The notes beneath the pieces are model-generated. The model was given only the letters and a program-made list of their open reading frames with translations. It did no database searches and was not told the origin of the DNA. From Setoptus koraiensis (lineage: Eukaryota > Animalia > Arthropoda), in assembly GCA_048013815.1 (NCBI GenBank), contig CM106586.1:10602001-10666000 (forward strand): a DNA stretch of 64,000 bases. Reading direction: 5' to 3'. How positions within the stretch are numbered: the first letter of the stretch is position 1; the number at the start of each line of letters is the position of its first letter. The translations under genes were made by a program, and so were the position numbers. Below, piece by piece: positions 1-64,000 of the stretch.

Positions 1-667
1 ATCCATTTATTGAATTTATTCGTCACGATGCACGACAACATTGTTTGCCAGTGACATCAAACCGAAAGACCGCGCTCGCGCCAGGTATCGCAAATCTCTC
101 TGTTTGTCTCAATATATAATATAACTTTCATATATTTATACATATTATTTTGTATATGTATATATAATTTTGTCACGTCTTCGTGGATTCATTAGATTGA
201 TCTAACAACCTCTAAATCTGCAGACACTAATTACATATTTGTGCAAGGTCGCGCTGCGATTCATATCATCACGATAACAGCTCTCGACTCGACGGCAGCA
301 ACAATGACAATCGCTGACTGATCCACTTGTTCCCATTCGGTGAGCGATGCGCGATTGATACGGTCACTCGTCGTCGCTAGCCAATATTTACTACTAGTAG
401 TACAGCTCATTCCGTGTCTTCATCGTATCTATTATGTACTAATTATTGTGTATTAATTAATGCTAGCTAGGTGAGTATTTCGAATGAGTATTCGGGGGCT
501 ATTCGAGGATGAACAATGAGTCGTCCGAGCGTCCTCTTTATTTACATTGTACTGCATATGTACTTTGTTTGCACCGAGTGTAATGGCACGGAAGGCTCAC
601 CGGCCAGGTATTTGCACGGATTAAACGGGATGATATAAAGCATGCTGTTGATGTTGTAAATAACCTT

Positions 668-730
668 ATGGCTCCCTTTAGCCCTATGCCATGAGTCATG
701 GTGGCATGGCATAGAGCTTGAAAGGGCTGT
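668..730. other. Imperfect ~63-nt stem-loop (pre-miRNA-like geometry)
   Basis: CTATGCCATG (684-693) pairs perfectly with CATGGCATAG (705-714). Pairing extends with one mismatch and small bulges to about 24 bp around an 11-nt loop. No match to a miRNA I recognise. Confidence 0.3.
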
Positions 731-1341
731 TTCTATTGCTGTGAGAGTGCATGTCGCAATCGTTGACTTGTTGCGTAATTGATTGAGACTGTGCTGTTGT
801 TACAATTAAACGGACCAGAAGGGGATAATAATTTCAAGATGAATACAATTTAAGAAACCAGAGAGAGCGAGAGAGAGAGAGAGAGTTTAAAGGTCGCGTG
901 AGTTTAACAAAGAGGGCAAACATTGATGGCCAGATAGTACAACAGATAGTACAACAGAGACCAGAGAGAGAGAGAGCGACACTCGAGAAGAGAAACTTGA
1001 CGCGCCAATAGCGAGACACCAGCCCGAAATGTCAGCGTGTGTCTTGCTGCACCGGAAGTGCAGCAACTCCACTCACTGTGCTCTTGAGAGTGTGTTACGT
1101 TAGACGTTGGTGATCGTGATTTTTTCTTTTCTTTTTTCTCGCTCTCTCTCTCTCTCTAACTTTACCAACGGTATCTGTCTACTTTGGTCGACACCATGAA
1201 CTATCCAATTCTATTCTTCCTGACAACCATAACTGGATCTATCCTCTAGCCACCTGTCCAAGATTAGATAATCAAACATTGGACAATGCGCAAGCCGGCG
1301 TTGATTTCGTTCCGTTTGCCAATCATGGCACCACTAGCAGC

Positions 1342-1407
1342 AGCAACGAGCGGCAACAACGAGCGGCAGCAACGAGCGGCAACAACGAGCGACAACAACA
1401 AGCGACA
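1342..1407. repeat. Degenerate 12-bp tandem repeat (CAACGAGCGGCA-like)
   Basis: agcaacgagcggcaacaacgagcggcagcaacgagcggcaacaacgagcgacaacaacaagcgacaac is visible directly. It explains several overlapping spurious ORFs. Confidence 0.8.
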
Positions 1408-3630
1408 ACATGTACAACAGACACCTGTTGTTGGCTTGTTGATGGCTTGTTGTTGGCTGTTGTTGGCTGTTGTTGGCAAGCTTGCGAAGCGAGCCCGAGT
1501 GAGCGAACAACACCAATAATTATGGCCAATGTTATAATTATCTGTTGTGTTGCTGTCATCTCGTCTCATTGTGCCGAGTGGGTGTGTGATATTGTGACGA
1601 GAGCAGACGATTGACGGACCAGCGAAAGTCAATTTGTATCATAAGTGAGCGCCATTTTCAATGGGGCGACTCTCTACTTTTCGCATGCTTATCGGCCCAT
1701 GTTGTGTGTGTGTGTGTGTGTGTCACGGCGAGCGCGATTGACCACGAAGAAGCCGCCTGACAATGAAAGATAAATACGCTGGCTAGCACTGGCAAGTCAC
1801 CTAATACCAATATGATGTCATAATCATACGCAATAGGCAATAATAATCGCGATAGTCGGCGCGCTCGTCGCAATCGCGTCATAATGGTCGTCGTGGTCGT
1901 GTCGGACTAAATGGCGGAATAAGCTCGCCGAGCGCCAAGTTTTGCACAACAGCCAGCCAGGCAGCTTTCAGATATGTACACACAAACACAACAACAACGA
2001 CAACAGCAGCGACAACAACAACAACTGAAAAAACACAGTTCAATCGATAATAACCGTGAACTAATCTATATCTACTATATACACGCTCTAATCAGACTGT
2101 CAGTCGGCCCGAGCTCGCTCTTGTATTTACGACAAACACACGCACACTCAGGTGAACTGGTAGCTTGATATCGAGAGTGTGTGGACAAGTCGGTGGTATC
2201 CGGCGAGGTTAGCCTTTCTTCTTCCTTCTTTCTCTGCGTTCGTATGCCTGCCTCAATTATACCTCGAGTTTAATGCGCTCAGACACAACAACAATGTATG
2301 ACTATTACATAAGCATTACATAAGAGGTTTTTTGCACGTTGTTGTTGTTGGCGTCGTCGCTGTTGCTGCTGGTAGCAACATCTGATCTGATCTGATACCT
2401 GGCGAGTGTGTGTGTGTGACAGCGGCAATAATGATAATGTGCGGTAATGAAGGCGTCCATAACCGATCAATGACATGCCGGCCCTTCAGAATCTATCTTA
2501 CATAGCGGCGCCAATCTATCTAAAAAACTACAACAACAACAACAACAACAACGGCAACAATTTCAAAACTTTGATGCTCGTTGCCTAAGTGCTGTCGCAA
2601 GCTGTTGTCGTAGCTGTTGTTGTTGCTGTTGTCGTTGTCGTCGCTGTTGTTGTTGTTGTTGGCGTTGTCGCAACAACACAATAGCTTTGTTGAGCGATTG
2701 CAGGTTGTAGTGGCTGCAGCAGGTTGCCGGCGGTTACGGTTGCGCTAACGGCCGCTATGGTGGTCACAAGATCAAACAGCTTTGCCATTCAACTTTGGAC
2801 GGCATTTCTCTGTCGTCGTCGGGCAAACTGGCTCACTGACTGACTGACTGGCTGGCTGGCCTAATCATCGTGACGACGGCTGATGTCAATAACTTATACG
2901 ATGATGGAGTGCGACACTCATTGTGTACAACAGCAACAGCAACACCAACAACAACTTGTTGCCGTTATATAACTGGCTCCGTTTGATGGCTTGGCCCATT
3001 TGAATGGGTGGCCTGGCCACTCGAAGACACTGGGCATACTTGGCAGTGTGGCTTAAATGTAGCGAAAGTGCACTTGTTGTTTCTTCTTCACCTGGGCCCA
3101 TCTTCTTCTCAGTCGCGCTAACGCGGGCATGACAGCCCGTCATGCCCGCGAACATGCTGCCGGCAACGGGAGGGCGGTCCGACCGCCACTGGCCGTATGT
3201 TTCGGCCGAATATTAGAAGCTCCGGCTGATAGGGAAGGAGGAGACTGTAAGGTCAATTGACTGTGTACGTGATGTCGACGACGATCAATCGATGATATTG
3301 AAAAATTTATCCAACCAACCAAGGTTAAGGCGCCGTTCGTTCGTCGACAGGTGGACAAAGTTAGATTTTTGCGATGTGGCCACAAGTTTAAAACACAAAT
3401 CAAACAGCGGACTAGAATCATTCAACTCAAGCAACTCAATCAGACAAGTTGGTATATTGCAAGAGAAATAGTACACACTCAAAAAGTACAAAAACAAGTT
3501 ATTGATAGTAGTAACACACTACAACAATAGTAGCAAACAGTAGGCAAACAATTCCTCCGCTCAACTACAACAAACCAACACTGTCCAGTTCAAACAACAA
3601 ACCTAAACCGAAACTCAAAATCAAAACAAA

Positions 3631-4730
3631 ATGAATTCAAAAAATTTCACGCTATACTCCGCACTGATCGTTGGTGCCTGCACCATACTGGTTGCCATAG
3701 TTGCCCAGGGACAGTTCCCAATGGGCTACGACTCGGACTCCAACTCAGGTAAGACTCGGCCCGCTGACAGCGGCTACTGACCTCACTTCCGGTTGAAACG
3801 GCATGCGCCGTTGTTCTGTGTGACCCTTTGGTTGCGATCGGGGCATTAGGCCCCGATCGCAATGTCCATCAATTTTCATGATCGAGCTATCAACTGAACG
3901 TCGCAAATCTAATCTTGTGTGTTGTCTGTCTATTGCTATGAAAACCATTTCTACCCACCGTGAATCAATTGCGTGGCAATCGTGTCTCTCTCTCTGTGTG
4001 TGGCAACAAAGATCACGGATCAGAGCTGTCCAGATCAGAACTAGCCAACATAATGCGCCAATCTCAGAGACCAATGGGTGGCTCTTCGAATCATTACAAC
4101 AACGGCAATCAACAAGTTAACGCAGCAACAAGAAATCTGTACAATCGTCAACAGCCACTTCAGTATGCGCCATCACACAATCAAGGCCAAAATTTCGGAC
4201 CCACAGACGGTATGTCAGGTTACGGGCCCATGATGGGCGCCGGATCGGGTAGATCAAATGCAAACAATGAGGACAGAGACGACGACGACGGTCCTTCTTC
4301 GTTCGGCCCGAGCGGCGGATTCGGTCCATCGAGCTTCGGGCCAAGCGGCGACGACGACGAGGGCAGAGGAGCCGACGGTTCAGCAATGAACCTGAATCAG
4401 GCAGCCACTGGCTACCCTGGCCAAAATATGGGCAACCAAGGATACGGAAATGATCAGTCGAACTTGGCCGCCGGCTTCGGCCCGTACGACAACAGTGGCG
4501 AGGGAGCGGAATACGCTGGCATCAACAACGGATTTGCCAGTCAATCGAGAAGGTCAAAGGCTGCCTCGAGCCCCATGTCATTGAGAAACAATAGAGAGTA
4601 CGACGGAAACGACGACGATGCGCCCGTCTCAAGGTACGGACCAAATTCGGCCAGCAACTCCGACCGTGATCCAGACGATGAATCGCGCAACTCGCCAGAC
4701 GGTGGCCGCGACGACAACGATGACGAATAG
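3631..4730 (+). CDS. Secreted Gly/Asn/Asp-rich low-complexity protein with (F/Y)GP repeats, 2 exons, 278 aa
   Basis: Exon 1 (3631-3748) encodes the signal peptide MNSKNFTLYSALIVGACTILVAIVAQG and ends at donor G|GTAAGA (phase 1). Acceptor AG|AT at 4010-4011 joins in frame to ORF 3960..4730; exon 2 is 4012-4730. Confidence 0.8.
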
Positions 4731-5390
4731 ACACAACATAGTCAACATATTGACTATTGATCTATACGATCTATACACGAACAATACAAGTCAACAAACA
4801 GAAAATGTGTCTCCTAAAGAAAGCCTATTTAATCCTATTAACCTATTAGTGGTAGCCTGTTTTTGGCCTGTTTGTTGTCGCCAACGGAATGATGGAAAAC
4901 ACAAATGAAGAGATGCTGCTATTCAATTATTAGCCGACCATTAGATCCAGTCCATTGGACAGAGACCCTTATATACAACGAGTGTGTGTACATAGTTTGC
5001 GTGTGTACTATCACCTTTAGATAGTACTTTAATATGATTAACTGACCATTATCATCATTGTTATTATACATATTCATATTCATTGTTTGCATGTTTGTGG
5101 TTGTAAGTGTGCTGGTGTTAACTAGAGCAGTTGATAGATAATTCCATGTCTTGTTAGTCCATCTGACCCGAGGCTTTGAGCGCGGGTTGATGCGGCAAGT
5201 GCCATTCAATTATGCAATTGTCACTATTAAATGTACCACAAGCACACTACCAATAATAACCAATTTTTAGCCAATTTCAAGCCATGGCCTCCCACGCGAC
5301 ACTCGTTCCTCATTCACAACATCGCCATTAGCGATCATTGTTGCAGATTTCCGTGCAGGGTTTCCTATACTTTACATAACTGTTACTGTT

Positions 5391-5465
5391 TTCACCTGTC
5401 GAATCGCGACAATGTTCGTTCACCTGTCGAATCGTGACAATGTTCGTTCACCTGTCGAACCGCGA
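5391..5465. repeat. 28-bp minisatellite, ~2.7 copies (TTCACCTGTCGAATCGCGACAATGTTCG)
   Basis: Copies at 5391-5418, 5419-5446 and partial 5447-5465. Each carries a CACCTG E-box. Confidence 0.9.
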
Positions 5466-6193
5466 GAACTTCCTGCAGATTGCTGGCTGGCTGGCGTAAC
5501 TGCGACCGCTTAACTGCTCCACCTGTTCAAATCTCGCGCCGCTGTTATTCGCCACATTAGGCACCATGTTCGTGCAGTCGTGTACTGTCGCGATTTGCCA
5601 CCATCATGCATGGGGATTATCATCAGATCAATTGGAAGAGTGACAAGAGTTATTCCAGGACCAATTCCAATTTACCTGTCCCATCCAACGACTCTCGCTA
5701 ACACTCAGACGCTCATTAGACAAAAACAGGTGAACACAACCATCATGCTATAAAACCCCGATGCCAACTTCATGCACACTCGGTGCCTACAAAAACGACA
5801 AATTCACAATATTATTATATTATTATTATTATTATCGTCATCATCAGCAGGAGCATCGTATAACCATCGTTAGTAGAGGATAGATATATAAACGTGCGAT
5901 ATGTCAATGTTTCTTGATTAGCTTATGGCATCATTGTTGTTGTTCTTCCAATGGCAAAGGGTTCCAAACCTTGTAACATAATCAAATTTACTGCTAATAT
6001 CAATAATACTATCTATTGGTACACGTATAAATTATCTGAATCAATTCATCAACAACATTGCCTGCCGGGATATCTCTACATGCGAGAAAATTTTAAAATA
6101 AATTACCACAATAATCAATTATATCATCATCGTAATCATTTAGACACAAACATAGCGGACACAATATCAACTAGTGGCTCAACTACTAATAAT

Positions 6194-6568
6194 ATGGATC
6201 AGCAGGCTGGCGAGGATCTAAAAGCTTTCGAAAGAAGATTAACGGAAATCATATCTTGTTATCAGCCCCAAACTAAACGTTGGAGAGTAATCTTATTGAT
6301 AATGGCAATTACTACATCAATTAGCGCATTTCAATGGTTGTTTGATCCCCAGACGCAGCATATTTCATTTGTGGAATCACTTTACAATCACTTGTTTTTC
6401 ACCTTCAATTGTATAGTATTGGTTATATTATTTGCTTTAGGCATTCACAAGCGAGTCGTTGCACCTGGCATAGTTGTTTCAAGGATAAAGCAGGTGCTAG
6501 CCAATTTTAATATGTCATGTGATCCGTCTGGACGATTGATTCTAAAGAGGAAATTTTCTCGCGATTGA
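6194..6568 (+). CDS. CNEP1R1: Nuclear envelope phosphatase-regulatory subunit 1 (CNEP1R1/TMEM188/Spo7-like)
   Basis: MDQQAGEDLKAFERRLTEIISCYQPQTKRWR...FALGIHKRVVAPGIVVSRIKQVLANFNMSCDPSGRLILK matches the family. The conserved start is the Met at 6194; the ORF track extends upstream to 5951. Confidence 0.9.
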   Translation: MDQQAGEDLKAFERRLTEIISCYQPQTKRWRVILLIMAITTSISAFQWLFDPQTQHISFVESLYNHLFFTFNCIVLVILFALGIHKRVVAPGIVVSRIKQVLANFNMSCDPSGRLILKRKFSRD

Positions 6569-6738
6569 TACTCACATCCCATAGAAGAGATAATTGTAAT
6601 AATAATGATAACTAATAATAATATTAATAATATTAATAAAGATGGACTCGGGCGGTGTGATGGAAGTAGCTTTTTAATTGGTTAGAAGATTTAGAAGAAG
6701 ATGACCACCATGATAAAGAAAACTATTCTTGATAATTT

Positions 6739-7146
6739 TTATGATTGTTGCGGGTTGGGCTTAGCAGAGGGCCGACAAGCCATGTATTGAGCAATCTCTT
6801 TGGGGAAAGCCTTATTTAATTCCTCTATTAGAATATCCTTGAATCGTTTGTAATAATCGATTTTGCCCTTGACCTCTTCATTTTTAGCTAATGCTCGCTC
6901 CATATAGTCTTTGGTGTAGAATAGTGGATTGCGCCCCTTGTCAATGTAATCAAAGACCTCCACTGGCACTTGTATGTCTTGAACGGATGATTTCAGGCGA
7001 TCAATATCATTCAGTGTGGTCACTACTGAATTTAATTTCTGATTGAGTGTAGTTTGTCCTGTTTGAGGTTGAAAATCGCTGACAATAATGCCCAACTGGC
7101 GTACATTCTCCACAAACAATTCTATCTGAGACTCGAGCTGTTCCAT
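6739..7146 (-). CDS. MED10: Mediator subunit 10
   Basis: LESQIELFVENVRQLGIIVSDFQP...VPVEVFDYIDKGRNPLFYTKDYMERALAKNEEVKGKI. Intronless. Confidence 0.93.
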   Translation of the reverse strand: MEQLESQIELFVENVRQLGIIVSDFQPQTGQTTLNQKLNSVVTTLNDIDRLKSSVQDIQVPVEVFDYIDKGRNPLFYTKDYMERALAKNEEVKGKIDYYKRFKDILIEELNKAFPKEIAQYMACRPSAKPNPQQS

Positions 7147-7588
7147 GTTTGCTCAAGAGGTGTGTGGGTGGGGATGTGGGGCTATCACAATAAAGAAATG
7201 TAATCTTATGAATACAGAAATATGATGATTCAGAGTTGTTCCATTGATACAATTCGATGCAATTAATTTGAAAATTTTCTAGAGGCTCCTATTTAGCTGT
7301 TTAACGTTGCAGACAATTGAATTGTATGATTATATAATTGTTTGTTGTAATTACTACTAGATTGACAAATAATTTATTCGGAAGAAACGACAGCTAAGTC
7401 ATTTAATCGATGTAGTTAGATTCGGACGTGTATATACACTAGATGTTATATAATTTGAGATTTATAATCGGAGTATTTTTCTGAGGAGTGGACACCGCAG
7501 TTAATATATTATGCCTCCACAATATATCATGTCCATTTTATAGTGTATTATTATATGTTGCAACTCGCAAGATGGTTTGAATAGATTG

Positions 7589-7600
7589 TACGCATGCGCA
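7589..7600. promoter_or_regulatory. NRF1/Erect-wing-like GCGCATGCGC-type site in the MED10/TOMM40 bidirectional promoter
   Basis: TACGCATGCGCA lies between the divergent starts at 7146 and 7856. Confidence 0.5.
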
Positions 7601-7855
7601 TTTGGCCATGCGAACACGCTTATTTTATTGCCGATAAAGAAAAGCCATTCCTCTTGGTTTTCCATGTGTTGTTTCCTCAACATAATTGTGACCAAATTAT
7701 ATCTCTATTTAGTTATACAATTACATATTTTATAACATAACAGGATCAACAACTACTGTGTGTTCTATTATCTATTAGACACCATTGCCTGTTTGTTGTC
7801 GATCTGTTGTTATTGTGATTATTATCATCATCAATCTACTATAATCTAAGAAGAG

Positions 7856-8758
7856 ATGGAACCACCGGGAGCAACATCCAATCCCATGAACGGGCAACAG
7901 GGACCACTTCTCTATGAAGATCTCCATAGGAGGGTAAAAGAATTGCAACCAATGGTATTTGACGGAATAAGACTTGTCCTGAATAGACCATTGTCGCAAA
8001 ATTTTCAATTGTCACATTCAATGTCTATGGGCTCAGTGTCGTCCTCTTACAGATTTGGTGCCAACTTCATGGGCACCAAACAGGTCTCACCCGCTGAATC
8101 TTATCCTATTATGGCCTCAGAAATAGATTGTGACGGTCAACTTAATGCAAACTTCATACACTTAATAAGCCCGCGCATCAAGGCAAAAGCTATGGCGTCG
8201 TTCAGCAAGACAAGCTGCTCTGGAAGTCAATTAACTTTTGACTACAGAGGGGATGATTACACTTCTAGTTTGACGTTGGCCAACATTGATCTAGTTAAAA
8301 ATTCTGGCGTTGCTGTGTGCCACTTCCTACAACAACTTTCAAAGTCTTTATCTTTAGGCACCGAGCTAGTTTATCAATTTGGATCTCCGTCACCACGGCC
8401 CCATATGGCTGCATTGAGTTTAGCTGGCAGGTATACTAGCGAAAACAATCATTGGAACGCAACTCTATCCACTTCTGGTGCTCACATTAGCTACTTTCAG
8501 AAAGCCAATGAACGTCTACAGTTTGGCTCGGAATTTGTCACCGACTTATCAATGGGACAGAGCAACGCAGCCTTCTACTATCAATGTGAACTATCAAGGT
8601 CTAATATATTATTTAAGGGAACGCTCGATACAGCTTGGAATGTTGGTGCTGTATTGGAGAAAAAGTTTTTCCCATTACCAGTATCTCTAGTTATGAGTGC
8701 TGTATTAAATCACCCTAAGAACTCTACAACAGTGGGTGTAGGCTTGACAGTAGGTTAG
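7856..8758 (+). CDS. TOMM40: Mitochondrial import channel Tom40
   Basis: GPLLYEDLHRRVKELQP..FDGIRLVLNRPLSQNFQLSHS...SYRFGANFMGTKQVSPAESYP, and a C-terminal beta-signal-like GVGLTVG. Intronless, 300 aa. Confidence 0.93.
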   Translation: MEPPGATSNPMNGQQGPLLYEDLHRRVKELQPMVFDGIRLVLNRPLSQNFQLSHSMSMGSVSSSYRFGANFMGTKQVSPAESYPIMASEIDCDGQLNANFIHLISPRIKAKAMASFSKTSCSGSQLTFDYRGDDYTSSLTLANIDLVKNSGVAVCHFLQQLSKSLSLGTELVYQFGSPSPRPHMAALSLAGRYTSENNHWNATLSTSGAHISYFQKANERLQFGSEFVTDLSMGQSNAAFYYQCELSRSNILFKGTLDTAWNVGAVLEKKFFPLPVSLVMSAVLNHPKNSTTVGVGLTVG

Positions 8759-9847
8759 TTAATCATTAGATGACATGTATCTCGCGTGAGATTAGAATTG
8801 TAGTTTTGTATAAATTATATACTATATCACTTTTTGAGCATTAACTCTTTGATAGTGTTCGCAGTTTATACCTCAATCAGATAATAAAATATTACACTTT
8901 CAATGAACTGTTTATTTTCATACAAGTCAACTATTTGTGAGAAACTTTCAATGCAACAATATGAGAGATGCATAATAATAGTTACACTCATTCACGTTTG
9001 ATTGAGTTGTAATGTGTGTAGTTCCTCAGCAAACTTCTACATGTAACATAGAATGACGAGTCAATTTGGAGGAACTGATGATAAATCATTATTTCTATTG
9101 CCATTGTCTCGAAGAGTATGCCACAATAAGTGATTTCTTGTGGCGCAATCCATCAACGCAACTCACTTTATGCGACAGGTTATTCTACATGTATGTTGAC
9201 GGTGTCTACTTTGCAGAGCATGTTTTGTGTTCGGGTTATCATTTCTATTCAGGTTCGAATTCAACAACAAGATACACTTGATGATGGGTGGCCTGTCCAA
9301 AACGGAATGTGAGTCTATTGTTGTCAAGTTGTGTTGATTCAGAATTAGCTAGTTGTTGTGATGCATATAAATATCAATAGATAATGAGCAGCTCTATCTG
9401 GATCAATGTCACATTCCCACAATGTGTGTACTCGAATGAAAAACGAACCAGACATCCAGACGACTAGTGGTCCTCTCGAACAAGTGAAAGTGCTTGAATG
9501 CGCTAGCTCGGATAAGCAGTTTATTTGACTTTTGTAAGTAAGCAACCATCGGTTGCTTACAAAGAGAATAAATAATGGGGCTATCAGATAGTAATTATAA
9601 TAGACTGGCCTAACAAAGGATAGCTGTCGGATGCAATTCGAAATCATCGCGCCGCAACCATGATTTTTTTTTTCTGATTTAGAGTTCATCGCAAATAGTT
9701 TGGTTTCTAGTTTGATGACGACTTGCACACATTTTGATTTAGTATCAACTGATCCAAGTGAGTTATACTGCTCTTACCACCATCCAAGAACGGTGTTTAG
9801 TTTTCATTGAAATCAATGAAAGAAAATGGTCCGCATGCAAGAACACA

Positions 9848-11615
9848 ATGACCAACATAAGATTCTGTACCATCAAGAATCTGAAAGTTTTCCTCGTTAG
9901 TATATGTGTGCGAGTAATAAGTTTTCGGCCATCATCTCCTGAGTTTAACTTAGCACTTCTAGGAGCATTAGCTCAACAAGAGAAGTTAGAACCTCAGATT
10001 TCCTTACTTTCTTCTCAATCGTTTGAGACACACTCGTTAGCCAATTATTCACTACCAAGCAAATCATCAAAACTTTATCCATTTGAGCAACGAACTAGTC
10101 CAAATCGAATCAGAAATCTTGGCTTCCTGCCTAATGCGGAATCATTGCAGGGAATCGACGGGTCGGAAGTGGATTACCAAAGGCGATTGCATGAAACTAC
10201 ACCAACCAAAGAACAGACCGACTTGACCAGCGATAATCAGGAGTACACTAGTCCTACCATGAATAGTCCTTATTGGCCTCTCGACAGCAACCTGCAGGAA
10301 GGAGATTACTTAGATGCTAATAAGATCGAGGAGAGTCGCCTAACTACTCGAGCCGTCAACGTGAAAACTATAGAAACTGCAATCTTTGCCGATAGGGCCT
10401 TAGATCAGAAATTCAACGGAAGGGGTGGCCTCATTGAACTCAACAAGCTTATTTTAACAATAATGAATCAGGTGCAATTGATATTTTCATTCCGAAGCAT
10501 GAGAACTCCAATCAAGATAAACATTGTCCGCATCGAACATATGAAAGATATTCCTGATCCTCCGAGCACTGAAAACGGTACAAATTTCTCGACTCTACCA
10601 AAGATCTAGTCTATCAAGCTTCGTTCGATAATCTAAAACGTGCCACTACTTTTGCTCTTTTATAGGTGATATAGACGGATATCTCTCTAGTTTTTGTAAA
10701 TGGCAATACAACACGTTGCTGAGGGACAAAACTATATTTTGGGATCACGCTATTCTATTGACAGGGTATATTAGAAAAAGATATGATAACTATTCTCTGC
10801 TCCGATTGAAATTCGATTGTAATAACAATTAATAATAGTTGATTATATCTGTACTTATCACAACAGTTTAGACTTGTATAAATCAACACCGAATCGCAAT
10901 CATAGCGGAGTTCTAGGTAAGTCAATTGTATTACTGAGTCTCTTCTCTCACTCAAGACATTCATCTAATTTGACTTGGAATGATACCTTGGAACAGGTCT
11001 AGCGTGGGTTGGTGGTATGTGCAAGCTGAACTATAGTTGTACAATAAATGAAGCACTCAGCTTGGAATCGTCCTTTGTGATTGCTCATGAAATGGGCCAT
11101 AGTTTGGGTATTTTGCATGACGGTCAACAGAATAACTGCGACAGAAACAATTACATCATGTCTGAGAGAACAGGAGCTGGTAAGGTACATTGGTCGGCTT
11201 GCTCAAACTATTATCTGAGCGATGCCATTAGAAAAAAGCAACTGTCATGTTTGGATGGCGAACGAAATCCCGTCATGGATATATACAACCTGTCCAAAAT
11301 GAAACCACCCGGACAGGTTTACACCATTAACGATCAATGTAGGCTAGCGTTTGGAAACAACTATACGGCTTTTGTCACAAGAGATAAGCCATTCAATGTG
11401 AGTCAATCATTTCTATGTAGCTGGTCATTTACGATTCAACAAAAGTGATAACATGATAATGATCAATATCTCATTTGACGTGGTCTCGAATCAAGTCTGT
11501 TTGTAGAGAGCTTTGGTGCGTCGCTGGAACATGGGCAAAAGCGGCCCACCCCGCCTTAGAGGGAAGCGTCTGTGGTGATACAAATAAATTTTGTAACCAA
11601 GGAGATTGTAAATAA
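9848..11615 (+). CDS. ADAMTS-like M12B zinc metalloprotease lacking thrombospondin repeats, 5 exons, ~466 aa
   Basis: Exons 9848-10577, 10666-10765, 10867-10916, 10997-11397 and 11496-11615, all GT-AG with consistent phases. Motifs FCKWQ..WDHAILLTG, GLAWVGGMC, HEMGHSLGILHD, Met-turn YIMS, QCRLAFG, CRELWC..EGSVCG..KFCNQGDC. The 5' start is uncertain. Confidence 0.85.
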
Positions 11616-11874
11616 TATGCTTGACGCTGTGGCCACAAAATAAGAGGTAATGGTTGAACAGAAATAAAATGACTATCCCTATAGTGATGGCAGATTTCTT
11701 TCAACTCATCTTGATCTATCTACATGATTGATTGATGTAACGTTGTTTATTTAGACTTCCAGCAATAAAGTGAATGTGGGCACAACAGACAAAACGGCAT
11801 AATCGTTACCTACAATCAGAAGCCGACCAATTAAATTTTTTGCTAACTAATTTTTCCAACTAGATATTCGCTAA

Positions 11875-12244
11875 TCATTTTGTCTCTTCATCTTCTGTGC
11901 GGAATTTTCCGCCATAAAATGGTAATTTATCCATAAATAGTTGCCAGTCTGTGAAATAAAGGAAGCCTGCTCCTAGGAACGCTCCATAGGTGAGTGCAGA
12001 CGGAGCCCTTGATGAGATGAGAGCATTTGTGCAAAAGAAAAGAATATGTTGTGTCGTGTTATTACGATATATCTTTGACCTCACAATCTTTAGAGTATAT
12101 TATTACCAAGACTATTCTTGGATTTAGTTCTGAATAGGTAACTCACCAAGTTAGACCCATTCTGGCTAGTTTCTTTGGTACCAGGAAAGGATATTTTTTG
12201 GGTACAGTAAAGCAACCGTCATGAGGTATGGCGTCTCCAGCCAT
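11875..12244 (-). CDS. UQCR11: Cytochrome b-c1 complex subunit 10 (6.4 kDa subunit), 2 exons, 76 aa
   Basis: Exon 1 12244-12147 and exon 2 12007-11875, joined by a phase-2 intron splitting Trp. Protein ...LARMGLTW|APSALTYGAFLGAGFLYFTDWQLFMDKLPFYGGKF. Confidence 0.85.
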
Positions 12245-12857
12245 TCTTATAAATCCAAGTGTAAATTTTTCAAGTTTGATGGAACCGAATATCGTCTTTT
12301 AACGAGAGGCTTCTATAAATAACTACGTTACCTTTTCAAAGTTTCGATATGATTAAATAGCTCGACAGATAATAGATGAAGATAATTTTTGTGTGACCGT
12401 GAAACGTCTTTGCATAAATGTTGCCACAATTGTGATTTAAAATCTCATTCGAAGATATTATAGTGAGCATGCTCCTGCCCAATGAATGCTCACAAGGCTC
12501 ATAAGGCCTGTTAACTGCAGATAACTGCTATTCGGAACAGCTGACATCGTTCCTGCTTTTGGACAGAGGTCGCGATATGTTTACACCATGTGCATCACAC
12601 CGTTGTCTCTTCGACTTGATTGTCACACAACTATAAAACCAGTCTCCTCGTACGTGCATTATTAGGTCTTTCTCATTGGGCCCCATTCAACTCCACTTGA
12701 TTGAAGATGTTTTATAATCATCGCAACAATAACATTAACTTATGACAACTTATCTTGAAAAACTCTACAACAAATAACAACATTACAGCGAATCACAAGG
12801 GATAAGAACTGGCGTTGGATTGCATCGGCCATTGCATACACACATAGAATAATCAAA

Positions 12858-13040
12858 ATGGAATCTGTAAGGAGATTTGGGCGTTTCATTCTGGAAGAAA
12901 AAAATCTGGACATTATGCACAAGGGATTCATCTCTGCCTTGGTAGGCGCAAGTGTTTTTGGTACATTTTATTCGTTGACATTAGTATATTATCTGAGACA
13001 AGGAAGATTAAGGGCAAAAGAATCAGATGAGATCAAATAA
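12858..13040 (+). CDS. Small single-pass membrane protein, COX14-like (complex IV assembly factor)
   Basis: 60 aa. LDIMHKGFISALVGASVFGTFYSLTLVYYLRQGR resembles the D-I-x-(H/Y)-K-x-F...V(Y/F)G...VY pattern of COX14, followed by a basic tail. Resemblance judged by eye. Confidence 0.55.
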   Translation: MESVRRFGRFILEEKNLDIMHKGFISALVGASVFGTFYSLTLVYYLRQGRLRAKESDEIK

Positions 13041-14472
13041 ATTTTGTAGATGACTCATGTGACGATGATTTCCACGGAATGAGTGCTTTCCATTTAGATT
13101 GCTTGGCCGCTTTGTCGCGTGGTTTTATCGTCATAGGCGTACCAAAACCATTTTGACGATTAAACTGTTTAATATATTTACGTTTCTGTGGAGTATCTGG
13201 CATGGATTGAACTTGGGCATAAAGTTCCGCTAGTGCCGTTGCCGTTGTGGTCTCTGTTTCTTTGACAGGATCTTTTGAGCGTTGACAGAATGTTATGATG
13301 GTGTTGTTTTCAGTTGTTTCTGTGTTGCTTGGAGTGAGTTTCTTAGAGGAGCTCTTTTTGCCCGATGGTGTTGTTAATTTACTCAATTGCTGTTTGAGTT
13401 GTTGTTGCTTATACTGCTGTTCCAAAGTAGTAAGCTTGTTGCGTGCATCCATTATAAGTTCTGTCGGACCATTGAACAAATCTTTATAGTTGAGCAGCAT
13501 GAATTCCATTGCATTGGTTATAAGTTCTATTCTCTCTTGTATCTGTTTAGGTGGTAGCGTTCTTGGGCACAGTATGTGAGAGCCAAATATAGTGGCCAGA
13601 CTGAGTTCATCCATTTTGGTTTTTTCCTTCTCCAGCGCCACCTTGTGCAACAAAGCCATGAGCGACTGAAAGAATTGTCTGTTTAGATCGGGTATAAGAT
13701 GTAGCAACAATTGTATAATCTTAAGTCGTTTTTTATTTCGTTGCTCCAATTGATCTGATGCAGTCTCTCGCTTTATGTGAGCAGCCAGCTCATAATGAAT
13801 CTCAAAATGATTATTGGTCAACAGTGGCTGAGTGAGTTCCTGGATGTAGGCCTTTAGCACGCACGAGCAATCGTTAGGTGTAAACCTGTTGGCTTCTAGA
13901 TCAACTTGAACGCCACAATTAAGCAGATACCTGAGCTCTTGTTGTCTAGCGGAGTTGCCCGATTTTCTGAAAATGCCCTCTAGCTTGTAGTTTTCTGATT
14001 TGTTCAAAAAGTCGATTAGCAATGATATCTGTTTTAAACTTTCCACTGTCAATGGTGCGCCAAATATGTTTGAGGCCATTTCTTTGCGCGTAATCATTTT
14101 CTCCTCTTTGTTAGTTTGTTGTTGATGTTGTGCAACATGGGAAAACATTTTGTGGCTGGCGTTACTTGTTGTCGTTGCGAGTGAGTTTGCTGGAGAATGA
14201 TTCTTACTTGACATGATACTGTTGGAACTTTTACTGGCACCACTATTAGCAATAGAGGTAATGGCACACTGTTGCTGGCCATTAAGTTTATTTTGTGTCT
14301 CTTCCTCGACGGGACTAATGATATTCTTCCACTCATCTGCGGTCACATCAATTAGGAACGATAGATGCATCTTTACCAAATCTAATAGCTCCAGTCTATT
14401 TAATTGGCGCAGCTGCTCTAGAACTGGCCGCTTTTGAGTCATAGCGTAAGGGTTACTAGTACCGGTGGCCAT
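13033..14472 (-). CDS. Rho GTPase-activating protein, ARHGAP19-like, 479 aa
   Basis: RhoGAP domain with the arginine-finger motif EGIFRKSGNSARQQEL, plus DCSCVLKAYIQELTQPLLT and KMDELSLATIFGSHILCP. C-terminal ALAELYAQVQSMPDTPQKRK. First ATG at 14472. Confidence 0.8.
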   Translation of the reverse strand: MATGTSNPYAMTQKRPVLEQLRQLNRLELLDLVKMHLSFLIDVTADEWKNIISPVEEETQNKLNGQQQCAITSIANSGASKSSNSIMSSKNHSPANSLATTTSNASHKMFSHVAQHQQQTNKEEKMITRKEMASNIFGAPLTVESLKQISLLIDFLNKSENYKLEGIFRKSGNSARQQELRYLLNCGVQVDLEANRFTPNDCSCVLKAYIQELTQPLLTNNHFEIHYELAAHIKRETASDQLEQRNKKRLKIIQLLLHLIPDLNRQFFQSLMALLHKVALEKEKTKMDELSLATIFGSHILCPRTLPPKQIQERIELITNAMEFMLLNYKDLFNGPTELIMDARNKLTTLEQQYKQQQLKQQLSKLTTPSGKKSSSKKLTPSNTETTENNTIITFCQRSKDPVKETETTTATALAELYAQVQSMPDTPQKRKYIKQFNRQNGFGTPMTIKPRDKAAKQSKWKALIPWKSSSHESSTKFI

Positions 14473-15232
14473 TCTTAATGACGATTCTTCGATATTTGTT
14501 CTGGACGTATGGACGAAAATAACGATTACCAATATATCAAATGATTAGGTTAGGTTGGCGTCTGGCAGCAGTAAAGGGGTCCACTGTTTTGTCTGAGAGC
14601 GTGAAGAAAGTCGGTTTGTTTGAAAGAATCGCACACACACACGCACACACAAACTGTTGACCGTTGAATTTTAACAGGCAACACGCAAAAACTTCTCTAT
14701 ATGCTCTCTTACAACGTTTCTCTTCCCCCACTCGCAGCGCGTGTGGTGTGGGGATTGGAAGTGTAACGCTAGCGCACATTTCAACACTTCTCCACCGGTT
14801 GCTGTTCCCCTCCTCAATTGAACACTGGTTGCTAACGACCCCCTGCAGTAATCCAAATTAGTTTGTGTGTGTATGCACCAAAATACATGGTGTCTCTCTA
14901 TGCAACGGTCATTATTTTAAACACGCTAAACCAGGTTGTATTTTACATCAATAATGGAGCACGTCTTGATACATTTGTACATTTCTCTCCTCTGTTATTA
15001 TTACCCTTTACCTGTGGCCAATCCAATCACTGCACACCTGGCCAACTGATGATAATTACTATATTGTGTGTCATGTCAAGAAGGACCAGCAATTATAAGA
15101 GATAAGTTTTCGTGGTTGTCAAATTGTGCATCTGTTGTGTTTATTATTTTACACTGTGATGGTTTTCATGTGATCTATACATAAAAAGATTGAGTTTATC
15201 AGTCGTGCTGAAATGCTAAAGTCTCTCGATTT

Positions 15233-18200
15233 CTATAAAACTATCCTAGGTGCTATAGACATGGACATGAGTTCTTGAAACAATAGTTTACAAGCGTATG
15301 GGAGTCTGACCTGGGATATCTGAGTCTTATTCTTGCATCCCTTACACTCAAATGTGTTGTTTCGTAGATTGGCAATACAGATAAGCCCGCACAAATCGCA
15401 CACATGAACCCTGTATGGATCTGACACCTCGAATAATCTCTCTCGCAAGAATTGAGCAGCTCCGTGAGAGATCTGACAATCACGCTCCATCTCTCCGAAA
15501 CGTAGACCTCCGTCGCGAGCTCTACCCTCCATAGGTTGTCGCACCAAGATTTGAACTGGACCTCGCGCTCTCGCGTGGATCTTGTCGTCGACCATGTGCT
15601 TGAGACGTTGATAATAAGTTGGACCCAAAAATATTTGCGCGTTTACTTTACGTCCTGTGTGGGCATTGTACATGACCTCGTAGCCTCTCAATTGATAACC
15701 ATACTCTGCTAACAGATCGGAAATCTTTTGCACATTGACTGTGTCATTGAACGGTGTTGCGTCACCAATTTCACCTTTGTTGGCTGAGACTTTACCTTGA
15801 AGACATTCGATTAAATGACCAATTGTCATACGAGATGGAATGGCATGGGGATTGATGATGATATCGGGTGTTATACCCTCGGATGTGAAAGGCATATCTT
15901 CTTGACGATATGAAATACCGCAAGTTCCTTTTTGTCCATGTCTCGAAGCGAACTTGTCGCCTATCTGGGGCGTTCTCACTGATCTAACTCTTATCTTACA
16001 AAACTTGTTGCCCTCATTGTTGATGGTAAGCATGACTTGATCGATGATACCGCTCTCACTGTTCCTGAGGAAAGTGCTAGCATCTCGTTTGGTGTGACGC
16101 TTAACTGTTCCTTCAAGTTCATCTTCATTCTCTGGTAATAGCACTGTCTTACCAATGATCACATCATCGCCAGAAACACGTGTACCCGGAGCGATGATCC
16201 CGTCGTCGTCAAGTTTGTCATATATGGCATTCTTCATACCTTGACATGTTGTTCGATCAGGCTTCTCGAAAACCTCAACTTGATCACCAACTCTTTTGAT
16301 TTCGCTGTCCTTGTATGATCGATAAAAGACAGATCTGAAAAAACCTCTGTCGATCGCTGATGCATTTAGAATGACGGAGTCTTCTTGGTTGTATCCTGTG
16401 TATGACATGATGGCAACGATTGAATTAATACCTGCTGGCAATTCTCTGAAACGTAGATATTCCATGGCTCTAGTTGTAACCAGTGGTTTTTGTGGGTAGT
16501 ATAGTACATGTGCTAAGGTGTCCATTCGGACGTGGAAGTTGGTAATATAAACGCCCATAGCCTGCTTACCCATAGCAGATTGGTATGTGTTTCTTGGGGA
16601 TTGATTGTGGTCTGGAAAAGGTATAATTGAGGCGCAAACTCCGAGAATCATAGATGGGTGAATTTCGCAGTGAGTGTAGGTTGTACAATACTGTTGCTCT
16701 GATTCGACCAAATCGTCGGGTGTCATAGCAATCATAATAGTTTCTTCTTCTAGGGTATCTATGTATTCTACAACGCCGGATCCGACAAGTTGATGCCAGC
16801 TATAGTCGTTATAGTCTCGATTTTTAAGAGTGTCGATATGAGTCTTCTTGAGTAATAGTTTTTGGTTCTCTACAATGAGTAATGGGCGGCATATTCTACC
16901 GGCATCGGTGTATATTCTGATCTCCCTGTCGCGTATATCACGAACCATCGACACCTCCGAGACTACAATATCCATCTGACGACGAAGTTTCTTAAGTGTA
17001 CTCATGAGAACTTCGGGTTCACGATGTATTCCAACCCAACAACCGTTAACAAATATCTTAGTTGCTTCAGCTATAGCTGACGGGGCGATTTCTTCAATGT
17101 TATCCATGGACCACTCTTCCAAGAACTCTAATATTGGTGACGGTTGGGACCCGACGGATATGTATGCCATGAGGGCAAGATTTTTAACCAAGCCAACAGC
17201 ATGACCCTCTGGTGTTTCAGCAGGGCAAATCATACCCCAAAGAGTGTTGTGCAGTTGACGTGGCCTTGCCAGCTTTCCGTCCCTACCAATAGGTGAGTTG
17301 ACACGACGCAAATGAGACAGTGTGGATGCGTAGGTTAAACGGTTGAGCACTTGAGACACTCCAGCTCTTGCTTGATGAGCTTTTTTCTGGTCTCCCCAAT
17401 TTCCAGTAGCAAGTGAGTAGCGAAGACCATCCGAGATTATTCTTGTTTTGATGGCAAGATCCAAGTTGAAATCTTTGCCACGGTCGATAAACTTCTGAGC
17501 GTACATCCTCACTTCTTTAGTGATATTGCGAAACAGTCCTCTGAATAAATAAGCCAGCAGTGGTCCGGCAAGGTCCAAACGTTTGTTACCGTAATGATCT
17601 CTGTCATCAAGCTCACGACGACCTAAAGCAGCCAGTAGTAATCTATGGACCATATATCCAAGATAGTATGCCTTTTTAGTTTCACAGAATCCACTCAATC
17701 CAACGTGAGGAAGCATCTCTTTTTGTAAAATATCTTTAGCATATCTGATTCTACTTTCTCTAGCGACACCAGGTCCCGCTCCACGCACACCAATGAAATT
17801 TAGTGCAACATCTTGATCCTGGACCACAAAAGCCTCATCCAAAGATGGTTTAACCATTTCCATCATTTCAGGATCTTCAAAATCATAAATAATATGTTCA
17901 AGAATATCTCGATCCGACACGAAACCAAGAGCTCTAAACACTATGATAATGGGAATTTCCTGCTTGATGTACGGTATATTTGCCACAATTCTTTGACCAA
18001 TAGTTGTCTTTTTTGCTCCTTGGCTGCCCCTACTGAGCATACTGCACCACAGAGTACTACTTGGTTTGTTGGAGTTCTCAATGCATGAGCGGCACTCAGC
18101 CTTGTACGCAAACTTCGAGTCTTTCATGGCAAAAACGTATACAGTATTGGAAGCCATCTTTTCCTGGGCGATGAGTACTTTTTCGGAGCCGTTAATGATA

Positions 18201-18766
18201 AAATAGCCACCGGGATCTAGTGGACATTCATTAAGTTGGGCGAGATCACGATCGTTGAGGCCATTGAGTGTACAATAGTCAGATCTCAACATGACAGGTA
18301 TTTTCCCGATAAAAGCCTTGGATAAATTTGTAACTACTTCAGGTTCTCCATCCTTGATAACTTTTTTGGTTATGTCAACGTAAAGGGGTGCAGAATATGT
18401 TAAGTTCCTGAGCCTGGCCTCATTGGGCATCATTTGGGTTGCCGCACCGTCTTTCTCCCAGTGTGTTGGCTTAGAAAGATAAATTTGCTCGAATTTAACA
18501 GTATATTTTGTTGGATTGTCTATTTCACCGCCTTGATGCTGAGCTTCACCTTGTAGCTGAATTTCGGCCGAATCTTCAACAATTCTTTGAACTGACATGG
18601 ATATAAATTCATTGAAGGAGTCTAACTGTTGCCTAACCAGACCTTTTTCATCGAAATACGATGAGATTACAATCCAGCAAGCCTCTTGCCAAAGATCGGG
18701 TGGTATGTCCTCGGCCGAATCACCGTCCATATCGAACTCCTCGTCATATTTACTGTCTGGATTCAT
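15233..18766 (-). CDS. RPB2: RNA polymerase II second-largest subunit, intronless, 1177 aa
   Basis: Full-length conserved motifs [42 protein letters not shown] and a C-terminal Zn ribbon. Confidence 0.99.
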
Positions 18767-19486
18767 TTTTCTGTCGTAATCAGTCGCGTATTGGATCCGG
18801 TTGTCAATTCGACGAGAAACAAACAGGCACTGGCTGAGGATGTCGTCATCAATAGAGTGATTAGAATGCTCCCCGTTGTTCCTTCCCGATCGATCCTTGA
18901 GAGATTTACAATAGATACAATTAATATCCCTATGCTGTAACCGTAATGATTGTTTGTATTAATATGCCGCGACCTGGAAAAAACACTGGACAATGTGAGC
19001 CGGAGAGCACGCATTTGCCTCTAGCACGTTCATAAGCCAGTCGGCCATCCCAACAAATCAAACATCGAAACACGAGAGAGCATGCGCACCCACGAAAAAA
19101 GCGGCAATTATAATAGTGAAATGCCGTGAAGAGATTCTCCTGAAGGGAATTACTCGAGAGTCGCGACAGGTTTCAAGTCGCCATTTATACCGGACAGCTC
19201 CTCCTACGAACATGTCATCGTTAATTATTTGGTCTATGCTGCTGGCCTGTTGATATATTATTTCAATTGGTGTGGCGAAGTGACCAGTGCACTTCATTCC
19301 TGATTAGACCAAATTCAAGTTCCACTCTATATTTGCCAACACATTAGAGCCAACAACCTGCATATCGAATCATTGATGCTCAGTAAGGGATCTACAGATC
19401 TTATCTGGAAGCAAATCAAAAATATAAATGTTGTATTTATACAAAGGATTTTCAAAAATCTCTATTATCCTTTGCTTAGATGAGTG

Positions 19487-21181
19487 ATGGTAAAAAGATT
19501 CTGCACTCTATTTCGTTACTCAAGCAAAACTCTGTTACATTACTCTCAAAGACTTCATCAAAACATAATGGCGGATAGGATATTACCTCTAACATGCGGT
19601 TTGTTAATACTGACACTACCATTACAGCAATTACCAGCGAAAATCCATGGCGTTTTAGAACAAATTAATCGGATGTTTGGAAGAAAACTGCTCTACATTA
19701 AGATCGAGCCTGCACTTGGAATAACGCCTTTCAAGACTCCTAGTAGATTAGATCTTATCAAGTTTATGCCTACTATATACCAAGCTGCCATTAATGTAGA
19801 TTCAAAGATGGACGTCAGAATACTGAATCCCTTAGACAATCAGAAATTTAAATATAAACTACGCTCAGTACCTGATTTAATTATTACTACAAATTGTGAC
19901 TCAGGTGATTCGATTGCTCACTTGAAACAATATATATCAGAAAGATTTCAGGACTTAACAAGAGATGGCCTATTATATGATAATGTTTGTCCTGCTGAAG
20001 AGTCTGCCGAATCTGCAACTCCAACCTATCCCTCTGTTGGCAATGATAATCAGAACAAGACCTACGATAATGTGTGTCTAGGAGGTACATTCGATGGTAT
20101 TCATGTTGGACATAAGATCATGTTCTCTGAAGCCACACTCAGATGTAACAAGAAGATAGTGGTAGGAGTGACGGACACGAATCTGACCAAATCTAAAATT
20201 CTCTGGGAGATAATCAAACCATTAGATGAGAGATTGGAGGAGGTAGAGGAGTACCTCAAGGAGATCGATCCCAGTATCCAGCGAGAGGTTGTTCCAATAA
20301 GTGACATGTATGGTCCGACTCTCACACAGCGTGACCTACAATATCTAGTTGTGTCGGAAGAAACATTAAGAGGAGGTGAAAAAGTCAATACCGAGCGTCA
20401 AAGAAAAGGTTGGCCACCAATGGAAGTTGGCATCGTGCCTCTATTGCATGATAATCAGGATCTTATGACCAAAATAAATGAGAAGAAAGTTTCTTCTTCA
20501 ACAATTCGTCTTAGCAGGCTGGGAACTATAATTAGACCACCCAAACCTAACTTTAGCATACCTAGACGACCCTACCTAATAGGTTTGACAGGGGGCATAG
20601 CGAGCGGTAAAACAGCTATTGGACACTATTTAGAGAGTTTGGGTCTGGGATATATCAATTACGACCTTCTCGGTCACCAAACCTATGAGAAAGTTGACTC
20701 ACCAGTATACAAGGAGATTTTACAGTATTTTGGAAATGGTATTCTCAAAGACGACGGTAGTCAGCAAATTGAACGAAGCAAGCTTGGCAAGATTGTATTC
20801 GGAGATAGAGAGAAATTGGATAAATTAAATTCTATCGTCTGGCCTGCTATATACGAGCTTGTTCAGGAGAACATTGACAGGATGAAAGAAAAACATGATA
20901 TAATTGTTCTAGAAAGTGCCTTATTAATTGAATCAAAGCAAACGGAACGTGTACATCAGGTCTGGGTAACGATTGTGCCACGCGACGAAGCAATAAAACG
21001 ACTGATGAATTCTAGGAATTTAAGTGTTGAAGATGCTGAGCAAAGAGTAAGCTCTCAGATAGACAATATAACTCGTGTAAAACATGCAAATGTCGTATTT
21101 TGCTCAATGTGGGAAAGGGAATTCACGCAGCAACAAGTGAGAAAAGCTTTAGATGAGTTAAAAGTGAACTATCTTAAATAG
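19487..21181 (+). CDS. COASY: Bifunctional CoA synthase (PPAT + dephospho-CoA kinase)
   Basis: VCLGGTFDGIHVGH (HxGH nucleotidyltransferase motif), YLVVSEET, IGLTGGIASGK (P-loop). ATGs at 19487 and 19568. Confidence 0.95.
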   Translation: MVKRFCTLFRYSSKTLLHYSQRLHQNIMADRILPLTCGLLILTLPLQQLPAKIHGVLEQINRMFGRKLLYIKIEPALGITPFKTPSRLDLIKFMPTIYQAAINVDSKMDVRILNPLDNQKFKYKLRSVPDLIITTNCDSGDSIAHLKQYISERFQDLTRDGLLYDNVCPAEESAESATPTYPSVGNDNQNKTYDNVCLGGTFDGIHVGHKIMFSEATLRCNKKIVVGVTDTNLTKSKILWEIIKPLDERLEEVEEYLKEIDPSIQREVVPISDMYGPTLTQRDLQYLVVSEETLRGGEKVNTERQRKGWPPMEVGIVPLLHDNQDLMTKINEKKVSSSTIRLSRLGTIIRPPKPNFSIPRRPYLIGLTGGIASGKTAIGHYLESLGLGYINYDLLGHQTYEKVDSPVYKEILQYFGNGILKDDGSQQIERSKLGKIVFGDREKLDKLNSIVWPAIYELVQENIDRMKEKHDIIVLESALLIESKQTERVHQVWVTIVPRDEAIKRLMNSRNLSVEDAEQRVSSQIDNITRVKHANVVFCSMWEREFTQQQVRKALDELKVNYLK

Positions 21182-21268
21182 TTGGAATTATATATAGAAA
21201 TTATTTTGGGTGAATAATTGCAATCTTCCAGTAGCCTGTTTTAGTGTACAAAATAAAAAATAGGGTAT

Positions 21269-21550
21269 TTAATTCAATTCTTCCATTTCTGCCTTGATTT
21301 GTTCCTCTTGTGTTGGCGGCTTGCTTGAGATAGGTCGCCTGAATAGTAGGATGTGAGGTTCTGGCTCGTGGATCATATAATGTATCCAACCATGACTTTG
21401 CTGTACACCAATAGCTCTCCATTCTGTCTCTGACATGAGGTGGCCCCTGGGCACAAGTTTGGCGATCTCAGGCGTCACCTGGACATGTCTGTATTCATAC
21501 TGGTCATCATAATATTTGTCCGAGTATAATATTTGCTTTTTGCTAGACAT
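21269..21550 (-). CDS. CKS1: Cyclin-dependent kinase regulatory subunit Cks1/Cks30A
   Basis: [52 protein letters not shown]. True start is the Met at 21550. Confidence 0.95.
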
Positions 21551-21717
21551 TGTATGAGATGATGAGATAGAGATTCTTATGTATAATATATGGCAATGAA
21601 GGAGTAAATAATATAAGGTGGCCTTCGTTGATATCATACAACCAACGATATTTTTCATAAATTGTCGCTCCTTTATAATGTTACAACAATAACACGAGAG
21701 TTTCCATGGGCCATAAG

Positions 21718-22115
21718 CAGGCGCGCATTGTCCGGTATATAACACCACCACGAGAGGGTCGTTCCTAACCAAGAGTACGCATGCGTTTTTCTAAGTAAAC
21801 CAGCGGGAATTTCGACTGGTTTTGGGGCGACGGTTGTTTCCACTATTTGAACGTTTTTACTCACTGAAATTCCCATTAGAAGATCCCGCTTCTCCTGCTT
21901 TCATGTTGTCCCATTCTGCCGCTAGCCTCACTAACACGCGCGCGGTCACTCAGTGAACGGGGCAACGGGGAAAAAGTGCGAGAATCCAGACCCTCATCAG
22001 TGAATTTTCACTGGTGCTGTCGAAATTCCCGCTGGTATTTACCCTAACGCATGCGTACTCAAAGTTGTGAACGTCTTATTTCAACTGGTGCTATGTACCG
22101 GACAATGCGCGCCTG
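21718..22115. promoter_or_regulatory. Inverted-duplicated promoter cassette between CKS1 and cyclin B
   Basis: Block A: 21718-21746 vs 22087-22115, 27/29 reverse-complement identity. Block B: 21773-21787 vs 22046-22060, 15/15. Block C: 21799-21816 vs 22019-22036, 18/18. Outward TATA-like boxes at 21672-21677 (minus strand) and 22146-22153 (plus strand). Confidence 0.85.
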
Positions 22116-22426
22116 TTTTCGTTCATGGGCTATCCGCTGGATTTCTATATAAAGCATTGGCCGTTGGATTTTAGTGTTGGTTAAATGTCGTTTTCTACGC
22201 TGGCGACTCTTTTGAAACCTCTATTATAACTCTCACACTTTTGTTAAAATATTATCATACATCTTAAGTCACACCAACCACTCATCCCACATCGACCAGA
22301 CAAATTATTAAATTATTTAATATAATCTTACATTAGATTAGTTAGCGATCTCAAACGACAAACGGCATTTAAGAACGATAATCTCATCATCAACTGTAAA
22401 CATCGCCACTGAAATAAATCGTAAAA

Positions 22427-23854
22427 ATGTCTCAGAGACAGGGTCTAACTGACAGGCAGCGAGGTATTTCCGTCAACAGAAACTTGAACAATTTGATTCA
22501 GCCGAACAACAATGCCCCAGACCAACAGCATGCCTTCAAGAACCCCACCATCAACATGTTGAAGGCTCGCGCTTTCGCCAATAACGACAATCAATCGAAG
22601 ACAACGTTAGTCCAGAAGGGCCGCCTCTCAACACTTGTATCTAATCATCAAACCACGACGAAGCTCAACAATGTCAATCATGACGAAAATGCGCCCATTG
22701 CCGCTCATGGTATCGATCTACCTCAGCTAGATCCGCTAACAGGTAAATTATCAAAGTTGAAATTAAACATCGCTGACAACAATGTCGCCGCCGCTGCTGC
22801 CATCGCAACCGCCAATAACACCGTCAATAATGTGCCACAAGTAACCTTGGGTGATATTTTTAAAAAGAGAGCCTCCAGTAGGATACCAAGACTATCTATA
22901 AGGCCACAACCGCCCATTGAGACGCCTGTTGATGAGCAGCCTATGGACATAACCTTTATCGATGACGACGACGGCTTACCGGAAGGAGTTGAAGACATTG
23001 ACAATCCCACTAGTCGTGATGCTATCTTTCAGGTTACAGATTTCGTCAAAGATATCTATGAATACTTACGCTACCTGGAGAAGGTCCAGTGCATACATCC
23101 AAATTTTCTAAAGAATCAAAAAATCTACACAGCCCGTATTAGAACGCGCTTGGTTAACTGGTGTATTCAAATTCATGAGCAACTCAAATTGCTACCCGAA
23201 ACACTATATTTAGCAATTGCCATCATGGATCGTTATTTTCAAGCTGTCGATAACGTTCAGCAGAACCAAGTTCAACTTATTGGAGCTGTAGCATTGTTTG
23301 TAGCTTCAAAATACGAAGAAATATACCCACCTGACATAAGTGATCTAGTTCATCTTTGCACTGGTAATTATCATCGCCGTGATATAATAAAAATGGAAAT
23401 AAGCATTCTCAAGGCATTGCAGTTTGATTTGGGTCGCCCACTGCCACTGTCATTTTTAAGAAGATTCTCGAGAGTAGCCCATTGTGACCTGAAAATGCAC
23501 ACTTTGGCAAAATATTTAATGGAACTTTCCCTTTGTGAATATGAATGTGCCCATTGGAAGCCATCTCTGTTAGCAGCATCAGCATTGTACGTGACAATAG
23601 TACTTATGGGCGATGGTCTATGGACTAGATCGCTGATATATTATACTGGCTATGAGGAACATCAACTCAAAGCGCACGCATCTATTTTGTGTAAACTGAT
23701 CAAGAAAAGCACGAAGTCCCCTCAGCTTTACAATGCTTATAAAAAATATTCCTCTTCAGTTGCTCTATGGTCACCACTTAGATCTCCGAATGTCGATAAA
23801 CTTGCTACCCACAATTTGTCTTGCAAACTACCTACTATTAACGCCGCAATGTAA
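22427..23854 (+). CDS. CycB: G2/M cyclin B, intronless, 475 aa
   Basis: LPEGVEDID..VKDIYEYLRYLE, LLPETLYLAIAIMDRY, VASKYEEIYPP, LGRPLPLSFLRRFSR (cyclin B signature), AKYLMELSL. Confidence 0.9.
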   Translation: MSQRQGLTDRQRGISVNRNLNNLIQPNNNAPDQQHAFKNPTINMLKARAFANNDNQSKTTLVQKGRLSTLVSNHQTTTKLNNVNHDENAPIAAHGIDLPQLDPLTGKLSKLKLNIADNNVAAAAAIATANNTVNNVPQVTLGDIFKKRASSRIPRLSIRPQPPIETPVDEQPMDITFIDDDDGLPEGVEDIDNPTSRDAIFQVTDFVKDIYEYLRYLEKVQCIHPNFLKNQKIYTARIRTRLVNWCIQIHEQLKLLPETLYLAIAIMDRYFQAVDNVQQNQVQLIGAVALFVASKYEEIYPPDISDLVHLCTGNYHRRDIIKMEISILKALQFDLGRPLPLSFLRRFSRVAHCDLKMHTLAKYLMELSLCEYECAHWKPSLLAASALYVTIVLMGDGLWTRSLIYYTGYEEHQLKAHASILCKLIKKSTKSPQLYNAYKKYSSSVALWSPLRSPNVDKLATHNLSCKLPTINAAM

Positions 23855-26618
23855 TTATCTCATCGAAACATCATGACAACACTAATTATTTATATCATTT
23901 TTCATGTAGCCACCAACAGCACCAACAATAAACAAACTTTGATCAGATGTCGCGTGTTGCACTAAGCTTGTAATAAAACTACACGATTTCTATAATCGAC
24001 AACTGACCACTTGTTTCATACCACCATATTTCTCTTACATTTCCCACTTTGCTCGACTACATGGTTACCAGGCTGCACGACGTTACGGCGATTGAGAGAA
24101 CGATCAGCTCAATTCGATGCTTGATTGTCACAAAGCTAAATACTTTTGTCACTATTTAGCTAGTAGGTAATGATCAAGTGATCCGTATCATCAATTTCAC
24201 GTGCAATTATCCAGTGCTGGCTACTCTTTTTCTGCTCCCCTCACTCAAGTTAGGTGATCGAGATGGGAGGCAAATGTCGTTACTGCGATAGATGTAGTTT
24301 TCTGATGGGTCATTATTTGTAGTGTGATTTTTCCCACAACCAACGAAGCCATATTCTTTAACAATGACAATAGTTATTTACAGCCATTAGCTGAATTTGC
24401 TTGATCAGTTATATCTACCGTTTTATGTTATGTCACATAACTTATGTGACATAAGTGAAACTCATGAAGAATTATCGGCGGCTCCAAGGAAAGCGACGAG
24501 AGCTCACGAATGTTATTCATTCAGTCGACCTTGGAGTTTTAGACAAAAGTCAAAGATGAGTCACCAAAGTCGGCCAAGTTGATGAACTCAAATAGTGCAT
24601 TAGGTCAACCATCTAGACACACAAAATGATCCCATCAAACCGTTGGTAATTACGTACACGTAAACTATCCAAGCGGTTGATCAATAATGCTACTATGAAT
24701 AATTACTCTAAAAATAAGCTCTAGTGTAAAGGCTGGCATTAGATAAGTTCTCTTTTACAACGTGAAGAATGTACATTTAGCGCCTCTCAAGGCGTCTGGT
24801 GCGATATCAGTGATATAAAAATCACTAATTAAAACTTAAAACTATTTATAATGACTGTCACGAATAATCCCGAGCTGACATTATACATGTGAAACCAAGC
24901 TGAAAGAACAAGCTTAATTCTGAGTGTTTATCTTATTTCGGTTGAATTCAGCTTTTTTTTACACGATCTCCATCAGATTGAACATATCAACGTTGGATTG
25001 TTCGTATTCACGAATTATATAGCCGAAATATCTATTGAAACTAACATCAATATTCGATTTGGAAAAATGATCGCGTATTCGACTTGAACATAAGATATAC
25101 ATTCATCCTAAGATAGCGGTCTGATTAGTGGTTCATTAGGTTCTCTACAATATTTAGCTGTCAAAACGTGCTCAGTCTATCATATTTTACTGTCTAGCAT
25201 ATTATATAATAGTGACCATATATAGACATAATAATTTATTTTCAAGTGGTAATAGATCTTTTTGGCAAAACTCATTTAGTGCTAATGATACCGAGCAACT
25301 CTGAATAATAAGCTATAGACTCAATTTGAGCAATACCAATGCACTAGTAAGTATTTATATAAATATCAATAACGGAAAGAACTGCACTTGTTATATTTAT
25401 ATATAAATATATAACATGAATTCATGTCTGGTATTCACGCAACAAGTTTATCATCAACTTTAATACTTGGGTCATTAGCAACCAAAATGCCCTTAACTCA
25501 CTACTGCTGACCATCGGGACTTGATTAATAACAACATTTAGCGGTTCAGTAGTAACGTTACGTTGATCAAATAAAATGATAGATGAGGAATTGTTGTTAT
25601 TATTGTTGTGTGAAACTGGTAAAAAACTGGTTGCCGAGCCAGTTTTTTTACTCAATTTATATTACCACGTTACTCATACTCATCTCTGTATGACCATTGC
25701 GCTTAGTATGATGTGATATGAGGAGAAAAACAAACAATTATGCCGTCGATATTGCATAAGTAAGCTTACAATCAAGTTGGTACATGGACAGAGCGAGAGA
25801 TTGAGAGGGAGAGAATGAGTTGTAGTAGCGGTGGGTCGTTCGAGCAATCCGAGCGCGTAACAAGTGTAGTGTAGCAAAACTAGTTAGATAAGTAATGTAG
25901 CAAGACAAATTGTATCAACAAGGAAAGATTGCATAATTGTGAGTACATAGATAAGGCGATAAAACACACACACACGCATATATTTACCGTTCACAATATC
26001 ACAAATGTGTTTATACTATTGAGCTCCTACATTGTCATTATTAACCGAAGCCATTGATCAGTAACCCTGACCCCTTTTTGTCCTTGCCCACTCAGACGCG
26101 CAAACAAATTCATTGCTCATATGTTCTACCAGTTTGTTACCGATTACGTAACTTTCTACCTGAGTCCAGTAATCACCTAACGAGCTACTGCTCGATCACT
26201 TACTCTTACATGCTGTGTATCTCGTGCAGATGATACATTAATGCTCAAATCTAAATCGAGCCAGCAGCGGGTAACCTTCGTAAAGTAAATATTCAGCTAA
26301 TTAGAAGACTTAAAAGTTGGTGAGAATTACTGAATTAGTATTAGCAATAGCTTAATCAATGGTGGGATAGTCTAGTCTGGTGAGTTACATATTTTCTAGC
26401 TTAATCTACTTGGTCTCATAGAATTCTGTGTACCAGCTACACACTGAAGGTCTTATGGTATTTGAATAGTGCATCCCTTTTACCATAGAGACTGGACGTT
26501 GGTTTGTTCCTTCTGTTTCTTCGATCAACCCACAAATAATAGCCCTATACTAGACATACGTCCCATGTAGTATTAGAGATTGGTGCTGTATAACTTAAAT
26601 GTCCATTCGATGAGATCA

Positions 26619-26657
26619 TATAAAAGAAGCTCGAGATAAGCTTAGAGTATCAGTCAG
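26619..26657 (+). promoter_or_regulatory. TATA box + Initiator core promoter
   Basis: TATAAAA at 26619-26625 and TCAGTC at 26650-26655, at near-canonical spacing and ~120 bp upstream of the ATG at 26772. Confidence 0.6.
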
Positions 26658-26771
26658 TAAATTGTCTTCAATCAAATAACAGTATTTGAAAAAAAAAACT
26701 CGATCGATCCATACATAAGCGTAATAGCTTTTTGCAAACAAACAACAACAACAACACCAAAGCCAATCAAA

Positions 26772-27196
26772 ATGAACAAACAGGTAAGTTTATAGATATA
26801 GAGCTAGCGAGATGGACAATATAGAATATTGTTTCATCTGAACAGTAAAGTTGTTGTTTGTCATCACTGCCAACAGCAATAATCATTTTGACACACATGA
26901 AAACACCAAAAACTAATAATAAACCAAAAAACTTGGTATTGTAATTATTATTGTCATTGTTATACAATTACGTGCAGATCATCATCGTTTTCGCTCTATT
27001 CGCACTTGTCGCCTGTGTCGCCGCTCAATACGGTGGTGGATACGAGGAAGAAGACAACCACAAGAAATTCATCCAATTGCCAATTCCAAAAGTGAAAATT
27101 TCTTTGGACAAACTATTGTTGCCATTGCCAAACTTGGCAATGTTGTTCAAACAAGAACAACAACCATACTACCCACCACCACAACAATACTACTAA
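26772..27196 (+). CDS. Small secreted Tyr/Gly/Pro-rich protein, 2 exons, 76 aa
   Basis: Micro-exon ATGAACAAACAG|GTAAGT (26772-26783), acceptor TGCAG|, exon 2 26978-27196. Protein MNKQIIIVFALFALVACVAA-QYGGGYEEEDNHKKFIQLPIPKVKISLDKLLLPLPNLAMLFKQEQQPYYPPPQQYY. Confidence 0.8.
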
Positions 27197-28130
27197 TTTA
27201 ATCACGGTTAAATAGTTGAATTGTGAATGTTGCACACAACTGGAGATGGAGCCATCTAAGGGGACGTGTCTATTTACTTTTTCATCTTTAATTTTAATTT
27301 ATAATTATTTATATAATTTATAATACCGATCAACCAATCAATCCAAAATCAAGCAAATATTGGTCATTACGTGGTTATTACGATGACGATATTTAAACTT
27401 ATTCGACTAACATACTACAACTAAAAACAACTGATGATTATCGTCGCTAGTTGTAAGATGGTCAAAAGCTTTTATCTCAGTATCTGAACATCCGATAACA
27501 TGCATAACAACAATAGACAACTGTTTCCCAACTGGACACTGGATTTGATTATGATCATTAGGTTGTTTATAACGAATACAGGTGCATCACAGGATGCAGT
27601 TCGAGGACACACAATGGATCACGATCAACGGTCGTGAACCTTGTAAATTGTATGTAGATCCGATCAAGAGTCCGTATCGACCATATATAGCTCGCATAGA
27701 GTTTCTATTATTGTTACGTAAACTGAGAGAAATAAAATAACAATTAAACAAACAAAACTTAGTTGCATCATCTTGTTGTTTCATTACTAATTACGCAATT
27801 ACATCAGATTGTATAAATGTGCGTACAGCAATCTTTGGTTGAATATAGTTCGTGCCTTCGCCGCCAGATGCTGGACAAGCACATTTCGCAAAGCATGCGC
27901 ACCTTCTGCTTGTGTGTGTACGCAACCCTTTAGTTTCTTACATTTTTATTTCTCTGAAAATACTTTGGCAGTGGCAATATTATTTAAAACAAATATCGTC
28001 ATACCTGTATTTTAGAATAACATGATTAAATAGTAAGAGCCATAATACATAAACAAATTATCTACCATTGCCTCAGTTATACGACATTGGGGCAATAGAA
28101 GAGGTCAAAGAAGTCGGAATAGACTGAATC

Positions 28131-29246
28131 ATGGGAAGATCCAACGCGACAGTATGCGACGGACCAGGTTGCACCGAGGAGGCCAAATTCAAATGTCCGA
28201 AGTGTATTGAGCTCAGTATAGACTCGTCGTTTTGTTCACAGGATTGCTTCAAGAAAAACTGGTCGCAACACAAACTGGTCCATGGTAACAAGGATAGAAT
28301 AAACGAATACAATCCGTGGCCAGATTTTACATTTACTGGCGATCTGCGGCCCTATCCAAGATCGGCCCCACGCAAGGTTCCTGACACAATACAGAAGCCC
28401 GATTATGCCGATCATCCGCTTGGCAGGGCACTCAGCGAGGAGGACATTAAAGACAGCACACAAATTAAAGTTTTAAATGAGGCCGACATTGAGAGTATGC
28501 GCGTTGTGTCTAAATTGGCTCGCGAGGTACTGGACGAGGCCGCCAAAGTGGCCGCAGTTGGTGTCACCACGGACGAGATTGATAGAGTGGTACACGAGGC
28601 CTGTATTGAGCGTGACTGCTACCCGTCGCCCTTAAATTATTACAAGTTTCCTAAATCTTGTTGTACCTCTGTCAATGAGGTCATCTGTCACGGAATACCA
28701 GATATGCGCCCATTGAAGAATGGCGACATTGTCAATGTAGATATCACCGTTTACCACAAGGGATTTCATGGCGACTTAAGTGAGACATTACTAATCGGCG
28801 ACGTGTCTGAGGAACACAAAAAACTTGTTCGAGTCACATGGGAATGTTTACAAAAGGGTATTCAATTAGTGAGACCCGGCGTCAAATACCGCGAAATTGG
28901 CGATGTTATTCAGAGGCATGCAAGTTCATTTGGCTATTCTGTCGTAAAATCGTATTGTGGCCACGGAATCAATAGACTGTTTCATACTGCGCCCAAGGTT
29001 CCACATTATGCTAAAAACAAAACAATTGGTATCATACAACCTGGACACACCTTCACTATAGAGCCGATGATATCCGAATCGACATGGCGTGACACATCTT
29101 GGCCAGACAAATGGACTGCGGTCACTGTTGATGGCAAGAGATCGGCTCAATTTGAGGAAACTCTACTTGCCACCGAGTCAGGTTGCGAGATACTCACTAG
29201 AAGAAGAGCCAACAATGGCCAACCATACTTTATGGACAAAAAATAA
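28131..29246 (+). CDS. METAP1: Methionine aminopeptidase 1
   Basis: N-terminal C6H2 zinc finger, [28 protein letters not shown], metal ligands in VNVDIT, HGDLSET, GHGI and TIEPMI. Confidence 0.97.
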
Positions 29247-29825
29247 ATTCAGTAATGAAATTGTTCAATCCATGGTAGATTCTTATAACTAAACAGAACA
29301 GGATTGGCTCTTTCGGTATAATTGAGCGCTAGGTCGAAAGTCTGAACTTATGATGAATTTGGTTTAATCAATAAATGTCATCTGAAATAATCAATGTGTA
29401 CCCACTACTACTACCTATTAAGTATTATTATGAACCATCTATCTTTACCATGATCGTCTATGTTAGATGTATTGTAGTGTATGTATGATTATGTAGGATT
29501 AGCTCAAGTCGATTTGTACAAGAGCAAATCAAGCATGTGTGTATGAACTAGCCAGCACCAAAGACCTCCGTCGAGACAGGTTTACGATTCATAATAAATG
29601 AGAGAGAATTCAATAGTCTTCTGTCAAGGATGTCTGAGATAAGAGCAGTCGAGAATAAAGGCTGGCAAGACAATTGGGCTTGCCAATAGGGCTTGCCAAT
29701 AGAATAGACTATATAGTTATCGTTTATAAATTTATCCATACAATGTATACAATAACCTGGATCTGGAATATACAACTATGTTATTTCTGTTTGGCTAGAA
29801 AAGATTGCCCCTCCCATTTCACCCA

Positions 29826-30274
29826 TCATATAATACTGATAGGTGGTTGCTCAGGTTGATTGAAGAATGTGGATATTGGTATCGGATTGGCCATGTAGGA
29901 CATGACTACCGCGGACAACGATAGCATGAAGCTACTAAGAATTTGTTTGAAATCATCGTTTACACGTGTACTCGAATAGCCAACTGCTGAACACACGAGA
30001 GCCATCCAGGCACAAGATTTATATTTTAAGACTATGCCTAACATGCTAAATAGCATGCTGAATATGTTCATGTACTCCGCCAAATTGTCTTCGGTGACAA
30101 TGTTGACCCAAAGATGAGGCTTGTACCTGGGTGGGTGAAGAGACGAGGTAACTAGAGAGTTGAGTACTTCTACTTACGGCGATGGCAACAAACACTAGTG
30201 GTAACAAACAATGCCTCTCTTGCTGGTACTTACGGGTGAACCTTGTCAGGTCTCTTTAAATCAGCACCGTCCAT
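29826..30274 (-). CDS. WDR83OS: PAT complex subunit Asterix (WDR83OS), 2 exons, 113 aa
   Basis: Exon 1 30274-30234 (MDGADLKRPDKVH) and exon 2 30126-29826, phase-2 GT-AG intron. YKP...EYMNIFSMLFSMLGIVLKYKSCAW...KQILSSFMLSLSAVVMSYMANP. Confidence 0.88.
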
Positions 30275-31046
30275 GCTCGTTGAACTCTAGATGGTTCACT
30301 AATTTAACAAGTTGTCCTAGAACTGCTAGCTCCCGCGAAATATGGCAGTTGACTAGGTATTTAACTAGACGATAATGAAAACAAATGGCGATGAGGATGA
30401 TGTTTCAGAAGAAATCCAATCATATGATCGGTACTCGACCAATTATCCGAGTCGGCACATGCAAGGCGCGCGCGCATCAGAAAAGTCAAAGCTCAGAAAA
30501 GTTTATGTGTGGCGGCAAATTTGAGCGAGAAAAAAGTCGAGAAGGGCCGCGTTCGTGCAAGAGGACTTTGGGTCCTAAAGTTTGGGACGAAATTGTTGAC
30601 AGAATGACACATTGATGGTATATCGACTTTTGTCATTCAAGACAATGTTAGTGTTCTTTTGAGTTTTGTTCTCGAGTAAGATAGCAACTGATTTATTATT
30701 TCGATGAAGGTTATGATATAAATATGTGTACTGTATGTGTATTAAAATGGACAATATCTCACAAACATAAAATGGAGGTATAAGTGGACGTGTGTTCTAT
30801 AATGAATACCATCAGTAAGGTTTGGTTTATCGATTATTTATGTGGGTGCAATATCAATATGTAATTTGTGTGTAATTGTTGGCTAAATTGTTGTGTATAT
30901 GTTATATAGTGGATAGCACTTTCATGCTTTGCCATGCCATGCTTCATTTGCTGGCTACTTGTTTTTGTGGTTATTGACGTTGTTGGCTGGTTCAGTCGTT
31001 TATGGTGATTTTGTGTTTAACATCATCATTCAATAATTCATCAAAT

Positions 31047-31895
31047 TTAACATGATCGGCGAAGAGTATAATTGGCTCCATTATTGTTGTCCCAATAGAC
31101 TTCATTATTAGCTGAATACCTAATAGCAAATATGACCCTTTGGCCAGGTAAAAATTGTTTAACCGCATTGGTGACACTAAACGTTGACGTAAATTTGTCG
31201 CTCCATCCATCGCGACTCTCAGGTATATAGCTGGCTAATGAGTCTGTCCATGTTGACCATTCATTAGTTGTGAATCTAACAATAACAGATTTTTCGTATG
31301 AGATATTGGCCACTCTAACTGAACAAATGATACTAACGTTGCCGGCACTGTTAGTTACATTACATGTCTCTAGGCTAACTTTATTGCGTTTGACACGTTC
31401 ATGAAAGCTTATGAGGGATACTGGCTGGGGGTGGTCAAACGTGAATAATTTTCTAGGTGAATTTTTGACATTTGAAGACATAATAGGTAGAGATGATTGT
31501 TTTTGAATTGCATGATGATGATTATGAGGATGGTAGTTGTTGTTGTTGTTGTAGTGGTTGTTGTAGTTGATAATGCTACTAAGATTGCTATAGTTAAGAT
31601 TGTTGCTATTATTTTTGGCGTTGCTATGATTGTTGTTAATAGTACTAATATTATTGTTAATATTATTATTATTATTGTGATTGTTGTTGGTATGATTCTT
31701 CGGCGAATTTGATAATATTGAGTATTGGCAAGATGATAAAAATATCGACACTAGATCCAATCCTAGAGCGTCAGCAAATCTGACCTTCCTCTCGTGTCGA
31801 TTGTTGTGACCATTTGAGATAATAGAATTGGACGAAGACGTTGTCTTCAACGAGGTCATCTTAACCAGGGGCCTCTGTCTATTTCCTTGAATCAT
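31047..31895 (-). CDS. PP1 glycogen-targeting regulatory subunit (PPP1R3 family, CBM21)
   Basis: RVxF motif RKVRFADALGLDL and CBM21 motifs VRVANISYEKSVIVRFTTNEW, DKF, FAIRY...YWDNNNGANY. Confidence 0.9.
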   Translation of the reverse strand: MIQGNRQRPLVKMTSLKTTSSSNSIISNGHNNRHERKVRFADALGLDLVSIFLSSCQYSILSNSPKNHTNNNHNNNNNINNNISTINNNHSNAKNNSNNLNYSNLSSIINYNNHYNNNNNYHPHNHHHAIQKQSSLPIMSSNVKNSPRKLFTFDHPQPVSLISFHERVKRNKVSLETCNVTNSAGNVSIICSVRVANISYEKSVIVRFTTNEWSTWTDSLASYIPESRDGWSDKFTSTFSVTNAVKQFLPGQRVIFAIRYSANNEVYWDNNNGANYTLRRSC

Positions 31896-33863
31896 ATTGT
31901 TTGTTTTTTTTTTAAAAATTCAATAATAATAATGATAATGACAATAGTAACAATAATAATAATATTATTAGTGATAATGTATGTTACTGTAATGGATCGA
32001 TAATAATTAATGACTACATGAGAGACAATTCATGAGACACGGATACGCCGAGCTCATGGTGACTGAAGCGACTATATTTGTAGTATAGCGAAGTAGTGAG
32101 TCATGGTAGTGGCGCCCTATGTGACAAAGGGGGCTTAATATATATATATATATCTGTGACAAAGTAGGCTGTCTTGTCACACAATCGGCGCCAAATACAA
32201 TTTCAAGCAAGTTTAAATAGATAAATCAAGTTTCAGCAAATTAACGCCAGTCGCTTGACAAACAAAGCTTAATGATACAATACGATTGTTGTAAGCTTGA
32301 TGTTGTAAGCGAGCGAGCGAGCAACAATATCGCTAGATACTTACCACTCGATACTGTATTCATGTTGTGTTAAATGTGATAGTTATAGCAAATGTGTATA
32401 TAATTGTGAGTGAAATAATTGGTTGATTATTTGATTGCTAATTGCTAATTCTCGTCGTGTAGAGATTGGCGAGCGCCCAATTATAGGTAAGGCAGGCTGG
32501 CAAAGTTTTGGCGGTGACTACAAGTATATATAACTTTTGAGAAAGACATCAGGAAGTAACATTTGATCTCGTTTGTTTGTGTATTGTGTGTGTTTGCTTG
32601 ATTGTTTGATCGATTTAAAAATTACTTTGTGTATATAAAAATAAAAAATGTGTGTCAGTCTATACTTGAGTATGTTATATGGCAAAACAGTAGACTAACT
32701 AACACACTAGCGAGCTTGCCCTAACGAGCTATGTGGATGCCTGGCTGGCAGGCAGGCTGGCAGGCTGGTGGGAGAAAGAAGGCACAACATGTAGCAACAA
32801 CGATGAGAGATAAGTAATTACTAAAGATTGACCCTGTCTCCCTTGTATCTGGCATACCGATGTATCTAGCCCGATACCCTATGTATTAGGCAGCAGTAAC
32901 TGGTGAGTGTGGCGAAAAGCAAGCAAGAGCCACTTGACAAATCAGTCAAACAGTCACACTGTCAATAGTTGCCGATAATAATCTGGCTATTTTATCTAAT
33001 TAGTCATCTCTATTATTATTATTATTGCTATTACTATTATTTTGATTGTGGTGGTATTGCCTATTGTCTAATCACACATTAGTGGTGGGCACTAGACTCA
33101 AGTTAAACTCATACCATCAAGTGTCGAGCGCTGACAAGCAGCCGACGGGCCACCAATAGTCAACCACAGTCAGTCATTATTCACACATTAATCTCCTCCT
33201 CTGTGTCTCGCTCTTTTATTGTTTATTTTCATCTTATTATATATCTCTCTCTCTTTCTACGATAGTTAGCCTTGTTGTGTTAGCTAGTTTATAAGTCTTG
33301 CTGATGATTCGTCAGTGTGTATGGTCACGCCAAGCGCCTGTGTAGCTTTGCTGGCTGGCAAGACACAAAACATGTTAGTAGTGGTAGTAAATTGTTTAGT
33401 TAACACGTGCTTAACTAGTGTTCCGACCATCATTTTGTTGTTGTATATTATACAGCATTTATCATACAATTACTAATATCATCATTCGCTTGTTTGTTTG
33501 TATGTGTGATTGTGATTAAATGACAGTGGCAAAGGTGGCAAAACTGACAAATTCTAAATGCTCCAGTGACAAGCGCCTTATCTAATTCGTCGTACATTGC
33601 ATTGCACATCCTCTCTAGCTGGCCTGCATCTGGCGGCTTGTTGCTTCGAGCAATAGATAAAATTGCCATCATGATGATGGTGTGACAACAGCAACAACCC
33701 ACTAACTAACTAACCCATTGAATACAATTTGTAGCACACATATATTGTCAAATGATGATCAATTGAACTGACGGTGTGATCGGCAACTTATTTGGCCATT
33801 TGTCGACCAATTTGTGCTACCACAAATCGTCAGACAAAACAAATATTGCGGTTATAGGCAGCC

Positions 33864-33872
33864 CAACAACAA

Positions 33873-33903
<31 letters not shown>

Positions 33904-33929
33904 AACTACAACCACTACTGCTACAACAA
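33864..33929. repeat. (CAA/ACT)n trinucleotide microsatellite
   Basis: Direct reading. One of many CAA/GTT tracts, e.g. 2531-2552, 2600-2660, 43812-43852, 54651-54720. Confidence 0.9.
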
Positions 33930-35324
33930 TAATTATCTGTTTGTATCTGACAATTGTCAAGTTCAATAGTACTCGTGGCGCTACTATTCAATAAGCTTAC
34001 CGCCGGCTAACATTGTAATAATAATGATAGCCGGCAGTTCGATGTACCATACCAATAAACAGCCACCACACAATGTACTCTCGCTCTCTCCAGGCCACAA
34101 TTATGTAATTACTATTGTTGGCCGACTAATGTCATATTAGTCGGTATAATATCCCAATCTCGTCATCTGACAAGTGCACCGCAGATTATCTCGTGCAGTA
34201 TTGCCTATCTCTAGCAGCAGCAGCAGCAGCAGCAGCCATTGCAATTTGCAAGCAAACAAACAAGCAAGCAGCCAGCTGATGGGATAACTAATACTATAAT
34301 ATTATTGCAACTCAATGGCTATTTGAGACCATGATGGCTAGATGCACTTTGCTTCGCGATGAACCCTAGATAATCGCCACAAGCACAATCTGACAACATT
34401 GATTGCGAGCTGGGCCACTTGCTCTCAATGGCCGACAATAAGTAGTTGATGCTACACATATACGTACGAATATAAATATAATTCGCCAACAAATGGCTGC
34501 ATAAATATGCTAGTGTGCCCCCTGCCAAGGCCACATTCCTCTCGTGCATTTGAATGGCATTTGCCAGGCCTGGCCAGACCAATTTGCATCATCAGCAGGC
34601 AACCTGATATTGTGTTTGTGTCTATTGTTTAATGGGCCTGTTACATCAGTCTCATTAGGCGCATCAACAACATAAACAACAACGACGACGACGACAACAA
34701 CAACAACAACAACTCTAACCACATTGTGGTTGACACAACCTCACAGCAAAAAAGTGCGTCCGATTGTGCTGTCGCGTTGTTTATAAAATCACCTACAATT
34801 GCAACTTGATCAATCAGTGGGACACAGTGTTTAGCTTGTGAGACTCTCTCACTGTCTCGCCGTACAAACACACACTATCAGTCAGCAACGTGAGTGTGTG
34901 TTTGTTAATCACAAAAACAATCTCGCCACAAAACCAAACGCTCGCTCTCGCTATCGCAATCAAAATAACAATCTCGACAATTTAATCACAATCACACTCG
35001 ACTCGAGCGAAAACTAATAATAATCATAATAATAAATAATGGCAAGGCGCCTGCCTGTGGTAATAGTGGTGATGATACAGCGCGGGCATGCACAAGAGTA
35101 ATGCCACAAACATGATACAATCTTATGATTTCAATTAATTCAACATCATCAACATAATCAGTGCGCGCCACTTTATGGGGACACCACTTGTACTGGCGCA
35201 CTATTTATTTAGTCGTACTCGCTAGCTCTCCCTCTTGATTTTTGTGGTTGTTGTCGGCGCGCCATTACCATTAAATACTTAAATAATATATATAATATTT
35301 TTGCTGTTGGCGTTGTTGTTGCCG

Positions 35325-35325
<1 letters not shown>

Positions 35326-35364
<39 letters not shown>
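35326..35364. repeat. (GT)n dinucleotide microsatellite
   Basis: About 19 uninterrupted units. Confidence 0.95.
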
Positions 35365-35371
<7 letters not shown>

Positions 35372-35913
35372 TGCGTTTGCTAGTGGCTTATGGCGAGACG
35401 ATTTTGGGAAGACGATTATAGGGAGAGAATTAGACGAAGACGACGAAGAAGAACAAAACAAAGTAATTGAAATGAAATATTGTTGTTATACGTTTCCATT
35501 TGTGCTAAACATCCGCTGTAACCATGGTGACAACATGATATTTGCACTGCAACACGCCAGATACAACGCCAACAATATCGAGATGATGTTGTTGATTGTC
35601 ACGTGAATAGAAACATGACAAACATGATGAAATGATTGACTGCTTTCTCCTGTGGCCCCGCGTGGATTTAAATTGTGCCGCCGACATGACAATCACATAG
35701 ACAACAGGTGTTTTTTTACACGACTATTACTATAACTTTTATAATTTAGGTCAGCCTAAATAATAATCATAAATTCAATGAGCCAACAAGCATCGTAAAT
35801 GGACCGTTTTGTTCGCCATGATAGACTAGTCTGATGACTATAGTCGCTATAGCCATGCCTGTAAATGCATGGTCTGCATTCAATGTAAATAGCGAGCAAC
35901 AAGTGCTGTTTGC

Positions 35914-35949
35914 TTTGTTCACAATAATTTGTTCACAATAATTTGTTCA
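35914..35949. repeat. 14-bp tandem repeat TTTGTTCACAATAA x2.6
   Basis: Direct reading. Confidence 0.85.
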
Positions 35950-36921
35950 GTTCAGTTATATTGCCGTGTTGCAAACAACAAATAGACCAATGGACATGTG
36001 ATGATGATGATGTTGATTCTTGTTGGCGATGATGGTGGTGGCGGTTGTAGTCGTGATTGTTGTCACTACGCTTGATGACCATGGATTGTAGAAATCTGAC
36101 AAGTCCCAACAATAAGATGATCCTGCCATGTGCAACAGCTACACCAATTAATCTGTTTAATCATGTGTTAGCCGAACCGATCACATTGCAACAACTAACT
36201 AACTAACTAACAAATCTAACTAACGTAAATCCAGAATGCCAGACTAATAATGAGAATGCCAGCGTAGCAGTGTTGCAACAACAATACAAGTGACTAATAA
36301 TAATAAATAGTAATATTTAATTAATTATCAATAGTATCAGCAGATTGTAACGTTAGTCGGTTGCGTGCTCAGCCGCTCAACTGCTTAATTGCTCAATTCC
36401 GCATGACAATATCAGTGCAATCACTCACTAAGACAGCATATGCTGCTGCTGCACTCTCACCCATCATTTAAGCGTGAACATCTCATGAAAACAAAACAGC
36501 ATACAACAATAGCAACAAAATAACACTTTGCAAGACAATACATAATCGACACGTTAGAACAAAGCAATTACGTTATAACCGTTTAGATCGCAACCACGAT
36601 TAACAACACGATAAAAAGACGCTACGCATAGACGCGGATACGCGACGAGTAACAGTACAATTGCAGAGAGCAACCACGATAGCAACGATGTCTTGTCAAC
36701 AACGACGCGGCGATGATCAGTGCTGATTGTTTTTTACCATTTAATTAACTCTATAACTCTTTTAGCGCCAATTACTAATTGCTTATAATTGTCAAGTGCG
36801 CCTTACAGTGGACACTGCGGCACTCAAGATGTTGCACTTCGTTTCGGTGTCTCACCAGTCGCGTGATTCAACGTGAACGCGAGCAACAATATATCAGAGA
36901 GGATCGTCCAACAAAAACACA

Positions 36922-38217
36922 TTATCCAGACGGGTTTTCGGCGACTTTTTGCACTGGCTCAGCCGGGCCGCTGATCGGCGCCGACGCTGGCTGGGGCCCC
37001 GGCACACTGCTGGCGCTCGCAGTTTGCGGCGGCTCGGGGCCGACCGACCGGACCTGTAGCTGCTGCTGTTGTTGCTGCTGTTGTTGCTGCTGTTGTGGCT
37101 GCTGTTGTGGCTGTTGTTGCGGCTGAATTACCGGCTGGGGCTGAATCACCGGCGGGGCGCTGTAATCGGTCGCCCGCGGGGGACTCTCTTGCTGGGTTGC
37201 GGGCGCGCTGTATTCGGGCGATTTTCTGATCTCTGGCGCGGGCGCCGGCGCGACCGCCGGCGCAACTACGGCCGCGGGCGGAGCAATGGCCGCCGGCGCT
37301 GGCTGTTGTTGGTCGGTGGTGCTGTGGACACTGGTCACGGACACTTCGCGCTCGATCTCGCCCGAATGGAAGCCAGTGTAAAAGTCCGAGAAGGACACCA
37401 CGAATGAGCCGCGAAACTTTACCTTCTTCACTGGCGAATCGCTTCGATGTATGGGCGACACGTCGGTCACTCGCTCGCGAGCCACCAACAACGGGCCCAA
37501 GCTGCCCATGTTCAATATTGGCCTCACCGAGTGTCTGTGCACCTCCTCGCCGGCAGAGGTCCACGTCAATTGCAATTTAAACTTTTTCTCGTTGTTCCTA
37601 TGTGTGGCCACAGAGCAAGAGTGCATCGGTCGCGAGTCGGTGGTATGAGTAAAGTGGCCTATGCGTTGATTTGTCACCGGATCGTAGGCTTGAATCATGA
37701 AACCGCGAAAGAATTGATTCTCCAAGCGCGACCCTATAGTCACTGTATGGCGCCCCAATTAATGTGAATCGATTGGGATTGATTAATATTAACTGAATTT
37801 ATAGTTCTATCGAGGGCACCGGAAGCTCTCAGCTCGTGATTTGGTGCTGGGGCCGGTAATGCACCGGTAATGCGCCGGTAAGCGCCAACAAACTCACTTA
37901 CCTGTTATGTTTGCCTTGGAATTGTACTCGCTCGATGATTGCGTTATGTAAAATTGAGACAAAGATGCCGGTTTCGCTTGATAGAGACCGTGAATGGGCG
38001 TCAGTGAGCCGCATGCAATGAATGGCGCACCTGAACAATCAATCGTTAGTGTGTAAGAGCAGATAATCATTGGTCAGTTTAATTTTGGCCGACACTCGAC
38101 AGATTGTAGATTGTCACAAGGTGAGAGCTTACCTGTTCTCAGCGAATCTATGGTTACCGTGCTGAGACATATATAATACAGGACAATTATCGAGCCTAAA
38201 ACTAGAGAGGAATCCAT
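36922..38217 (-). CDS. Secreted Reeler-domain protein with Pro/Ala/Gln-rich tail, 3 exons, 344 aa
   Basis: Exons 38217-38133 (signal peptide MDSSLVLGSIIVLYYICLSTVTIDS), 38030-37902 (GAPFIACGSLTPIHG) and 37742-36922 (FRGFMIQAYDP...SCSVATHRNNEKK...LTW). Both introns are phase-1 GT-AG. Confidence 0.85.
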
Positions 38218-39687
38218 TTTGATCTACTATATTTGCGCTTGCTCGTTGTTGAGATGAATTGAGTCGAAATCAATCAAACTGTGTTTGTAGAAGGGCCAAT
38301 GGAACAATTTTTGAATGACAAGTGTTGCCGCAGTCGATACGCCACGAATACATGAATGCTGAGAGGCCAGTCGGAATGATTGACCATGTTTTTTAGATTA
38401 AGCCAAACCGCCATAGAGCTTGTGGAAAATGCAGCAAGATTTTCGGTTGGCCAGGCGAGGAAACTCATCACTAATGCAATTTACATTGTCTTTGCATATT
38501 AGATTAGATGAATGCGTGTCAATTAGCTAGTTTGTCAACAACACTAGCTAATTGATTGAGCAGTAGGGCTCAACGAGTTTACTAGCATATTGCTGACTTT
38601 TGCAGCCGTTTGCCTGCTCTTATGAGAATCATATTCTAGATAGGTAAGGTTCATTTCCAGCAAAACGAACCTTACCTACCTCGTTGATTGCCTTTCTGAC
38701 TAGTTTGTGCGAAATTCCTACTGACAGGCTGATAGACACAATACATGATACATTCATTGCTCAAACAAGATAGTGCAAGATTTCGCAAGAATTATCACCG
38801 TCCGAAGCACCGTTTATCTATATATTTTGGTGTTTATATAGATGGCGAGTTAGACTTTGTTTGCTCATTGTTGTTTGTGGACTATTATCTATCTATATCT
38901 TAGAGATGGATAGATAGATTGATGATTAGTCATGAATTGATTGGTCAAACACAACTAATGAAATATTTACTTTCTGTATAGGTATATAACGCGCGATCTT
39001 TTGTTATAATAATATGAAATAACTATTATCAAATATGAAATCATCATTATCTTTCTATTGTTTGTTGCTACTCCAGCTGGGATACATAATTTGTTTTGTT
39101 GGCCTGTTTACCGTGTACAATCATCATAATCGTCAAGTTCATTTGATTCGTCACGTTTCATCAATGATGAAACCTTATCTGATTAACTATTCATCTGCTG
39201 ACCGTACATGCATTTGTCAAAGAGACATTTATCTAAGATGGGTACATATACACACATCTCGCCAAACAGCAGTTTAACCAAATATACATAATAAATATAG
39301 TAATTAATGATATGTTTGTATATGCTTTCCTCCATACTATCAAGTAGTGAAGATCTAATTAAGATTATTATTCAAAATCTAGCTACTTTACTAAACTAAC
39401 AACACAACATGATAGCATGCTAATGGTTGTTGTTAACCAAATGATTGTGATCAAGATAGCCAAGTCAGTTTGATTGCTAATTGCAATTATGCTACTAGAT
39501 ATAATATTGGTATTGTGTGTCAAATCATACTACAATATATAGATCATTTATTTACTTCTATGGTATAGTGTAATAATTAGCTTAAATATATATATATCTA
39601 TATGTATATAAATGGTGTGTGTGTGTTTGATGATGATACAACGATACAAAACAAAGTTACAATTTAAACAGCTGCTGTTTGTTGTAA

Positions 39688-40296
39688 TCAAGCTAAAGTA
39701 GACTTTATATTCATATAGTATTCGTCAAACTTATGAACAACTGTTGCTTTAAATGATACATTTATCTTGCCTTTCTGATCCGCCGGGGCCTCCCAAACCA
39801 ACGTGGCCGTCTTTTTGGCTTTCTTATCCGAATGGGTGACAGCCGAACAAGAGTCTATTGTTTTGAGGCCCTTACCGGCTAAAAATTTACCCACCGGTTT
39901 CTGGCTTTCCACATCGATGGCCTGGACTAACAGACCTTTGAAGGTAGTCTTAGAGGCCGATGACAGCGTCACTGGGACAGTTATATAATTGCACAAATAA
40001 TAAATGAAAAGTTAATTATAAAATTAGTTCCGCAAGAGATCGCTTTGCATGGCAATTATGTAAATCTATTAATACTTACCCTTGACTTGGTCATTGGCCT
40101 CAACCTGTTGGATGTCTTGGGTCAATTGGAAAGGCGAAGGCGATGTCTGTGGCTCAGGCCCGTGACCTGGTTTCAAATTTTTACAAGCTTGCTCTGGGGC
40201 TCCTGTTGGCAAAGCCACAACTACCATCAAGTGGAATGATACTAAAAAAGTCACTAGTACAATCACTGATCTTGTTGTTACTATGAGTGTGGACAT
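39688..40296 (-). CDS. Secreted Reeler-domain protein (putative defence protein-like), 2 exons, 166 aa
   Basis: Exons 40296-40080 and 39971-39688 with a phase-1 intron. LPTGAPEQACKNLKPGHG...FKGLLVQA...VGKF...CSAVTHSDKKAK...LVWEAP...FKATVV. Confidence 0.9.
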
Positions 40297-41689
40297 TATC
40301 ACAAACAATATCTTCGTCTATCGATATCTGGTTCTTAGGTGTGTATGTGAACGTGTGACTTATTATTATTGATTCTCTTTTCCTTTAGAGAGATTACGCA
40401 ATACAAACTATTGTTGGTTCTATTAGCTGTGTATCATAATAGATTACAACAAAATTACTTCAATAAGCTATACTATATGATGTTGCTTTAATTACTATGG
40501 TCTAAAGTTTGCTTCTAACAGCTTGTTAATAGAATATGGAAACGAACCAAATTTGCATAAATGTATAATCTCTTTCTCTTGTCCGATAATGACCAACCAA
40601 AAACTGTCGCTAAGCTTACACGCTGCTAATGTTAGTCAGTTATACATCGAAACAAAACAAAAAACCACTGCTAATTCATTTCTGGCCACTAATCTCTCAC
40701 GACAAATTCTTTCTTGATCGTGAATATCACGATCGAGTCGCCAGTTGTAAGCTCAGGCCCACAATTTTTCCTAAGACGGATAAGCATGTGATAATAATCT
40801 AACGCAAGTTTATTAATCATCGCAAACACTATCAGCAGGTGCTCTGGCTATTATTTTAAGAGTGAATCAGTGCAAGTCCATCACCATCGCCATTAGAATT
40901 AAGACAAAACGAAACGGTCTATGTAACAAACAAACACTGTTCTACCTACTGTATTTGATATCGAAATGGTATCTGGTTGGTGGTGGATTAGAGCGACAAA
41001 TGGATGGATAAATAAATAATAAAAAGGCGCACACATTAATGATTGTAATTAATAATTCGATTGATAAAAAGTTTGAAGGAAAAGTCACCTGGTTTTTCTT
41101 CTTCTCATTTTGCACTCATTTGTGAAACTCCTTGACCGATGTCGTCTTCGTTGTTGGCATTGCGAAGATGTTCGCCATGTAACAACAACAAACCAACGAT
41201 TGGCCAAAAGTGGATCCACACTGCTACAAATACTACTAATATTAGAAAAAGAAAGAAAGAAAGAGATTCATGCATTAGCCAACACAGTCAAGGTAAATTA
41301 ATTATAGTATCTTCACAACGAACGATTTCTCTTTATCTCAAATCACTTTTGTTAGATCGCCCGTACACGCAATGTTGTACAGGTTTATCTTATTCTCATC
41401 CCAGGCCATACTAGTCATACATAATATTCATTCATAATGTAATTATTCCACTGCCGTTGTGAATGTTGACTCTCGTTTATTTTGATTTTAGTTAAATTAA
41501 TAGTCTTATCCACTACTGTTATAACGTCTCGTGTTATAAACATACAGACAAACGAACCAACGAATAAACAACGAGAAAACGAGTATGTAATAATAACAAC
41601 GTGCCAAGAGGGCGGAAGAATCTAACTTAATTTTGCTTTTGTCTGTTTTAATTTTGATATTTGTTGTTGATTGCGTTGGACAACAACAA

Positions 41690-43585
41690 CTAGTTGAATC
41701 CCTTCAAGTCCCATTTAAGTTTGGGCTTAACAAGTTTCACTTCTAAACAAGTTAGCCGATCGCCCGTCTTAAATTCTAGATCATCGTGATTCTTGAACGA
41801 TATCCCGCATTCTGTATCTCTTAATATAGTATCAACATCATTTTTGAGATGTTTCAATGTGTTTACCTCCATTCTATCTGCTATAATTTCATTATTACGA
41901 CTGATAGTGTACAGGCCATCTTTAACTAGTTTGCCCTGAGTGCATCTAGATCCAGCAACGTGAATTTTTTTCTTCTTGTCCACTGTCACGGTGAAATTTT
42001 GCAATACCATAGCTGATCCGATCTCTGTGATGTGCTCCACTAAAGGCATCTTCTCGTGTATGGTAGCTTTGAGATCGTCAAAAAGGTGATATATAACATT
42101 ATATAATCTCATTGGAACTCCCTCTTTCTTCCCTCGACTTGCCAAATCTTGACTGGCATACTTGACATTAAAGCCATAAATATATGAATTGGGAAAAATT
42201 GCCGCCATGTTAAAGTCGTTTTCATTAATTGGGCCCACACCATAATGGACAATGTTTAGTTTGACCAATTGTTTACCGCTACTATCATAAGTATCTAACA
42301 AATCTAAAATGGCCTCCAATGACCCGGCCACATCGCACTTCAGTAATAGATTGATTTCTTTGTTGAGATCCTCGTTTGGTGCGTTGTATTCCTTGGGCCT
42401 CAAGCCTCTATTTATCATGTCTACATTTCTGAATTTTACTCCCAGCTCTTTCTTAATTCTGTTTTTTTCATCAAGCTTTTCCCTGTACAACTTTCGTTGT
42501 TCGGCATTTTTTATGGCAGCCACTTCAGCATCAGTCAGGGCTTTTTCCAGTTTCTGACGTTCCTTAAATTCATTGACGGCTTTTTTCGCCTCTTTCTCAC
42601 TAGATAATTGAATCACTTTTTCGCCGGCTGCAGGTAAATCACCGTCTTTCCATCCGATGATTTGAACTGGAAAGCCGGGCCTTATTGCCTCTATATTTTG
42701 ACCCCATTCATCGAACATTGAGCGCACTTTGGCGTAATTAGTTTGCCCAGCCAAAACAATATCACCTTTCCTGAGAATACCCTGTTGTATGAGCACAGTG
42801 CACAATTTGCCCCTATGTGGATGGAGGCTAGATTCAATCACAGTTCCTTCGGCAGGACAATCGGCGAAAGCTTTCAATTCTAGTGTGTCAGCTAAGGCTA
42901 TTATATTTTCTTTGAGATCCTCTATGCCTAAATTTTTTAGTGCACTTATTTTGACTATTTGAGTATTGCCTCCGTCCAATTCGGTGATAATACCAAACTC
43001 TCTAAGGTCGTGACATACACTCTTAAGGGCACCGTCTAACGATTCTTGGTCGGAAAATTTGTCTATTTTGTTTAATGCTATTATTATTGGCTTTCCACTG
43101 TTTTGAGCGTATTTTATGGATTCCCTCGTCTGATCGAGTATTCCGTCCTCGCTGGCTATGACAAGAACTACAATGTCGGTTACATCGGCGCCCCTCTGTC
43201 GCATTGCCGCAAAGGCGGCATGGCCTGGCGTGTCCAAGAATGTGACTAGATCGTCGATGGCATCGTCCTTTTCCCTATGACAGCCAACAGTGTTGCTGGT
43301 TGATAGGGACGAGGCCAATCGCTTTAGTGCAACGGCGCTCCTCATAGATTTGTTGCGGCCAAACGACACGACAAACGCACCAATGTGTTGGGTGATACCT
43401 CCGAATTCTCCCTTGACAATCTGACTTTTGCGAAGTTGATCCAATAGGGTCGTCTTGCCATGGTCCACGTGTCCCATGATGGTGACAACCGGGGGCCTCT
43501 TTATGGTGCATAATTGTCTGGCCAAATTGGACAGGGATTTGTTAAGCGTGAGGCCGGGTGAGCGTAGAATGAGCGATGTAAGCAT
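41690..43585 (-). CDS. MTIF2: Mitochondrial translation initiation factor 2
   Basis: Presequence-like N-terminus, then [63 protein letters not shown]. Confidence 0.95.
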
Positions 43586-43812
43586 ATCTGCAATCGGTTG
43601 GCACCATAATTGATATAAAACAACAACAACAACAGCAACAACAAGAAAAATAGCAGGGGCAGATAAGTGTGATTATTAGACACGATTGGCCGGGGTAGAG
43701 AAGCTGGCCGCAACGCAAACAGGCAAATAGGCAGGCTGGGAGGCAGGCTGATAGTGGGACAAATAGCAGGCAGATTGGAGCAGATTAGAGAAAGCATGCT
43801 CGTTGCGAGCAG

Positions 43813-43852
<40 letters not shown>

Positions 43853-45267
43853 GAACATTTGATTTAACTTTGTGTGCGAGTGCGTCACTTTGGTTGCATG
43901 TAACACTGGTACTGTGCGTCAGTTCTTTGTTCAATGTTGTTCGTCGGCTGCGGTTGTTGTTGTTGTTGTTGTTTGTGCTGTGCCAAACGTGAGCACATTG
44001 CTGGTCGTGTGTGCATTGCAGTGCAGGCTTAAAAAATACATTTAATTTTTTCTCTCTTTGTGAGCCTGCACTCGAGTGAGATAAACAACAACAAGAATAA
44101 AAGAGAAATCCTCTGTGTACCACAAACACATGTGAGTGTGTTTTCGAGGAGCGCACACACAAAAGACACGGCGCTATGCGCAGCCCGACGCCAGGCACGA
44201 TTGCAGCGTGAGTGTGTGCCGGGGGCAGCGTGCCTATGGCTAAATGCTGCTCTAATCCGCAAGAGTAACGTATGACTAATTGTCGCTGGAAGGTGGCGCT
44301 GCTCAAGGGGGTCACTTGTTTGTGCCAATGGCACACACACACACAGTCACATGCACAGACGGACAAACAGGCCACACAAGGAACGAATGGAGGAACGAAC
44401 GAACGAACGAACTAGCCGAACTATATAACGACGACGACGCTAGTAAGGCAATGACGACAGCAACGCAACGCATAGAGTGAATGATAGTGATCGAGTGAGC
44501 ATTGCCATTTTCAACACACTACTACTACTCTGTTTGTTTGTTGCATTACATTATCATTAATATTATCACTTTATATAAATATAAATCCACTTCAATATCT
44601 ACACGCCAATAACCGATACACTAACACTATACAGACACACACTAATATAATATAAAAAGACACACCAACATCCAGATATTTTCCACATAGTTTTCGCCAC
44701 AATAGTTATACTACATAATCTGCACTCACACTCACGAAAACACCGTATATATACGCGTATATTCATCATATATTTATATATATATATATTTATATATACT
44801 TTTCGTATACGCTTTCTACACTCGTTCCGCAGATAATATCCCTTTATCACCTAAACGGATAATGGCATTTTTTTAGATGCGCCAGGAACACCATTATTAC
44901 CATCGTCGTTTACTGTAATTACATTCTATCCTTATCAGCGTCATCAACGCAACAATTTGTCTCACTATTAGTATAGGTTGCGCTGTTGCTGTTGCTGCTG
45001 CTACTGTTACTACTATTACAACAATTGCAACAAACTTAAACAATTGCAATTGAGACATAAAAACCATTTCACCATCACTATTTATCATATCAACAATATA
45101 TTTATCAACGCTAACAATTGGCATCGAACACGGGCACACACAAAGACACAAATTTGGACACAAGGCCAGACACACCGACCAACAATTAACACCTAATACC
45201 AATAACCGTACCACTACTATTATTATTAGCGCATACCAATCACTGCTCTTATAAGCAGACGAAAATT

Positions 45268-46617
45268 ATGAGAGAGGAAATAGAGGCGGCCGCCACGTTT
45301 ATAACAAGGCTCATAAGTAAGAATTTGTCTTCATTTACCACTGATAAAACTGAACAATTTCGCCAAAATCTCACCAATGCACTGTACGAAAGATTCCACG
45401 ATCATTGGTTTCCAGAGCAACCCACCAAAGGCCAAGCGTATCGTTGTATAAGGCTAAACGAGAGCGATCGCAATGATCCAATACTAAGCTTGACTTGTCA
45501 TCAATGCGGCATCAATTACAGCGATCTACAATTGCCGCTTGAGCTAACAGTCTGGGTCGATCCGGAAGAGGTTACATGCAGATTTGGCGAATACAAGGGA
45601 TCGCATTGTCTAGTGGCCAAATTTAGAAATGGACAATTACAAGAGGACTACATTAATCAAATCGATATAGATGACAATGAACAAAAGACAATGGAAACTA
45701 TGAGACAAGCTAGTTTTGATTTGGCCAAGCCACGCAGCAAGTTGACCTCACAACATCAACAGCAACAACAACGAAGAGACTCAGCCATGCACAATCATTA
45801 TCACCAAGTCCACCAACAACAACAAGCCAAAAATCAACACCACAACTCTCCAACGTCTATGTATAAGCAACAACAGCAACTACAAGGTGATATTAACGGA
45901 AACATTAATGGTTTGAATGGATCAACAGGTCTAGTAAGCTCCACCGCAACCATGCCTCTCAATGTAGGAGTCGCTCCTATGACCAATCATAATAATATCA
46001 ACAACAATAATAGCGCTCAGACTAATCTCCACCTAATTGGAACTAGTAACAACCTAATTGCTGCAAGTAACAATGCTAATAGTTTAAATAATCCTGTCAA
46101 TTCTAGTAGACCGATTGAGACTGATTATCAAACACAGACAGATGTTGATGCTGCCAACGCTGCGGCTGCCGCCGCTGCTGCATCTTCTGCCATGTTACGT
46201 CAACAACAGCAACAAGTGAGAATGTCACCATTCCATAACACAACTTATATGTACTCTCCTCAAATGATGAAATATATTCCACCGCCATTGCCATCATTCA
46301 AGCAACAACAACAACAAGCCAACTCTATGTATCGCAATTCATTCTCTGGCCAATCACCTGTTTCTTCCATGAGTCAGATTGATTCACAATCACCACGCTC
46401 TACAGCAACACCAACATCTTCGATGACCACTAGCTCCAACAGTAATAGTAACCATAGCATCAGCAAGTCGTTCTTCCAACAACCTCAAGTGGCATCACCC
46501 AGGGTCCTACCTAATGTTCAATTAAATCCGGTTATGAACTATTTGCAAACATATTGTCCTTACCCACCACCTTCTAATGATCGTTATCATTACACTAAAT
46601 CTATAGTTAAAGTTTAA
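45268..46617 (+). CDS. BTG/Tob family antiproliferative protein (BTG3/4-like) with long Q/N/S-rich tail
   Basis: EIEAAATFITRL...HWFPEQPTKGQAYRCIRLN (box A), LPLELTVWVDPEEVTCRFGE (box B). No clear PAM2 motif. Confidence 0.88.
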   Translation: MREEIEAAATFITRLISKNLSSFTTDKTEQFRQNLTNALYERFHDHWFPEQPTKGQAYRCIRLNESDRNDPILSLTCHQCGINYSDLQLPLELTVWVDPEEVTCRFGEYKGSHCLVAKFRNGQLQEDYINQIDIDDNEQKTMETMRQASFDLAKPRSKLTSQHQQQQQRRDSAMHNHYHQVHQQQQAKNQHHNSPTSMYKQQQQLQGDINGNINGLNGSTGLVSSTATMPLNVGVAPMTNHNNINNNNSAQTNLHLIGTSNNLIAASNNANSLNNPVNSSRPIETDYQTQTDVDAANAAAAAAAASSAMLRQQQQQVRMSPFHNTTYMYSPQMMKYIPPPLPSFKQQQQQANSMYRNSFSGQSPVSSMSQIDSQSPRSTATPTSSMTTSSNSNSNHSISKSFFQQPQVASPRVLPNVQLNPVMNYLQTYCPYPPPSNDRYHYTKSIVKV

Positions 46618-49600
46618 TGATAATAAGCAAACGTCAAAAGAGAGTGTCTTGGTGATAGCAATCATTATTAACATATCGTTTATGTTGTGTCAATGAGCAT
46701 ATTATATTATCATTGCAGAACAATGATATTATCACGCCAAAAAACCCCAGGTGATGTATAGATAGCTTCAGAACTTTCAGCTTGAGGACAATAGAAATAT
46801 TTCCTATGGTTTATTTTGTTATTGTACTTCTCAAGATATGATGAAATTATTCCACCAACAAAGCATTATTTAAGACCAATGACCGTATGATTATATCATC
46901 TTTACATGAATACATTGACACCCACTTAAACAATTTCAATGACAACAACATTCAAATTTTTACATTATTAGGTGACGAATCTGATTTGTACCAGATCATA
47001 AAACAAAAGTGTATGATTTTATCTATGTCTATATTACTAGATAACAAGAATAATTCAACTAATTATCCTGGATCAAATGATTTGATATATCCGCGTGGCA
47101 AATCTTTACACTAATAGCTATAAAATATAGCTATCTGCTTGTTGCAACTAAAAGGAAACAATAGTACGTGATATGTTAGTACAACGAGAAGTGATTGGAA
47201 ATAATTGGATTTTAACTTGAAATGGAATGAAAAACTATAACCATATCTGCCTGTCAAAAAATCAAAAAAATAACATAAACAATAACAATAAAATAATATT
47301 ATCTCATTACATGATGTGTTTTGTAGTTCCTCTAGTATCAAATAGCCTTGAGTCTCATGACTTGACTACCAGTTGACGAACTATGATAGGCCATGTACAG
47401 CTAACTAAATATCTTCCGGTTTATATCATGTGACTGTAACATGATGTTATAACATTCAATGTGCTAAATAACTATAAAAATAGCAATTGAAGCCAATAAA
47501 CTCGGAAAAGCATGCCTTCACATTTTCAATAGAGCCACCTAAAACTGCAACTAGCAAATACATATCGTTAACTTTAATTGGCTATTGTCACAATGATGAT
47601 AAGTGATACATAATAGTTTAGGTTTTGCGTAATTTGTATGAAACGAGTCACGTTTGATTAAGCTTTTATCAACATACTGAGTTATATAAAAAGTTACTAC
47701 TTATGCTCGATGGCCTATGAATCCTCGGGTCTTATTATAATAAACAATTGTTCGCCGATTGCCAAGTAATGTTAAGATTTTGATAGCAATGAGAGAGATC
47801 TCCTCTCTACGGCAAAGACTTGGCTCTCAATCTTTAAATCATCATTCATGAAACCCAAATTGTTTGCCTCGAAAAATGCGTGAGAACGCATAATATATAA
47901 ACATTAATGTTGAAATAGCTATAATCATAACTATAACTATCATAAATATATATGTATCAAAGTTTATGTATAGCAATTATCATGAGAGTACTCTGTGGAG
48001 AGTATTTGATCATTTTTGCTAATGATTGCTAATTAATAATCACTCGATGTTAAGCTTTGATAAGGATGCCATTAACATCGCCGTATGATTTCCTTGGCAA
48101 ATCTAGATGCATAGATGTGATAGATATAATCGACTTTCTTTGATTATCTATGAGTGTCTCCACTTCTAGTTTGATCTAGATTGGTGTATAGTGAGAGCAA
48201 TAATTACAATCATCATCGTATGTGATAGTTGTCATGAACTAACGACTTTAGTCTGTACTAATCGTATAAAGATATTTAGATAGTCTGTATCGTTAATAGC
48301 AATAATAATAGCTATAATAATGTTTGGCGCCCCTGACATTTGTATGACGTAGAGGAGTCATAGAAGATAAGCACGTAGCAGGAGCAGTAAATAATTATAT
48401 AAGTTATGGTTACTGTTGGGCCAAGACGGTCTTTGTTTCATTTAGAGTATCATTTGTCGCGAGAGTATACATAGCAAACCGAAGCAACAAGAGGGTCTCA
48501 CTCCAGTTGTGTGATATAAATTATGCGATGTTGGTATGTGAGCCACAAACATATAAATCATTGCATACTATTAGAAGAAGGCTGCGAACGGAAATTCAAA
48601 CTCAATAATCGGATAACTAATGATTTGATCGGCGTAACCATACCCGTCGACTAGAGCTATTTTTGTAAACTGGTTCCTCACAAACAACAACAACAACAAC
48701 TCGATCAAGGTATAAAATTGCAGCGCTTTTGTAGCTCTTTGGCAGTTCATTGAATTTGCACATGATCTCACTAACAAGTGTTGTTGTTGTTGTTTTGACC
48801 ACACACAAATTGTACAACGACACTTGTTGTTGTTTTCGACGACGGCGAGCTTGCGTAACGAACAACGTGATAAAAACAAGGCTGATTTGTTTGCTTCTAG
48901 TTGCACACCATCACCGTATTGTGTTATTTTGTTTATTGCTTTTGTAACGAAACGAGAGAAAATTGATAGTATGTGTTTGTATGTATCGGGTTGAAAATAA
49001 TGTACAAGTGGATGATGATAATAATAATAATAATAACGATGACGATGTTGATGTTGATGGTGAAAATAGCTACAAAAATTAACAATTGTTGACGTTGTAA
49101 CTATTAAGCGACGATTGCAAATACTACTAGCTTTCTGCATTCGCACATTGAGGATTTCCTGTAATGAGAAAGTGTCGTTGGCTGCCGATAATGGTAGTGG
49201 TGGTTACTCGACGGTCACAAATAACCAAATGTTTGAGTCCTTTGTCCTTCGTTCGATTCAATTTTAATCGCGTCTTATTGCGATCGGATGGTCGATGTGT
49301 TAGAATTGCGAAGAACTAACTACTGTCAACCAACTGTCCTTTAGTTGTCGTTTGTTGGGCCATTTGGAGCGGTCAGTGGGCTCAGATGAGCGAAACTTGA
49401 TTCTAGTGCAGGGCTAATCAGAATTGTTGGGGAAATGTGAAAACATTATTAAGTGACCTGACTTGAGTGCGATAACGGTTGCGCGAGCGTCGCTTCCGTT
49501 AGGTTAATTGATGATGTTGCATTTATTAAATACAAAGGGGCTACTGAGGAGGGGCTTGTATTAGTTTGGCGTGGCAGTGATGCTGGAGGTGGATACAAAA

Positions 49601-49854
49601 GGCTGGTTGGCTGGTTGTTTTGCTGATTGGTCGAACAGTGATGGCAGAGTAATGAGGTCCTTGCTTCGGGTTCTATGTGTGGGCATTTTATTTTAGTCAG
49701 TTTTAACATGCTTGTGTGTCTATGTATATAAAATTAACTATTTTTTTTCTTTCCTTTTCAATTGTTTTCTCTAGGCAACCACGGGCGCTGTCTGAGAGCA
49801 TGCATCTGTGGTTGTGACGCAATTGAGGCCCCTATCCTATGCAATTCATTCCGT

Positions 49855-50309
49855 TCATCTTCTTCTCCTTCTCCAGTAGCCTTTGTCATAATGGCTGCCA
49901 CCGTTGCAATGGATAGGAATGGGTATAGGTATCGGATAGCTGATAGATACAACAACAGTTAAATAAAACAGGGAACAAACAACGGAATAAAACAACGCTT
50001 AATTCGTCTGTGGTTGAATATTTGCGCGAGTATAACTATACTCTATAGTGATTTTAGCCATTATCTGACTTGTTTGCAGGCCCAATAATTACTGATAATC
50101 AGTTTTAAGGCAATGAAATCATTTTGTGCTCACCTGTAGGATCCGCCACCGCCGCCGCCACCCGTGCTGATGATGATGTTTCCGGCCTTGCCCTTGCCTT
50201 TGCCACCGGCCTCAACTTGACCCCTGGAACTGGGGCTCAGCCAAGAGCTCAAGAATAGCACCACTATTAAGGCCATGGCAAGGTTAAGAGGATTTCTCAA
50301 TAGATTCAT
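49855..50309 (-). CDS. Small secreted peptide A (Lys/Gly-rich, YPIPIPIPIHC, poly-Arg tail), 2 exons, 86 aa; absent from the ORF track
   Basis: Exon 1 50309-50134 ending AG|GTGAGC; exon 2 49939-49855 after acceptor ATCAG|. Protein MNLLRNPLNLAMALIVVLFLSSWLSPSSRGQVEA-GGKGKGKAGNIIISTGGGGGGGSYSYPIPIPIPIHCNGGSHYDKGYWRRRRR. Confidence 0.8.
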
Positions 50310-53015
50310 TTTGGATGTGTTTATATGGTTGATGGTATTGAATTTAAATGATGATTAAAATAGATGATAATCACTTGACAAATCGTGTTGTTTGTGTTGA
50401 TTCAGATTAGTCATATATATTTGTGTGTCTACATGAATATTGTTTCTGATTCAATTTGGTCACTATGGTTAATCTATGATGATATACAAACTCAACTGCA
50501 AAATTTACTTCACTTAAACTAAACGTTTGTTCTTGATGAACAATCTTTTTATACCTGCGTCAATAGAGACTAACTCGATGACTCGATCATTGCAGGCTGT
50601 TATGTAACGAGAGAAATACTCTCCAGAAGCTCTTCTTTGTCACTTGGTGAATAATTTCAAATATCTTCTAATCGTCTTATCCAGTGAACGGGTGTGGCCA
50701 ATATCTATATATACACATTCCAGACAGGTAGATATGGTGACTATCGTTGATCGCTAGTAGCAGCCAAAGTTAATTTGGGGTGTCAATAACCTGTCTTGTC
50801 CTGTATTCATTAGTCGTCCGCTTGTCTTTCGGGGCCTAATCAATCGCTGTGTGTGCAACAATTATAGATATAACAGTATCATCGAGTTAGTATCAGTGGT
50901 TGTAGTGGTAGTAATAGATTATTGTCACTGCAGTGTTGTGAGAAAGTGTAAGAATTGTTGCTAATTTAATTGTTGCAAGCAGGCAGATAATTATTAGCAA
51001 AATATGCAAACTAACAGCAGCAGCAAAGTAGTGATTATTGACATGGGCATAATAGCCGCCTAATGATTGTTGTAGCAATCTGGTCTTTTGCAACATCTAG
51101 TTATATAACGCATCGATAGACATACATGGCTCTCTTGAATGGCTTGGTTTTGAGCATACATTCTAGTTATATTTTAGTTATACAACAAAATACGACAAAG
51201 CAGCTAAAAGATGTTTATAGATGGAAAGTGATGAAACCATTTCGCAGTTAGCAGGTTGTTGAGCTGAAACAATAATGTAGCAATAACAAAGACACCAACA
51301 CAGCCGAAGACGATAAAAAGAACAATTATCATCACAGAGCTTGACAGCTTAGCGACAGGTTGCTTGCGTTGCTGTTGGTATGGTTAGCTGAATTCTAAAA
51401 ATGAAATGAACTTATTTTCTACCACTACTAATAGTCAGCTAGAACTTACCTGTTCATCTCTCACAAGTATAAATGTGAGGGTGTATTCTTGATGGAAATT
51501 TGTTGCAATCTTCTGTTTTTAAAAGCTAGTTAAATTTTACAGTTATGCAATCCACTAGCGATACAATAAATATAGATTGTTTGCCATTCGATTTTTTCTA
51601 TCGTTACTGGCTGCTGATGAATAGTTTGGTCGGCGATGACACTAGAAAATCCAATATAAGATACAGATAATATGAAAAGTCGTCTCTCAATTGTTGATGG
51701 TCGATATAGACGGCTCGTATACTATTTGTTCGGGCCAATATTTGCTATTGTAGTTGCAGGATTGATGCCGTGCTTTCGAAATGCCACTTTGAAGAATAAA
51801 CCGTTGACGTTGCTCAATTTTGTCTAACTGTCACTCTCAAATATCTCTTGTTTGTGTGTCTCATGTCGCAATGATACCATTTGAATTACCATTTGAATGA
51901 TTCTCTATTTTGTTTTCTAACAATTGTTCGGAGATTTCATTAGTAATGAATCGTTGTAAACTTGCATCTTATCCATCTAATGAAGGCTTGTCTGTGTGAG
52001 AGGTCATTGAGTCGGTTCCTGACTGCCTCTTTTTTTTTTCTTTAATGCTCGTAGATCTTGAACAACGGCCGTTGCATTAGTGTCTGGTCGGATCAAGCAA
52101 CGAATAGACAGAGAACAGACGTAACGACATTTCGAACGATTCAGTTAAAGAACAGAACTGTCAAGCCTGAGAAATGCAAACACATTTCAGCAGCCGAGCC
52201 GGACAGTTGGACAGAATGAAGCGATACCCAATCGTCTAGCTACTGATTGATTGATTTTGTATGTGACTCATAAGTTATGACTCATGGATTTGCAATTGAT
52301 AAATATTTGGTATTTTAGCATAGACGATGAAAAGGCGGTGCAAAGGTGAGGCGATCGATAGGCATCATTATATGACATAACGTCATTGGCGATCTCTCTT
52401 GTTTGATACTAGCATGCATAGTGAATCGTGAAGCAAATGCGACGCGCCGGAGAGAAAGTTCATTAGGGCCAATTTCGTATGGGCAGCTTCGACAGTTGAC
52501 ACAATTGAATTGTTTGTTGCCTGATTGGCTAGTCCGGCGAACAAGATGGGGCAACAAAACAACCTGTTGTTGTACTACTACAGCTTGCAATGGTGCTAAT
52601 TAGTCGCTTGACAACCTGTCGCTCACTGATAGCGCCAATTGTCTCTAAGGTGATTAACGATTCGCTGATTGTTGCGACACCGTGAACAATATTGATGGTT
52701 GCTGCCACATTGCACTCGTTTGCTTCGAAACATTTCACCATGTTCATGTTCTATTTCTCATTTTAATTAGTTAGCTTCTTTTTCTTCTTTTGCTTGTTTG
52801 TTTGCCTCGAACAAACAAGTGGCAAGAACGAGACCCCTCCATTGCACATCGGCTAACAAGATAACGCCTTCTTGGCGCTTCGAAACGAATATGCCAACAC
52901 ACACAGGCAGCCAGGGTGCTGCCGAGCGTCGAAAAGTGGCAGACGTTTGCAGCAGCCATAGATGAGCATCGATCGAGAATCGCTCACCTGGACGAATATC
53001 ACCTCTCAGGGGCTC

Positions 53016-53024
53016 TATATAAAG
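53016..53024 (+). promoter_or_regulatory. TATA box of peptide B gene
   Basis: TATATAAAG ~180 bp upstream of the ATG at 53199, with Inr-like TAGTC/TCAGTT at 53044-53060. Confidence 0.5.
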
Positions 53025-53198
53025 AGAATGATTGTTTTATAACTAGTCAAACATTCAGTTCTTGTATTTGTGGCATCCAGTAGCTGGGATGAGTAGACAA
53101 TCAATAGAATAACTAGTAACAGCAGTCGCCCAAGCAGCAAACAATCAGATCAATTCTCCAAGAGAAAAGAGGCCCTTGAGAAACAAAAAATTGTCAAC

Positions 53199-53781
53199 AT
53201 GAAGATCTTCAAAATGCTATCATCGTTAGCAGCAGCCGTATTTGGTGTTGTTGCAATCATCGATCCTGTCAGTGCTGGCGGAGACAAATCTGCCAAGACC
53301 ACGGTAAGTACCAACGAGATTGCACGCACGCATGTAGATAGATGAGCGTAATCAGACAGATTTTCAGAGTAGCGCGATTTTCTAGAAATTTTCCAGAAAT
53401 TTTCCAGAAATTTTCTCGAAATGACTTTTTCGAGTGATTTCTTTTCTTCGGAGCGATTTTTTTTTCTGCGAGCGGCCATAAAAACGAACCGAGACAAGAA
53501 TAACCAACCTGACGATCTCAATCTGTTCCCAAACACTCTATTAGGTCATCACGCTAGCGGGCGGAGGAGGACATGAAAAAGCTTCGTATCCCGTAAGTAT
53601 AACCGCCTACTGATAAAACAATCGATTTCTTGTGCAGCCGAAATAAACCGAAATGAACCGAAATATATTAACATGTTCTCATGCCCACTCCTAGATTCCC
53701 ATTCCCATTCCGGTTTGTCAGCATGGCCATTACGGGGGACACGGAGGACATGGAGGCGGCTTCGGACAGGGCGGCTGGTAA
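53199..53781 (+). CDS. Small secreted peptide B (YPIPIPIPVC, Gly/His-rich tail), 3 exons, 79 aa; absent from the ORF track
   Basis: Exons 53199-53303, 53545-53592 and 53695-53781, with GTAAGT donors and TAG acceptors, all phase 0. Protein MKIFKMLSSLAAAVFGVVAIIDPVSA-GGDKSAKTTVITLAGGGGHEKASYPIPIPIPVCQHGHYGGHGGHGGGFGQGGW. Confidence 0.82.
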
Positions 53782-54321
53782 TCAGTGAGCGAGAAGAATC
53801 AATAATTAGCACCTGTTGGCAATCAAGAAACGGTGGCTAGCCAATACCCATAATCTTCCTTTCATTTACCTCGTTGCCGTAACCATAATTACAGAAATCA
53901 TCATATCAAACTCCATCGGCCCCTGATCGAAGCCCCCAGCTCAGCTAGGCCCTGCTCGACTAAGCTCAGCGCTGGCCCTGTCCCGCAGTAAGTCTAATTT
54001 GGCAAATTGGTCTGGACAAGGGACGCGCAATTAGTCAACCATTGAATAGTTTTGAGCACATCTCCACATCCATACAACAATCCCACATACACAACATTCT
54101 TTCGACCAGGCCCCCTTTATCCCACCCTGCTCCTGTCAATCAATTGATCATCAAGTTTCGCTTGAATCAGGACGGTTTGATACTGTGTCTGAAACTAGCC
54201 GGAACTAGTGTTCGTATCTATATAGTCTGTCTACAGATATTGAACGCCCGGCGCAACCCAGATCTAGACATCCAAAATCATCATTACAGCCATAAATTAG
54301 GTTGAGTCGCTCCCCACTCAA

Positions 54322-54603
54322 TCAGACAAACAACATTGAAACTATTTCAGGCAGACAACTTTTTTTTGTATCCATCACCAACATATCGATCATGCAAGTA
54401 TCGAGCATATATACCAAGTATAAAGTATCAATTATCGGGAACATTCGGGCCATCATGGAACAGGAGCTGTCGACGATGCAAGCAACAATTTGATTTGTTT
54501 TCGCCTGAGCTTTTTGAGGGATTTTAAGCAGCAATAGCTCCAAGAATAATAATAGAACAAGTTGAATGGATAGTATCAAGTGTTGCGGCGGATATTGTAG
54601 CAT
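54322..54603 (-). CDS. Possible small secreted Cys/Met-rich protein
   Basis: MLQYPPQHLILSIQLVLLLFLELLLLKIPQKAQA-KTNQIVACIVDSSC...TC...KSCLPEIVSMLFV has a hydrophobic leader ending in AQA and 4 Cys. Short ORFs overlap it on the other strand, so it may be spurious. Confidence 0.3.
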   Translation of the reverse strand: MLQYPPQHLILSIQLVLLLFLELLLLKIPQKAQAKTNQIVACIVDSSCSMMARMFPIIDTLYLVYMLDTCMIDMLVMDTKKSCLPEIVSMLFV

Positions 54604-55547
54604 TAGTTGATATTCATTAGAGTTCATTCATGCCAAGTAGTAAAAGTAGTAGTATCAGTAGTAGTAGTATTAGTAGTAGTTGTAGTAGTAATAGTAGCAG
54701 TGGTGGTAGTAGCGCTGCTGTAGTAGTTTGTACAGTATATTTGATAAGACCAAAATATTCTGAAAGAATTTGGGCCTATGCAAATATATTTTATCCAATA
54801 CGTACGTAATGTATTTGTGCGATTGTGTGCATTCGTATGTGTGTGTGAGTGTAAGGTTTTTTTATCCTGTATGTATCTTTTTATAAGTAGTAGTAGTATC
54901 AAAAAGTAGTAACATAATAAATGAACAAACAAACTAAAAAAAAACTGATAAATTCACTTCCGAATTTCTGGTTGTCTTTTCTCCGTTCAGTCGGTAGTCC
55001 TATCCAACGACAGATGTTCAATGCATTTTGAAACTGACAACTTGTGCCGCTACAATTCATCAGACTGGACAATTTTTTCCTTGTTGGCTTCTCAAAGTTT
55101 TCACGTTCTTTCATGCAGAATCTATCCAGACTGCTCGGTTTTCTGGCTCCGACATCGACCCACTTTTAATTATGTGTCCATTGATGATCGATGGATGAAT
55201 TACGCAACAACAGACCGGTCTTGCTGGCCGCACTTTTCTTCGTTCGAATCAGACTGCTACTTTGTATGTTTCTCGAGAAACAACAAAGATAATGATTGTG
55301 ATCGTTGCTGATTGCATTACAATCAAACAACTGATTGATTTGTCTTCTCGCCGCTCGTCCGCATTCGACATCAATCAATCCACTGGAGGCCAGTCGTCAT
55401 CACTAGATGTTGCACAATAGTCGCCAGGCCAATTGAACATACTCATTCGTCGACAGTCTACCGACGATAACATCTCTATACATCAGATAATAGAAGCAAT
55501 ATTCGTGGTAGCAACAAGTAAGCAGCAAACAATCAGCAAACATCAAA

Positions 55548-55955
55548 ATGAGCAAAAAGTATCAACATAACGCATGCATCTGGACCTTAGTGGTCATGCT
55601 GATTTGGTTCATTTTGGCGGAAATCGTCAAAGAATACGAACACATCATTCCCATCAGATACAAGACACAACTTGTTGCAAACAACTTTGAAAACGGTGCC
55701 GCATCGGAGTTAATGATGAATGAAGCCAGAAATGTGGATCATTTGCAAAATCCAAAAGATGACAACTCTAGATTGTATTCGTTTGTGCTGTTTGCCGAGG
55801 CTGGCAAGAAGAAAAAGAAGGAAAAGAGCGAAGTTATAGTTATATCTGTGACCAATCCACAACCAAAAGGTGGCCACATGTATCCAATTTACGTGCCCAC
55901 TTGCGGAGGTCATGGAAGAAAGCGTCGCAGAAGATCTGTTTTTTGGAAAGTGTAA
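55548..55955 (+). CDS. Secreted peptide C, intronless third member of the YP(IP)n-Cys family, 135 aa
   Basis: Hydrophobic leader, then ...LFAEA-GKKKKKEKSEVIVISVTNPQPKGGHMYPIYVPTCGGHGRKRRRRSVFWKV. Confidence 0.75.
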   Translation: MSKKYQHNACIWTLVVMLIWFILAEIVKEYEHIIPIRYKTQLVANNFENGAASELMMNEARNVDHLQNPKDDNSRLYSFVLFAEAGKKKKKEKSEVIVISVTNPQPKGGHMYPIYVPTCGGHGRKRRRRSVFWKV

Positions 55956-56334
55956 AATTCATTTCGCACGGGTTCAATCGATTTCGAAATTTGATCCGCC
56001 AATGAAAAGTTCGCCACTTGCAAGAAATACCGAGCTAAGCAATAAAGCGGAAAAAGGAGGCGCATAATAGAACATTTAAACACAACTGTAATTACAACAA
56101 ACACGCTGCTTTATTATTGGATACAATGACACATTAGATGTTTGGTAAGATAGATTGTAACTTTTTGAATATTTGAACACTCACAACTGAGACATCCCAT
56201 CATATTACACAAATTATATACGATGAATATATGTATCGTCACGAATGGTCGTGGAGACATTCAGTCTCGATCCCGATCCCTGTCAATTCAAATGATTCTG
56301 TTTGAATCAGTTCCCGCGTCCAGGAATCGCCCGA

Positions 56335-56735
56335 TCATTGCGACTTAGAGCTGCCATCTTGGCCGTCATTAGATTTCTTGGGCCACGGGTGGTAGCTGGG
56401 GTCAAAGTAGCCGTCTTCCCAAGGCAACGGTTGACGGGCATAGCCTAGCGAGCCAGCGGACAGTCCCCACGGGCTGGCGCGTTGATTCAACAGAGGAAAT
56501 GCTTCGACTGGGCCGTCGGAAAAGCAGGGCATTTTGTTACAAGTCAAGATTGACTACGATTATTAATTGCTAAATAAAAACACAAACCCAAAATTATTGA
56601 TTTCGTTTGATCGCGACGATGCTTACCCATTGTTTGCTTGTCATCTCGAAGATTTACTATCATGAGAGTGGCGCCTATTGTGGCGGCCACAAGCAGAAAA
56701 TAGTTCAAGTTTCTCGGACTAAAATACACTGACAT
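56335..56735 (-). CDS. Small secreted orphan peptide D, 2 exons, 93 aa
   Basis: Exon 1 56735-56627 (G|GTAAGC) and exon 2 56507-56335 (CCCAG|TC), phase 1, join the two separate track ORFs. Protein MSVYFSPRNLNYFLLVAATIGATLMIVNLRDDKQTMVEA-FPLLNQRASPWGLSAGSLGYARQPLPWEDGYFDPSYHPWPKKSNDGQDGSSKSQ. Confidence 0.6.
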
Positions 56736-58004
56736 TGTTGAACGACAGCGAGCACGATGCGATGGCCAATTGTTGAGACGTCGTTTTTCGTCGCTTAGTT
56801 TCTTGTTTACGCCAGTGAAAGTTGAGTCTTTATCTAATCATTTGCGAAGAGAGCAATTCGAAGTTCTGGTACTTGATATTGGCAGATGTGTTGCAGTGTT
56901 GAGCCGAAATACAAATCATGCCACCACCAGTTGCGAATAACATTTTTTAGCACAAGGACTATAACAGCAGCAGCAGCAGCAGCAACAACAACAACAGTGA
57001 TAAAATAAAATGATAATTAAAATGGGACAAGTGTATTGTATTTGCATTTATGCCCGAGCCAATTGTCTCCCGAAATGCATAGTGCATGCAGCAAGTTGGC
57101 CGGCCCATCTGGAATGCTCTTTTAAAGTGTGTCGGTTAACATTTACTTTCACTTTTTTGTCCGACAATATGACTGTTTTATCTGTTTCATTTGAGCTGAA
57201 ACTAATTTTCATCTCCAGAGTATCAAATTAGTTAGTTATTGTCGCGGCATGTAAAACCGACATACACACATACAAACAAACAAACAAACAGCTAACCATT
57301 GAAAAAAACTCACTTTGTTCGAGTGGCGCTTTGTTTAACAAATGTAGCTGTCCCCCAAAGTGAAATCAAACAAAAACAAAACACCACAACAGCAACAAGT
57401 GCCATTGTTTGTCATGGAGGCATAATCTATTCTTTTGTCTCGCACCATCAGTAACTATTCGGCCAGATACGGCGACAAAACAGAGAAAAAACACGATTAA
57501 ATCATAATCAATTAATGATCATGAGCAAGCTAGGCAGTGCAATGCGTACCATTCGTCAATCTAGATCAGTTAATGACGACTTCGAATGTACCAACATGTG
57601 CACGATCAGTGACCCTTCAATGTATTGATGTCATTGCATCGATTGAGCAAGAATATTTTCAAGAAGATTTCTTCGAAGAGGATATTTTCGAGAGATTTGG
57701 CGCTCTTTAATACTCTTATACTCTTATACATTTGCCATCTACCTGACGCGTGTTAGCTGAATGTATGAAAAAAAAACGCTGCTTTATTTCGTTGTGTCTG
57801 CCGATTATTGATCAACGAAGACGAATAATACCAAAAATAGAACATGCTTGGGCACTTTTTGCCCTTGTCTTCTATCGCGGACGCATGTGCGGTGGTTATT
57901 TTTAGATGGAGACCCCCATGCGAAAATTTGTCAGAGATCCGTTTCCATTCATTCATTGATCAGTTATTAGATTGAAAGTGAGTCACACTAATATTAAAGA
58001 AATC

Positions 58005-59126
58005 ATGCATGGTGGCGTCATAGTCACTCTGACCGTTGTCGGTTGCCTGATTGGCAAGTGTATCGGCGTATCCGGAGATACGAGCGTCGATAAAACCAAG
58101 TCCGTGAAAGAGCTCATTGAACAATTCGAATCCGCTAATGATGCCTACAAAAGCAAGACCATTTCAATTATAAAAGAAGCCACCGAATCCAGCATGCAGA
58201 CCGTGGCAGCGGCAGCTAAACTGTTTGAGCTGACAAAAGATCAAGCGCTTCATGACAGATGTATCAGGTTGCACTTGTTGACCATGTTCATAAATGATGA
58301 GGGTGGCACCAGTGCGGACATTGTAAAAACGATCGCGGAGCAAGAGATTTTGCAGTCGGACGCTCCCGCGTCGCTTGAGAATCGTCTCGCTAAATTGAAA
58401 GAATTTATTCGGCAAGACGCCGGCGGCGGAAACTCTGAAATTGAGGCCGAAATCGACAACTGTCTACAATTCGCCCGTCAACAACAACGACAACAACAAC
58501 AGCTACACTGTGGCCAGTTGCAAGCAAACGACAATGGCGTCTTAAGCAAAAACGAAATCTATTCAGAGGCGTTCAAGATGATGTCTGATTTGAACGATTT
58601 AATGGAAAGAGTGGACAGCACTAAAAGGCTGATGCAAGCAGGCGTAATTCCATATCACAGGTGGATGTATCTGCTCATGGAAATGAGACAAAAGCTTGAA
58701 AAAGCACCCGATACAGTTCCTCCGTCTTATGGGGCCTTCGTAGCTAGACAGCTGAGCGATTTGAAACAAATGAATCACTGCATCAAACTCATGGACGATG
58801 TGATCAAGTTAGAAGAGGCCGGTATGGTAGACGAGGCAGCCTTCATAGACTGGAACATCATGATTGCCAGTATTTTAAGATACAGCTCAAGTAAATACGG
58901 TTGCCCGCCAAGTGTTCGGAGTTTCTTGGAGGACAACAATAGATGTGCAAAGAGCGAATTGAGGGATACATTTGTCAGTCATGCCCTCGAGCTAAAAAGA
59001 GCCAAAAGTAGACAAGAAATTGATAGGGCCAGATACAAGATTCACAACACAATCTCTAACTGTCAACGAGACAACATTCCCATGCCCGCGTGGTACCCAA
59101 AATTGTACTTCACTATCGTGCCCTGA
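58005..59126 (+). CDS. Orphan secreted, predicted alpha-helical protein, 373 aa, intronless
   Basis: Long non-repetitive ORF with the leader MHGGVIVTLTVVGCLIGKCIGVSG, heptad-like amphipathic segments and several Cys. No family recognised. Confidence 0.75.
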   Translation: MHGGVIVTLTVVGCLIGKCIGVSGDTSVDKTKSVKELIEQFESANDAYKSKTISIIKEATESSMQTVAAAAKLFELTKDQALHDRCIRLHLLTMFINDEGGTSADIVKTIAEQEILQSDAPASLENRLAKLKEFIRQDAGGGNSEIEAEIDNCLQFARQQQRQQQQLHCGQLQANDNGVLSKNEIYSEAFKMMSDLNDLMERVDSTKRLMQAGVIPYHRWMYLLMEMRQKLEKAPDTVPPSYGAFVARQLSDLKQMNHCIKLMDDVIKLEEAGMVDEAAFIDWNIMIASILRYSSSKYGCPPSVRSFLEDNNRCAKSELRDTFVSHALELKRAKSRQEIDRARYKIHNTISNCQRDNIPMPAWYPKLYFTIVP

Positions 59127-60552
59127 ATATTCTACACCATTAAAGTCGAGACGCCTATCTTTATTTCGCCCGATATACTCTTCGCCGATCGTGATTTTAT
59201 TACAGCCATATCTCAAGCAGATTGTCCCGTTGCATTTATGCAACTTGATTTATCTTTGCGACATTATATCCATGCAAGTGATATGAGCAAGTGCGGTGAA
59301 AGTCGATTGAAAATACGACTTCAGAAATCGCAACGCGCACTTCTCAAACTTGCCAATAAACTACAGATTTCTGATCGAACGCTTCACCACGGCCATCAGT
59401 TTATTGCGAAGTCACTTATTATCGGTTGTTTATCCACTAACGACGGGAATCTTGTCAGATAGTACTTTCAATTGTTGAATTTTTCTTGTGAACAATGAAA
59501 AAACAAAAGATTCGCTCGCAGTTGATATTTGATTTTCGTCCGAACATGGATGTTATCAAAAACTTGTGAATGTGCCTTCGTTTCAACAAATCAACTCAAG
59601 TCGTTTAGCAATATAGCAATATGATGAGAGATTAGCAAACAATCAATTTCTATTATTATGTAATATTACAATAGACCTTCGATAATTGTGACTATTGGCA
59701 ACGATGCGCGATTTAATCAGTGATACGGCGCTTTCATCTCGCATATTTAGGCTCACAACTCAATCATTTAGACGATTTTCACATGGTTCGAAGCATTCAT
59801 TTCGGTAAGAACTGCCTTGAGATCATCAATGTTTACATATATCATCATGAAAAGATAAGTCAGTTGGTGACTTTCTGATGAAACAACAACAAGAATAAAT
59901 TTCATAATAATCGAATTCAAGGATGTCAGCTTGCAAGTCAAGATAATTGCTAAGACAAGACGATATTCTGCATCATTTGGCAGCTTCAACATCCTTTTAA
60001 AGATTAGAAGCAGTTTAGTAACGATTGTCAGACTTTATCACATTTTTATTAATGATGAGCGACAATTTTGGGCAAGAAACAGACTTACATTGGAGTGGAT
60101 TATCATTTATTGAAACTAATAATTATATTCTAACCAATAACTTTTTATTTGTCTTTATTCGACAAACTAGCGCGGCGTTACAATCTGCATTACGCATTCC
60201 TCAAAATTGCAAATGCACGCAATATTATGCGATAATTTTGGACAAGAAAGTGATGACCGTGATGGAGCGTTTGCATGTCCATATCTTACATATCCATATA
60301 TTTTGCTTCTGAGTGGACCTGAGCAAATTTTCCGATCGTCTTTTGTTTCTGGTATAAAAGCATCGGCTTTTCATTGTCGACGTGCGACGAACAGTCTCAA
60401 GAAAGTTGAGCTGAAGGAACTTTCAACTAATTTATATTCGATCACCGTCACCAAACAATTCGCATTAATTAAGCAATAATAAATTGATCAATCGTTTAAA
60501 GTTACTATCTATCGATAAAACTAAATCAGAATAAAAAGAAACAATTCCGAAA

Positions 60553-61362
60553 ATGAATGTGCTACGACTTCTACTAATATTGTCATGTGTCATAACGGTA
60601 ACTTCTGCCAGTGAGTACACCATTTACGAGCCCGACTATGGTGCCATATACAATCCCTACGATGGTACTAATGACGACCACGACGCTAGTACTAAACACC
60701 ATCACTACAATGGTACTAATTACGACTACAACGCTATTACCAAATACGATCATTTCAATAGTACCAAAGCCTTCCACGAAAACAGCACAGATTGCTGCTC
60801 CGAGGATAGTGCCAAATATAATCGCAACAATAGTATCAAACACAATCGCAACAATAGCACTAAAAACAAACACATCAGTAGTACCGATTACGACTACTTT
60901 GATGAGCGACTAGTGGGTGTAATTATTGATAAGTTCCGCTACGGATTCGATTTCAATAGTTTTTTTGAATATTATCACTTCTTCACGCACACACTAAAGG
61001 AATTCGACCAACACATTAGATGGAATGTCGTAGATCGAGAGGCCGTCGCAATAGCTGAAAGTCATTTATACAATTATGCGCTCTATTATATGCGACCGGA
61101 CCTCGCACTAATGATAGAATTGTACTGTATGGCCTGGAAATACGCGCCAAGACATCGCCCATACTATGCGATTTGCGAAAAAATGTTTATAATACAGCAA
61201 AAAATGCTCACCAACGAACACTTTTGGGAAACCTCATTCATTACACTTCAGCTCATCAGGAGGTTAGTGTTACAGGGCGACCTGCACGAGTCTGACCACG
61301 GCATTTGTAAAATGCGTGGTCAGCATCCTTACTGGCCTAAAAAACAATATAAACACATGTAA
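60553..61362 (+). CDS. Orphan secreted glycoprotein with N-glycosylation-rich repeat region and aromatic-rich C-terminal domain, 269 aa
   Basis: Clear signal peptide MNVLRLLLILSCVITVTSA, multiple N-x-S/T sequons in degenerate repeats (NGT, NST, NNS) and a Y/F/W/H-rich C-terminal half. TATCGATA (DRE-like) at 60510-60517. Confidence 0.78.
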   Translation: MNVLRLLLILSCVITVTSASEYTIYEPDYGAIYNPYDGTNDDHDASTKHHHYNGTNYDYNAITKYDHFNSTKAFHENSTDCCSEDSAKYNRNNSIKHNRNNSTKNKHISSTDYDYFDERLVGVIIDKFRYGFDFNSFFEYYHFFTHTLKEFDQHIRWNVVDREAVAIAESHLYNYALYYMRPDLALMIELYCMAWKYAPRHRPYYAICEKMFIIQQKMLTNEHFWETSFITLQLIRRLVLQGDLHESDHGICKMRGQHPYWPKKQYKHM

Positions 61363-62527
61363 AAGCGCAGATGCATACAGTGAGTTCCGTTGATTGATTT
61401 TGAAGGAACTGATCGAAAACACTGGACAACCAAAACTATGTTACACTATCATACTGTGAATATCTTACATCATTAAAATTGGCGACGTAGAACTTCGTCA
61501 AACAGATATGCTCCGCTCGCTGATTGTGATCTCATTACATGATCTGTATGGCTAAAATTCGGGCAAATTGTTCGATTGTTAAGTTTTGAGCAAACTTGCA
61601 TAATTGAGCAATGATGCATGAGTGTTGCAAAGTTGCAATTCGTTTTGCTGTTCATTTGCACAAAATAAGTCGCTCCACTTGGACTTGCCCCCTTCTTCGG
61701 TACGTGTCCTATTGTCGGACCAATCAAGATTGTGGTGACATTTATTTTTTTCTTACAACCATTCTACCGCATTTATCTTCCTCTATAGTATGCCCTTTCA
61801 ATTATCAGTGATTCATCGAGCCATCTAACCGTGTTCGAATGTATTTGGGGCCCCAAAATAGAAATACCCCGAAAGAAGGCGTGGCGAAGGGGAAGATTTG
61901 CAGCAGGCGGATAAATGTGAAGAAGGTGCACAGGTGAAGTGAAATGATCATTTGTCTTATACGGTGTATAAGTAATACCTTATGTAATGAATTGCCGCAT
62001 GCTGATCAGTGATCACCTTGCTGGCATACCTGTCGTGTGAAAGACCCGCTGAGAGAACGAGGGATAGTTTTACAGTTACAGTTGCATAGTTGTCTATGAA
62101 CATCTGTTAGGTATTTTCAGCGTCGCACATGTCTGACAGCGGCCAATATGTTTCATGTGATGTGTATCAAATATAAACAACAATATCCATTCGATAAGTG
62201 AACACAGTGATTTGCAATGGGCCCATCAAATTCTCAACTCATCCCCTGAGTGTTTATTTCAATTATTGGCCTCGCCTCGATACATCACAACAATACACAT
62301 ATTACGTCATTATTAAATTATTCAACTTGTCACTCGCTATGATGGATTCAGTGGAGGGACGCGTTTTGCCACTAGACGCCTGAACAATATCAACACAGAC
62401 AACATATAGCACAATTAATTTATTTTCTACGTCTGGCCAATGGTGACTCCAGCCACTAACAAGCATCAAATCTCATCGCTACAACCCACAAACATTGGAT
62501 GCAGTTAGCCTGGTCGTCACATCAGAT

Positions 62528-64000
62528 ATGGCTATTTTACCCCCCGTCACCCTGGAGATAGTGGCCTGTTTTATATTATCCACCTCACTATTATATAAAT
62601 ATGCCGATTTTGTCAATCAGAATGTCATCACTATTGTGGCTGTCTTTGTTAGCTGGTTCTTCTCATTCATGGTCATATTCTTATTGCCAGCGGACATATC
62701 ATCGACCGCCTACCTCCAGTGTCTGGCAGATTACAACAACACGACAGCCACAACAACCAATTCAACCAATGCCGACGGCACAATCACAAATTTTGAGATA
62801 GCATCAATTGCAACAAATTTCACTAACAATGCAAACAATAATCTATTAACAGATTTCAACATAACAGCCGAAAGGCAGAACGTGATTCAAAATCTTTCAA
62901 CTATAACAGGCTCTCTCGCGCAACAAGAGCCACACGCCACAATTCCATATGTCACCGATGGCCAATCACCAGATATAATAAACAACAATACAACTCCATC
63001 TAACAATGTCACACAGGCTTGTACTGTTCCCTGGAATTATGTCTCTTTTAGGGCTTTGACAAAACTGTGGCGTTTTATCTACTGGAGCAGTCAATTTTTA
63101 ACATGGATTATACTGCCACTGATGCAATCATATTCTATGGCCGGCGATTTCACATCTTGGGACAAATTTAAATCGGCGCTCAAGGCGAATCTCATCTATT
63201 ACTCATCTTACGGAGCCATATTCTTAATATTGCTCGTATACGTTGTATTTAAGAATGGTCTCGACTTTGATAGCCTTAGAGTGATCATAATAACTTCATC
63301 TAATACATGGGGTCTATTCCTGCTAGTGATTCTTCTTGGTTATGGACTGGTCGAGCTGCCTCGTTATCTCATCAGGCGGAGTAGATGCGCCAACTCATTG
63401 AATCAACTGTACTATCAAGTCGCCAGATTAAATGCGGAAAAATGTGAAGCAGAAGAGAAGCTGGATGATTCTTTGGAGGAGATACAACAGGCATTCACAT
63501 TGCTCAACGATTCAGAGAATCATACTCTGCGAAGATGCTTAGATTTAATCGTTGACAAGTGTCCCCCGGATTGGAAGCGCCGATCTATAGCATTTAGACG
63601 CCAAAATGCGGCCACAAACAGTTCTACTCATATCAATATAAACGAGGAACTCAATTTAGATAAAATGATAAGATTGCATCGTAAAGTGATAAAGAGTGTA
63701 CACTTTTATCGCCAAACAAACTGCCGTTGGACGCAACTAACCAGAGAAGTAGTTGAATGGGAAGATGTCGCTCGTTGTCAGGCAATCGATTCATCGCATG
63801 GCAGGGTGTTTCAATCTTCCATTCCCAGGAGAACAAATCAATCCATTTACGATGCCATCAAATACTCCATTTTTACATCCAAAGTCGAATGGTATTGGAA
63901 ATGCTCATTTAGAGCTTGGCTACTGAGAGGAATGGGTTTTGCTATGGCGGCATTATCGTTGGCGGTTGTTTGGTCCGAGTTGACATTCTCAATACATCAG
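62528..64000 (+). CDS. LMBRD2: LMBR1-domain membrane protein LMBRD2, 3'-truncated by the window edge (absent from the ORF track because no stop lies in the window)
   Basis: MAILPPVTLEIVACF...LYKYADF...SWFFSFMVIFLLPADIS...LWRFIYWSSQFLTWIILPLMQSY...SNTWGLFLLVILLGYGLVELPR. No in-frame stop was noticed before 64000. Confidence 0.9.
   Translation, partial: MAILPPVTLEIVACFILSTSLLYKYADFVNQNVITIVAVFVSWFFSFMVIFLLPADISSTAYLQCLADYNNTTATTTNSTNADGTITNFEIASIATNFTNNANNNLLTDFNITAERQNVIQNLSTITGSLAQQEPHATIPYVTDGQSPDIINNNTTPSNNVTQACTVPWNYVSFRALTKLWRFIYWSSQFLTWIILPLMQSYSMAGDFTSWDKFKSALKANLIYYSSYGAIFLILLVYVVFKNGLDFDSLRVIIITSSNTWGLFLLVILLGYGLVELPRYLIRRSRCANSLNQLYYQVARLNAEKCEAEEKLDDSLEEIQQAFTLLNDSENHTLRRCLDLIVDKCPPDWKRRSIAFRRQNAATNSSTHININEELNLDKMIRLHRKVIKSVHFYRQTNCRWTQLTREVVEWEDVARCQAIDSSHGRVFQSSIPRRTNQSIYDAIKYSIFTSKVEWYWKCSFRAWLLRGMGFAMAALSLAVVWSELTFSIHQ

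Follow-up and report, generated by a model that had tools for sequence, protein, structure and literature searches.

A mirrored promoter cassette between the CKS1 and cyclin B genes of an eriophyoid mite, a probable product of an old fold-back duplication

Among mammalian promoters of the DREAM/MuvB CDE-CHR type, CCNB1/2 and CKS1B/CKS2 are CHR genes, and tandem elements are defined by a CDE placed four nucleotides upstream of the CHR (PMC4176359). Where a head-to-head pair of mammalian genes shares a CHR, only one of the two is regulated by it (PMC4176359). NRF1 together with CDE/CHR forms a known cell-cycle module, as at Plk4 (PMC3874167), and fold-back at interrupted inverted repeats leaves mirror arms round a short loop (PMC4689423).

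The locus described here lies within a 64,000-nucleotide stretch of DNA (the window, to which all positions refer) on contig 2 of a 48.76-Mb genome of two contigs in which most genes lack introns. The cyclin B tree and the homologues behind it place the host among the eriophyoid mites, within a three-member clade that is sister to the Aceria tosichella group in that tree. The spacer between its CKS1 and cyclin B genes occurs once in the genome and probably goes back to an old fold-back event that duplicated a proximal promoter, with both copies under constraint; this origin is likelier than selection for an identical mitotic input.

The mirrored spacer

CKS1 and cyclin B are divergent, with an ATG-to-ATG gap of 876 bp (21551-22426), which places them within the limit of 1 kb for head-to-head pairs; Pfam profiles and coordinates agree with the preliminary description in this respect. 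Because the two start codons lie 876 bp apart on opposite strands, both transcription start sites should fall inside this interval, barring undetected 5' exons. The CKS1 protein is 99% identical in a related species.

The best inverted local alignment of the spacer scored 104.5, against a mean of 25.7 and a maximum of 34.5 for shuffled sequences. The arms pair 21715-21747 with 22086-22118 (91% identical), 21760-21787 with 22046-22073 (100%) and 21799-21816 with 22019-22036 (100%). The inverted order A-B-C...C'-B'-A' that had been proposed was recovered, with 27/29, 15/15 and 18/18 identical positions between arms for A, B and C, as was a TATA-like box for each arm, TATAAAG at 21671-21677 (minus) and 22148-22154 (plus). 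The reported spacings, an A-B spacer of 26 bp in both arms despite diverged sequence and a B-C spacer of 11 versus 9 bp, likewise hold in this genome; the A-B spacers retain 11/26 identical positions between arms (shuffle mean 6.5, p=0.035).

The mirror reaches further than first described, outward through the TATA box and an initiator-like site and inward to a short loop. Positions 21640-22182 form one decayed palindrome round a 38-bp loop, with about 250 bp per arm, and each gene has its own directional copy of C-B-A-TATA-Inr. Outward of A, both arms carry TATAAAG and, about 30 bp further on at the initiator position, TTGGTT (TCGGTT in one arm). Of four comparisons between arms of the 36 bp after the TATA box, three show likeness beyond chance (p=0.0002, 0.003 and 0.0002) and the one within this genome gives p=0.09; common initiator constraints could add to this likeness. 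On the inner side of C, likeness persists between 21862-21916 and 21955-22013 (p=0.013, and p<=0.001 in the relative), while the leaders and start codons of the two arms show no likeness (p=0.40). The features are as follows.

21269-21550, minus strand: CKS1 coding sequence, 93 aa, intronless (Pfam CKS, E=1.7e-36)
21640-21645, minus strand: initiator-like TTGGTT of the CKS1 side, about 30 bp downstream of TATA, mirroring 22177-22182 and kept in the relative; CKS1 start site predicted near 21644
21671-21677, minus strand: TATAAAG of the CKS1 side, kept in the relative's contig L055
21718-21746, minus strand: block A, CKS1 arm, 27/29 conserved in the relative
21773-21787, minus strand: block B, CKS1 arm, palindrome ACGCATGCGT, 14/15 conserved in the relative
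21799-21816, minus strand: block C, CKS1 arm, with an E2F-like GCGGGAA core, a 4-nt spacer and a CHR-like TTCGAC; 17/18 conserved plus a 1-bp insertion in the relative
21817-21861, unstranded: segment of about 40 bp found in the CKS1 arm only, a gap in the arm-to-arm alignment; 39/44 conserved in the relative
21862-21916, minus strand: inner decayed part of the left arm
21917-21954, unstranded: central fold-back loop of 38 bp, little conserved and about 30 bp long in the relative
21955-22013, plus strand: inner decayed part of the right arm, overlapping a small palindrome at 21995-22016
22019-22036, plus strand: block C, cyclin B arm, 18/18 conserved in the relative
22046-22060, plus strand: block B, cyclin B arm, 14/15 conserved in the relative
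22087-22115, plus strand: block A, cyclin B arm, 29/29 conserved in the relative
22148-22154, plus strand: TATAAAG of the cyclin B side, conserved in the relative
22177-22182, plus strand: initiator-like TTGGTT of the cyclin B side, mirroring 21640-21645; cyclin B start site predicted near 22179
22427-23854, plus strand: cyclin B coding sequence, 475 aa, intronless (Pfam Cyclin_N and Cyclin_C; homologues named cyclin B)

That each gene gathered the same generic sites separately, with no duplication, is scarcely credible. Parts of A and B are indeed common genomic motifs, but the blocks are 15-29 bp long and follow the same order in both arms, the B-C combination is confined to these two arms in this genome, and the leftover likeness in the spacers, the interior and the TATA-Inr region largely refutes such convergence.

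Conservation in a related species

A related species is represented by contigs L027 and L055 of one run (SRR33593474), which we infer to join through an AAT run. Its cyclin B is 89% identical, both arms are present, and the gene order RPB2-COASY-CKS1 is the same. Alignment with a related mite had been suggested as a check, absence from a sister species counting against the idea; both arms are kept. In a further relative with 76% identity (L028, from ERR10899952), the 219 bp recovered upstream of cyclin B are uninformative on the mirror, and the CKS1 search missed its other contig. By a crude estimate, the spacers have diverged roughly five times as much between arms as between the two species, from which the mirror is predicted to be present in this further relative too. 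The cassette is thus seen in two species, which do not fix the donor arm or the ancestral state within the clade.

At fourfold-degenerate sites the two species are 65% identical (570/873). Blocks were defined by arm-to-arm similarity alone and then compared between species, where 119/124 block positions (96%) were identical as against 203/274 (74%) of the non-block cassette positions (p=3e-8); the blocks of the CKS1 arm alone, at 58/62, exceed the fourfold rate (p=5e-7). Since the blocks were chosen by similarity between arms and yet are conserved between species, the footprint holds in an independent test, and the comparison indicates that the blocks of both arms are under purifying selection. 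It had been proposed that selection keeps the motifs and their spacing: the motifs are kept, but the spacing is not, and rigid spacing was rejected, the A-B distance being 26/26 bp here and 24/28 bp in the relative. The distance from A to TATA is 40/32 bp here, and 29 and at least about 65 bp in the relative.

Across A-C, 13 sites have an arm-specific pattern and none a species-specific one, from which it follows that the duplication predates the species split and that the arms have since evolved apart; no signature of conversion was found across A-C in the two species compared. Beside the loop, two base pairs are changed on both sides between the species, too few to interpret, which could reflect local conversion or selection on a hairpin. 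Within the otherwise drifting interior, a 22-bp stretch at 21995-22016, which contains a small palindrome with 7-bp arms and a 2-bp loop, is identical in the relative.

These patterns bear on a further alternative, which we consider very improbable: that it is not factor binding but structure (a DNA cruciform or an RNA hairpin), or else repeated gene conversion, that keeps the arms alike. The region folds as a long stem, the interior measures 202 bp in both species, and the two-sided changes near the loop would fit. On the other side, A-C contains no compensatory change, its mismatches favour neither strand and no species-specific shared site occurs across it; parts of A and of B also turn up as single sites at other places in the genome. 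A structured non-coding RNA was rejected, the best Rfam match having E=3.3 and A-C showing no two-sided change.

Candidate factor sites

Block C has the shape AGCGG-GAAT-TTCGAC in three of four arms, that is, a GC-rich CDE four bases upstream of a hexamer, as in the tandem definition. The hexamer TTCGAC does not occur among the CHR variants of PMC4176359, where TTCGAA, TTCGAG and TTCGAT are verified. Compared with the E2F consensus TTTSSCGC, three arms read ATTCCCGC and one TTTCCCGC; this canonical form arises in the relative's left arm, where the 1-bp insertion in C breaks the spacing to the CHR-like half. The genome encodes LIN54 as one gene with two TCR domains, and block C is a candidate E2F/DREAM-type site.

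The MYB and CHR hexamers listed in the preliminary description are all present, but single hexamers occur at the genomic background rate (1.7 and 1.4 per kb), and CHR 22211 and MYB 21963, 22082 and 22161 are changed in the relative. Over six lineages, CHR elements are not enriched (15 observed, 15.7 expected), and CHR and single MYB hexamers were therefore dropped as evidence. Myb-type YAACKG sites are enriched over the same number of lineages (17 versus 8.1, p about 0.003; CAACGG, 10 versus 1.9). As far as these sequences tell, the old shared feature is a Myb-type input rather than the cassette, though its sites turn over. The segment confined to the CKS1 arm holds a Myb-like CAACCG (21831-21836) and a CHR TTTGAA (21846-21851). 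Because this segment contains the sole CHR that is conserved, along with a Myb-like site, an identical input to CKS1 and cyclin B, as had been claimed, is unlikely; the spacers, too, are arm-specific.

Block B had been described as an NRF1/Ewg-like palindrome. The palindrome and its general likeness stand, but the sequence departs from the NRF1 consensus on either side, all four arms carrying ACGCATGCGT where the NRF1/Ewg consensus is GCGCATGCGC. Human NRF1 binds precisely this doubly altered variant only weakly (PMC10810270 Table 2). The mite genome has two NRF1/Ewg paralogues, both of which keep the positions matching R206, N242 and R244, and the retention of these base-reading residues predicts the human preference for mite NRF1. 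For these reasons block B may be a weak NRF1 site or the site of another factor. Near-matches to B are enriched in the genome (13 versus 5 for the control), several of them upstream of genes. The paralogues lie at L058:991-2418 and L059:1363-2664, the second with an insertion of about 80 residues late in the DNA-binding domain.

The TATA-proximal 11-14 bases of block A are a recurrent genomic motif. GGCGCGCATTG has 102 genomic copies against 13-32 expected under Markov models trained on 220 kb, and GCGCATTGTCC has 39 against 11-18 under the same models; one copy of GGCGCGCATTG lies 327 bp upstream of CDK1. The TATA-proximal half also includes a single perfect NRF1 half-site, together with a core, GGCGCGC, that we take to resemble E2F sites. 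The earlier view that block A matches no nameable factor still applies, and the block would bind a factor yet to be named. In the upstream region of CDK1 (L100) the halves of block A stand apart, with GGCGCGCATTG at -327 and ACCGGACAA closer to the ATG. Upstream of a ULK-like kinase, L094:872-889 is a perfect 18-bp palindrome centred on ATGCGCAT that shares ACAATGCGC with block A. A metagenome scan for A returned ten GC-rich contigs (56-69% GC) lacking CKS, cyclin and block B, which were taken as chance.

A search for the blocks upstream of other mitotic genes, also suggested earlier, found the full A-B-C module at none of the cell-cycle promoters examined (cyclin A, B3 and E, CDK1, CDK2, Polo, three Aurora-like genes and MELK), which carry fragments only. 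Two of the Aurora-like genes (L090 and L092) are Aurora-B-like paralogues, each about 305 aa long, whose kinase domains are almost identical, and a longer Aurora-A-like gene is found at L085. On contig 2 near 18.9405 Mb, L090:2668-3112 is a MITE-like element 445 bp long, in which the word TCCCG occurs 21 times and whose terminal inverted repeats measure at least 17 bp; it ends about 280 bp upstream of the Aurora-B-like start codon and is a source of many E2F-like cores.

Origin of the cassette and comparison with known systems

In the 48.8-Mb genome the spacer matched itself alone by BLAST, a search that can skip very common words, and a 20-mer of block A had no further match at up to two mismatches. 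Neither species shows matching flanks indicative of a target-site duplication, and none of five other divergent spacers of this genome showed a mirror. Many copies at random positions, as expected of MITE terminal inverted repeats, had been named as grounds for abandoning the promoter interpretation; the cassette is single-copy, and a MITE family was rejected on the lack of further copies and of a target-site duplication. An extinct MITE or fold-back element lodged between the genes, its terminal motifs co-opted as promoter sites, is nevertheless conceivable, if quite improbable. The interval from A to A' measures 398 bp and begins with CAGG, promoters of this genome do hold MITE-like elements (L090), and the CERP2/CELE2 elements of Caenorhabditis offer a precedent (10.1101/2022.01.21.477252). 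But besides the single copy and the missing duplication, homology does not end sharply at a terminal repeat, running on past A through TATA and Inr, and mites that lack the cassette have the same TATA context ahead of their cyclin B gene.

The gene pair itself is more widespread. At six sister-clade loci (cyclin B 37-55% identical), CKS1 lies head-to-head with cyclin B, and none of the six spacers has a mirror beyond simple repeats; by this comparison, the head-to-head arrangement long predates the cassette. In Leptotrombidium, CKS1 and cyclin B are consecutive accessions on one 12-kb contig (relative orientation not seen), and in Dinothrombium they lie 8 kb apart on the same strand with MKLP1 between; in Fragariocoptes cyclin B is absent within 6 kb. 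The literature searched held no description of CKS1-cyclin B linkage across distant mites.

Several neighbourhoods have features of their own. In Dinothrombium tinctorium (L057:8001-16640), a small mitotic cluster is formed by three genes of the same strand, those for CKS1, the mitotic kinesin MKLP1/KIF23 and cyclin B, all within some 8 kb, and shared longest-contig sizes (11341, 7014, 7798, 8031, 17060 and 2223 bp) among several CKS and cyclin B matches hint at linkage in more mite samples. At L029, L033, L034 and L036, DCTN5 lies tail-to-tail with CKS1, where the host lineage has COASY and RPB2, and L029, L033 and L034 share, upstream of cyclin B, a conserved stretch of some 20 bp that contains two Myb-type sites.

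Of the six distant loci, five have a TATA(A)AAGC(G)-type box upstream of cyclin B. Because of this box and because the right spacer is better kept, we lean, weakly, towards cyclin B as the donor and CKS1 as the recipient of the promoter copy.

The fold-back origin would thus have started from a CKS1/cyclin B pair already head-to-head. A local inverted duplication would have copied the whole proximal promoter, from mid-spacer through C, B, A, TATA and initiator, and the copy would have landed across the spacer, replacing the promoter there. Purifying selection would then have kept the factor-binding blocks in both copies, since both genes are needed for mitosis, while the remainder drifted, leaving the footprint. 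That the blocks bind factors, and that a repair or replication route produced the duplication, are suppositions of this model. Common regulation of CKS1 and cyclin B is likely a consequence of the duplication, and may also be the reason why the promoter swap was tolerated.

A more adaptive account, that the duplication spread and was kept to give two CDK1 partners the same timed and balanced input, a single directional promoter being unable to serve both sides, is in our view unlikely. In its favour, both arms are constrained, the genes are still linked across acariform mites, NRF1 with CDE/CHR is an established module (PMC3874167), and a mirrored copy would solve the mammalian problem of a shared CHR driving one gene per head-to-head pair (PMC4176359). 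However, distant mites keep the pair without the mirror, spacing is not conserved, the arms differ by the conserved segment of about 40 bp, and conservation of each arm is expected anyway of a gene's only promoter.

Under the fold-back origin, the locus is a natural experiment in promoter grammar, in which two copies of equal age serve different genes and reveal which positions matter and that the spacing need not be exact. It also allows a test of whether a mirrored module is needed to regulate both head-to-head genes (cf. PMC4176359). A bolder and rather doubtful proposal is that fold-back copying recurrently re-wires neighbouring genes in this mite lineage, that at CKS1/cyclin B selection fixed a mirrored directional cell-cycle promoter driving both CDK1 partners, and that block A is the site of an undescribed factor also acting at CDK1.

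With the DREAM/MuvB and NRF1 promoters (PMC4176359; Plk4, PMC3874167), the cassette shares the GC-rich core, 4-nt spacer and CHR-like hexamer of block C, an adjoining NRF1-like site, and the presence of LIN54 and NRF1 genes; it differs in that TTCGAC falls outside the CHR variants of PMC4176359, B is off the NRF1 consensus and C lies about 140-155 bp from the predicted start; these are candidate sites. The CERP2/CELE2 elements (10.1101/2022.01.21.477252) likewise carry promoter motifs in inverted arrangement, but are MITE-derived families of thousands of copies, whereas the mite cassette occurs once, shows no target-site duplication and takes in the core promoter as well. ODIRA and tandem-inverted-duplication models (PMC4689423) also yield mirror arms round a short non-palindromic loop; duplications of the ODIRA type copy genes, whereas the mite cassette comprises a promoter of about 250 bp per arm, fixed and old, with no second junction identified. 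Human PRR11-SKA2 (PMC5372550) resembles the locus in that two divergent mitotic genes, under 1 kb from each other, share an upstream region; the human pair is reported to be under coordinate control by NF-Y, whereas each gene of the mite pair has its own mirrored whole promoter with TATA box and initiator-like site.

Follow-up and report, generated by a model that had tools for sequence, protein, structure and literature searches.

Several described groups of secreted peptides offer points of comparison for the locus reported here. CCHamide carries two cysteines and a C-terminal ..GGH-amide. Gly-rich and Gly/His-rich antimicrobial peptides are represented by shepherins, holotricin-3, tenecin-3, spider acanthoscurrin and ctenidins, and extended Pro-rich cationic peptides by indolicidin, apidaecin and drosocin. 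Tick "basic tail" salivary proteins possess a C-terminal polybasic tail, thought to bind anionic surfaces. A glycine followed by a polybasic site is a textbook signal for convertase cleavage and amidation, and the same Gly-basic C-terminal processing occurs in the Gly-rich peptides of arachnid haemocytes and in many arthropod antimicrobial peptides. The window, a 64,000-nucleotide stretch of Setoptus koraiensis (contig CM106586.1, positions 10,602,001 to 10,666,000), contains three small genes, A, B and C, which in all likelihood encode a real, secreted and processed peptide family (probability about 0.9), one that is unnamed and apparently clade-restricted.

The first-pass annotation had described gene A with one intron, gene B with two and gene C with none, and all three are present with these structures at the following positions of the window:

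50547 to 50553, minus strand: candidate TATA box of gene A (TATAAAA), 244 nt 5' of the ATG; a consensus match only, inside a block conserved in L007
50134 to 50309, minus strand: exon 1 of gene A, with the signal peptide (34 aa, ending VEA), the (GK)n stretch, the NIIIST strand and the Gly run; 84% nucleotide identity to L007, orthologues P0002-P0032
49940 to 50133, minus strand: intron of gene A, 194 nt, GTGAGC..TATCAG, phase 2
49855 to 49939, minus strand: exon 2 of gene A, with the YPIPIPIPIHC core, a short Gly/Tyr tail, Trp, five Arg and the stop; 92% nucleotide identity to L007
53016 to 53023, plus strand: candidate TATA box of gene B (TATATAAA), 183 nt 5' of the ATG; a consensus match only
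53199 to 53303, plus strand: exon 1 of gene B, with the signal peptide (26 aa, ending VSA) and GGDKSAKTT
53545 to 53592, plus strand: exon 2 of gene B, VITLAGGGG..SYP, the hydrophobic strand and Gly linker
53695 to 53781, plus strand: exon 3 of gene B, with the IPIPIPVC core, the Gly/His-rich tail ending in Trp, and the stop
55548 to 55955, plus strand: gene C, a single open reading frame of 135 aa without intron
56041 to 56046, plus strand: candidate poly(A) signal AATAAA, about 90 nt past the stop of gene C, from sequence only

The product of gene A has 86 aa, and its two exons are joined across a GT..AG intron through the split codon AG|C at the 3' end of exon 1. This intron is confined to the window and its close relative L007; in all other taxa seen A is one uninterrupted frame, and exon 2 is required to match gene A to these intronless orthologues. 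Gene B encodes 79 aa in three exons, separated by introns of 241 and 102 nt, both GTAAGT..AG, and both intron positions, with GT..AG, are common to the window, L007, L001, L008, L009 and L013. The earlier proposal that two members become readable only once spliced is thereby borne out. Candidate TATA boxes recur 180-260 nt upstream in the A orthologues and 134-237 nt upstream in those of B. In gene C, an N-terminal signal or anchor at about residues 8-28 leads into a variable pro-region of about 55-60 aa; next comes the conserved module, LFAEAG-K5-EKSEVIVISV..YPIYVPTCGGHG, after which a furin-type site (RKRRRR) and a tail of six residues precede the stop. It had been claimed that the signal peptide of C ends in AEA, which is wrong, as this tripeptide sits 85 residues from the start and the only strongly hydrophobic segment spans residues 8-28. 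Each precursor has one such N-terminal segment (residues about 6-28), with small residues at -3/-1 in A (VEA|G) and B (VSA|G).

Regarding the products, all three share one modular layout, as had been suggested and as the motif scan, the HMM and hhalign concur: a Lys-rich start, a hydrophobic strand (NIIIS, VITL or VIVIS), a Gly-rich linker and a Cys core. This core reads YPIPIPIPIHC in A, YPIPIPIPVC in B and YPIYVPTC in C, each holding the sole mature cysteine, and scanning the 64 kb window in all six frames for this motif found it in these three genes only. The mature module has one cysteine in all A, B and C orthologues, with a histidine never more than three residues away (IHC, VCxH, CGGH). 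An HMM derived from the A orthologues of other species, searched against the complete set of 2,698 six-frame segments in the window, matched exon 2 of A (1e-12), exon 1 of A (2e-7), exon 2 of B (9e-4) and C (2e-3), with no further credible match, the next E value being 1.8. In addition, the A-family and C-family profiles align in hhalign over 49 columns with 94% probability (E 1.3e-7). Judged from these profiles, A, B and C are true paralogues. Sequences rich in Gly, Lys and Pro invite the objection that the likeness is chance low-complexity similarity or that the loci are not genes; against this stand the hhalign value, the restriction of the window matches to the A, B and C loci, the orthologues in dozens of taxa with synonymous-only change and the conserved intron positions of B, so that this reading is effectively refuted already and keeps a practically negligible probability.

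The arrangement of the genes, A and B head-to-head and C downstream, recurs in at least six other taxa represented by metagenome and read-archive contigs, with cluster and orientations kept in L001, L007, L008, L009, L010 and L013. The divergence among the three genes is, from their distribution, old, because all three paralogues are already clustered in distant taxa, in agreement with the earlier suggestion. Orthologues numbered 32 for A and 36 for C, and a profile search raised the total to 51 cluster representatives. This search of 1.84 billion proteins returned A- and C-type members and three repeat or low-complexity proteins, nothing else credible and no B-type member; B is also absent from 5.8 billion predicted proteins. 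Its absence from the protein catalogues is due to its two short introns, and catalogues based on open reading frames overlook genes of this kind. Pfam gave no family at E<=10 for five representatives and a chance-level LETM1 match only for one representative, while searches of the PDB and the literature yielded no match, consistent with the first-pass annotation having recognised no named family; its proposed profile-HMM check likewise gave no strong match to a described cuticular or glycine-rich family. As far as detectable, the family appears restricted to gall and rust (eriophyoid-type) mites, and homologues are present in an agave/cactus plant-associated metagenome set covering soil, rhizosphere and phyllosphere.

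Comparing the window with L007, the mature part of A (both exons) shows 0 nonsynonymous and 18 synonymous changes (dS 0.84, dN 0) and that of B (three exons) 0 and 19 (dS 0.75, dN 0), as opposed to signal-peptide dN values of 0.07 for A and 0.23 for B. The mature peptides of A and B are thus shown to be under purifying selection. The same partition is seen across taxa, where mean pairwise identity in A is 40% for the signal and 90% for the mature part, and in C 12% for the N-terminal part and 72% for the module. A frozen mature peptide with a drifting signal is the opposite of the usual pattern of arms-race effectors and antimicrobials, which lowers, without removing, both the defence and the salivary roles considered below.

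The C-termini indicate how the peptides may be released. In C, a glycine stands directly before the polybasic cluster in 56/58 orthologues, an aromatic-Gly-basic sequence occurs in 53/58 and R-x-[KR]-R (RRKR-type) in 44/58, and the sequence past the cluster is variable or missing, so that conservation stops at that site. The B orthologues mostly end in GW-RR or in GGW-stop, with FG-RR, and hence an amidation glycine, in one of them (L013), and the A orthologues end in W-R5 and lack the donor glycine. The statement that A and C both end in an Arg cluster holds for A; C runs six residues beyond its cluster. These Gly-polybasic ends point to putative prohormone-type processing, which was not among the readings offered by the first-pass annotation, and the accompanying traits are present: an N-terminal signal, a conserved peptide bounded by basic sites and conservation confined to the peptide.

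In the proposed scheme, A, B and C would form an old three-gene cluster for small prepropeptides of the secretory pathway. The signal peptide would be taken off, as would the variable pro-region in C, and a protease of the furin/prohormone-convertase type would release the conserved module of about 40-50 residues at its C-terminal polybasic site. Trimming of the basic residues would follow, and the exposed glycine could be converted into a C-terminal amide in C and some B orthologues. The products are expected to be cationic, Gly-rich and probably unstructured, with a short β-prone strand, an alternating hydrophobic-Pro core and one His-flanked cysteine that could join two chains or bind metal. 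Cleavage, amidation, dimerisation and the physiological role are what we infer for these peptides.

Since the mature residues are almost all frozen while the signal and pro-regions drift, it is tentatively suggested, at somewhat below even odds, that the products are endogenous extracellular ligands, hormone- or neuropeptide-like, for conserved partners. Several observations speak against it: the AlphaFold models of the mature part show no confident fold (pLDDT about 50-62); for a hormone, it would be unusual to be disordered, to span about 47 residues and to contain a Gly run and (GK)4; A has no Gly amidation donor; and between L001 and L013, the pair that diverges most, the identity of A (about 78%, by eye) is not far above that of a neighbouring RF-1-domain protein (62%). 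Moreover, A keeps five terminal arginines although the trimmed product would be the same if the stop followed Trp directly, suggesting that the basic tail is itself functional, for instance in anionic-surface binding, which suits defence, matrix or effector roles better, the three that the first-pass annotation had put forward.

The first of these, in which trimmed and amidated, cationic, Gly/His- and Pro-rich host-defence peptides would act against bacteria or fungi on microbial membranes or intracellular targets, is consistent with the net charges of A (+8) and C (+12, from AEA to the end), the pI of 10.5-10.9, the Gly/His/aromatic-rich tail of B, the disordered mature part, the clustering of paralogues, candidate TATA-box promoters in A and B of a type typical of strongly regulated genes, and the Gly-basic processing shared with arachnid and other arthropod antimicrobials. 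It is nevertheless considered rather unlikely, as a mature peptide near-invariant across many taxa is unusual in immune effectors, B of the window has a net charge of only about +1, κB-like sites were missing from the 300 nt 5' of each of the three genes in every taxon covered by simple scans, and Pfam and the profile search detected no homology to known antimicrobial peptide families.

The conserved residues also allow a structural role, as matrix peptides that cross-link or adhere in cuticle, stylets, egg coat, spermatophore or attachment glue. Assembly would be driven by the strand and the hydrophobic-Pro core, and covalent or metal cross-links would form through Lys, His, Tyr and the lone Cys. 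All cross-linkable residue types (K, H, Y, C, W) are conserved, as is the proximity of His to Cys; NIIIST and EVVVISV are strongly β-prone and flanked by charged or Gly "gatekeeper" residues; and both the disordered monomer and the full-length invariance, linkers included, would suit a tightly packed assembly. Even so, a Gly-polybasic motif at which conservation ends exactly is a trait of bioactive peptides rather than of matrix, the products are very small, and no Pfam domain of chitin-binding or cuticular families (R&R chitin_bind_4, Tweedle, CPF and others) is matched, so this role is held to be quite improbable.

The basic clusters (R5 in A, K5 and RRKR in C) raise another explanation, that of core salivary effectors for plant epidermal cells, whose poly-Lys and poly-Arg would act as signals for cell entry, nuclear targeting or binding to pectin or membranes. 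Secretion, detection only in a plant-feeding mite clade, the agave/cactus homologues and the retained R5 of A are in its favour, but effectors normally evolve fast, whereas here dN is 0 at dS of about 0.8 with about 90% identity across taxa; B of the window lacks a basic cluster, and conservation in C stops at the basic site, as if this were cut off rather than used. This explanation is accordingly regarded as a poor prospect. A broader proposal, doubtful as well, is that the gall/rust mite ancestor invented the trio as an extracellular peptide system specific to this clade, comprising either new hormone-like ligands with their own receptors or universally conserved "core" secreted peptides that bind or enter plant cells via their poly-Lys/Arg ends and Ile-Pro core; the plant-cell version, if true, would provide the first conserved molecular handle on plant manipulation by these mites.

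As crop pests and virus vectors, eriophyoid mites are of major importance; they are among the smallest animals and have the most streamlined arthropod genomes. To our knowledge, their internal signalling, defence and plant manipulation are largely undescribed at the molecular level. Their genomes have undergone large-scale loss of genes and introns (PMC7738191). An unannotated trio that survives this loss, still clustered and sequence-frozen in dozens of taxa, is very likely important; its peptides are concrete candidates, synthesisable at about 5 kDa, and the family offers a sharp clade marker for detecting these mites in plant metagenomes.

Comparing the family with the known systems, the Pro-rich cationic peptides share an alternating Pro/hydrophobic core, likely extended, with basic residues on its flanks; however, the (Ile-Pro)n core has no interspersed Arg or PRP motif and lies inside a longer modular peptide. 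The Gly/His-rich antimicrobials likewise carry a signal peptide ahead of a Gly-rich product that is small, cationic and disordered, with basic or amidated C-terminal processing, and the B tail resembles them in composition (GHGGHGG..GGW type), but neither the hydrophobic strand nor the Y-P-(hydrophobic-Pro)n-Cys core nor the single cysteine occurs in them, and the present family is far more conserved. Homology to either group was absent from the profile search of 1.84 billion representatives, Pfam and the PDB. Tick basic-tail proteins are also secreted, acarine and polybasic at the C-terminus; they come from blood-feeding ticks, are larger and combine a conserved multi-Cys scaffold with a poly-Lys tail, an architecture absent from these one-Cys peptides of unrelated sequence, which have no homologue among annotated proteins.

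The likeness of C to CCHamide is superficial: after the predicted cut C of the window would end in ..TCGGH-amide, which resembles the end of CCHamide-2, but its single mature Cys rules out the defining disulfide loop, most C orthologues run on to ..GGY-Gly-RRKR, with a Tyr/Phe-amide end expected, and a long stretch separates the peptide from the signal peptide. The general kind of arthropod neuropeptide and prohormone precursor, to which the endogenous-ligand reading would assign the family, differs in that A, B and C are unrelated in sequence to every named peptide family, that their peptide, at 40-50 aa, is long, rich in Gly and apparently disordered and has one Cys, and that A lacks the amidation Gly and keeps its five terminal Arg. 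Both nonetheless have a signal peptide, conservation in the peptide only, a variable spacer and tail, and a polybasic furin/PC-type site at the C-terminus of the peptide, preceded in C by Gly.

The genes A, B and C are real and intact, with none of them broken. They form a trio of genes for secreted peptides that had not been described before, is strongly conserved and is restricted to one clade. The first-pass annotation had placed three related small peptide genes in this region, which is confirmed, with the architecture of C as the one correction.

Gene models of the trio and long single-ORF genes of the window
15233-18766, minus strand: RPB2, 1,177 aa, one unbroken ORF
19484-21181, plus strand: bifunctional CoA synthase, one unbroken ORF
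41690-43585, minus strand: eIF5B-like GTPase, one unbroken ORF
50309-50134 and 49939-49855, minus strand: exons of gene A, canonical GT..AG joining, 86 aa
49940-50133, minus strand: intron of gene A, 194 nt, phase 2
53199-53303, 53545-53592 and 53695-53781, plus strand: exons of gene B, canonical GT..AG joining, 79 aa, with introns of 241 and 102 nt, phase 0, both beginning GTAAGT
55548-55955, plus strand: gene C, single ORF, 135 aa

Across all six reading frames of the 64 kb, the Tyr-Pro-(hydrophobic-Pro)n-Cys core was confined to these three genes. The remainder of the window is that of a compact, intron-poor animal genome, with BTG, cyclin B, VDAC and MetAP genes, consistent with the massive intron loss published for gall and rust (eriophyoid) mites (PMC7738191; bioRxiv 10.64898/2026.08.24.746826). 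The single-ORF RPB2, eIF5B-like GTPase and CoA synthase illustrate how extreme this poverty is.

Regarding their relationship, profile comparisons place A, B and C as related beyond chance. Of the 2,698 segments that six-frame translation of the window gives, an HMM built from A orthologues of other species only matched A exon 2 (1e-12), A exon 1 (2e-7), B exon 2 (9e-4) and C (2e-3), the best match elsewhere having an E of 1.8. In addition, the A and C family profiles align with each other at 94% probability (E 1.3e-7, 45% identity, 49 colinear columns; alignment A2). The common plan comprises Ala-Gly, a Lys-rich stretch, a beta-prone strand with an Ile-Ser end and a Gly-rich linker, followed by Tyr-Pro-x-x-x-Pro, the sole Cys, a Gly/His/aromatic tail and a basic cluster, with a His always at most three residues from the Cys.

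The gene arrangement, in which A and B stand head-to-head and C lies just downstream on the strand of B, is the same on the contigs of other taxa L001-L003, L007, L008, L009, L010 and L013. The cluster is thus ancient as judged by its recurrence, which supports the old divergence that had been proposed for the three genes. In the divergent taxon L004, A was found alone, no B or C core motif being present in the 18.9 kb of contig examined; in L001 and L004, the other small ORFs close to the cluster proved unrelated. Downstream of A, L001 (10634-12228) and L013 (2988-4434) carry an unnamed gene of 230-247 aa and then an RF-1-domain gene, 62% identical between these distant taxa. The window has BTG on this side instead, so that synteny with L001 and L013 is limited to the peptide cluster.

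The distance between the stop of B and the start of C is about 170-280 nt in most taxa and ~1.8 kb in the window lineage.

Intervals between B and C
L001: 8269-8460
L008: 5595-5878
L013: about 564-735
Window: 53781-55548

Candidate TATA boxes, by consensus match, lie 130-260 nt upstream of A and B in most taxa, and an upstream scan found none for C. The short gap in most taxa, together with the TATA-less C, raises the possibility that B and C are regulated together or even transcribed as one. A simple promoter scan, uninformative as a whole, found no kappaB-like sites upstream of A, B or C, and only scattered matches to GATA sites.

In B as reconstructed from five other taxa, both introns fall at identical positions (after ..KTT and after ..YP) with GT..AG ends, although their lengths vary from 71 to 241 nt across taxa and their sequences are unrelated; this comparison argues strongly for the splice model of B. 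The first intron of B carries short tandem repeats in the window (53360-53470) and in L007, its close relative (~4300-4450), with units like GAAATTTTCCA and GATTTTTTxTTCGAAA, and in both it has two to three times the length seen in the remaining taxa. The intron of A is present only in the window and L007 (~975-1140), A being one ORF in all other taxa seen. It lies 7 nt from the position of the second intron of B and in a different phase, so the two cannot simply be equated; against the massive intron loss of the clade, it would be a rare gain or a lone retention. No further copies of the A and B introns occur in the window, giving no sign of a repeat-borne origin.

Searches for orthologues showed the same uneven conservation in A and C. 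The A search returned 32 clusters in which the signal peptides differ widely and a mature part of ~50 residues is near-invariant (e.g., protein P0009:39-89), the mean pairwise identity being 40% for the signal versus 90% for the mature part. The C search returned 36 clusters with an N-terminal hydrophobic segment, an unalignable spacer and then the well-conserved module (12% versus 72% identity for the N-terminal part and the module). A loose Q-x-I-Y-S-N-L motif is common to the N-terminal region of C orthologues, suggesting that the end of the C signal or anchor is itself somewhat constrained; in alignment A1, a Q-x-I-Y-S-N-L-K stretch, loosely conserved across taxa, comes after the hydrophobic segment (window 55548-55640). 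A protein search with B, with X at both exon junctions, found nothing in the ORF-based collection, because introns always split B and keep it out of such catalogues.

A profile of the A and C modules, searched against 1.84 billion representative proteins, recovered 51 members of the family at E <= 1.4e-9, each with a single module and 78-226 aa long; beyond these, it gave only three repeat or low-complexity proteins. These weak matches (P0093-P0095) are multi-repeat or low-complexity and were rejected as members. P0093, a metagenomic protein of 273 aa, has the stretch MHPIFIPWCAG four times, mimicking the C-type core MYPIFIPSCGG, and was taken for a spurious match, probably the translation of a DNA repeat. 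None of the A and C members listed with sources has an NCBI or UniRef source or name, neither Pfam nor a PDB profile search matched the family, six core-motif strings had no match in the literature searched, and in the secretome described for the Aculops genome no such peptides could be recognised. Exact-sequence look-ups of C and of the porin of the window gave no match. The family thus has no name, in line with the first reading, which recognised no named family, and within the reach of HMMER it is confined to a single clade. The contigs bearing homologues come from read-archive assemblies and metagenomes, including two JGI sets from a study of agave and cactus (soil, rhizosphere, phyllosphere) (PMC6978686), a plant-associated source that fits plant-dwelling mites.

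The selection acting on these genes can be seen by comparing the window with the colinear L007, whose non-coding DNA is about 66-70% identical to it. The mature parts have 18 synonymous and 0 nonsynonymous differences in A (dS 0.84, dN 0) and 19 and 0 in B (dS 0.75, dN 0), and the signal peptides have 12 and 5 in A (dS 0.87, dN 0.07) and 7.5 and 11.5 in B (dS 0.55, dN 0.23). Mature A also differs by 8 synonymous and 0 nonsynonymous changes between L008 and L009. These counts indicate that constraint acts on the protein, specifically on its mature part.

A single strongly hydrophobic segment lies at the N-terminus of each precursor, and in A and B a classic small-x-small cleavage site comes after it. 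C had been read as having a signal peptide ending in AEA, which is not so: this AEA lies 85 residues in, behind a variable region, making C a prepro-peptide. Its LFAEAG-K5 junction, which is invariant, resembles what is left of an A-type signal end and may now be a processing site. A Gly directly precedes the polybasic cluster in 56 of 58 C orthologues, with aromatic-Gly-basic in 53 and a furin motif in 44, and past the cluster the sequence is variable or absent. A Gly-polybasic end classically marks a peptide for convertase cleavage, carboxypeptidase trimming and amidation. Among B orthologues the C-terminus is GW-RR, FG-RR or GGW-stop, and among those of A it is W plus five Arg; the predicted products are of about 4-5.7 kDa with pI 8.2-10.9. 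AlphaFold, run on full-length A and on the mature A and C module alignment, was confident only for the signal helix; a beta-hairpin in the mature part is thus unsupported, and the peptides probably stay extended or disordered as long as nothing is bound to them.

At the molecular level, there is good support for reading the products as small peptides that are secreted, cut by proteases and kept under strong purifying selection. Peptide-hormone precursors show a frozen peptide, drifting signal and pro-regions and conservation that ends at a Gly-polybasic site; this same combination here tentatively favours endogenous ligands (probability about 0.4). Against the ligand reading, the five terminal Arg that A keeps speak for a function of its basic tail as such, the invariant low-complexity linkers are hard to explain in a simple ligand, and the peptides are apparently disordered. 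The same three features keep other roles alive. Arms-race families show the opposite of a frozen mature peptide with a drifting signal, and with such conservation the antimicrobial and effector roles become less likely than first implied. Defence peptides are an unlikely reading, and salivary effectors the least probable of these roles. Matrix or cross-linking peptides, for which Pfam shows no cuticle domain, rank between these two. Mimicry of plant peptides with CLE/IDA-like ..P.P.H. ends was rejected, its key positions being out of register.

Compared with known systems, the Ile-Pro core is like extended Pro-rich peptides in style only, and the tail of B is like Gly/His-rich antifungal peptides in composition only. 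The C of the window would end in ..CGGH-amide, reminiscent of CCHamide-2; however, the second Cys that defines the CCHamides is missing, so it does not belong to them. In its predicted processing logic, the family matches arthropod prohormones.
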